Source: a virus (taxonomy: Duplodnaviria; Caudoviricetes). Taken from it: a stretch of 37,725 bases of DNA. The position numbers and the translations under genes are program-made. Below are positions 1 through 37,725 of this stretch, one piece after another. The stretch spans positions 1 to 37,725 of IMG/VR virus record IMGVR_UViG_3300022930_000018; one strand, written 5' to 3'. Numbering within the stretch: the first letter of the stretch is position 1; each line of letters begins with the position of its first letter. The notes below the pieces were generated by a model. The model was not told the origin of the DNA, did not search any database, and saw nothing but the letters and a program-made list of their open reading frames with translations.

Positions 1-127
1 AAAATAAAAACTAAAAAAAATGACAGAAGACAAAAGACAGAAAATAAAAGCTGAACAAGCTTTACAAGTAGCCAAAACGATACAAAGAAAAACAATCGTA
101 GTTCCGCGCGGAATAACAGGCGATTTA
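1..127. repeat. Terminal direct repeat copy 1 (circular assembly overlap)
   Basis: Identical to 37599-37725; 127 nt is a common assembler k-mer size; the ORF at 37380 reads through the junction. Confidence 0.95.
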
Positions 128-301
128 TTAACCGGGAAAAACCAAATGCCAAACAATAAAAACCCAAAAACTAAAGGAATTAACCACGATGATGTTTTGA
201 AAATGCTAAAAGATGGCGTAAAACATTCAGAAGTGGCTAAAAAATTCAAAGTTAGCACTCAATCGATAAGTTATATCAAAAATAAATATAAAGAGATTTA
301 A
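20..301 (+). CDS. Small protein with C-terminal helix-turn-helix
   Basis: C-terminal MLKDGVKHSEVAKKFKVSTQSISYIK fits an HTH pattern. Confidence 0.65.
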   Translation: MTEDKRQKIKAEQALQVAKTIQRKTIVVPRGITGDLLTGKNQMPNNKNPKTKGINHDDVLKMLKDGVKHSEVAKKFKVSTQSISYIKNKYKEI

Positions 302-304
302 ACC

Positions 305-721
305 ATGAACATTAAAGCCATACTAAACCAACCGATAAGCCGTAAACCAATTTCCGCAAACTTTATAATACCAATACCCGAAAAGCAACTTATAAAACCC
401 GTTCGCACCGTTAAAAGTTTTGACGAGAAAGGAAAAGAAGATATTGAAAAATGGTTATGCTTCTGCGCGATCGGAACAACTATTTTAGACACGGGTACAA
501 AAATGCTATCTCACAAAGGTGTAATTCATAAAAGGGATGCTATTTTCGACCTTATAAAAGCGTTTAAACAGTTACGTAAGCATTTCAGTGGAAACGATAA
601 TTTCGATACCAAAGAACGTGAATTGGATGATTTCTTTTATACTTTTTTAACGAGTGACGAGGCAACGCAAAACCGAATAATTAAGTTTCAGGAATCAATT
701 TTAAATAAAAGTTTAAAATAA
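305..721 (+). CDS. Hypothetical protein
   Basis: 138-aa ORF, 3 nt after the upstream stop, same strand as the operon. Confidence 0.7.
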   Translation: MNIKAILNQPISRKPISANFIIPIPEKQLIKPVRTVKSFDEKGKEDIEKWLCFCAIGTTILDTGTKMLSHKGVIHKRDAIFDLIKAFKQLRKHFSGNDNFDTKERELDDFFYTFLTSDEATQNRIIKFQESILNKSLK

Positions 722-732
722 TTGATATTTTA

Positions 733-764
733 TTTGCGTAGTATTTAACTATTTATTAATTTAG
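733..764 (+). promoter_or_regulatory. Bacteroidetes-type promoter, probably giving a leaderless mRNA for the XRE gene
   Basis: TTTG (733-736), 20-nt spacer, TAATTTAG (757-764), then only 4 nt to the ATG at 769. Confidence 0.55.
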
Positions 765-768
765 CCAA

Positions 769-1059
769 ATGAAAAGACACGATGTTATTAAACTATTGTT
801 AAAACGTAAAGGAATTACACAAAAAGAATTATCCAAAAAGATTGGTATTTCTCAAACTGCAATTTCTTTGATTTTAACGGGCGCAAACAACCCATCAGAT
901 GATACATTTTCAAAAATATCAACTGTTTTGGAAGTTCCTATTGCTATTATCAATTATATGACTTTGAGCGAAAAGGATATTCCGGAAAGCAAGCGAGAAA
1001 TATTCAGGATTTTAAACCCAAGTATGGAAGCATTTTTAAAAAAAATGTTTAATATTTAA
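769..1059 (+). CDS. XRE-family HTH transcriptional regulator
   Basis: KRKGITQKELSKKIGISQTAISLILTGANNPS is a typical Cro/CI-type HTH; no C-terminal peptidase domain. Confidence 0.9.
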   Translation: MKRHDVIKLLLKRKGITQKELSKKIGISQTAISLILTGANNPSDDTFSKISTVLEVPIAIINYMTLSEKDIPESKREIFRILNPSMEAFLKKMFNI

Positions 1060-1076
1060 CACTAAATAACAATACA

Positions 1077-1277
1077 ATGCACGCAGATTTAAAAGGATCA
1101 TTAGACCATATTAACAAGAGTTATAAAACATTTGTACATAATGGCAAATCACTTACTAAAAACCAAGTCATATTTATCTTAGTTGCAGGAATCGCAAAAG
1201 GTTATAAAACTACCGCAGACTTTAAAGAAAATGAGGTTGACGAACTTTTAAAACAACTTGAAACCACCCAAGATTAA
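1077..1277 (+). CDS. Hypothetical protein
   Basis: 66-aa ORF with A-rich leader inside the operon. Confidence 0.65.
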   Translation: MHADLKGSLDHINKSYKTFVHNGKSLTKNQVIFILVAGIAKGYKTTADFKENEVDELLKQLETTQD

Positions 1278-1294
1278 CTTAAATAAAAAATATT

Positions 1295-1486
1295 ATGGAA
1301 AAAGAAACGACCGAAAAAATCACAAAGAGACATTGTTGTCATATTGGATGTGAAGATGAAGCAACACACATAATTCAGTACTCCGAAGGAATCGAAGATT
1401 ATACCGAAATGTGCAAGAGTCATTTATCTGAATATTTACCTGATGACAAAGAAGTTAGGGTTATTCCTGTAGAAATAAATGATTAA
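1295..1486 (+). CDS. Small Cys/His protein, possibly zinc-binding
   Basis: CCHIGC ... CKSH motifs. Confidence 0.6.
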   Translation: MEKETTEKITKRHCCHIGCEDEATHIIQYSEGIEDYTEMCKSHLSEYLPDDKEVRVIPVEIND

Positions 1487-1494
1487 TTAATATT

Positions 1495-1591
1495 GGAGAA
1501 TGTGGCTGATCGGTGATAGCACTTGTATAGCGAGATTATGAAATACAAATCGTACAAGATGGAAGTAGGTTCGATTCCTACCTTTCTCCCA
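1495..1591 (+). tRNA. tRNA-like RNA with extended anticodon arm; identity undetermined
   Basis: Acceptor (G)GAGAATG/CTTTCTC(C) with one T-T mismatch; D arm GCTG-ATCGGTGA-TAGC; stem CTTGTA/TACAAG enclosing 25 nt; T arm GTAGG-TTCGATT-CCTAC; CCA at 1589-1591. Confidence 0.75.
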
Positions 1592-1602
1592 AATTTAAAA
1601 CT

Positions 1603-1626
1603 AAGAGCGGATTAACCCCCGCTTTT
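1603..1626 (+). terminator. Putative intrinsic terminator or processing hairpin after the tRNA-like RNA
   Basis: AAGAGCGG-ATTAACCC-CCGCTTTT. Confidence 0.5.
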
Positions 1627-1650
1627 GGCGGTGAAAACAAAAACAAAATT

Positions 1651-2028
1651 ATGGCAAAACATTATTTAACTGTAAGATGCAAAGAAGATGGTTGTAGAGA
1701 ATGCTCGCACTACGAGTATAATAATCGAAAAGACTATCAAGATGCTATTGTAAGACATAAAAATTATAAATGCTTACGACATTCAGATTATTCTAAGAAT
1801 AGATTAATGAGTATTGATTCTTCTAAAAAAGAGAAAATTCTTATCAACACCAAAAGCAAAACAAATGAGTTTCTTTTTTGGGCAAATGAAGATGGAAAAT
1901 TAGACAGTGGTTTTCAGAGTGGACCAGGATTTCAAGTTTGGAGCAAAGATTTTCCAGAAGGCACAATTTTAAAAGTTACCGCAGAAATTATCTTACCCAC
2001 CCCCGAACTACTTAACCCCTCAAATTAA
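1651..2028 (+). CDS. Hypothetical protein with Cys/His-rich N-terminus
   Basis: 125-aa ORF, CKEDGC ... CLRH. Confidence 0.7.
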   Translation: MAKHYLTVRCKEDGCRECSHYEYNNRKDYQDAIVRHKNYKCLRHSDYSKNRLMSIDSSKKEKILINTKSKTNEFLFWANEDGKLDSGFQSGPGFQVWSKDFPEGTILKVTAEIILPTPELLNPSN

Positions 2029-2036
2029 AACAAAAT

Positions 2037-2777
2037 ATGAAATATATGGGAAGTAAGGCAAGAATAAAAAAAGAAATTTTGCCTATAATTTTAAAAGATA
2101 GAAAGATTAATCAATACTATGTTGAGCCTTTTTCGGGAGGAATGAATATGATTGATGAAGTAACGGGAAATCGCATAGCAAATGATGTTCAACAATATCT
2201 AATTGCTATGTGGAGAGGTTTGCTTAGTGGCGAAAAATATCCAACTTGCATTAATAAAGAATTGTACAATAGCGCAAGAGATGTTTATAATGGCAAAGAA
2301 AATAAGTTAGATTTATCTAATGATCTTATTGGGTGGATTGGATTTATGGGATCTGCTAACGGACGTTTTTTCGATGGAGGTTATTCAGGGAAATCAAAAA
2401 CTAAATTAGGAACTGAGCGAGATTATATTAAAGAAGCTATTTCTAATATAAATAAACAAATAGAAAAATTGGATGGAGTAGAATTGTTTGATTTAGATTA
2501 CTTGGATTTACCAATTCCAAATAATTCAATTATTTACTGTGACCCTCCATATAAAGGCACAAAACAATATTCGCTTTCTAACTATTTTAACCATAACGAC
2601 TTTTGGGATTGGTGCCGAAATATGAAATCAAAAGGTCACACAATTTTCATTAGTGAGTATTCAGCACCCGAAGATTTTATTTGCATTTGGGAAAAAGAAA
2701 TCAAAAGCTCACTTTCGGCAAACGGAAAGACAGGATGTTCAAAAATCAGTACAGAAAAACTATTTACCCTCAAATAA
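2037..2777 (+). CDS. DNA adenine methyltransferase (Dam/D12-like)
   Basis: KYMGSK, YYVEPFSGG (SAM binding), YCDPPY (catalytic), IFISEY. Confidence 0.9.
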   Translation: MKYMGSKARIKKEILPIILKDRKINQYYVEPFSGGMNMIDEVTGNRIANDVQQYLIAMWRGLLSGEKYPTCINKELYNSARDVYNGKENKLDLSNDLIGWIGFMGSANGRFFDGGYSGKSKTKLGTERDYIKEAISNINKQIEKLDGVELFDLDYLDLPIPNNSIIYCDPPYKGTKQYSLSNYFNHNDFWDWCRNMKSKGHTIFISEYSAPEDFICIWEKEIKSSLSANGKTGCSKISTEKLFTLK

Positions 2778-2783
2778 ATAATT

Positions 2784-3035
2784 ATGGAATGGAAAGAATT
2801 TCAAAATAAATATGAAGTCATTAAAGAAGAATTTAATAATTCAGAGTTTGATGAGAGAGTTAAAATGTCAATCAATGGAAGATATGATTCTATTGCAGAA
2901 CTTATTAGAACTAAGGATATTATCAGAGAAAGCATGAACAAGTTAAACGCACGAATTCACACCATATCAAAATCCTTAGATGAAGATTTGAAAGAGCGTT
3001 TAAATAATTCCAAAAACATCAAAGATGAAGACTAA
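2784..3035 (+). CDS. Hypothetical coiled-coil protein
   Basis: 83-aa helical, charged ORF in operon. Confidence 0.65.
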   Translation: MEWKEFQNKYEVIKEEFNNSEFDERVKMSINGRYDSIAELIRTKDIIRESMNKLNARIHTISKSLDEDLKERLNNSKNIKDED

Positions 3036-3504
3036 AGATGAACTTTTGAAGATTTACAGCAGTTATCTGCCTTATGAGTTGAAAGTTGCGCATATTGATG
3101 CTCAATTTGAAAATGGCTATAAAATTTATTTATTAAATGGAATTAGCGAAAAATTTAGATACAAAAGCGAGGATTTGGATGAAGATGATGATAAAGATTT
3201 ACTTAATATCAAAGAAATTCATTTTTGGTTAAAAGATTTTGGCTTAAATAGTACAGCGCACAAGATTAAGCCAATCCTTTACTCGATGGACTATTTAACC
3301 AAAGATGAATTACACAAATACGGATTCGATAATCACGTGGATTGGCTAACAAATGAAAGAGAATCAATAATTAATAAATATGGATATGAATATTTTTTAA
3401 ACAAAATACCTTACGGACATATTCGATATTTAATTTGCAGACACTATAATGTTTTCGGCTTATCAGATTCCGAGTTCATCAAAAAAGAAACTTTAAAACA
3501 ATAA
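3025..3504 (+). CDS. Hypothetical phage protein
   Basis: 159-aa ORF overlapping the upstream stop; YLPYELK ... IKPIL pattern. Confidence 0.7.
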   Translation: MKTKDELLKIYSSYLPYELKVAHIDAQFENGYKIYLLNGISEKFRYKSEDLDEDDDKDLLNIKEIHFWLKDFGLNSTAHKIKPILYSMDYLTKDELHKYGFDNHVDWLTNERESIINKYGYEYFLNKIPYGHIRYLICRHYNVFGLSDSEFIKKETLKQ

Positions 3505-3506
3505 TT

Positions 3507-3986
3507 ATGGAAGCAATTAAAGACAAAACACAAATTTATCTCGACCTCTCTAAATTGAGTGGAGAGGAAATAAAAGAGGTGATTTCGCTATTACCAGAAG
3601 AAAAAATAGAACATGATTATGATATTAATGAGGTGTGTTATTTTTTAATCTACGAAGAAGATGAAGTAAAGTGGTCTGTTTTACATAATTTTTGGATTAA
3701 AGGCAAAAGCGAAATATCCCTTTCAGAATTTCGCCAACTGTTTTCATATAAGGGAGAGGAAGTCTTACAAGTTGAGAAATCCAAAGCTTCAAGTTTCATT
3801 TTAGGGCAAATTGATAAAAAGATTGAGCAGATAAACGAAATTGATATTGCACACACAGAAGGTGTTTTAATCGGTCTTAATATCTGCAAACAATTATGGG
3901 CGCAAGGAACTATTTCCCACGAAAATATTCAAGAAGAAATTTACCACTATCAAGAAGAATTGGAAAGTCTTAAATCTAACAACTAA
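3507..3986 (+). CDS. Hypothetical protein
   Basis: 159-aa acidic ORF, tightly packed. Confidence 0.7.
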   Translation: MEAIKDKTQIYLDLSKLSGEEIKEVISLLPEEKIEHDYDINEVCYFLIYEEDEVKWSVLHNFWIKGKSEISLSEFRQLFSYKGEEVLQVEKSKASSFILGQIDKKIEQINEIDIAHTEGVLIGLNICKQLWAQGTISHENIQEEIYHYQEELESLKSNN

Positions 3987-3993
3987 TAAAACA

Positions 3994-4251
3994 ATGAAAG
4001 AACACAATTTAAAATTAGACATTCAGTATTTCGATGATGCTATTTGCGGAAAGAAAACATTTGAAATAAGATTTAATGACCGTCAATTTATGGCAGGTGA
4101 TAGAATAGTTTTACGGGAATGGGATAGCGAAAAACAAGATTACACGGGTCGGTTAATCGGAGGTTACATTTCTTATGTTTTGCGAGATTTCCACGCTTTA
4201 AAAGATGGCTATGTGGCTTTCGCTTATCATCCAACCGAAACAATAAATTAA
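3994..4251 (+). CDS. ASCH/PUA-like (DUF3850) domain protein
   Basis: HNLK...YFDDAICGKKTFEIRFNDRQFMAGDRIVLREW is the ASCH GxKxxExR signature. Confidence 0.9.
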   Translation: MKEHNLKLDIQYFDDAICGKKTFEIRFNDRQFMAGDRIVLREWDSEKQDYTGRLIGGYISYVLRDFHALKDGYVAFAYHPTETIN

Positions 4252-4259
4252 TAATAGAT

Positions 4260-4580
4260 ATGGAAACACCGAAAGAAAAAGTAATCGAATTAATCAATAA
4301 AGAGTTAGAAGAAAACTACGAGATTCTTAATAATGAAAAGAATTATTATCATGATGATTTTCAAGCGGTAAAAATTCAAACTAATTTTCTCGCAGAAATG
4401 TTATTGGAAGTAGAAAAGATTCCAGATTCTGAAACCCAACTCCAAAAAGACAAAGAAGAGCTTTTGGAAATGCTCAAAATATTTATCAAGGAAAATACAC
4501 CGATTTCAACCTCTCATGAGTATGAGTTTCCTGACTATATGGTAAAAGCTAAATCCCTAATACAAAAGCACAAGGCTTAA
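4260..4580 (+). CDS. Hypothetical protein
   Basis: 106-aa ORF in operon. Confidence 0.7.
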   Translation: METPKEKVIELINKELEENYEILNNEKNYYHDDFQAVKIQTNFLAEMLLEVEKIPDSETQLQKDKEELLEMLKIFIKENTPISTSHEYEFPDYMVKAKSLIQKHKA

Positions 4581-4598
4581 CGCTTAATTAAATTTACC

Positions 4599-5039
4599 AT
4601 GACCCACGCCGATATTATTAATCACACTGCAAAATGGCTTAAAAAACACTCACAAAATATAGCAGTACCCAATTGTAATACAATTCTTAAAGAGTTGAAA
4701 TCTGCGACTGAAAGCGGTGAAATTCCTGATATAATAGCGTGGTGTAGTTGGGCATCGGTTTTAGTAGAAGTTAAAACAAGTCGAAGCGATTTTCTTAAAG
4801 ACAGATTTAAGCCGTTCCGCATTAGTCCAGCAAAAGGAGTAGGTAATTTCCGATACTATATTTCTCCACCGAATATTATCAAACAAAATGAAGTTCCTGA
4901 ATATTGGGGATTGCTTCAAATAAATGAAAAAAGAGAAATCGAAATCATAAAAGTTGCGCAAAATCAATTCGCAAATACTGACTGCGAAAGAACAATTTTA
5001 CTATCACTAATTAGAAGAAATAAAATACTTACACTATGA
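4599..5039 (+). CDS. PD-(D/E)XK nuclease-fold protein (MmcB-like)
   Basis: EIPDIIAW...SVLVEVKTSRSDFLKD...GNFRYY...VPEYWGLL. Confidence 0.75.
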   Translation: MTHADIINHTAKWLKKHSQNIAVPNCNTILKELKSATESGEIPDIIAWCSWASVLVEVKTSRSDFLKDRFKPFRISPAKGVGNFRYYISPPNIIKQNEVPEYWGLLQINEKREIEIIKVAQNQFANTDCERTILLSLIRRNKILTL

Positions 5040-5503
5040 AAAAAATATCCCTTACATTAAAGAGAAAGGTTTTGGTAATTGAATATGATTCTATTATCGA
5101 AATGGAAATCGATGAATTACTTCATAAAGGCTTACCGACAAATGATTTAACGTTACTCGGCTCACCCGATGATTTAAAAGAGGAAGATGTGGAAGATTTG
5201 GTAGAGTATGAATCTAAATTTGATAATTTCAACAGGCTAATTGAAGGCTACAAAGGAAATGGGTATCTATCGAAAACAGCATTAAAACCTTTTTTGGAAT
5301 CAATCGAAAAAGAAATTTATTGGGAAAATCCTTTTGGAAAACAACCAAATCACATGGATTATAAATTTGAAAAATATCCAAATGAATTTCATTTTAAATC
5401 TGAATCCCATAAAAGTCGCTATGGAAATGCTTTTGAAAAATGGCAAGTAGCTGAATTAGGAACCTTCGACAGAACCCGAACTCTCATATTTGTTGAGAAT
5501 TAA
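5036..5503 (+). CDS. Hypothetical protein
   Basis: 155-aa ORF, ATGA overlap with the upstream gene, ends before a terminator. Confidence 0.7.
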   Translation: MKKISLTLKRKVLVIEYDSIIEMEIDELLHKGLPTNDLTLLGSPDDLKEEDVEDLVEYESKFDNFNRLIEGYKGNGYLSKTALKPFLESIEKEIYWENPFGKQPNHMDYKFEKYPNEFHFKSESHKSRYGNAFEKWQVAELGTFDRTRTLIFVEN

Positions 5504-5507
5504 AACC

Positions 5508-5542
5508 AAACTCCCCACCTCATTAGAAGCGGGGAGTTTTTT
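5508..5542. terminator. Intrinsic terminator between the convergent arms, probably bidirectional
   Basis: AAACTCCCC...GGGGAGTTTTTT hairpin between convergent stop codons. Confidence 0.8.
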
Positions 5543-5558
5543 AATCTCATTCTTTTGG

Positions 5559-5783
5559 TTAGTAATTATCGATTCTTTCTCTTAATCTCTCATAAGCTAT
5601 TGTTTGCTCATCAATTTCTTGACTAATAGATACTTTTTCAGCCATTGACAACGTTAAAAAGTCATCACTATTTGAATATTCCGTTAGTTTTACAATATAA
5701 TCATACTGCAGTTTGTGGAATTCAAATGAATTATTTTCATTTAATTTACGACCTCCTATGGTCTCTTTGGGTGGAGTTGGCAT
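5559..5783 (-). CDS. Small helical phage protein (resembles crAss001_48-like family)
   Basis: KL..Y..SDDF..L...E......Q...Y..L.ERI pattern, recognised from memory. Confidence 0.5.
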   Translation of the reverse strand: MPTPPKETIGGRKLNENNSFEFHKLQYDYIVKLTEYSNSDDFLTLSMAEKVSISQEIDEQTIAYERLRERIDNY

Positions 5784-5815
5784 TTATTATTATTTAAAGT
5801 TATGGCATTATTGCC

Positions 5816-6358
5816 TTATAATATTTTTTCAAATAAAGTAGCGTAATTTGCAATTAATTGAGCCTTATCCGTTCCATTAATACATCTTCTTGCACCTTTA
5901 TAATCCTTTATTTTATTATTTATGTAATCTGATATTTTCTTATTCGTAAAGTCTCCTTTTTGAAAACCATCTATCAAAATACGAAACGCATATTTAGGTG
6001 TCATTACTAAATCCGGGTTTTTAACGAAATCTTCACCAATTTGTTTTGAAAACTTTTCATAGTTAGCTTTCCAAGTAATCTGAACAAAACCACGCCCATA
6101 AAATGGAAAATATCTAAGGTTCTTTTTTCTCCAATCTTCTGACAACCAATAAGCCTCTTTAATAGGAAGGAACGTAGCATTTGTCTCGTGAAAAGTTGTA
6201 GCGAATATATACGCCCATTGAGGAACAGTAAACCTTTTAAAATTAGCATCAACCATATCTAAAAATACAGTTAAGGCATTAACCTCAGATTGATCTAATT
6301 TTTTATTTGGATCTAAATTTAATCTATATCCATCGAAGAATTTTTTTCTATTTATCAT
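5816..6358 (-). CDS. Endolysin, glycoside hydrolase family 19
   Basis: AYIFATTFHET and FYGRGFVQITWKANY motifs, ARRCING; located in the lysis cassette. Confidence 0.9.
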   Translation of the reverse strand: MINRKKFFDGYRLNLDPNKKLDQSEVNALTVFLDMVDANFKRFTVPQWAYIFATTFHETNATFLPIKEAYWLSEDWRKKNLRYFPFYGRGFVQITWKANYEKFSKQIGEDFVKNPDLVMTPKYAFRILIDGFQKGDFTNKKISDYINNKIKDYKGARRCINGTDKAQLIANYATLFEKIL

Positions 6359-6969
6359 TTTACGTATTTTTTTACTTTGTTTAATATATCAGTCCAAAAT
6401 CTTGTTTTTCTAAGCCATAAAAATAAAACACAAATAACAATTATAACCAAACCCCACAAAAAGAAAACGCTATAAGTTCCAAAAGTTAAGTCTTTCTTCA
6501 CAACTTCAACTGATTTTTTCTGAACATCTTTAACAGCGTTCTTTACATTTTCAACCGCATTTGATATTGATTTTTCGCTTTTATTCTCATTTACAGTGTT
6601 AACGCTCGAATTGTTATTTATATTTGAATTTTGGCTCTTATTTGAGGTTTTAAATATTACTTCTGCATTTCCGGTAACTTTAAATAAATATATAGTATCA
6701 CCTTTTACAACATTATAATAAATCAAAGGATTTTTTTCGTCTGTCTTTCCTTTAATTTCTACATCTTTTGTTTCCTCTTTTTTAGTTTCGGATTCTACCT
6801 TTTTAACTTCTTTTACAGATTTTGTTTTTACTTCCTCTTTTTGAGTTGTTTCCGTTTTGGAAATAACTGTTTCTTTTATTTCCTCACGATATTTTTCTAC
6901 AATCTTTTTTTTAGTTGAACATCCTAAAATGAAGAAACTAATTACTATTATCAATATTATCTTTCTCAT
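6355..6969 (-). CDS. Lipoprotein with C-terminal TM helix; putative unimolecular spanin
   Basis: Lipobox FFILG-C at the N-terminus, VFFLWGLVIIVICVLFLWL near the C-terminus, between holin and endolysin. Confidence 0.75.
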   Translation of the reverse strand: MRKIILIIVISFFILGCSTKKKIVEKYREEIKETVISKTETTQKEEVKTKSVKEVKKVESETKKEETKDVEIKGKTDEKNPLIYYNVVKGDTIYLFKVTGNAEVIFKTSNKSQNSNINNNSSVNTVNENKSEKSISNAVENVKNAVKDVQKKSVEVVKKDLTFGTYSVFFLWGLVIIVICVLFLWLRKTRFWTDILNKVKKYVK

Positions 6970-7543
6970 TGTCTTCTATTTTAAATGAACTGTCTACTTT
7001 TTGAATTGCTTTCTTTTGAATTATTATTAATATTCTGTCAAAGAACATAAATATCCCAGGCTTTGAACCCGTTAAACTTTCTATATGTCTTCCAATACTT
7101 CCGAACTCAAAACCTATTCCCAAAAACCATAAAACAGATAATGAAGCGGTTAAAAATAACCAAAGCCAATTAATATCCATTGCCTCTGCAACAATCGCTA
7201 AAAACATAACCATTGAAGTGATTATAACCATTGCTGAAACTTTTGCCATCGTATCAACTGCTCTATCCCAATCGAATGCTTCTTTTTTAATCTTTTTTGA
7301 AACCCGTGTGCCAAAATAAAAATCAATCAAAATAATTACCAAGAAGAAAACAATCATTACCGATTCTATAAACATAGGCAAAAAAACATTTTTTAAATCT
7401 GCTTCCTTAAAAAAAACATCATTTAATTTTGTGAAAAATACCGTACTTAATATTGAAGCGCAAAAAGAAAATAATACAGATGCGCCTTGTTTCCAAGTGA
7501 ATATTTTGATTATAAAGCCTAAAAACGCTTGAATGAAACCCAT
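6938..7543 (-). CDS. Putative holin
   Basis: About four hydrophobic segments; IILIDFYFG and E..SI..HI patterns resemble phage holin family 4. Confidence 0.7.
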   Translation of the reverse strand: MGFIQAFLGFIIKIFTWKQGASVLFSFCASILSTVFFTKLNDVFFKEADLKNVFLPMFIESVMIVFFLVIILIDFYFGTRVSKKIKKEAFDWDRAVDTMAKVSAMVIITSMVMFLAIVAEAMDINWLWLFLTASLSVLWFLGIGFEFGSIGRHIESLTGSKPGIFMFFDRILIIIQKKAIQKVDSSFKIEDNEKDNIDNSN

Positions 7544-7920
7544 CGTATTATTTTGATTAGTATTAGACCAAAGATACTGAATAAAAAAGAAGGATATATT
7601 ACCTCACTATAAAAACGCATCCCAAATTTTAAAGACAATGCTAAAATATTAAATAATTGAATTAAAAAATATATCCACGTGACTAAAATTGTATAAATAC
7701 AAAGTTTGTATCTGAATGTTTTAAATATGAAATAAGATGCGAAAATAAATATGACTAATGTATTAGCCATTGGATAAATTGAGAGTAAATAATCACTTCC
7801 TTTCACTTCTCCTAAGTAATTTTCATTAACGCAAATTCGCCAAGAAATAAACTCAATTAAAGTTACTACGAAAATAACCGAAGCCATTAAAAAGTCTACT
7901 GTTTTTATTTTTGATTTCAT
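7519..7920 (-). CDS. Four-TM membrane protein (holin/antiholin candidate)
   Basis: Four hydrophobic segments; first gene of the lysis cassette. Confidence 0.6.
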   Translation of the reverse strand: MKSKIKTVDFLMASVIFVVTLIEFISWRICVNENYLGEVKGSDYLLSIYPMANTLVIFIFASYFIFKTFRYKLCIYTILVTWIYFLIQLFNILALSLKFGMRFYSEVIYPSFLFSIFGLILIKIIRWVSFKRF

Positions 7921-7922
7921 AT

Positions 7923-8303
7923 CTAATTTTTTCTTGAAGATTCAAATTCTTCATCTAACTCCCAATCATCCCGAACCGTACTGTAATTGTCACCGCTTTC
8001 GATTTCCTGCTGAATAAAAGAAAATTCAATTATTCTTTGAATGAATGCTGATCTTAAAGAATGATTATCAAACGTTGGTAATTGAGTTTCTGCAAGTTCT
8101 ACCTGCTCCCACGGAATATCTGTTTTGAAAGGATCTAAAACCATTTGCTGACCTTCTACCTCGTAGTAGTAAAATCCATTCGCAGTAACACCACCGTTAT
8201 TGGCAGAAATATCATTTACAATCAATCGCACGATGTGGGAACCGATAGATTTTAATCTTCTGTCGAACAGTTCTTTTTCAATATTTGTTTTGAATTTTAC
8301 CAT
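7923..8303 (-). CDS. Hypothetical protein, possibly tail-fibre associated
   Basis: 126-aa ORF directly after the tail-tip genes. Confidence 0.65.
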   Translation of the reverse strand: MVKFKTNIEKELFDRRLKSIGSHIVRLIVNDISANNGGVTANGFYYYEVEGQQMVLDPFKTDIPWEQVELAETQLPTFDNHSLRSAFIQRIIEFSFIQQEIESGDNYSTVRDDWELDEEFESSRKN

Positions 8304-8304
8304 T

Positions 8305-8976
8305 TTATTGATTTAAAAATATTTTTGATTCATTAATTGTGATGACCCTTCTAAATAAAAAAACATTTTTAATAATTCCATTAAGTTCAGAACTTGCCAA
8401 TATTCCTGTTCCTGCTGCATTACCATAGGCTCCGATTATAAATGACCGATTCACAAAAGTATCAACTGATGAAACCGCAATTGACACAGAATTTAAAAGA
8501 ACATCATCAATAAATAAATTAAACGTTCCTAATGTTCTATCAATCGTGCAAAATATATTATGAAAATTTCCATCGTCATAACCTATTGCGCTTGTTGATA
8601 CTGTATAATTTACCGCTCCAAACCTTATAATGCATCCTATCTGACTTGAATCCAAATAAATAGCGTATCTCCCATTCGTATTACCACCAATTGATTTACC
8701 TATAATTCCTTTATTAAGTCCAATAATAGAATTAAATTTGACTTTACATCCAAATGACAAGCTGCCTGTTCCAAAATCTAAAAGCGTACTATTTGGAATA
8801 AAAGCGTATTGCCCTGTATTAGTTACTAAACCTCCCAATGAGTGAGTTTCTGTACCAACTGCAGAAGCGTTTAACCCGTTACCTGAAATATCCAATAAAT
8901 TGGAAGCCAAAGGCATATTTAGTGTCGGTTTCAATCTTCGTTTACCCGATTCGTAAAATAACACTGGATTAAACAT
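8305..8976 (-). CDS. LamG/concanavalin A-like domain protein; candidate receptor-binding protein
   Basis: LDISGNGLNA, SLSFGCKVKF, DDGNFHNIFCTIDR, LFIDD, LNGIIKNVFLFRR; start at 8976 gives a TAATG overlap with the upstream stop. Confidence 0.8.
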   Translation of the reverse strand: MFNPVLFYESGKRRLKPTLNMPLASNLLDISGNGLNASAVGTETHSLGGLVTNTGQYAFIPNSTLLDFGTGSLSFGCKVKFNSIIGLNKGIIGKSIGGNTNGRYAIYLDSSQIGCIIRFGAVNYTVSTSAIGYDDGNFHNIFCTIDRTLGTFNLFIDDVLLNSVSIAVSSVDTFVNRSFIIGAYGNAAGTGILASSELNGIIKNVFLFRRVITINESKIFLNQ

Positions 8977-10424
8977 TATCGATTTGATATTTGAAGGTAA
9001 AATGTATTTCCAGATCGTGTCAAACACGCTGTACTTCCAACTACACCATTTAAAATTGCAGTTCCATCAACTTGAACTAATGTTGCTCCTGAACCTGCAG
9101 TAAAAGTGATTGATGCACTTCCTAATTTCGTATAACTTGCAACGAAAGCGGATGCACTTGATGTTTCACAACTTAAATTAATAGCATTAACACCATTGGA
9201 AATCTTCACATTTCTTCCATGTTGGAATAAATTTGCAGTACCTCCAGAAGTGATTGCTCCGAGGGTATTTGTAGAAATTGAAGTTGTTGCAGTAATTGTA
9301 ATTTGATGAATATTTAAATCTGCGATCGATGCATCTTGCGCTACATTAGTAGAGTGCTCAGTATTAATTTGAGTTTGTAAATTAGCATCTGCAATTGCAC
9401 GATTTACAATTTCAGCATCTAAATCAGCATTTAATGCATAAGGTGATAAATCAACCAATTTAGAAACTACTAAAACCCCGTTTTTTTCCTTTAATTTTAC
9501 CCATAAACCATTTTTTAAAATAGTAGTTGTAGCAAATGTTATATGTTTAAAATTTTCAGTATCAGAAAAAGCAGTAGGTTGTAAAGTCAAATCATATCCC
9601 GAATTATTTAAAATCCAAAATTCAGCACCACTCCAAAACGCTCTACCAAATTTCGATGATAAAGTACCCAAAATAGGCGATGCAATAGTACTTGTGATTT
9701 CAAATGACGAAGCATAAGAAGTTCCCATTGCTATACTATAAGGATTTGAAGTAATATTTACTAATCTCCACGCATCAGAAGCGATTACCTTATAATTCAA
9801 ATCTTCTTCCTCAACTACCTCTCCCATTGCACTGACAATGATACGGGCGACAAATAAACCGTCATAATTAGGTTCTACTGCTTCCAATGCTTCTGCACCT
9901 TGTGCTAATCTTAAAATAGGGTCTTCTGGTTTTGCGTAAAGAATTAAAATCTTTTGTTCTCCACTTGTACCAACAATTGGCGCATAATTGAATAAACTCG
10001 GATAATAAAGCTCGTAAATCGAACCGTCAATTAAAAATGAATTTGTTAATCCAACGCCCGGAATATTTACAGTTAAACTATTTGCTGTTGTTTCAATCGT
10101 TCCCAAAGACAAAACCCTATCAAATTCGTTTTCGGGTCTGAAAGCACGGATTTTATAGGAATATTCGATTAATTCAATTCCATTATCAGGCATCCAATAA
10201 TTACCTTCCAAATCAATCAAAACAAATTCGGTCGCCAACGCAGGTAAATGATAGATTTCACCCAAAGTTTCTAAAACCTGATAACTTTCTTCATCTGTTT
10301 CGTTTGTAGTTCTGAAAAATGGTCGGGAATTGTACGAAAGCAATTTAACCACAATAACACCATCGAGATTTTCTGTAATCTCAATTCCATTTACTAACTC
10401 TTTTATTTGAATTTCGTGTGCCAT
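8976..10424 (-). CDS. Putative tail fibre / minor tail protein
   Basis: Position; coiled-coil LDAEIVNRAIADANLQTQI; Thr/Ser/Gly-rich beta-type C-terminus. Confidence 0.7.
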   Translation of the reverse strand: MAHEIQIKELVNGIEITENLDGVIVVKLLSYNSRPFFRTTNETDEESYQVLETLGEIYHLPALATEFVLIDLEGNYWMPDNGIELIEYSYKIRAFRPENEFDRVLSLGTIETTANSLTVNIPGVGLTNSFLIDGSIYELYYPSLFNYAPIVGTSGEQKILILYAKPEDPILRLAQGAEALEAVEPNYDGLFVARIIVSAMGEVVEEEDLNYKVIASDAWRLVNITSNPYSIAMGTSYASSFEITSTIASPILGTLSSKFGRAFWSGAEFWILNNSGYDLTLQPTAFSDTENFKHITFATTTILKNGLWVKLKEKNGVLVVSKLVDLSPYALNADLDAEIVNRAIADANLQTQINTEHSTNVAQDASIADLNIHQITITATTSISTNTLGAITSGGTANLFQHGRNVKISNGVNAINLSCETSSASAFVASYTKLGSASITFTAGSGATLVQVDGTAILNGVVGSTACLTRSGNTFYLQISNR

Positions 10425-11926
10425 TATGTTGCTTCTATAAATAAATCTACTTGTGTTTCCGCTAATCCATCATTCATGCTTGTACTATATCCATAGCTAA
10501 CTACTCCATTAACATAAAGGTCTAAAGATGTTGATCGAGGATTTCCATTAACTGAAATCGTACAATCATAAACTCCTATAGGAATATTTACTGCTGTTGA
10601 TTTTTTCGCATATTGACCAATATCATTCATCGATGGAATGGATAAAACGCCTCCGAAAGTACTGTTGACAATTCCGTTTCTTGTGTTTGCGTTTTTCTCG
10701 CCCTGCATATTTTCAAATCCAACGAAATCAAAACCTTCAACGTGTAATTTGTAAGTTTTAACTCCTGGGTTGGTTACTACTTCATCGGTGATGTAAATGG
10801 TTGATGTGTTGGATTTTGTGTACTGTAGAATATTTGAATAAGCCGTAACATCGAATTGTGTAACCGCTTTAAATCTTATTCTATTTTCTAAATATGAAAG
10901 TGCAATTTCTTCTAAATCAGCAGTATAATTTTTATAGAACACCCAATCAGTACCGTTGAAGATTTCCCATTCTTTTGTAACAACAGGATCAGAAGGATCA
11001 AAAACTAAACTCGCTAATTTCACATTTATATTTCCTAAAGTACCTTCTTTTGGTGTACTTGAATTATCTTCCCACGTTATAGAAACCGATAAATCAATAG
11101 GCTCAACCGATGAATCTACCATATTAATTGTGTGAGTCGTTAAACGACCTAATCTACCATGTTGGTCGACTATTCGATAAGAAAATAACTCCGTAAAATT
11201 ACCCTGAACTCCTAAATCATTATCAAAGCCATTCGGAAAATATACCAAATCATCTTTATCACAATAAGATATTAAATCGTTTATCGAATAAACATATCGT
11301 GTAACATTATTCGCTAAAAATCCTTTTGCCGGAACGCTTGCCAATTTTACTTTTAAATCGCAATCATATTCAATACCAAAAGCATTAAAATAATTAACAA
11401 AAAGCATATTAGTTAAAAAGAATTCACCGGAATTCGGATCGTTTTCGGGTTCGTGTGAGTAAGTGAAATTATAAGTTATTTCATCTGAATAAATGTCATA
11501 ATCTGCAACCGCTGTACTCGGCATACCATAGCCGACTAATGAAGCGTTAAAACCTATCATATCATCTACTGGGTCTGTAAAAGCAATACTTTCAATATAC
11601 GCTTTCCCGCTGTCGACATAAAGACCTTTTAAAGTTTTAATTTTCCAAACTATTAACTCTTTATCCCGCTTTATTCTGCGTAATTCTCGGTAGCTTATGA
11701 TATTGTTTCCGCTGTTTTCATCATCGTAAGTCATATATCCTTCCAATGGTATCGTATAACTTTGCATTGTAGGAATTGAAGTACGCCATCCCGCATTGTC
11801 GCGAGTGGTCGTTTCCATCATTTCCGAATTTTCCTCAATAGGATTTGAAGTAAGACAACCCACGGGAATAGTAACTCCGTTTTTAACGATGTAAAAAAGA
11901 CTTTCTGAACCTTTTATTAATTCCAT
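10424..11926 (-). CDS. Tail protein with N-terminal tail-tube-like domain and about 360-aa extension
   Basis: N-terminal ~135 aa align by eye with the major tail protein (IPVGCLTSN vs LPIGCLTSN; GKAYIESI vs GKAYLTSL). Confidence 0.75.
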   Translation of the reverse strand: MELIKGSESLFYIVKNGVTIPVGCLTSNPIEENSEMMETTTRDNAGWRTSIPTMQSYTIPLEGYMTYDDENSGNNIISYRELRRIKRDKELIVWKIKTLKGLYVDSGKAYIESIAFTDPVDDMIGFNASLVGYGMPSTAVADYDIYSDEITYNFTYSHEPENDPNSGEFFLTNMLFVNYFNAFGIEYDCDLKVKLASVPAKGFLANNVTRYVYSINDLISYCDKDDLVYFPNGFDNDLGVQGNFTELFSYRIVDQHGRLGRLTTHTINMVDSSVEPIDLSVSITWEDNSSTPKEGTLGNINVKLASLVFDPSDPVVTKEWEIFNGTDWVFYKNYTADLEEIALSYLENRIRFKAVTQFDVTAYSNILQYTKSNTSTIYITDEVVTNPGVKTYKLHVEGFDFVGFENMQGEKNANTRNGIVNSTFGGVLSIPSMNDIGQYAKKSTAVNIPIGVYDCTISVNGNPRSTSLDLYVNGVVSYGYSTSMNDGLAETQVDLFIEAT

Positions 11927-11929
11927 ACG

Positions 11930-11939
11930 CTCTAATATA
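11930..11939 (-). promoter_or_regulatory. Late promoter motif TATATTAGAG
   Basis: One of five intergenic copies; 3 nt before the ATG. Confidence 0.7.
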
Positions 11940-11952
11940 CAATTTTAAAAAG

Positions 11953-11974
11953 AAAAACCCACGGTTAACGTGGG
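11953..11974 (-). terminator. Intrinsic terminator of the tail operon
   Basis: CCCACG-TTAAC-CGTGGG-TTTTT on the minus strand. Confidence 0.8.
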
Positions 11975-12006
11975 AAAAAACACAATGAAGAAAGTTTTTA
12001 TTTCTA

Positions 12007-13881
12007 TTAACCAACAATGGTAACTTTTGTAACGTTACCATAATCCGGCTGAAATTCATATCGATAATCTATATCTCTAATTAATTCTGCATTGTCGTAC
12101 TCCTTAAAGTTTGTCGAATTTATATTTGTTTTAGTATCATAAGAATATTTTGAAATCTGATATTTACCTGTAAAATTATTAATTGAAATTTTAGACAAAT
12201 AAGGAAAATAACCACAAACATCACCTTCAAAAAAATACATAGGTCTTGGTGAAATCCTTAATGTATCTTCAACCATAATTTGCAGTAACGGTTTGGGCAT
12301 TTCATTGCCTACTCTATTCCAAAATTCAGTCGGATCACCGTTTTCTTTATACAAAGTTCCGTAGAATATATCTGATACTGAATCTCCGTTATTTACTACT
12401 TTATCCGATTTTGTAACCGTTGAAATTCTCGTTAATCTTTGCGCGGTGTGAAATTCGCCTTTTAAGTTCGATGTTTCATTAGGCACAACCGAAATTCCAT
12501 CAATAAATAATAATGGTGTAGGCGGTGGTAATGCCGTATCTGTTGCGTTATGCAATACTCTTACAAATAATGAAATTGACAAATCACCATCTTCGGGAAT
12601 TAAAGGTAAATTAAAAGTTTCTGAAAATGCCCCGCTATCCGCGCTATACGTTTTCTCAACTACTGTTCCCTCGTTTCCAGGTTTACCAATCCATCCCGAA
12701 TCATTCAATATAAAATTAGCCGTTTCGATACGATAAGCCAAAATTAATGGAAACATTAAATAATGAGTTCTAACGTAATTATTATAAAAAACTACACTCA
12801 ATCCATCACCTTCTGTAACGTTTATTGATTGATTGGAACTGACTACTAAATTATTAGTTATAGGCGTGTAAAAATCACCGCTAACCTTTAAACCTGTATC
12901 ATCATCTTGCGGGGAAACCCTACCTCCTAAGTCATAAAAAGTCCATCCCGTAATATCTGTACCGTTAAATTCTAAATCCGAATTTTCCGCAATTGTACGA
13001 ACTGTACCATATTTGTAATTTACTCTAAATGCTTGTGTACTTGGATTTATAGAAACTTTTTGGTTTGCTTTTGCGTGAAACACTTCAAAATTATCGATAT
13101 GAGAACCGATTTGCAAAACGGAATCCCATACAACGCCCGTTCTTTCCTCACCATCGTATCGTAAAAAATACATGGTATCAGCCACATCTATAGTCCTATA
13201 AATCCACCATTCCCCATTCATTTGAATAATGGTAGCGTTATAGATTTCTAAAACAGATTTTAAAACCTCTTCGCAGTCCATTATATTGTCTTTTTCCGCA
13301 TCTTGGTAGAATCTGTCCGCATTTATTAAAACAGACTTTAAAATAGTGTCTAATGAATCAAAACCTATGTATTTAGGTAAATCTATACTTACGTTTATTG
13401 GTAAATCATATCCGATTCGGTGCAAACATTGCTTAACGGCTTCAAATTGCGTTATCTGACCAACGTAAAAAAGCGAAATATCAAAGTCTGTCGGGTCTTT
13501 AATAAATGATAAATCTTTCAAAGTCGAAAGGCCATCCATTGCATCCATAGAGATTTGCCAATTGGTGTTAACGAAGTCTTGCCATATTCCATCAGGCTTT
13601 AAAATGCCATAAAAAATTACCTGATCATTTCGAGTTAACCGAACTTTAAATTTACTTTCCTCTTCTGTATAAAGGTCTTGTAAAGTCAAATCCTTATTAG
13701 CTTCTAAACTAATATCTAACGATGATGAAATAATAGGCTGTAATAAATCTTTTCGGGTTATGTAATCGTGTGAAACATATCCGTTAATCTCAATACTTTC
13801 GTCCTCAAAACTTTCATCTAATATTTCTACTAAAAAAGTATCGTTTGCAATTCCTTTGTATGTAAACCAATATTTAACCAC
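12007..13881 (-). CDS. Minor tail / tail-tip hub protein
   Basis: 624 aa directly after the tape measure gene; AMDGLSTLKD and IIQMNGEWWI patterns resemble tail proteins. Confidence 0.7.
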   Translation of the reverse strand: MVKYWFTYKGIANDTFLVEILDESFEDESIEINGYVSHDYITRKDLLQPIISSSLDISLEANKDLTLQDLYTEEESKFKVRLTRNDQVIFYGILKPDGIWQDFVNTNWQISMDAMDGLSTLKDLSFIKDPTDFDISLFYVGQITQFEAVKQCLHRIGYDLPINVSIDLPKYIGFDSLDTILKSVLINADRFYQDAEKDNIMDCEEVLKSVLEIYNATIIQMNGEWWIYRTIDVADTMYFLRYDGEERTGVVWDSVLQIGSHIDNFEVFHAKANQKVSINPSTQAFRVNYKYGTVRTIAENSDLEFNGTDITGWTFYDLGGRVSPQDDDTGLKVSGDFYTPITNNLVVSSNQSINVTEGDGLSVVFYNNYVRTHYLMFPLILAYRIETANFILNDSGWIGKPGNEGTVVEKTYSADSGAFSETFNLPLIPEDGDLSISLFVRVLHNATDTALPPPTPLLFIDGISVVPNETSNLKGEFHTAQRLTRISTVTKSDKVVNNGDSVSDIFYGTLYKENGDPTEFWNRVGNEMPKPLLQIMVEDTLRISPRPMYFFEGDVCGYFPYLSKISINNFTGKYQISKYSYDTKTNINSTNFKEYDNAELIRDIDYRYEFQPDYGNVTKVTIVG

Positions 13882-16216
13882 CTAATCTGAAATTTTTATC
13901 TTGTTGTCTGTTTAAAACACCTATTAAACTTTGTCCGGAAATCTCAAATACTACTCTTCCATCCATTCCACCGCCACCCGAAAACGATGACGAATAAGAG
14001 TTTGAACTTGCACCCGTACCACTTGAAACAGAACCGCCACCGCCACCCGAAAGAGTGCCTTTAATTGCTCCGCCTATCAAAGATAACGCTGCACCCGCTG
14101 CAATCATAGCAATCGCTGCCGGAGCTGCCGTAATTGGATTTAATAACATTTTTGAAAGTACCGACATTGCAAGTGCTGCAATACCATATTGAATCATCTG
14201 TTTTCCTAAATCACTTAAAAAAGATCCGATACCACCTAAAATAGCTTCTCCAACTGCTCCCATCACATTTCCACCGTTTGCCATTGCTTCACCTATTGCG
14301 CTAAATGAATTTGCAATTGTTTCAGTAACAAAATTAAATGATGTTGCGATTGATTCGCCTAAGAAATTACCAAAGTTTGATATTTGTGAGAATTGATCTT
14401 GTAATGAAAGTAAATTTTCTAAAACCGAAACTTTCAAATCTGAAAACGATGTTAAAACGGGACCTAAATTATCTTGAATTGCCTGACCAAATTCTCGCGT
14501 TCTATTTTCAAACGCTAACATAGAATTATAAGTTTCACCTAAGAAATTTATAAATCCTGCGCCCGAACCTTGCGCGATTGGTTCAATATCTGGAAGTTCT
14601 ATTTTTACGGTTTTTGCTTTTGCCTTTTCACCTCCTTTTTTTACCTCTTTAGTAATGGATTCTGCAACTTGGTCGCTAAATCCTAAATCCGTTATCGGTT
14701 TTAATTTCTGATTGCCTAAAGTATTTTCTATACCATCCAATAAAGCTTCTCCAACTTCATTAAATGTATCGTTAAATCCTTTTTTAAGGTCGTTGCCTAA
14801 GTCATTCATTAACGTTGGTACAGTAACCGCAATTTTACCCAATCCTTGCTTAATTGAATCTAAATTACCTGTTAAAGCACCTTTAATAACATCACCAACA
14901 CCTCCAAATAAAGCAGCGGTATTTTTAGCAAAGGATTTAAAGACTTCCCAAGCTGTTTTTAAAATATTCTTGATGACTGAAAATGAAATACGAAAACTCG
15001 TCACTAAGTATTGAACACCTCCACGAACTATAATACTTTCATTATAAAGATCACGAAAATAGTTAATTGTATCGATGATATAAGGTTTTATTTTACCCCA
15101 ATTCATTACAACAGCCGCAATAATACCCGCAATTCCAACGATAACCAATCCGATTGGACCCGTCATAAATGTAAAAGCCGTACTGATTGCTCCAAGTCCT
15201 GAAAGTATAGCAGGCCAAGACGCAATAAGACTACCAATAATAACTAATAATGGTCCCGCTGCAGCAACTAAACCACCAACTACCAAAATAGCTTGTTGTA
15301 TCCCTGGTGAAAGATTTTCAAAAGCCGTGATTGCAGTATCTAAATACCCCGTTAATTTGTCGATTATTCCGCTAATATCTAAGTTATCATCAATGATTTT
15401 ACCAATTCGAGATAACGTTAAAAACATACTGTCTTTTAGATTCTCAAAAGCGTTATTTATTCCCCCCGTTACTTTTGGTAGTTTCTCAAATTCTGCAGTT
15501 AATTTTTCAACAACTTGAGCACCCGTAACTCCCATTTTACCAATTGCTTCGGTATCCATTGTGCCAAAAGCATCAATTAAAGCTCCTCTTAATTGCGGTA
15601 ATTGCTCAGTTAACTGTCTTAAATCCTGACCAAATCCCGATGATTTATTTTGTAACTGTGTAAGGGCAAGAATAACCAAGTTCATTTCGTTTGCACCTTT
15701 ACCAACGGTTGCGAGTGCATTTCCAAACGCTAATAAAGACTTACGCGAAGCGTCCGCAGAAAACCCCGCTGCTTGTAAAGATACAGCACCTTTAACAGCT
15801 TCTTTTAAACCTAATCCGGGTAATTTAGCAACTTCTCTAAGTTTTTCAAATTCAATTCCCGCTGCAGCAGCCGAACCCATAACAGATTCTAAACCTTTTT
15901 GAAGTGCTTCAATATCACCGTAAGCCTTAACAGCAGCAGTTGCTAATCCTAAAATGGGTAAAGTTAAACCAATGCTAAGTTTTTGACCAATACCACCTAA
16001 TTGTTCTCCTATTTGACCTATTTTAGCTAATGGAACATTTAGACCTGCGCTCATTTTTTGACCAATAGAACCTAATTTAGTGCCTACTTGATCCCCAACT
16101 TGACCTATTTTACTGACTTTAGAAACGAATACATTTAATTGTGCTTCCGCTTCTTGCAATCCTTTATTAAGTCCGCTGTTATCCGCGCCTATGCCTACTT
16201 TAAGTTCCGCTGCCAT
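13874..16216 (-). CDS. Tail tape measure protein
   Basis: 780 aa, Ala/Gly-rich and helical, central hydrophobic segments, follows the chaperone pair. Confidence 0.92.
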   Translation of the reverse strand: MAAELKVGIGADNSGLNKGLQEAEAQLNVFVSKVSKIGQVGDQVGTKLGSIGQKMSAGLNVPLAKIGQIGEQLGGIGQKLSIGLTLPILGLATAAVKAYGDIEALQKGLESVMGSAAAAGIEFEKLREVAKLPGLGLKEAVKGAVSLQAAGFSADASRKSLLAFGNALATVGKGANEMNLVILALTQLQNKSSGFGQDLRQLTEQLPQLRGALIDAFGTMDTEAIGKMGVTGAQVVEKLTAEFEKLPKVTGGINNAFENLKDSMFLTLSRIGKIIDDNLDISGIIDKLTGYLDTAITAFENLSPGIQQAILVVGGLVAAAGPLLVIIGSLIASWPAILSGLGAISTAFTFMTGPIGLVIVGIAGIIAAVVMNWGKIKPYIIDTINYFRDLYNESIIVRGGVQYLVTSFRISFSVIKNILKTAWEVFKSFAKNTAALFGGVGDVIKGALTGNLDSIKQGLGKIAVTVPTLMNDLGNDLKKGFNDTFNEVGEALLDGIENTLGNQKLKPITDLGFSDQVAESITKEVKKGGEKAKAKTVKIELPDIEPIAQGSGAGFINFLGETYNSMLAFENRTREFGQAIQDNLGPVLTSFSDLKVSVLENLLSLQDQFSQISNFGNFLGESIATSFNFVTETIANSFSAIGEAMANGGNVMGAVGEAILGGIGSFLSDLGKQMIQYGIAALAMSVLSKMLLNPITAAPAAIAMIAAGAALSLIGGAIKGTLSGGGGGSVSSGTGASSNSYSSSFSGGGGMDGRVVFEISGQSLIGVLNRQQDKNFRLGG

Positions 16217-16460
16217 TTAATTTTTCTTTTACCTTTTCGGAATATATTTCACGTTCTCGTTTTAGAGCTTCAAAAGCCGTTGAACTTGCTTTTTTAGGTG
16301 TGTTATCATCTAAAGGAATGTATTTGTCTTTTGGAAGTTTTTTAGGGTCTATATGACCTCCTATTAAAGACGCGTACCCAATTTCACGAACCATAAACCA
16401 TTTTCGCTTTTCAGACCTTTCAAAACCCATTCTTTTTAACTGAAATTCTCGCCAAGTCAT
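16200..16460 (-). CDS. Tail assembly chaperone T part (C-terminus of the G-T frameshift product)
   Basis: Frame is open upstream to the GGGAAAG site; MTWREF motif. Confidence 0.8.
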   Translation of the reverse strand: MTWREFQLKRMGFERSEKRKWFMVREIGYASLIGGHIDPKKLPKDKYIPLDDNTPKKASSTAFEALKREREIYSEKVKEKLNGSGT

Positions 16461-16537
16461 TAATTCAGCAGTTTCGATATTAGGACAGTTTAATTCAAAT
16501 AAAATAAATGAATAAACATCTAAATCCCAATTAAATG

Positions 16538-16885
16538 CTATTTCTTGGCTTTCGGCTTTCCCTCTTCTTTACTTTCAGGAATATGGACTTGAATAGATTT
16601 ACCTAAAGCTTCCAAAAATGTGGCTACTTCCGTTGAATTAATTCCGATTTCATCTAACCAATCTAAAATTACATCTTTTGCAATTTCTTCTTTATTAGCA
16701 CGATATAAACCGTAATTTACAGAATGCCAAATTAAAGTAGGAACAAAGAAAAAAGCATCGCTCTCAATCTTTGTAAATACTTCTTTAATTGTAATGTTTT
16801 CGGATTTAGTAACACGTTCTAAAAATCCTAAACCAAAATGTGCATCGTAGGAATTACCCGCGATATTTAAAACTATTTTCTTCAT
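16538..16885 (-). CDS. Tail assembly chaperone (gpG-like)
   Basis: Between the major tail and tape measure genes, with a slippery site near its 3' end. Confidence 0.85.
   Translation of the reverse strand: MKKIVLNIAGNSYDAHFGLGFLERVTKSENITIKEVFTKIESDAFFFVPTLIWHSVNYGLYRANKEEIAKDVILDWLDEIGINSTEVATFLEALGKSIQVHIPESKEEGKPKAKK
16556..16562 (-). other. -1 programmed ribosomal frameshift site GGGAAAG
   Basis: G GGA AAG in the G frame; the -1 frame reads AESQEIAFNWDLDVY...ELMTWREF without a stop. Confidence 0.9.
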
Positions 16886-16900
16886 TGTAATAAGTTTTGA

Positions 16901-17317
16901 TTAAACAAATAAGTCTGTTGGTGAAATTGCTTCTACACCTACGAAAGTTCCGGAAAAAGTTACAACATCTTCAACGGGTGCAGTACGCTCCAACGATGTT
17001 AAATAAGCCTTTCCAAATTCAATACCTACGCCACCTCTTTTGATTTGCCAGAATGTAGGCGTGTCTTTTGCCATTTCAGCGCGTAACTTTTCATAAGTGA
17101 TTAATGTTTCTTCCTCATCATTCGCAACCGCTTCAAACGATAATTCGTAAGTCGCTTCTTGTGGGATTCCTTGAGGGTTTAAATTACATTTGGTTTTAGT
17201 TCCTTCCGTAATTTCTCGGGATTCCTGCAATCCGTTTGATGTAAGGCATCCAATTGGCAAGTAAGCAGTACCATCGTGAATGAAAAGTATCTCGTCTTTT
17301 CCTAATAAATCAGCCAT
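16901..17317 (-). CDS. Major tail (tube) protein
   Basis: 138 aa; GKAYLTSLERTAPVEDVVTFSGTFVG; canonical position. Confidence 0.85.
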   Translation of the reverse strand: MADLLGKDEILFIHDGTAYLPIGCLTSNGLQESREITEGTKTKCNLNPQGIPQEATYELSFEAVANDEEETLITYEKLRAEMAKDTPTFWQIKRGGVGIEFGKAYLTSLERTAPVEDVVTFSGTFVGVEAISPTDLFV

Positions 17318-17726
17318 TTTCTTTTAGTTTTAGATTAAAAATAATTATTTTTCTATAAATTGTTTGTGTAGAATTAACCTCTGACAAATCAGGTGCGAAC
17401 TCATAACTTTTATTAAACACCTCAAAATTTTCTATCACGATATTATTACACGCATTTAAAACAGCTTCGTGAATATCATCTACTAATACTCTGCTTCCGC
17501 TGTTTCCAGGAAACGTTGTTACAATATCCAAAGTCTGCTGAAAATTCCAAACTTTATTGCATTTCGTTTCCTGATCGTGTGATTTATCAACCGTTGACAT
17601 TATAATATAAGCATCCGAATTGTTTGGGATTCTCATATCAGAAATTATAATAGTCTTTCCGTTAACGATTAAACCCGTTAAAGTCGTGCTAAAATACTTT
17701 CTAATCCATTTGTCGGGCGTTCTCAT
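17310..17726 (-). CDS. Tail terminator / tail completion protein
   Basis: Size and position between the gp10-like gene and the major tail gene. Confidence 0.7.
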   Translation of the reverse strand: MRTPDKWIRKYFSTTLTGLIVNGKTIIISDMRIPNNSDAYIIMSTVDKSHDQETKCNKVWNFQQTLDIVTTFPGNSGSRVLVDDIHEAVLNACNNIVIENFEVFNKSYEFAPDLSEVNSTQTIYRKIIIFNLKLKENG

Positions 17727-17729
17727 TAG

Positions 17730-17739
17730 GTCTAATATA
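17730..17739 (-). promoter_or_regulatory. Late promoter motif TATATTAGAC
   Basis: Repeated intergenic motif, 3 nt before the ATG. Confidence 0.7.
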
Positions 17740-17773
17740 GTGATTTAATTTTAATATTAAATAAGAAAATACC

Positions 17774-18217
17774 CTATGCAGAGTATTTCTTTGTAAGTAA
17801 TTCGAGAAGCCTTTGTAAATCCTTTTCGTATTGTTGTTTCCCGCGCGTGTATGCAGGATATAAATAAGGTCGTGGTTGAAGTGTTCCCTGACCGTTTATA
17901 TAGAAAGTCCACGCCATATCTTTCCATTCGGGTGCAACATCAACAAAAGAACCTGTTCCGAACTCTACATAAGCAGCAATAGGTACTGCATTAACATAAA
18001 CAGCATAAAATAAAGAGCCTGGCGTTTTTGGTTCAACGTTTATCGATTGCGCTATTTTACCAAAGTTTTTGGGTGCTTTTTGAGTTGCATTTAACGCTAT
18101 TTCGTTGGCTGTGATTTGAGTTATCGATGAAACTTTCTTTTCGGCTTCTTCTCCAAACTTTTGCAACTCCCTGAGTAATTCTTTTTGACCTGTGATTTTT
18201 ATTTTAGGTTGCATCAC
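17774..18217 (-). CDS. HK97 gp10-like tail component
   Basis: AP..FG.IAQSI, AAYVEFGT, PRPYLYPAY motifs. Confidence 0.9.
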   Translation of the reverse strand: MMQPKIKITGQKELLRELQKFGEEAEKKVSSITQITANEIALNATQKAPKNFGKIAQSINVEPKTPGSLFYAVYVNAVPIAAYVEFGTGSFVDVAPEWKDMAWTFYINGQGTLQPRPYLYPAYTRGKQQYEKDLQRLLELLTKKYSA

Positions 18218-18530
18218 AAATTAAATTAATTTCTAAGCCATCAAAATCAACATCTTCAAAACCTCGGACTTCAAACCTTAAACCTTTGTAAATTACAAAA
18301 GTCTTTTCACTGAAATCAATGTTTTTATTTTTACCGCGAATAGCGAAAACTACAGGGTTTTTGAAATCGTTCAATCCGTACTGCTGAAACTTAAATCCTG
18401 CTCCGGAAGTTTTTTTGTTTGCCCAAACCTTTTTTACAAATTGGTCTGAATTAACCCACCCGCCAAAACCATCATCAACGGGTATTGATTTCCAAATTTC
18501 TATTTTAGTGGTGTAACTTCTCGCTTTCAT
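18204..18530 (-). CDS. Head-tail joining (head closure) protein
   Basis: DDGFGG ... VWA motif; position. Confidence 0.8.
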   Translation of the reverse strand: MKARSYTTKIEIWKSIPVDDGFGGWVNSDQFVKKVWANKKTSGAGFKFQQYGLNDFKNPVVFAIRGKNKNIDFSEKTFVIYKGLRFEVRGFEDVDFDGLEINLICDAT

Positions 18531-18991
18531 TATACGGTAAATCTTCTGTAAGCTCCGATTATCTGCATTACATTATCAGGAACTAAACTTGTATTTGATT
18601 GTTTTTCGGCTTCAAAGTACCAAATCTTAATCATTTGCAGTGCTGCATCAATTAGCGCATCAGGCACATCTGAACGATTTTGATAACCTACCGAATCCAA
18701 AGTGATTTTATCCGCTTTAAATCGCACCTTATTAGCGTAATCCAAACGAATAGCATCACCCGAATAAGTGAAAGGATAATCATAAATATCTAAAAACTCA
18801 CTGCATTTTGTTGGCGAACCGAAATATTCAGCATTCGTTTTACCTTGAAATATGTGATTTGTCCGCTTTTCGATAAAACCCAAAGCAGACCGCACCATTC
18901 TTTCAATAGCATCATCGTCATCTGTAAAGTCATCATCTACCCTAAGATAGTTTTTAACTTCTGCGAGTGGTAGAAATTCGTTGTAGGTCAT
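18530..18991 (-). CDS. Head-tail connector (HK97 gp6-like)
   Basis: LAEVKNYLRVDDDFTDDDDAI; VPDALIDAALQMIKIWY. Confidence 0.9.
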   Translation of the reverse strand: MTYNEFLPLAEVKNYLRVDDDFTDDDDAIERMVRSALGFIEKRTNHIFQGKTNAEYFGSPTKCSEFLDIYDYPFTYSGDAIRLDYANKVRFKADKITLDSVGYQNRSDVPDALIDAALQMIKIWYFEAEKQSNTSLVPDNVMQIIGAYRRFTV

Positions 18992-19245
18992 TATTTAGTC
19001 TCTATTTTTTTTCCTTTTACCAACGAAGTAGTTTTCTTTGGTGTTTCCTCTTTTTTCTCGGTTACTTTTTCCGAAAGGTTTTTTACTTCTTTGAAACTGC
19101 GTGAATCTACCCATACTGCTAAACCGTTTTTAACTGCTTTCTCATTACGTTCTTTTCCTAAGTCAATTAAAGTACCCTTTAAATATTGAGTGTCCTTTTT
19201 TTCGTAGTCTTTAACCGTAGTTAAAAGTTTAATTTGCTTTTCCAT
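18991..19245 (-). CDS. Small basic protein after the capsid gene
   Basis: Start moved to the ATG at 19245 because the longer ORF overlaps the capsid terminator and late promoter. Confidence 0.7.
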   Translation of the reverse strand: MEKQIKLLTTVKDYEKKDTQYLKGTLIDLGKERNEKAVKNGLAVWVDSRSFKEVKNLSEKVTEKKEETPKKTTSLVKGKKIETK

Positions 19246-19260
19246 TTTAATATGATTTAA

Positions 19261-19270
19261 GTCTAATATA
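19261..19270 (-). promoter_or_regulatory. Late promoter motif TATATTAGAC
   Basis: Repeated motif just downstream of the capsid terminator, 15 nt before the ATG. Confidence 0.7.
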
Positions 19271-19286
19271 CAACTTATTTTTAAAT

Positions 19287-19314
19287 AAAAAAACCACACT
19301 CCGAAAAGTGTGGT
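19287..19314 (-). terminator. Intrinsic terminator after the major capsid gene
   Basis: ACCACACTT-TTCG-GAGTGTGGT followed by a T run. Confidence 0.85.
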
Positions 19315-19343
19315 AAATAATAAAACAGATATGAAAACAAAAA

Positions 19344-20552
19344 CTATACGCCCGCTTCTTTTACAAAAGCATTCGGATAATAAACAGGTAATGCAACTCT
19401 TTCCTCAATACGAACAGTAATCATATTCTTTTGAACATTATCAATATCCTGCTCAAAGAATCTAATCTCAGGGTTTAACCTTGTAACAAGTTGTGCAGCG
19501 TTGAAATCTCCTACTAAGAAATCTCCGGAAGCCAATTGATCTGTTGGCATTTGTACAACCGTAAGACCTGCAATAGTTAATCTTCCATTTACGAACCCAA
19601 CACCACCTGGAACATCGTACTCTTCTGATCCTGTCGCTTTATTTAAATAAATACCGATTGCGTCACGCGCATTTAATACTACACCGTTAGATGAATGACC
19701 ATTTTCTACAACTTGACCGTACGCAGCATCAACAATTTGCTCTACTAAATTAGTATAATCACCGTTATACGCTTGCGCTTGTGGTCTAATACCTAATAAG
19801 TTTGGAGCTGTACCGTTACCGTTAAGGATTTGAGCATTTTCAGCTTTTAAAAGTTGTTTCAAAAGATTTGCTCTTAAGAAACTTTCCAAAAACTGTACAT
19901 CATCCAACATTTGTCGAGGAATTCTCAAAATACCCGCAATCCATTGTACTGCATCGGTTTTAGCATCGAAATCATAATCAATTAATGGTTTTGCACCAGA
20001 TGCAGCGTTCCAAGTTGTAGGCGCACCCTCACCACCCGTATGACGTGGATAAGTAATTGATCCCGCTTGTGTAGTTCCTTTAGATAACAAATCTCTGATA
20101 TAAACAGTATTGTCTGCTAATGGTAAAACTTGCTGTCTGTAATCAGTTGTAAGATTAGCGTAAGATGATCCGGAAAAGTTTGCAGAACTCATGTCTCCTA
20201 CCGCTTTCATTTCCAACTTCATTTCTTTATCGGTAGAACTTGCAAAAGATTTTAACTGATCCGCTTTTTCGTGAATCATTTCGGAAAGATTGTCGTTGAA
20301 AGATTTCGTTTCCGTATCTCTCATTACTCCTTTCTTCATTTTTAATGAAATATCATCCAATTGCTCCTGCATTTTTTCCGCGTATTCTTTTGAAACACCG
20401 CTTTTTTCCGCTACATCTAATTTAGATTTCAATTCGGTTACTTGGTCGATAAGGTTTTTTACCTCACCTTCGTTTTTTTGATTTGCGGTATCAACTTTTC
20501 CTTTAACTTCCGCAAGTCCGGCTTCAATTGCCGATTTAATTTCTTCGTTCAT
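19344..20552 (-). CDS. Major capsid protein, HK97 type
   Basis: N-terminal coiled-coil delta domain; AENAQILNGNG, FLVGDF, KNMITVRIEERVAL motifs. Confidence 0.95.
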   Translation of the reverse strand: MNEEIKSAIEAGLAEVKGKVDTANQKNEGEVKNLIDQVTELKSKLDVAEKSGVSKEYAEKMQEQLDDISLKMKKGVMRDTETKSFNDNLSEMIHEKADQLKSFASSTDKEMKLEMKAVGDMSSANFSGSSYANLTTDYRQQVLPLADNTVYIRDLLSKGTTQAGSITYPRHTGGEGAPTTWNAASGAKPLIDYDFDAKTDAVQWIAGILRIPRQMLDDVQFLESFLRANLLKQLLKAENAQILNGNGTAPNLLGIRPQAQAYNGDYTNLVEQIVDAAYGQVVENGHSSNGVVLNARDAIGIYLNKATGSEEYDVPGGVGFVNGRLTIAGLTVVQMPTDQLASGDFLVGDFNAAQLVTRLNPEIRFFEQDIDNVQKNMITVRIEERVALPVYYPNAFVKEAGV

Positions 20553-20555
20553 TTT

Positions 20556-21233
20556 TTAAATTTTAAACTGATTAAATATTGATTTGATTACTTGCGGCTC
20601 AATAGTTTGTTGAGTGACTTCTGTCGGCTCGGTTTGAGTGCTTTTATATTCTTCTATGATTTGCGCTTCAAATTGTTTTAATGCAATTTCAAAAAGACCG
20701 TGAGTTTCATCAGTAAAACTTCCATCTTTATGCGCTTTTAATATTCTTTTGTATAGGTCTTTTACTTCGTTTACAGATGATTTAAAACCTAAAAATGGTG
20801 TTTCATTGTTTGCCCCTAATGTTACCGCTGAACCTTCGTACAATTTAACTTCTTTAATTAATCGGGCGTTGTTTCCTTTTTCAGATTTTACCGTAATGAA
20901 TCCTATTGAATGTTCTTTTACAATTCCTGCTTCATATAACTTCATTTGATCCTCACCGTATGAAGTATTTATAATTTCACCTTCGAAATAAAGCCCTTTT
21001 TCATCTTCTGACAACTTTAAAAACTTACCTAAAGGCTTTTCCCAATTATGTTGTTGCAAATAGAAAATATCATTAAAACGCTCATTAATAGACTTGCTAA
21101 AAGCTCCTTTTTCAATAATATCATTGTCTGAATCAACATTACCAAAGGAAGATAAATAACCCGTTACAATACGACTTTTAACGTCTATATCTTGGATTGT
21201 ACCAGTGTTTTTTTGTTCAAATACTCCTTTCAT
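20556..21233 (-). CDS. HK97-type prohead protease
   Basis: GYLSSFGNVDSDND, QHN, EDEKGLYF, SIGF, LYEGSAVT..AN. Confidence 0.95.
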   Translation of the reverse strand: MKGVFEQKNTGTIQDIDVKSRIVTGYLSSFGNVDSDNDIIEKGAFSKSINERFNDIFYLQQHNWEKPLGKFLKLSEDEKGLYFEGEIINTSYGEDQMKLYEAGIVKEHSIGFITVKSEKGNNARLIKEVKLYEGSAVTLGANNETPFLGFKSSVNEVKDLYKRILKAHKDGSFTDETHGLFEIALKQFEAQIIEEYKSTQTEPTEVTQQTIEPQVIKSIFNQFKI

Positions 21234-21236
21234 AAT

Positions 21237-21246
21237 GTCTAATATA
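21237..21246 (-). promoter_or_regulatory. Late promoter motif TATATTAGAC
   Basis: Repeated motif, 3 nt before the protease ATG. Confidence 0.7.
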
Positions 21247-21264
21247 ATGAATTATTTTTAATTA

Positions 21265-22059
21265 TTACAAATCATTGTAAATAATATTACCTTCTGAATC
21301 TCTTTTTGCTCGGTAACCAAAACTACAACGGCAATTAACGAGGTTGCGCACACTTGCACCGTTTGCCCTATCACCCGGATATAGCATCTTTTCACCGCCT
21401 ACAATAAAGAATGCGTTTTGCTCAACTGCTTTATCATTAGCCACTCTATGCGCATCCCTTTCCCTTCCATCGACAGCCGTAACCCATACCTTTTCCATCG
21501 TAACGCCCGAAACTTCACCGCTTATCTGTTTTGCGCTATTCATTGCAAAGGTTGTTTCGGTTCTCGCAATTCGTAACGCTTGCCACCTATAAAAGTCGGG
21601 TTTGTTTACCGCCTTATAAATCCGATCACGCATTTGGATAACCGTTTCGTTTTCTATCGTTGCTTCTTTTATTGCGCTTACGATAGTTTCAATGTAAGTT
21701 TCCGAAAGTAGTTTTATCTGTTCACCTCCAAACTTTTTGTAATATTTTAAAAGGAAGTCTTGAAATTTAGTATTGAATAATGCTAATGGCTTCCATTTCT
21801 TTTGTTCTCTAATTATTTTGCGGTATCGTCTGGCTTCTAAATTACCGTATGACTGACCAATAGTTAAGTGAACTTTAAAAAGGGTTTTTTCGAGTTCCGA
21901 TTCATTTACAGCGAGGTTCAAAATTGTTTCCGCGTTGGTCGGTGTGAGTAATTCGATTGGTAAATTACGTGAAATCCTTTTAAATTCTTTTAAAAGAATA
22001 CGCAACGCCTTTTTTTCATAGGTATTGTGTAACTTTAAAAAAATATCGTGTTCATTCAT
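21265..22059 (-). CDS. Minor head protein (SPP1 gp7 / Mu gpF family)
   Basis: RIARTET, KVW...D.RERDAH, YPGD, NCRC. Confidence 0.92.
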   Translation of the reverse strand: MNEHDIFLKLHNTYEKKALRILLKEFKRISRNLPIELLTPTNAETILNLAVNESELEKTLFKVHLTIGQSYGNLEARRYRKIIREQKKWKPLALFNTKFQDFLLKYYKKFGGEQIKLLSETYIETIVSAIKEATIENETVIQMRDRIYKAVNKPDFYRWQALRIARTETTFAMNSAKQISGEVSGVTMEKVWVTAVDGRERDAHRVANDKAVEQNAFFIVGGEKMLYPGDRANGASVRNLVNCRCSFGYRAKRDSEGNIIYNDL

Positions 22060-23478
22060 TTATTTTATACTTTCTCCAATAGGTGCAAACGCTTTCTCAA
22101 TTTCAGCATCCGTAATACCAACATCATCAATTCTTTTCATCCCCGAACCAACCCAAACGGAATCCATGCCATCCAGGTCAGATGTTTCATATTTAACAGC
22201 CTGACGAATCTCATTTGGCGTTAGATACGCTTCTTTCATCCATTTAATCATTCGGTCTATATCCTCCTGCATTTCCGGCATTTCCGAAATATCCCACTCC
22301 CAAACGCAAGTATTATCGCATCCTTCTAAAAATGGTACTAATTCACTGTTAAACGCTTCCTGCAAAAGTAATAAACCCGCCTGAACTTTACCAGTTAATA
22401 CTCGCCTTTTCTCTTGGTGAATATTATCCATTGTAGAAGCTGTATGGTTGTTCAAAAGTATATCTGACCATCCCAATAGATTAGCAAATACCTTTCTGTC
22501 AAAGTTTAGGTTTTCAATTACTTTTAATTGGTCCGCATCGAGTGATAATCTTTGGAATCCTAATTTAATAGCTGAACCCGCAATTCTCGAAAGATTCGAT
22601 GGATCACTATTCATATCTATTAACCTCTCTTTAAATTGAGTAGCTTGTTCAGGTGTTAAAGGAACGTTTGCATCATCTGAATAATAAAAACCAAATACAC
22701 CACCGTTTTTTAAATTCTTAACGTTGTGGATAAGTCCTGCGTTTGAACTTTCAATATTTTTTAGTGCAGCACGAAGGGGAGAAAGTCCGTATAAATGCGA
22801 ACCACTCATATCAAAGTTAGGATTTGCGTATTTGATATGAATAATATCCTCAACCTCAAATTTAATTAGTGAATCACCATCCGTTAATACATAATAATCG
22901 ATAGGCGTTTCATCAATGATAGTATCTGCATTCTTTTTAAGTACGATTTGAACGAGATTAGACGGTAAAATATAGAGTTGCTTAATCTTTCCATTGTTAT
23001 TGCCACCATCAACTTTAATCTTGAAAAAATAGGCGTTTCCGTCTGTCTCCATAAAGATACGGTAAAGCGCAAATAACTCTTTCCAAGTATGCAATGGATT
23101 TGGTCGCTTCAACTTTAGTTCTATTTCCTCTGTATCTTCTCCAAAAGCTTTAACTTCTAATAATTTCTTTTGCGCTAACTGCTGAATAGATAGATTGCCT
23201 TTTGTGGCTGTCATCAGTCGATCACGCTTGCGATAAGACTTTTTATCATTAATTTTTTTAATGTAGTAAGGAACTTCATTTGTCTTATCTGCAATCTGAT
23301 TGATGATTGCATTAATATCAGGATTGTTTAGGTACGCATCCAAATATGATTTCCTGGAATAATCAAATGTGATTTTCTGTCCGTTAACGTATTGGAAAAA
23401 TGCCTGGTTGTAAGCGTTTGTTAATTGCTTTTCACCGCCCCACAAATTATTGAATATATTTTTAAGAAAATTAGCCAT
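22060..23478 (-). CDS. Portal protein (HK97 family)
   Basis: RPNPLHT, GNAY, IIHIK, YGLSPL, LTPNEIR. Confidence 0.93.
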   Translation of the reverse strand: MANFLKNIFNNLWGGEKQLTNAYNQAFFQYVNGQKITFDYSRKSYLDAYLNNPDINAIINQIADKTNEVPYYIKKINDKKSYRKRDRLMTATKGNLSIQQLAQKKLLEVKAFGEDTEEIELKLKRPNPLHTWKELFALYRIFMETDGNAYFFKIKVDGGNNNGKIKQLYILPSNLVQIVLKKNADTIIDETPIDYYVLTDGDSLIKFEVEDIIHIKYANPNFDMSGSHLYGLSPLRAALKNIESSNAGLIHNVKNLKNGGVFGFYYSDDANVPLTPEQATQFKERLIDMNSDPSNLSRIAGSAIKLGFQRLSLDADQLKVIENLNFDRKVFANLLGWSDILLNNHTASTMDNIHQEKRRVLTGKVQAGLLLLQEAFNSELVPFLEGCDNTCVWEWDISEMPEMQEDIDRMIKWMKEAYLTPNEIRQAVKYETSDLDGMDSVWVGSGMKRIDDVGITDAEIEKAFAPIGESIK

Positions 23479-23492
23479 TTGAATCGTTTAGG

Positions 23493-23502
23493 GTCTAATA
23501 TA
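23493..23502 (-). promoter_or_regulatory. Late promoter motif TATATTAGAC
   Basis: Repeated motif, 14 nt before the portal ATG. Confidence 0.7.
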
Positions 23503-23523
23503 GTGAAATAATTTATAATGTTT

Positions 23524-25038
23524 TTAAAAAAAGAAATGTTCTTTCTGTGGTGGTTCAAGCTCAAAACGCTCTCTCATCATGAACATATCCATTAAATCGG
23601 GGGAATCACCATTTAACTTGGCTTTCATTGCTCCTTTTTTATTTATACACAACTTTCCATCTTGATCTTGTTTATCCCTTTGTATTGCTTTTCTTTCATG
23701 TAGAAATCTTTGTCGTACTGTCATTTTTGAATCATACATTTTATTAGCAACAAGTTCATTAATTTTATACGCTCCTTCTAATACTTTTTTTGCTGATCTG
23801 TAATAACATTGACCTTTCAAATTCTCGTATTTTTCAGGTGTTCCAAAATCTTTATCACCGTGTTTTAATTCGGGATTTGGCATTGGCCTGCCTCCGTTAT
23901 GAAAAGGAATGGCGCCAGGAATAAATCCCTCTATAAAACCACCCACTCCATCATTGTCATAACAAATGTGTTTATTTTGTACAGTATGTTTGCGAGCCAT
24001 TTCAATAATAGCATCTAATACTTGCTTACCGTTTGATTTTTCTATTATTTCAATATCCATTTGCTCACGACCGTAAAAGCATCCGATAATAAATTTATCA
24101 GAGCCTTCTAATGCTATATCAGCGGTAATATATCTTTCATTGTGTGGAACCTCATAAACATTAGTAAACATTCCCAAGAATGAAGAGTAATTATAAAGGT
24201 CGTTTTCTGATAATACTACCTTCCAATTAGAATGTAGTAAAGCCATCTGTGTGTCTTTATCTTGCGCAAGTAGATTACCTAAATACGCAGGATTTTCCTT
24301 TAATAATTCTTTATTATCGTAAATACTACCACCTATAAAAGTAACTGATTTTACAAACTCATTTGGATCTATCCCAGAACGGTTCACAACCTCTTCCAAA
24401 ATATGCCATCCTTTTTCAATTACTTCTGATTTTGTATCACCCCAAATAAAATTATCTCCATCTACTATTAAATAACGTAAAACACCACGCCTTTCGGGTA
24501 TTGCGTAGCCTGTTTCCTGATCTATCCACCATGATATAAAATCAGCAACCCAACTATCAGGATCAGGATTACAAGTTGCTCTAACGTACGGATTAACCCC
24601 ACAAACAGAACGGTTACGGGTTAGTAAATAGAAAAACATCTTTTTTGAAAAGTGGGTTAATTCATCAAAACCAATAAAAGGAATTTGTGAACCTTGCCAA
24701 TCGTATATGTTTTTTTCGTGTTCTAAATGGGAAAATTTAAGTTTAGAATTTCCAAAATCCCACTCTAAATTAGTTTGTTTTGGGTGCGCTCCTAAATGAT
24801 TATAAAGAGTTGCAGAAGTATCCCATAAACCCCCTTCATTTCGTATTTGTGGGTTTGTACGTCTGAATATTACAGAACCAAAACCCTTAACATCTTTATG
24901 CCTTATAGGCTCCAATAATAAAGAGAATGTCTTACCAACTCCCGCAGCTCCCCCACCTATACAAATATCAGCAGATGAACTTGCGAAATCTAATTGGTAA
25001 CCATCTTGCGGTCGTATAAAATTTATATTATCTGCCAT
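23524..25038 (-). CDS. terL: Terminase large subunit
   Basis: Walker A GGAAGVGKT, Walker B FIGFDE, ATCNP, nuclease ADIA ... SPDLMD. Confidence 0.95.
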   Translation of the reverse strand: MADNINFIRPQDGYQLDFASSSADICIGGGAAGVGKTFSLLLEPIRHKDVKGFGSVIFRRTNPQIRNEGGLWDTSATLYNHLGAHPKQTNLEWDFGNSKLKFSHLEHEKNIYDWQGSQIPFIGFDELTHFSKKMFFYLLTRNRSVCGVNPYVRATCNPDPDSWVADFISWWIDQETGYAIPERRGVLRYLIVDGDNFIWGDTKSEVIEKGWHILEEVVNRSGIDPNEFVKSVTFIGGSIYDNKELLKENPAYLGNLLAQDKDTQMALLHSNWKVVLSENDLYNYSSFLGMFTNVYEVPHNERYITADIALEGSDKFIIGCFYGREQMDIEIIEKSNGKQVLDAIIEMARKHTVQNKHICYDNDGVGGFIEGFIPGAIPFHNGGRPMPNPELKHGDKDFGTPEKYENLKGQCYYRSAKKVLEGAYKINELVANKMYDSKMTVRQRFLHERKAIQRDKQDQDGKLCINKKGAMKAKLNGDSPDLMDMFMMRERFELEPPQKEHFFF

Positions 25039-25423
25039 TGTCAGGCAATTGGAATATAGTTACTTGTGAAAGTTTTTCTCCATCGCTGGTAACATCGACT
25101 TTATCACCAAACATCTTAGGGTAGAATTTAGCCATTTTCCATTTCAAAGTCTGAATTAAAACGTTCCCTACACTTGCTTCCATTTCACCTGCCTTTAAAG
25201 AAATCATAATATCGTCTATCTCGTTTTCAAGTGCCATACCTTTATCCTGCTGTGAGTTTACATACAATGTTCGTAATTCCTCATTCTCGTTTTTCCATCG
25301 TCTGAAAGTGGACCAAGATGGATAAGTTGATTCTGCTAAAACTGAAATAATATTTTCACCATCTGCAACCTCGTCACAAATTAATTTACACAATTCAAAA
25401 TCATATTCACTTGGTCGCGCCAT
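25028..25423 (-). CDS. terS: Terminase small subunit (Sf6-like)
   Basis: MARPSEY...ICDEVADGE...PSWSTFRRW...KW.MAK.YPK.FGDK; directly upstream of terL. Confidence 0.9.
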   Translation of the reverse strand: MARPSEYDFELCKLICDEVADGENIISVLAESTYPSWSTFRRWKNENEELRTLYVNSQQDKGMALENEIDDIMISLKAGEMEASVGNVLIQTLKWKMAKFYPKMFGDKVDVTSDGEKLSQVTIFQLPDNGR

Positions 25424-25638
25424 TAGTACTTTCTTTTTATTTGGGTTCTTTTAATCATCAAAATATAAAATCCTTCGCTTACCGTGGTGTGTTTATTTTC
25501 TTTGATTAATTTTTTAGGATTTTGCTTTTCTGCTTCTTTTAGTTTAGACAGCATTTCGCGAGCTTGCTTCTGCATCTCTTTGAATCTGTCGTTAACTTCT
25601 ATTTCGTTAACTATTGAACCTGATAAGCCTTCTTTCAC
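25423..25638 (-). CDS. Hypothetical protein
   Basis: GTG start after an A-rich leader; TAATG overlap with terS. Confidence 0.6.
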   Translation of the reverse strand: MKEGLSGSIVNEIEVNDRFKEMQKQAREMLSKLKEAEKQNPKKLIKENKHTTVSEGFYILMIKRTQIKRKY

Positions 25639-25657
25639 ATTGTTTTGTTTTCGTTAT

Positions 25658-25665
25658 CAAAGGTA
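25658..25665 (-). promoter_or_regulatory. Bacteroidetes -7 promoter element TACCTTTG upstream of the packaging operon
   Basis: Matches TAnnTTTG; intergenic. Confidence 0.55.
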
Positions 25666-25675
25666 GTTAAAATTA

Positions 25676-25990
25676 TCAGAATGGGAGATCATCCGGTTCA
25701 TCTGCGAAAGCATCACTTGGCGCATCTTGAACACTTTGAACTGATTTTTTAATATTTCCAATGTAAGCTCCTTTCTCACCCGCTTCGTATGCTTCTTTTT
25801 TAAGTTGCACTGAAATCGAACCATCGTTTTTATATTGGTCGGTTTCTTCGTTGATCCAAACGTTTACATCTACTGTTCGGAATGTAGCACCATCTTTTCG
25901 AGTTACGATACTTGTTTTTGCTGTTCCGCTTTTTAATGCTTTCAAAAGTTCATCGTAATTGATGCTTCCGAAAAATAATTGATTTGCCAT
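25676..25990 (-). CDS. Putative single-stranded DNA-binding protein
   Basis: Short beta-rich body with an acidic C-terminal tail ending DDLPF. Confidence 0.6.
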   Translation of the reverse strand: MANQLFFGSINYDELLKALKSGTAKTSIVTRKDGATFRTVDVNVWINEETDQYKNDGSISVQLKKEAYEAGEKGAYIGNIKKSVQSVQDAPSDAFADEPDDLPF

Positions 25991-26015
25991 AGATTTAAGA
26001 TTTAATTAAGATTGT

Positions 26016-26135
26016 TTATTGTTGTGCTATTACTTTTGTTTTCGATTCAATTATTGAGGCTAATTTAACCTCGGGAGTTTTGTATATTATTTCATCTGTT
26101 TTACTCCAATTGGCTTTTATTTCTTCGATAGTCAT
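26016..26135 (-). CDS. Small hypothetical protein (39 aa, not in the ORF track)
   Basis: MTIEEIKANWSKTDEIIYKTPEV...; starts 1 nt after the upstream stop. Confidence 0.5.
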   Translation of the reverse strand: MTIEEIKANWSKTDEIIYKTPEVKLASIIESKTKVIAQQ

Positions 26136-26136
26136 T

Positions 26137-26463
26137 TTACAAAAGTTTTAATGACTTTAGCCAGTTATAAATTCTTAGATTTTTTGATAGTTGATAACCC
26201 CATTCGCCCGTAATGAAAAAATTAATTGGTGACGCAATAAACAGTAGTAATAGAAAAATTATCGCAAATGGTAATGTTAGTCTAATCCACGGCTTAACGG
26301 GTGTAGATTTCTGTGTGTAATAATCAATTCCTAAATCAATCCATCTATCACAAAGCTCTTCATTTGAAACTATATTTAGCTCGGGAAATGTTTCTCTAAA
26401 TTTTGGAATGTAATTCATGTCGTTATGCGACCAAACTCTCTTTAATTTTTTATACATAATCAT
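26137..26463 (-). CDS. Hypothetical membrane protein
   Basis: One TM segment, LTLPFAIIFLLLLFIASPINFFI. Confidence 0.7.
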   Translation of the reverse strand: MIMYKKLKRVWSHNDMNYIPKFRETFPELNIVSNEELCDRWIDLGIDYYTQKSTPVKPWIRLTLPFAIIFLLLLFIASPINFFITGEWGYQLSKNLRIYNWLKSLKLL

Positions 26464-26473
26464 TTTTTTTCAT

Positions 26474-26494
26474 AAAAGGGAGCTTTCACTCCCC
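26474..26494 (-). terminator. Intrinsic terminator
   Basis: GGGAG-TGAAAG-CTCCC-TTTT on the minus strand. Confidence 0.65.
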
Positions 26495-26524
26495 GAACCA
26501 TTTAATTATGAAAACGTTGTAAAT

Positions 26525-26782
26525 TTACGAATTATTTTCATTATTCTTAATTAAAATATCATTCTTTTTAGTTGTCATAAAACTTGGCGTTAAAGGCTTA
26601 TTAAATGACAACATTGACAGCCATATTTCACCCTTAAATAAAATTCTAAATCTTTCTTTAAAAGAAAGTTCCCAACATGTTACAACCTCGCCATTGGGGT
26701 CTTTATAAGCTGGTAATGATTGATATTCCGGTTGGTCTTTTGCGTAAATAGTATTTACTTCTGGAAATCTTTTTGGTTTCAT
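26525..26782 (-). CDS. Conserved-looking hypothetical phage protein
   Basis: DQPEYQSLPAY...CWELSFKERFRILFKG.IWL. Confidence 0.75.
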   Translation of the reverse strand: MKPKRFPEVNTIYAKDQPEYQSLPAYKDPNGEVVTCWELSFKERFRILFKGEIWLSMLSFNKPLTPSFMTTKKNDILIKNNENNS

Positions 26783-27360
26783 TGTTTTAAATTTAATTGT
26801 TTTATTTTTTCTTTGTACTCTTGTATCTTTTCTTTTATTTCCGGAATTGATAGTTTTAAAGTCGATGTACGCGCTCTTAATTCCAATGCTTCGAACCGTT
26901 CAATTCCTATCTTTTCAATCAATTTAGGGCGGTATTCGATGATATTAGCGGATAAATGCATATTGCAATACTTATTACACTGCGAATGGACATTATCCTC
27001 GTCAAACCTTACATTTGGGAAACCACCAACTGAAAAAAAATGACCTGCAGCATATTGTGTTGTTTCTTTTTGAGTTCCACAACTGATGCAATTTTTACCA
27101 TCCCTTAATTTAATGTAGGTATTGAAAACCTTTTGAAATATCTCTAACCATTCCGAGTAAGTTAAAATAGCTTCCTTTCGTTCTTTTTTTTCTTTTGTCC
27201 AGGATTGCTTTTCTTCTTTATCAGTCCTTTTCTTTTCCCTTTCTCTTAATTGCTTTGCGTATGTTGTAAAGGCTTTTATACACTCGTCTTTATCCATGCA
27301 GTGTTTCTGATTGAAGTGTTTTGCGGTGAATTTCTCTTTACATGATAAACAGCGGGGCAT
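26779..27360 (-). CDS. ninG: NinG/Rap-family recombination endonuclease
   Basis: FNTYIKLRD..CISCG..AGHF..VRFDEDNVHSQC..CN. Confidence 0.92.
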   Translation of the reverse strand: MPRCLSCKEKFTAKHFNQKHCMDKDECIKAFTTYAKQLREREKKRTDKEEKQSWTKEKKERKEAILTYSEWLEIFQKVFNTYIKLRDGKNCISCGTQKETTQYAAGHFFSVGGFPNVRFDEDNVHSQCNKYCNMHLSANIIEYRPKLIEKIGIERFEALELRARTSTLKLSIPEIKEKIQEYKEKIKQLNLKQ

Positions 27361-27363
27361 CGA

Positions 27364-27603
27364 TTAAAGATTTTCTAATTCTAATTTTACTTCCTTCCAA
27401 TAATTATATCGTTCAGTTAGTTTTTCAATAGTCTGGAAATCATTACTACCACCTAAATCCAAAACTAAATTTTCTCGGGTTATCTCATTGATAATAATTA
27501 AAACACTTGCTTTTGTATTATCCTTTAATGTGGTTGGAGTTATTCCAGATGCAAAAATATAACACTTTTCATATAGTTCAATTGCTTTATCTTTTGGGTT
27601 CAT
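27364..27603 (-). CDS. Hypothetical phage protein
   Basis: MNPKDKAIEL ... YWKEVK.ELENL. Confidence 0.7.
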   Translation of the reverse strand: MNPKDKAIELYEKCYIFASGITPTTLKDNTKASVLIIINEITRENLVLDLGGSNDFQTIEKLTERYNYWKEVKLELENL

Positions 27604-27624
27604 AATACTTGTATTTAGTTATTT

Positions 27625-27828
27625 TTAATTGCTCGTTGTTTTTAATACGTTCTTTTCTTCCGATATTTCCATTTCATAATGCCATGAACAAACCGATCCA
27701 AATGATAACTCATAAAGCAAACCTGATGGTCTTACCGATATTCCTATTACCATTCTTTCTGATTGGTCGTTATCTGTTTTAAGATACACTGTTTGCCCTA
27801 ATTCAAATTTGTTTTCTATTAACATCAT
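27625..27828 (-). CDS. Hypothetical protein, SH3-like beta fold suspected
   Basis: KFELGQTVYLKTD..Q..RMV. Confidence 0.7.
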   Translation of the reverse strand: MMLIENKFELGQTVYLKTDNDQSERMVIGISVRPSGLLYELSFGSVCSWHYEMEISEEKNVLKTTSN

Positions 27829-27861
27829 GTTATTGTTTTTTAGTTACACCCCTCCCTTAAT

Positions 27862-28014
27862 ACTTGCATAAGTTACCCAAGCAAGAACGTTAGATTTTAT
27901 ACTAACTCAGCACTAATTAAATTAATCTTGCAGACCTTTTTTAAGGTGTTAGCCATATCGCCTTTCGCTAACTTTATTAATTTGCTCCTTTATCTCTATT
28001 AAAAATATGCAAGT
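27862..28014 (-). ncRNA. Candidate structured RNA
   Basis: 9-bp closing helix ACTTGCATA/TATGCAAGT enclosing four short stems in a long intergenic region. Confidence 0.4.
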
Positions 28015-28154
28015 CGAGACCCGGAGTTGTCGGAGTGTGGGACATTGCTCGGATTTGGAGGTTCGTACTTTTGCGGAAATCATATTTGTATTCTTATTAA
28101 AAACGCTGGTCGGTTTGAGTAGGTCATACCTGAGAAAACACCTAAATACAAATA

Positions 28155-28292
28155 AAAAAGCCACTTACTATGTTAAAGACTTTCAATTGCAAACAAAAGT
28201 TTTTAGTAAATGGCTTTTTAAATATTATAAAAAGAATGTTTCGGTAAGATTTAAAAATCGATAACTTAACTAATGTTTGCTCTACAAAGATA
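28155..28292 (-). promoter_or_regulatory. Promoter plus loop-loop leader (element C)
   Basis: TATCTTTG; GCAAACA near the start; complementary TGTTTGC at the tip of the AAAAGCCATTTACTA/TAGTAAGTGGCTTTT hairpin. Confidence 0.6.
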
Positions 28293-28307
28293 GTAAAACT
28301 TTTTTAA

Positions 28308-29672
28308 TTATTTTAATAAATTTTTTAATATTGCCTGAATTGGAGGAACTGATATTGTATTCCCGGCTTGTTTGTATAATTGTGAATTGCTTACTCCTGC
28401 ATCTATTGCGTTTTGTAGAAATTCATCCGGAAAACCTTGAAGTCGGAAGCATTCTTTGGGTGTGAGCTTTCGGATTCGATAGTCAGAATATTGTACGCAT
28501 TTAGGTGCTTTGTAATCCGTTGCTAAAAGTGCTGGTGAATTACCATCTTTGAAACCGTCAAATTCTAATTTCTTTGAAATTGGGTGTACTGCTATTCCGG
28601 TGTAAACCACCAAATTATCTTTCTGCACGGTACTCAAACAATTGGAAGTTCCTATATCGCCAACTTTCTGAATAATCTTTGGCTGATTCTTATTTTCTTC
28701 TTTCAAAAAATATAAATGACTTGTGTCAATTCTCGTTAAAACAGTGCTTGTAACTTCTGTGTTTAAAGTCTGGTTGTAAGCATCAATAAAACAAGCTTCA
28801 TCAGGGATTTCATTTTTATCTAAAGTCTTATTAAGTCTGTCGCTGCCGTAGCCTGATTTGGTGGCGAATGGGACTTTTAAATAATTGTCATCAATTCCCA
28901 TTTTATAATATCTGGCTGTAAGTGCTGACGAAATTTCACTTTCGGTATTTTCAATAGGTTTGAAGCTAAATCCATTTCCTTTCAGCTTCATATTTTCGCT
29001 GTGATTCTGGAAACCTTTTATAATCTTCTCACTCAAATAATACTTTTCGTCCACTTCCGGCTCTAAAATATCCTTTAACCTTAATTTCAGCGGAACACCT
29101 TTCGGAAATACAAAAGAGTTCGGTAAATCGTTTCTTATGCCTATCAAAAACACTCTTTCACGGTTCTGCGGAAGTCCGTAATCTTTGGTATTTAAAACCT
29201 GCCAATGTAAATTATACATTAAAGAATCTTCGTGAGGAAATATAAACGTATTTCCGTTTTCGCTTTGCCCTAATAACTGAATCCAGTTTCGGAAAGTTTC
29301 GCCATCGTTATCGCTTAATAATCCTTTCACGTTTTCGATGATGAAATATTTAGGGTTTTGGTTTTTAACGTATCGCAGGAAATCAAAGAATAATAAACCG
29401 CGCGGATCTAATTCTCCTAATCGCTTTCCGGCTAAACTGAAACTTTGGCAAGGTAAACCTGAGATGTTTAGGTCGCTATAATACTCCTCTCCAATGTAAT
29501 CAGGTTTGGTCATATCATTAACCATTTTTTTTGTATAATGGTTCGCAAGGTAAGTTTCACGAGCATATTTATCAATTTCAGCAGTTAAAACAATTTCGTG
29601 TTCTATTCCTAAATTCTTTAGCGCAACCTCTGGGCTTCCAATACCCGAACAAAACGTACTGATTTTTAACAT
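28308..29672 (-). CDS. DNA (cytosine-5) methyltransferase
   Basis: Motifs I FCSGIG, IV LPCQSFS, VI ENVKG, VIII QNRERVF, IX RKLTPKECFRLQGF, X YKQAGN. Confidence 0.95.
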   Translation of the reverse strand: MLKISTFCSGIGSPEVALKNLGIEHEIVLTAEIDKYARETYLANHYTKKMVNDMTKPDYIGEEYYSDLNISGLPCQSFSLAGKRLGELDPRGLLFFDFLRYVKNQNPKYFIIENVKGLLSDNDGETFRNWIQLLGQSENGNTFIFPHEDSLMYNLHWQVLNTKDYGLPQNRERVFLIGIRNDLPNSFVFPKGVPLKLRLKDILEPEVDEKYYLSEKIIKGFQNHSENMKLKGNGFSFKPIENTESEISSALTARYYKMGIDDNYLKVPFATKSGYGSDRLNKTLDKNEIPDEACFIDAYNQTLNTEVTSTVLTRIDTSHLYFLKEENKNQPKIIQKVGDIGTSNCLSTVQKDNLVVYTGIAVHPISKKLEFDGFKDGNSPALLATDYKAPKCVQYSDYRIRKLTPKECFRLQGFPDEFLQNAIDAGVSNSQLYKQAGNTISVPPIQAILKNLLK

Positions 29673-29687
29673 AATTAAAATTAAAAT

Positions 29688-29788
29688 GAGAAAACCCCAA
29701 CAGACCTACTACAATCTATCAGGGTTTCTCGGTTAGTCATTAGACTAAAACTCGTTAATGCAAGTAGTAGATTGCTTTCACAAATTTA
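29688..29788 (-). promoter_or_regulatory. Promoter plus loop-loop leader (element B)
   Basis: TAAATTTG; hairpin GCAA-TCTACTAC-TTGC; long hairpin with loop TGTAGTAG. Confidence 0.7.
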
Positions 29789-29832
29789 CGAATTATTTCC
29801 ACACCACCAAACTTTATAATAAATATATCCTA

Positions 29833-29851
29833 ATTTAGAATGATTACAAAT
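29833..29851. promoter_or_regulatory. Fur-box-like imperfect palindrome
   Basis: ATTTAGAATGATTACAAAT between the divergent promoters; related copy at 33341-33359. Confidence 0.45.
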
Positions 29852-29877
29852 TAATAAAAGTATTGAAATATATTTGT

Positions 29878-29904
29878 TTTGTATTTACAAATGTATTTAC
29901 TTTG
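29878..29904 (+). promoter_or_regulatory. Early promoter with direct-repeat operator
   Basis: TGTATTTAC twice (29880-29888, 29892-29900) running into TTACTTTG, upstream of the RHH gene. Confidence 0.5.
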
Positions 29905-29925
29905 CAATATCAAATAACAATAATA

Positions 29926-30378
29926 ATGGCAAAACTAAAAAGCGAAACAATGACATTCAGAGTGTCGCCATCGCACCCAAAACAATTAAAAACGATTTCC
30001 AAAATCAAAAATGAATCTCAATCCGAACTCTTAAGAAATTGGATTGACAAAGAGCTTCAAAAAAACATTCTCGATATTGTTTCGGAAAGCGGACAAGAGA
30101 TAGAAGTTTTCGCAGATGATCCTGAATTTACTAATCACTTTGAAACCATAGAAACGGATGCGGTTAATTTTGAGTTAGCGTTTGAGATTTACACAAAGTA
30201 TTACCCGCCGGAACCCGAATTCGATAACGCTTATGAGTTTGAGGTTTTAAGTTACAGAACTACGTTACTTGAAATCACAGACGAAAACGGTAAAGTTGAA
30301 ATCCCTAAAAACCTGGAAAGAGCAATCGAGAAAGGCTTCAACAAAAATCTAACTTTTAACATCATTAAAAAACATTAA
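29926..30378 (+). CDS. Ribbon-helix-helix domain protein with acidic C-terminal domain
   Basis: ETMTFRVSPSHPKQLKTISKIKNESQSELLRNWI; ATG at 29926 preferred over TTG at 29863. Confidence 0.7.
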   Translation: MAKLKSETMTFRVSPSHPKQLKTISKIKNESQSELLRNWIDKELQKNILDIVSESGQEIEVFADDPEFTNHFETIETDAVNFELAFEIYTKYYPPEPEFDNAYEFEVLSYRTTLLEITDENGKVEIPKNLERAIEKGFNKNLTFNIIKKH

Positions 30379-30379
30379 A

Positions 30380-30670
30380 ATGGCAGAATTTAAAGGAACA
30401 AAAGGAAAGTGGGAAATAGAGGATATAAAATCTCCTTATGAAACTACAATTAATTCAAGTGAATATAGGATAGCAGAAGTAAAGCATTTTGAAGGGGAAA
30501 ATTTTAATGACCCAATTGAAAAAGAAGCAAAAGCCAACGCCTTGCTTATTTCCAAAGCACCCGAAATGCTTGAAATGTTACAAGATATTTTAGAACAAAG
30601 ATTAGATGGTAGAGATTATGTTAGTATATCTGACATTCAAAATTTAATCAAAGAATCAACAGAACTTTAA
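30380..30670 (+). CDS. Hypothetical phage protein
   Basis: KGTKGKW ... ANALLISKAPEMLE, a common phage early-protein pattern. Confidence 0.75.
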   Translation: MAEFKGTKGKWEIEDIKSPYETTINSSEYRIAEVKHFEGENFNDPIEKEAKANALLISKAPEMLEMLQDILEQRLDGRDYVSISDIQNLIKESTEL

Positions 30671-30680
30671 AACAAACATT

Positions 30681-31184
30681 ATGAAAACACTATCACTACT
30701 TTTATTTGCGGGTTTAATTTCCGCGCAAAGCCTTAAACCAACAATAGGCGTACACTATTCAGGCGGTTTATCCTACGATATGAACCACGAACCACTATCA
30801 ATCCAAACAGGGCTAATTTACACTCCTAAAACGGCTGATTTGATAATGAGTAATATTGGAGTTAACTTCAATATTTACAAAGACCCAATGCCACGTAAAA
30901 AAGGTGAAAACGATGCTTTTTATGTCGCAAGATTACAATTCGCTAAAGAGTTCGCACAATATTGGAATTTCACCTATTACGTGGGTTACGCAAATAACTT
31001 CAACAACGATATTATGAGTAACTTTAAAGGCGGGTTTAAAACCAATTTAGCTTATGGTTTCGGGTTTCAGTTGACCGATGATTATATTACCGCTGAACTT
31101 CTTTATGAATCAATTGCGGGTTATCCACACCTTTCAGTGGGTGTTAATTACAACATTACAAATTTACTAAAAAAGAAGAAATGA
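30681..31184 (+). CDS. Secreted, putative outer-membrane beta-barrel protein
   Basis: Signal peptide MKTLSLLLFAGLISA|Q; amphipathic strands (IGVNFNI, LAYGFGFQL, LSVGVNYNI). Confidence 0.65.
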   Translation: MKTLSLLLFAGLISAQSLKPTIGVHYSGGLSYDMNHEPLSIQTGLIYTPKTADLIMSNIGVNFNIYKDPMPRKKGENDAFYVARLQFAKEFAQYWNFTYYVGYANNFNNDIMSNFKGGFKTNLAYGFGFQLTDDYITAELLYESIAGYPHLSVGVNYNITNLLKKKK

Positions 31185-31468
31185 AAACTAAAATAACAAA
31201 GTTTTGGTGGGGAAAAACAACTACTCAAACAGTCAAATTAAAAGAGTACGGATTGCGTAAGCAAATTAAATTTTACTTGTTTGGAATTAGAGGATTATGT
31301 TTCTTTACCATAAATAATCCTATTGATGTTCCGGAAAATGCAGAAGAGTTAGCAATGTGCCAAATAATCGCAGAAAGACAAGTTAATTATTCCGAAATGC
31401 CACAACTATCAAATTTAAACTTTGATAAATTCCAAAGAGAAATGTACGAAACTTTTAAAAACAACTAA
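31181..31468 (+). CDS. Hypothetical protein
   Basis: ATGA overlap with the upstream gene. Confidence 0.65.
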   Translation: MKTKITKFWWGKTTTQTVKLKEYGLRKQIKFYLFGIRGLCFFTINNPIDVPENAEELAMCQIIAERQVNYSEMPQLSNLNFDKFQREMYETFKNN

Positions 31469-31469
31469 A

Positions 31470-31802
31470 ATGAAAAAACAGATTGAAGAAATACAAAATT
31501 ATTTCGTTAATAAAATTACAGCGTGTGATTTCGATAATTTAAAATCTGAAACATTTGCACATAATACCATTCAAATTAAATTACAAGTAGATGGATATTG
31601 TTTTGAATTTATTTTTAATACTGAATACAAAACTATTTATCAGTCAATTTTTGATAATTTTATGAAAATAGAAATACCAAATGACAGATTATTAAATATT
31701 ATCGATTTAATTAATGAAAGAGAATCGCAGATAAAAGATGAAAAAATTGAAAAATTAAAATCTGAATTAGCTAAACTCGAAAATCAAACCTACAACGTAT
31801 AA
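31470..31802 (+). CDS. Hypothetical protein
   Basis: ATG at 31470 (MKKQIEE), 1 nt after the upstream stop. Confidence 0.7.
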   Translation: MKKQIEEIQNYFVNKITACDFDNLKSETFAHNTIQIKLQVDGYCFEFIFNTEYKTIYQSIFDNFMKIEIPNDRLLNIIDLINERESQIKDEKIEKLKSELAKLENQTYNV

Positions 31803-31813
31803 AAAAAGACAAA

Positions 31814-32335
31814 ATGGAAAACAAACATCATTACAGAAACGTTTTTAAATCTGACCATTTAGGCAGCGCAGATTTAGAAGATTTATTAGAGCAAGGAAGT
31901 AAATTGATATTTACAATTAGCGAGGTTAAACAAGAAAAAGGTGCAAAGGTTGCCGGAAAAAAGATAGACGCTAATATTGTATATTTTCACGAAAAAATAA
32001 AACCTTTAGTACTTAATGCGACCAACTCAAAAACATTAAAGTCATTCGCAAAAACAAAAGAACATCCAAACGGATCGCCATTCGTTGAAGATTGGAAAAA
32101 CATTACAATCGAATTATACGTTGATGATAACGTTCAAATGAAAGGTGAAAAAACGCAAGGTGTAAGAATCAGACAAATTCAGCCGACAGTTCAAAAAGTA
32201 AAACCTGATTTTTTAGAAGCTAATTTTGAAAAGGCTAAAAACGCAAGTGCAACGATTGAAACGATAAAGGAGCGTTATAATGTTTCCGATGAAATCGAAT
32301 CTAAATACATTGAATATGTCGGAGCAACGGAGTGA
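31814..32335 (+). CDS. Putative ssDNA-binding/annealing protein
   Basis: Immediately upstream of the YqaJ exonuclease; KPLVLNATN motif; beta-rich. Confidence 0.5.
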   Translation: MENKHHYRNVFKSDHLGSADLEDLLEQGSKLIFTISEVKQEKGAKVAGKKIDANIVYFHEKIKPLVLNATNSKTLKSFAKTKEHPNGSPFVEDWKNITIELYVDDNVQMKGEKTQGVRIRQIQPTVQKVKPDFLEANFEKAKNASATIETIKERYNVSDEIESKYIEYVGATE

Positions 32336-32927
32336 TTTATGGTTTGAAAACCGTCTCGGAAGATTTACCGCTTCCGAGATATTCAAACTAATGGGAGTAA
32401 AAGGATTGGGAGAAACGGGTAAAACCTATGCAATCGAAAAAGCTATTGAAAGTATTATTGGAAAAAATGAAGATGAAATAAATAGTAAGGATTTAACAAG
32501 GGGAGTAGAATTAGAACCTTTAGCTTTTGCTAAATTTTCCGATATTAAATTTCTCGATTTTCTGGATGTAAGCGAATCTAATTTTATTGAATACGGAGAA
32601 CATTCGGGGGCAAGTCCTGATGGCTTAGTTTCCGACAATTCAAATTTAGAAATCAAATGCCCTAAGTTGGTTAAATTCTTTAAAATTGTAGCGGATAACA
32701 AAATTGATGATGCTTATTTATGGCAAATGCAACATCAAATGTTATGTTCAAAGACTGAAAAAACCTATTTTTTTAATTATATCGTCGATAAAGGCACTGA
32801 ATATTGGCACGAAATAATTGTGCAGCGTGACGAAAAGAAAATAGATTTAATTGAATCGAGATTAATAGAAGGAATCGAAATTAAGTTAGATTACATTGAA
32901 AAAATTAACTCTCAAAAACAATGGTAA
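32316..32927 (+). CDS. YqaJ / lambda exonuclease family protein
   Basis: QRSDLWFENRLGRFTASE, GVELEP, GASPDGL, EIKCP, YLWQMQHQM; ATG at 32316. Confidence 0.92.
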   Translation: MSEQRSDLWFENRLGRFTASEIFKLMGVKGLGETGKTYAIEKAIESIIGKNEDEINSKDLTRGVELEPLAFAKFSDIKFLDFLDVSESNFIEYGEHSGASPDGLVSDNSNLEIKCPKLVKFFKIVADNKIDDAYLWQMQHQMLCSKTEKTYFFNYIVDKGTEYWHEIIVQRDEKKIDLIESRLIEGIEIKLDYIEKINSQKQW

Positions 32928-33341
32928 ATGAAAATAACATTGATAAAAACCCTTAACAATACATTTAAGATTGCATTTGACAGTGATTTTGAAAAAGCAA
33001 AGAAAATAAAAGTCGGTGAACCTTACGAGTATGAGTATAAGAACGTAAGAAATCCACGTTTCCACCGACTTTACTTTGCTATGTTGAATATGGTTTTTCA
33101 GAACCAGGAACTTTACAATAATATCGACCATTTAAGGCGTGATTTAACTATTGAAGCAGGATATTACGATTTACGTGCAAACATTCATGGAGAAGAAGTA
33201 AAAGAGCCTAAATCGATTTCTTTTGCTTCGATGGATCAAACGCAATTCGATGAATATTATAACGCTTGTTTGGATGCTATTGTAAAATACTTCCACTTCG
33301 ATAAGCAGGATATAATAGAAAATATTGAGCAATTCTTCTAA
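32928..33341 (+). CDS. DUF1367-like protein
   Basis: RNPRFHRLYFAML ... AGYYD ... PKSISFASMDQTQF. Confidence 0.85.
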   Translation: MKITLIKTLNNTFKIAFDSDFEKAKKIKVGEPYEYEYKNVRNPRFHRLYFAMLNMVFQNQELYNNIDHLRRDLTIEAGYYDLRANIHGEEVKEPKSISFASMDQTQFDEYYNACLDAIVKYFHFDKQDIIENIEQFF

Positions 33342-33415
33342 TTTAGATTAATTCCATATTACTAAAACCTATTGCATAATCCTACCATTATAACGAAATT
33401 TGAAAAACAAAAATT

Positions 33416-33556
33416 ATGATTGAGAAAGCGATATTATGGTGGGAAATGCTACCTAAATCAGAATCAGAAAAACTTAACAAAAAACACAAGGTAAAAACTG
33501 AAACCGTAAAAACAAAGGTTAAGATTTACTTTAGAGAAATTTACTTTAACAATTAA
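33416..33556 (+). CDS. Small hypothetical protein (46 aa, not in the ORF track)
   Basis: MIEKAILWWEMLPKSE...; A-rich leader; fills the intergenic gap. Confidence 0.55.
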   Translation: MIEKAILWWEMLPKSESEKLNKKHKVKTETVKTKVKIYFREIYFNN

Positions 33557-33567
33557 AAAATAAAACA

Positions 33568-34284
33568 ATGAAATACGAGATTACAAAAGAGCAACTATTA
33601 AACATCGAAAAAGTAGGCGGTGCAGATGTATCACTTTATTTAAAAGAACATTTTGCAGAAGCATTTAAGACTGAATTTGAGGTGAATAAATGGTACGTGC
33701 CAGACAGTGAAATAGGTAGTCTTTGGTATTTAGAAGAAATCAGCAAAAATGGTATGGGTATCGGTTATGGATTTTTAAGACGTGAATTTAAACACTGTGA
33801 CACTATTGCTATTAAAGATGATTTTCAATGGAGATTAGCCACTCCCGAAGAAGTAGAAAGCGCTTTAATTAACGAAGCGAAGAAAAGAGGGTTTATTGAA
33901 GGTGCAAAAACTCAAGGAACAAATAATGAAAGAGAAATTTCAACATTAACTAAAGGATTTATCTATAATGATAATATTCTAAAAGCAATGTGTACAGGTG
34001 AATTTTTCGAAAAAAGAAATATTTATGAAAACGGAATTTGGGGAACTATTATCCCCCAAGAAAAGACCTTAGTACCAATGGAAAAGGCTTTGAAAATCAT
34101 CGCAGGAGAAAAGTATATCTGCCGTAAAGATGTGGTTATGAGTTTTGACAGTAGAATTGAATTTAAAAGGGGTTTAGTTTATTATTCTGAGTTCGATGGA
34201 AAAATAACTAATGAATCAGGCGATAACCATCATGAAGTACCTAACGATTTCGCTTACAAACACTTTCTACACTTACCAAAATAG
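33568..34284 (+). CDS. Hypothetical protein
   Basis: 238 aa; WRLATPEEVESALINEAKKRGF segment. Confidence 0.75.
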   Translation: MKYEITKEQLLNIEKVGGADVSLYLKEHFAEAFKTEFEVNKWYVPDSEIGSLWYLEEISKNGMGIGYGFLRREFKHCDTIAIKDDFQWRLATPEEVESALINEAKKRGFIEGAKTQGTNNEREISTLTKGFIYNDNILKAMCTGEFFEKRNIYENGIWGTIIPQEKTLVPMEKALKIIAGEKYICRKDVVMSFDSRIEFKRGLVYYSEFDGKITNESGDNHHEVPNDFAYKHFLHLPK

Positions 34285-34290
34285 TCGGTT

Positions 34291-34458
34291 ATGTTCCAAC
34301 ACAAAGGAGTAAGATACCACCTTAACGATTCGCCAAACTCTAAAGGAAGAATTTTTATGTACGCACTTGAAAATGATAAATTCCTTAAACCTTTGCAAAG
34401 CACGAGTTTTAAAGACGCGGAAATTGAGGTTAAAAAAATAATAGAAAAGAAATTATGA
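34291..34458 (+). CDS. Small hypothetical protein (55 aa, not in the ORF track)
   Basis: MFQHKGVRYHLND...; stop overlaps the next ATG (ATGA). Confidence 0.6.
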   Translation: MFQHKGVRYHLNDSPNSKGRIFMYALENDKFLKPLQSTSFKDAEIEVKKIIEKKL

Positions 34459-35135
34459 AAATCACTGATAAAATAGAAATAACTCAAGAAGATAACATGG
34501 AATTAATGAAGCGTTATCCCGATAAGTATTTCTCTATTGCCATTTGCGACCCTCCGTACGGAATTGACGCAGCAAAAATGACAATGGGAAGCGGTAAGCA
34601 CAAATTTATAAAGGGTAAATCTTGGGATTCAAATATTCCTAACGAAGAATATTTCAAGGAATTGTTTAGAGTTTCTAAAAATCAAATCATTTGGGGTGGC
34701 AATTACTTTCCATTGCCTCTAAATAATAATTGGGTTATATGGGATAAATTAAACCCTAATATGTCTTTTTCTGAAGCAGAAATGGCTTGGTGTTCAATAA
34801 ACAACAACACAAGAATTTTTAAACGATTAAGTACATTACCAGATATTGACGGGTCAAAAAGGCATATCACCCAAAAACCCGTTGCTCTCTACAAATGGCT
34901 TTTACAGAAATACGCCAATCCAAACGATAAGATTTTAGACACGCATTTAGGTTCTGGAAGTATTGCAATTGCTTGTCACGATTTCGGCTATGAATTAACA
35001 GCTTGTGAACTTGATACCGATTATTATAATTCTGCTATTGAAAGGATTAAAAAACACTGTTCTCAACCATCATTATTTGAACCTGGAGAACTATTACAAC
35101 CAAGTCTAAAATTTGACTTTGACCACGAGGTTTAA
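34455..35135 (+). CDS. DNA N6-adenine/N4-cytosine methyltransferase (beta-type order)
   Basis: ICDPPYG near the N-terminus, H.TQKP, ILDTHLGSGS near the C-terminus. Confidence 0.92.
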   Translation: MKITDKIEITQEDNMELMKRYPDKYFSIAICDPPYGIDAAKMTMGSGKHKFIKGKSWDSNIPNEEYFKELFRVSKNQIIWGGNYFPLPLNNNWVIWDKLNPNMSFSEAEMAWCSINNNTRIFKRLSTLPDIDGSKRHITQKPVALYKWLLQKYANPNDKILDTHLGSGSIAIACHDFGYELTACELDTDYYNSAIERIKKHCSQPSLFEPGELLQPSLKFDFDHEV

Positions 35136-35193
35136 AATTAAAAAAAATAATTGAAATAGAATAAAAAAAAGTATTTTAATCAAAATTAATTAC

Positions 35194-35303
35194 TATATTT
35201 GCGTTGTATTAATCGAGTAGAAGCGAATTAATACCATTGACGAAATTTTTAACAATCCTAAACTGCGGAGCCTTCTACCTCCAAAGTTTGGGATTTTTAT
35301 TTT
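35194..35303 (+). promoter_or_regulatory. Promoter plus loop-loop leader of the replication operon (element A)
   Basis: TATATTTG; hairpin 35206-35234 with loop AGTAGAAG; hairpin 35254-35295 with loop CCTTCTAC followed by a T run. Confidence 0.75.
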
Positions 35304-35309
35304 ACCCAT

Positions 35310-36083
35310 ATGCGAGATAGTTCAATATTTTACAGAAGCTTTTATGAAGCATTAAAAGATCTTCCTGCTGAAAACCAAGCCGAATTATACACTGCTATTT
35401 TCGAGTATTCTCTTAACTTTAATGAAGTAGAATTAACAGGTTTATCAAACACGATTTTTAAGCTTATTAAGCCACAATTAAAGGCTAACAATAAGAAATA
35501 TGAAAACGGTAAAAAGGGAGGAGCGCCTAATAAAGAAAACCAAAATGAAACCAAAGAAGAACCAAATAATAACCAAAACGAAACCAAATCAAAAGCTAAT
35601 GTAAATGATAATGATAATTTAAATGAGAATTATAAAGATAAAGAATATAATACTTTGTTCGAAATCAAAGATTTCAACTTTGCAATTTCTAATTTTTCAG
35701 GTAATAAGCAATATTTTTATTTGTGTTACCGATATTGGGAACTCTACAGAAAAGAATATCCCAACCATATGCATTTGAAAACTGCTAAATTCAAAGAATG
35801 GTACGATTCAATTCGTTTAATGGTAGAATCAGATAAACAGTCTATTGATAGAATAGTTGCTATTTACATTTTTCTAACTAAATGCCAAAACAAAGAAAAG
35901 GGATATGAAACATTTTTATTCAGCCAGGTTAAATCTCTAACCGCGCTTAGAAAGAAAACGGCAAGCGGTGAATATCGATTAGATAACTTAGCAACTTTGG
36001 TAAATGAAAAACTTCAAAAGGATGATGAGTTTAATCGAAGCGTAAAAAAGGCAATAGAAACATTTAAAACTAAATTCCAATGA
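35310..36083 (+). CDS. Replication initiator (DUF6291 N-terminal domain)
   Basis: MRDSSIFYRSFYEAL...Y.AIFEY...IKPQL...NGKKGGAP; low-complexity linker; upstream of a helicase-like gene. Confidence 0.8.
   Translation: MRDSSIFYRSFYEALKDLPAENQAELYTAIFEYSLNFNEVELTGLSNTIFKLIKPQLKANNKKYENGKKGGAPNKENQNETKEEPNNNQNETKSKANVNDNDNLNENYKDKEYNTLFEIKDFNFAISNFSGNKQYFYLCYRYWELYRKEYPNHMHLKTAKFKEWYDSIRLMVESDKQSIDRIVAIYIFLTKCQNKEKGYETFLFSQVKSLTALRKKTASGEYRLDNLATLVNEKLQKDDEFNRSVKKAIETFKTKFQ
35538..35588. repeat. Five AACCAAA repeats at 11-bp period; putative origin iterons
   Basis: Copies begin at 35538, 35549, 35560, 35571 and 35582; AT-rich tract follows. Confidence 0.75.
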
Positions 36084-36568
36084 GATCACTAAATAAATTA
36101 ATAAATCGGTTTGAATGGGCGTTAAAGAACAAAAAACCTATCAACCCGAATAGAGAAGATTTGGAAGCCTTAAACGAGTTGTCGGATTATTTCCAAACTC
36201 AAAAATTTAATTCTAATTTAGAAGATAGTTTACTTTTGTTTTGGGTTTTCTGCAATTGGAAATTAGCAATCGAGGAAAGCAAAGTAAAATTTGAAGAGGA
36301 AAAAAGAGGTTATTTGGTTTTGCCTGAATTATCTTTGGTTTTCGATAAACTTTGTTTACTGTTAAATCCTAAAGTTTTTATGATTAATGAAATTACAACC
36401 GATTTACAGTTAGCGCAAAGAAAATTAGGAAATACGATTTCAATAACTGAATCAGAAGTTGAATCTATTTTAGAAGATGCTTTACGAGTGGTTAAGGAAA
36501 TGAAACAACCAATATCACAGTTGTCAAAGTTCGAAAAATTAATAATGCCCAAAACTAAATCCAAATGA
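36080..36568 (+). CDS. Hypothetical protein in the replication operon
   Basis: ATGA overlaps on both sides. Confidence 0.75.
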   Translation: MRSLNKLINRFEWALKNKKPINPNREDLEALNELSDYFQTQKFNSNLEDSLLLFWVFCNWKLAIEESKVKFEEEKRGYLVLPELSLVFDKLCLLLNPKVFMINEITTDLQLAQRKLGNTISITESEVESILEDALRVVKEMKQPISQLSKFEKLIMPKTKSK

Positions 36569-37383
36569 TTAGAAAATTAGACGCTTCGTTATTGGATTTG
36601 GTAGAACCGGAAATTGAAGGTTTTGATATTTCAGAATATTTGATAGATCCATTTGAAAAAGTTCCCGAACCTACACCGATTTTAGCAGTAAAGCAAAATG
36701 GATATCATATATCGATTTTTACAGAAGATAATATATCAATGCTTCAAGGTAGAGCAAAGAGCCGAAAATCAACGTTTATTAAGGCGATAGGGATTGCAAT
36801 TGCTTGCGGTGTTTATGATAGGTTAGAATGTTTTTACCCACGAAACAATTTAGCGATTATTGATACGGAACAAGGGAAGTTTCATTGTTGGCAGTCGGCA
36901 AACTTAATTTCTCAAAAGTCTGGTAAGCGAGTAAATTATTACAAAGTCGCTGGAATGCCCGCTGAAAAAAAGAAATGGTTAGTTGAAGAACATTTGAAAA
37001 GAAATCCGGATTGCGGTTTTATAATTTTGGATAATATAGTTCACTTTTTAAATAACTTTAATGATCCCACGGAATCAGCACAATTAAATGAATGGCTTAT
37101 CAAGATTAAATCTCAATACAATTGTCATATTTTAAACGTGCTGCACGAAAACGGAGGTGATTTTGGAGCAGGAAAGGCTAAAGGACATTTAGGCAGTTTA
37201 TTAGAAAATACTTGTGAGACTATTATAAGAGTTGAAAAAGACAAGGATAATAAAAATCAAAGTATTGTATCGGTAAAAGAATCGAGAGGTCAGGAATTTG
37301 AAGCATTTGCATTAGAGCGAGATATGCAGGGTGTTCCTTTTTTATCCGATTACGTTAAACCATCAAGACAAGGAGAAGTATGA
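36565..37383 (+). CDS. AAA_25/RecA-fold ATPase, putative replicative helicase
   Basis: Walker A GRAKSRKS, IDTEQ, Walker B IILDN, VLHEN, GHLGS. Confidence 0.8.
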   Translation: MIRKLDASLLDLVEPEIEGFDISEYLIDPFEKVPEPTPILAVKQNGYHISIFTEDNISMLQGRAKSRKSTFIKAIGIAIACGVYDRLECFYPRNNLAIIDTEQGKFHCWQSANLISQKSGKRVNYYKVAGMPAEKKKWLVEEHLKRNPDCGFIILDNIVHFLNNFNDPTESAQLNEWLIKIKSQYNCHILNVLHENGGDFGAGKAKGHLGSLLENTCETIIRVEKDKDNKNQSIVSVKESRGQEFEAFALERDMQGVPFLSDYVKPSRQGEV

Positions 37384-37652
37384 ACCAAGCACTAAAAGAC
37401 TTTATTTCGCTTCAAAAGAAACCCGTTTACAATCCTTATTTCGGGTTTTTCAGAGTGGCAAAAAAAGGAATTAACGGAACTGGAAAGTATTATAGAAATA
37501 AAATAGGAAAATTATATTTGAAAAGAATAGTAAAACCAATTTCAAAAGAAAAATTGCAAAATCGATTCTTAAAATATTATGAGCCTAAAATGGGTGTGAA
37601 AATAAAAACTAAAAAAAATGACAGAAGACAAAAGACAGAAAATAAAAGCTGA
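37380..37652 (+). CDS. Basic hypothetical protein spanning the circular junction
   Basis: ATGA overlap with the ATPase gene; Lys-rich. Confidence 0.55.
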   Translation: MNQALKDFISLQKKPVYNPYFGFFRVAKKGINGTGKYYRNKIGKLYLKRIVKPISKEKLQNRFLKYYEPKMGVKIKTKKNDRRQKTENKS

Positions 37653-37725
37653 ACAAGCTTTACAAGTAGCCAAAACGATACAAAGAAAAACAATCGTAGT
37701 TCCGCGCGGAATAACAGGCGATTTA
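37599..37725. repeat. Terminal direct repeat copy 2
   Basis: Identical to 1-127. Confidence 0.95.

Follow-up and report, generated by a model that had tools for sequence, protein, structure and literature searches.

The replication genes of the phage genome analysed here are preceded by an RNA leader, termed leader A, in which the loop of a 5′ hairpin is complementary to the loop of a terminator-like hairpin lying just upstream of the ATG. Comparison of related sequences indicates that this loop pairing is under selection, and the leader design is real, widespread and uncatalogued within the databases and literature searched. The pairing in leader A likely sets the amount of transcription that enters the replication genes. 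The reading favoured here, with a probability of about 0.4, is that leader A is an attenuator in which the loop-loop (kissing) contact hinders zipping of the terminator with no ligand involved, and from which the released leaders may act as inhibitors in trans.

The window, i.e. the entire 37,725-nucleotide stretch of DNA, is one whole tailed-phage genome (37.7 kb), which is considered complete because a 127-bp end repeat is present. The genome consists of two arms split at ~29.8 kb: the rightward arm carries recombination, methylase and replication genes, and the leftward arm carries C5 methylase, ninG, terminase, capsid, tail and lysis genes. The TANNTTTG words, together with the named homologues (from Apibacter, Chryseobacterium and Riemerella), suggest a Bacteroidota host. 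No integrase was found among the ORFs scanned (overlapping sets of 36, 19, 35 and 5 proteins). The gene behind leader A (35310–36083, plus strand) encodes a DUF6291 protein (Pfam DUF6291, E 1e-20) that is likely initiator-like, as judged from this match and from O-like and DnaD-like PHROG matches (PHROG 391, ‘replication initiation O-like’, E 1e-6). The same operon contains an AAA_25/helicase-like gene (36565–37383, plus strand; weak matches, E 1.4e-4 and 8e-4).

Several other features of the genome are worth recording. Three DNA methylase genes (C5, N6/N4 and D12) are present within 37.7 kb, at 28308–29672, 34455–35135 and 2037–2777, one of them behind leader B (described below) and another immediately 5′ of leader A. 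A tRNA-like gene (1496–1589, 40.7 bits with Rfam) has an unusually long anticodon region and is followed by a hairpin. A strong bidirectional terminator-like hairpin occupies the junction of both arms at 5509–5545. At the arm divergence, two facing TANNTTTG words (29869–29876, plus; 29888–29895, minus) lie within an AT-rich inverted repeat, a possible switch or operator region.

Leader A has a promoter-like −7 element, TATATTTG (35194–35201, plus strand), recognised by the consensus and numbering in the promoter passages of PMC6847099, where the G of TANNTTTG is placed at −5; the predicted +1 is therefore 35206, the first base of hairpin 1. Hairpin 1 (35206–35234), defined by folding and by stem changes in relatives, has ten pairs, one bulge and an 8-nt loop, AGUAGAAG (35216–35223), which contains the 5′ kissing sequence X, GUAGAAG (35217–35223). 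An AU-rich linker of 19 nt, variable in sequence among close relatives, spans 35235–35253. The terminator-like hairpin 2 (35254–35295) is made of an 11-bp lower stem, a 2×2 internal loop, a 4-bp top stem and an 8-nt loop, CCUUCUAC (35271–35278), which holds the complement of X, CUUCUAC (X′, 35272–35278). It is followed by a U tract, UUUUUAUUUU (35294–35303), a feature enriched across the family, which marks the predicted termination zone. The leader is ~95 nt long and the ATG of the DUF6291 gene is at 35310. The fold has a computed energy of −25.9 kcal/mol (z −4.2; equalled in 0 of 200 shuffles), and the 7-bp X:X′ helix is worth −7.4 kcal/mol when computed as a free duplex. The promoter word, the two hairpins, the U tract before the ATG and the pairing of X with X′, all proposed in a first-pass annotation of this DNA, are thus confirmed.

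The promoter word by itself occurs at chance level, with 60 copies in the window against 60.5 expected. The whole promoter-plus-hairpins unit was found twice in the window by a first detector (leaders A and C; B was missed on a tie) against once in 12 shuffled genomes, and a refined detector recovered A, B and C, while a simple terminator scan of the window lists B and neither A nor C. In close relatives of leader A from three studies, whose loose ends run into different genes, the listed differences fall at 35231–35263 and none lies in either loop. The stem of hairpin 1 carries pairing-preserving changes in one relative (L260) and is different, around an identical loop, in another (L281); its top three pairs all show two-sided changes.

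No nested antiterminator is present in leader A: when the 3′ arm of the terminator is forced open, no alternative helix forms (−10.9 versus −25.6 kcal/mol), and the 5′ part of the leader can consequently reach the terminator via the kiss alone. In the fold computation X′ is free as long as the lower stem is open. The linker of leader A has no AUG, which is present in two of 20 A-family loci, and a TTG frame at 35237 is not conserved in close relatives. A match of at least 5 bp to the loop is present further downstream in 21 of 106 leaders, which do not include A, and one of 20 A-family loci has such a second target. A reverse TANNTTTG word is absent across leader A, and the leaders overall have it in 2/26 cases versus 6/60 controls, a count that covers TANNTTTG-type promoters only.

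The evidence for selection on the pairing comes from several collections. The relatives of the DUF6291 gene comprise 249 loci, of which 169 are non-redundant and have enough upstream DNA (the window itself among them), and in 78 of the 169 a stable hairpin lies no more than 35 nt from the ATG. A duplex of at least 7 bp between a leader’s own 5′ region and its own loop was found in 46 of these 78, compared with 132 of 1538 swapped pairs, and at 9 bp the same comparison gives 29/78 versus 20/1538. The leaders with pairing fall into 24 lineages (24–26 across counts) with unrelated loop letters. The second collection was chosen blind to pairing: 1651 promoter-like sites in the collected loci and the window yielded 104 non-redundant promoter-plus-terminator units, 37 of which (including A, B and C) have a pairing of 7 bp or longer, as opposed to 67 of 2570 swaps. 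Within an alignable subfamily of 12 members, two-sided changes are seen at seven of the nine X:X′ pairs and 97% of the cells are paired, dropping to 32–48% in shifted registers; the score was reached by 0 of 500 shuffles, a figure that is not a probability, the sequences being related.

A further collection addresses the letters of leader A itself. Viral contigs were scanned for these letters with position 5 of X and its partner left free; the U run was part of the pattern and hence provides no evidence. The 91 loci found reduce to 58 non-redundant matches, and in 22 of them X′ is at the tip of a stable hairpin. The free position is Watson-Crick paired in 21 of these 22 apex-hairpin matches, versus 12 of the 36 without a hairpin, with all four pair types represented (G-C 11, C-G 5, A-U 4, U-A 1); the single mismatch is a second register of one locus (L419), and by locus the covariation holds in 21 of 21. 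Over 16 hand-assigned lineages the permutation p is 1.7e-7. As six of the seven loop pairs in the resulting alignment (A5) are fixed by the search pattern, one position alone tests A’s own letters. The hairpin-bearing homologues keep the loop complementarity that the first-pass annotation proposed to check for covariation. Earlier pattern scans had given one real leader in 17 loci, and three loci (two distinct leaders) in 22.

The G-U pairs within the X:X′ helix and the stems point to the sense-strand RNA as the molecule that folds. They are tolerated on one strand only, and the pairing is restricted to hairpin tips. It is very improbable that the complementarity arises by chance or from DNA-level inverted repeats, whether made alike by template switching or bound by a protein; seven base pairs are short and the promoter word alone is at chance, but the own-versus-swapped excess, the covariation, the one-strand tolerance of G-U and the confinement to tips largely exclude this explanation.

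Hairpin 2 looks like an intrinsic terminator, having a stable stem with a U tract directly after it. Directly 3′ of the last G-C pair, the next 8 nt include at least six U in 15 of 18 apex-type DUF6291 leaders versus 4 of 27 hairpins without pairing, which supports the earlier attenuation reading as far as a terminator-like second hairpin goes; no U filter was applied, and 73 of the 78 hairpins fell into the three classes compared, the third being off-centre leaders with weaker U tracts (14/28 with at least six U). The exact promoter word likewise accompanies 15/18 apex-type leaders and 5/27 hairpins without pairing.

The module is portable. Copies of the A family precede DUF6291, Prim-Pol, Rha/KilAC, HNH, GIY-YIG, HTH_36 and DUF1367 genes, with a Pfam match for ten of 15 downstream proteins, and the module is also found before stand-alone nuclease genes. 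The arms are mostly 14–22 nt long and the loops 8 nt. One A-family leader before a Rha/KilAC gene (L339:592–699, minus strand) has a purine-rich SD-like run and no nearby TANNTTTG word; judged from this sequence, the range of the module may extend beyond Bacteroidota phages. The distance from the last G-C pair to the ATG has a median of 11 nt and is 17 nt in A. Most of the 15 whole phage records compared for loop letters shared among leaders yielded a single convincing leader. Two neighbouring arrangements were also seen: in one genome (G005:C1:38340–39508) a single leader is followed by three tandem DUF6291 genes, and in one locus (L018:587–619) the DUF805b Rfam motif lies ~800 nt 5′ of a leader.

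Two classes of leader are distinguished. In the loop class, which includes A and B, a 5′ hairpin carries X while X′ occupies the apex, and leader AUGs are not enriched (2/7 lineages); the automatic class labels had assigned B and one other leader (L073) to the open class. In that class X itself forms the 5′ end, and 12 of the 19 lineages have an AUG no more than 15 nt beyond X (5.0 expected, P 0.0004). The frames of these AUGs cross the hairpin in 9 of 12 lineages versus 4 of 24 for other frames, a proportion that becomes 7/12 by lineage majority, with 11 of 13 members of the largest lineage stopping inside the hairpin. The frame ends within 8 nt of the main ATG in six of the 12 AUG-bearing lineages, and the sequence of the leader peptide is not conserved. 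In the leader at L048:120–238 and its 11 relatives (alignment A3) the AUG comes directly after X; many copies have a 13-codon frame ending Leu-Pro-stop in the hairpin, and one-base shifts lead to other peptides. In both classes the predicted +1 base is buried, either within the hairpin 1 stem or within the X:X′ duplex.

A second target of the loop at the main start codon was found in 13 of 106 leaders (at least 8 bp) versus 18 of 2108 swapped pairs. These represent ~5 lineages; six of the 13 belong to one lineage, and one lies at a different loop site. A layout of three sites just before the DUF6291 ATG is seen in L023, L044, L104, L154, L176, L197, L229, L208 and the L010/L021/L024 group.

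Two other operons of the phage are headed by related designs. Leader B (29689–29788, minus strand) lies before the C5 DNA methylase gene (ATG 29672) and has a promoter-like element at 29788–29781 and two hairpins. Its 5′ hairpin has a 4-bp stem and the loop UCUACUAC (29771–29764), the terminator-like hairpin carries GUAGUAG (29712–29706), and the whole has the loop-loop form of leader A (z −4.6 to −4.9). Leader C (28155–28292, minus strand; promoter-like element 28292–28285) lies ahead of the ninG-terminase-capsid-tail-lysis arm. Its 5′ partner, GCAAACA (28280–28274), is in an open 5′ segment outside any loop, while the other, UGUUUGC (28195–28189), overlaps the apical stem of a long hairpin; the X:X′ fold displaces the long terminator at almost the same energy, and the nearest ATG is ~70 nt off (28083). 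A covariance model built from A’s family does not recover B and finds C merely with E 4.8, so that A, B and C share a common design but do not form one sequence family. The three-member RNA family of the first-pass annotation therefore does not stand as a family, and the claim that the same design heads two other operons holds for B and only partly for C, where the 5′ partner is unlooped and the other one overlaps the apical stem.

The 7-mers of B had been described as different from those of A; in fact they are near its mirror, with six of seven letters shared in this sense (A loops 35216–35223 and 35271–35278; B loops 29771–29764 and 29712–29706). The computed energies are −6.5 kcal/mol for the two 5′ loops and −6.3 for the two terminator loops, compared with −7.4 and −8.7 for the cognate pairs, and by this calculation released leaders A and B could pair with each other nearly as well as with themselves. 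Cross-leader loop matches of 6 bp occur in four of 325 cross-lineage pairs, the A/B pair included. No second genome with both A and B forms was found, 20 A-family records (many of them fragments) giving one chance-like match. Scans for B-type leaders gave no real one in 13 loci, and none of 51 B-polarity matches has an apex hairpin; a homologue search with the methylase gave one locus. Cross-talk between A and B is considered a lead only.

Leader C heads the minus arm from 28292 to 5559 (ninG, terminase, structural and lysis genes), presumably the place of a lambdoid late leader, and no Q-like family is present among the ORFs scanned. A stretch of ~320 nt (27830–28150) separates it from the next clear gene and contains several hairpins and a doubtful 44-codon frame from 28083. 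One other phage record (G001, L303: 1065 plus, 9108 minus) has an A-like leader plus a second leader, whose 5′ segment is like that of C and engages in a 14-nt pairing.

In the attenuator mechanism favoured here, transcription would begin at 35206, and the loop-loop pair would form while hairpin 2 is half made, obstructing its zipping into the terminator. With the terminator unzipped, polymerase would read on into the replication genes; otherwise it would terminate near 35300. That kissing favours read-through is suggested by the guanidine-IV precedent, the short linker and the competition seen in leader C. Terminated transcripts would be RNAs of ~95 nt with a protected 5′ end and a strained kiss, the least certain step of the scheme. 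In a crude tether model, holding the kiss in leader A costs ~1 kcal/mol early and 3–4 kcal/mol after full zipping. This is the direction expected from the steric route, but the strain is mostly relieved on fraying of hairpin 1 at its weak AU-rich base (1.5–2.0 kcal/mol). Across the family the medians are 4–6 kcal/mol, and 5–8 of 21 leaders could not hold the kiss unless frayed. As the lower terminator stem is worth ~14 kcal/mol, any effect of the kiss must be kinetic.

It is possible, though on the improbable side, that new transcripts have their loops captured by those of released leaders and are driven toward termination. Released leaders are favoured as the input because neither conserved ligand-binding bases nor an antisense promoter is seen. 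Such capture would amount to negative feedback, with the replication genes on early and later limited as leader RNA accumulates, and the loop letters would set its specificity. For this phage, with its complete genome and no integrase in the ORFs scanned, a role in immunity is doubtful, and control of timing or copy number is the better fit. A broader scheme, speculative and unlikely as a whole, would be a protein- and ligand-free self-titrating switch across Bacteroidota-type phages, in which the kiss in cis would permit read-through, a leader, once terminated, would act in trans as the repressor of itself, the letters would define exclusion groups between co-infecting phages, and the replication and methylase operons would be coupled through the mirror loops of A and B.

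Read-through is the favoured effect of the kiss, and the opposite, P4-like sign is a serious rival even if, on balance, unlikely; it draws mainly on the open class, in which X lies just ahead of a leader AUG and pairing would more naturally act as an off switch. In such an off switch X would be bound by the X′ loop, either in cis or, at an earlier stage, in trans by the loop of a released leader, and termination would be promoted. In A this would work through stabilisation of the weak 4-bp stem at the terminator top; in open-5′ relatives the leader start codon would be hidden, and the hairpin would then not be opened by a ribosome. This would be in line with the P4 CI RNA, which in the relevant parts of PMC4825925 and PMC10111431 pairs with sites on either side of itself and brings about termination in the replication operon, and also with the leader AUGs right after X, the frames crossing the hairpin and the second targets at the main start that are enriched among the relatives. 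The A family, however, mostly lacks both extras, no Rfam C4 or isrK match is found, and in leader C the pairing competes with the terminator. A different possibility, quite unlikely, is that the kissing complex is a letter-independent shape read by a phage or host protein, in the manner of Rop or Q, which decides read-through at A, B and C jointly. Free loop letters with retained geometry, and three differently lettered leaders that head, within a single genome, the replication, methylase and late arms, are what such a reader would predict, but no antiterminator family is present among the ORFs scanned, where a DUF3850/ASCH protein (3994–4251) is the sole one labelled ‘RNA-binding’, and the presence of the module before stand-alone nuclease genes argues against it.

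Control of initiator translation, with an outcome like that in ColIb-P9, is held to be about as improbable as the protein reader. Here hairpin 2 would border on the ribosome footprint and block the start to an extent that depends on the kiss, a route that the short distance to the ATG, the second targets overlapping start codons of relatives and the reduced initiation caused by structure at −20 to +20 in Flavobacterium (in the part of PMC6847099 on initiation) would allow. Against this, the U tracts of the apex class are strong, the ATG can be distant (46 nt in L260, and farther still in C), and the read-through fold of leader A leaves positions −14 to −1 partly to mostly unpaired. Decidedly improbable is the absence of any switch, in which the leader would be a terminator of fixed leak and the kiss would do no more than compact and protect a released small RNA with another job. 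The buried +1 base agrees with such protection, but the window offers no further targets (GTAGWAG occurs nine times, four of them inside A and B, against 3.9 expected), and the leader AUGs and second targets of the relatives favour regulation.

The leaders are not covered by Rfam 15: at E ≤ 1 the window gives the tRNA and one chance match, and 20 related loci have no match on their leaders, which is the outcome of the Rfam check proposed earlier. A blastn search of leader A against annotated phages gives no match across the leader core (best E 0.2). A weak model with seven pairs (R1), run with no positive control, finds nothing in five host genomes, and the A pattern in 401 genomes of the Chryseobacterium order has one match, mismatched at the free position. 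The GUCCY-hairpin, Bacteroides-2 and Flavo-1 motifs of Weinberg 2010 were considered and rejected, the excerpts of their alignments being unlike the leader design. No published description of the design was found in a literature search that covered few subscription papers, and the terminator part may be entered among candidates listed in bulk.

To our knowledge, little is known of how the timing of replication and late genes is set in Bacteroidota phages. The module described here, ~95 nt long and portable, is found ahead of the initiator gene at 46 of the 169 non-redundant DUF6291 loci and also before many other phage genes, and provides four matched natural letter variants at one loop position. 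If the kiss alone gates termination, such variants would be ready orthogonal regulators for Bacteroidota.

Among known systems, the closer structural analogue, absent from the first-pass annotation, is the guanidine-IV riboswitch (GGAM-1 or mepA motif), in which the loop of a 5′ hairpin likewise pairs with the loop of an intrinsic terminator. The kiss is proposed, in the mechanistic passages of two papers (PMC7736828, PMC11611296), to stretch the linker and block the base of the terminator. The loop bases of guanidine-IV are near-invariant and bind guanidine, whereas the leaders here have free letters with no ligand implied and are placed on phage replication and nuclease genes.

The gene setting resembles that of phage immunity RNAs. 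In P4 and P1 these systems include a short ORF (kil or icd) whose translation is blocked. The seqA-CI-seqC region of P4 and IsrK of Gifsy-1, as outlined in parts of PMC4825925 and PMC10111431, share with the present leaders a promoter-proximal RNA before replication genes and a 5′ site complementary to a later loop; early termination at P4 CI yields a short RNA, as would be predicted for the leaders here. Relatives of A have P4-like extras, namely a leader ORF and, at the start codon that follows, a second target. Leader A itself differs in having a single 7-nt pairing with no downstream site and no leader AUG, and no Rfam C4 or isrK match; the setting differs in that the window ORFs scanned include no integrase. 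The P4/P1 analogy drawn in the first-pass annotation is thus right as to the 5′ site complementary to a leader loop and fails for A as to the downstream site.

The C4 antisense RNA of P1/P7 (RF01695) has a role in ant control, according to the portion of PMC8201110 that deals with it. The likeness lies in a leader-encoded loop RNA with letter-coded specificity, and the A-family copy in L339 precedes a Rha/KilAC antirepressor. The differences are the lack of a sequence or model match, the two-hairpin unit in place of the C4 fold and, set beside the P1/P7 target layout, a single target. The repZ pseudoknot of ColIb-P9 involves a counter-transcribed antisense RNA (Inc) and a leader peptide coupled to rep. 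The comparison with it, also made earlier, holds in that a loop pairs over a long distance within the leader of a replication initiator, the gene here being probably initiator-like. It does not extend to the leader peptide, which leader A lacks, and probably not to the counter-transcript, for which no promoter word of the TANNTTTG type is seen over A; in addition, the partner sequence of leader A is in the loop of a U-tailed hairpin. The odc1 (uORF-25-1) motif, in which 5′-terminal bases pair with the loop of a long hairpin before the start codon and a uORF is involved (sections of PMC8632094), resembles the open-5′ class. As far as those sections describe it, odc1 belongs to an alphaproteobacterial chromosomal gene and has conserved bases, a conserved 11-aa peptide and an SD in the stem, none of which is seen here. 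Membership fails for both of the closest systems, the leaders being nearest to guanidine-IV in structure and to P4 CI in setting, and the module joins the architecture of a guanidine-IV-type riboswitch to the logic of a P4 CI-type immunity RNA.
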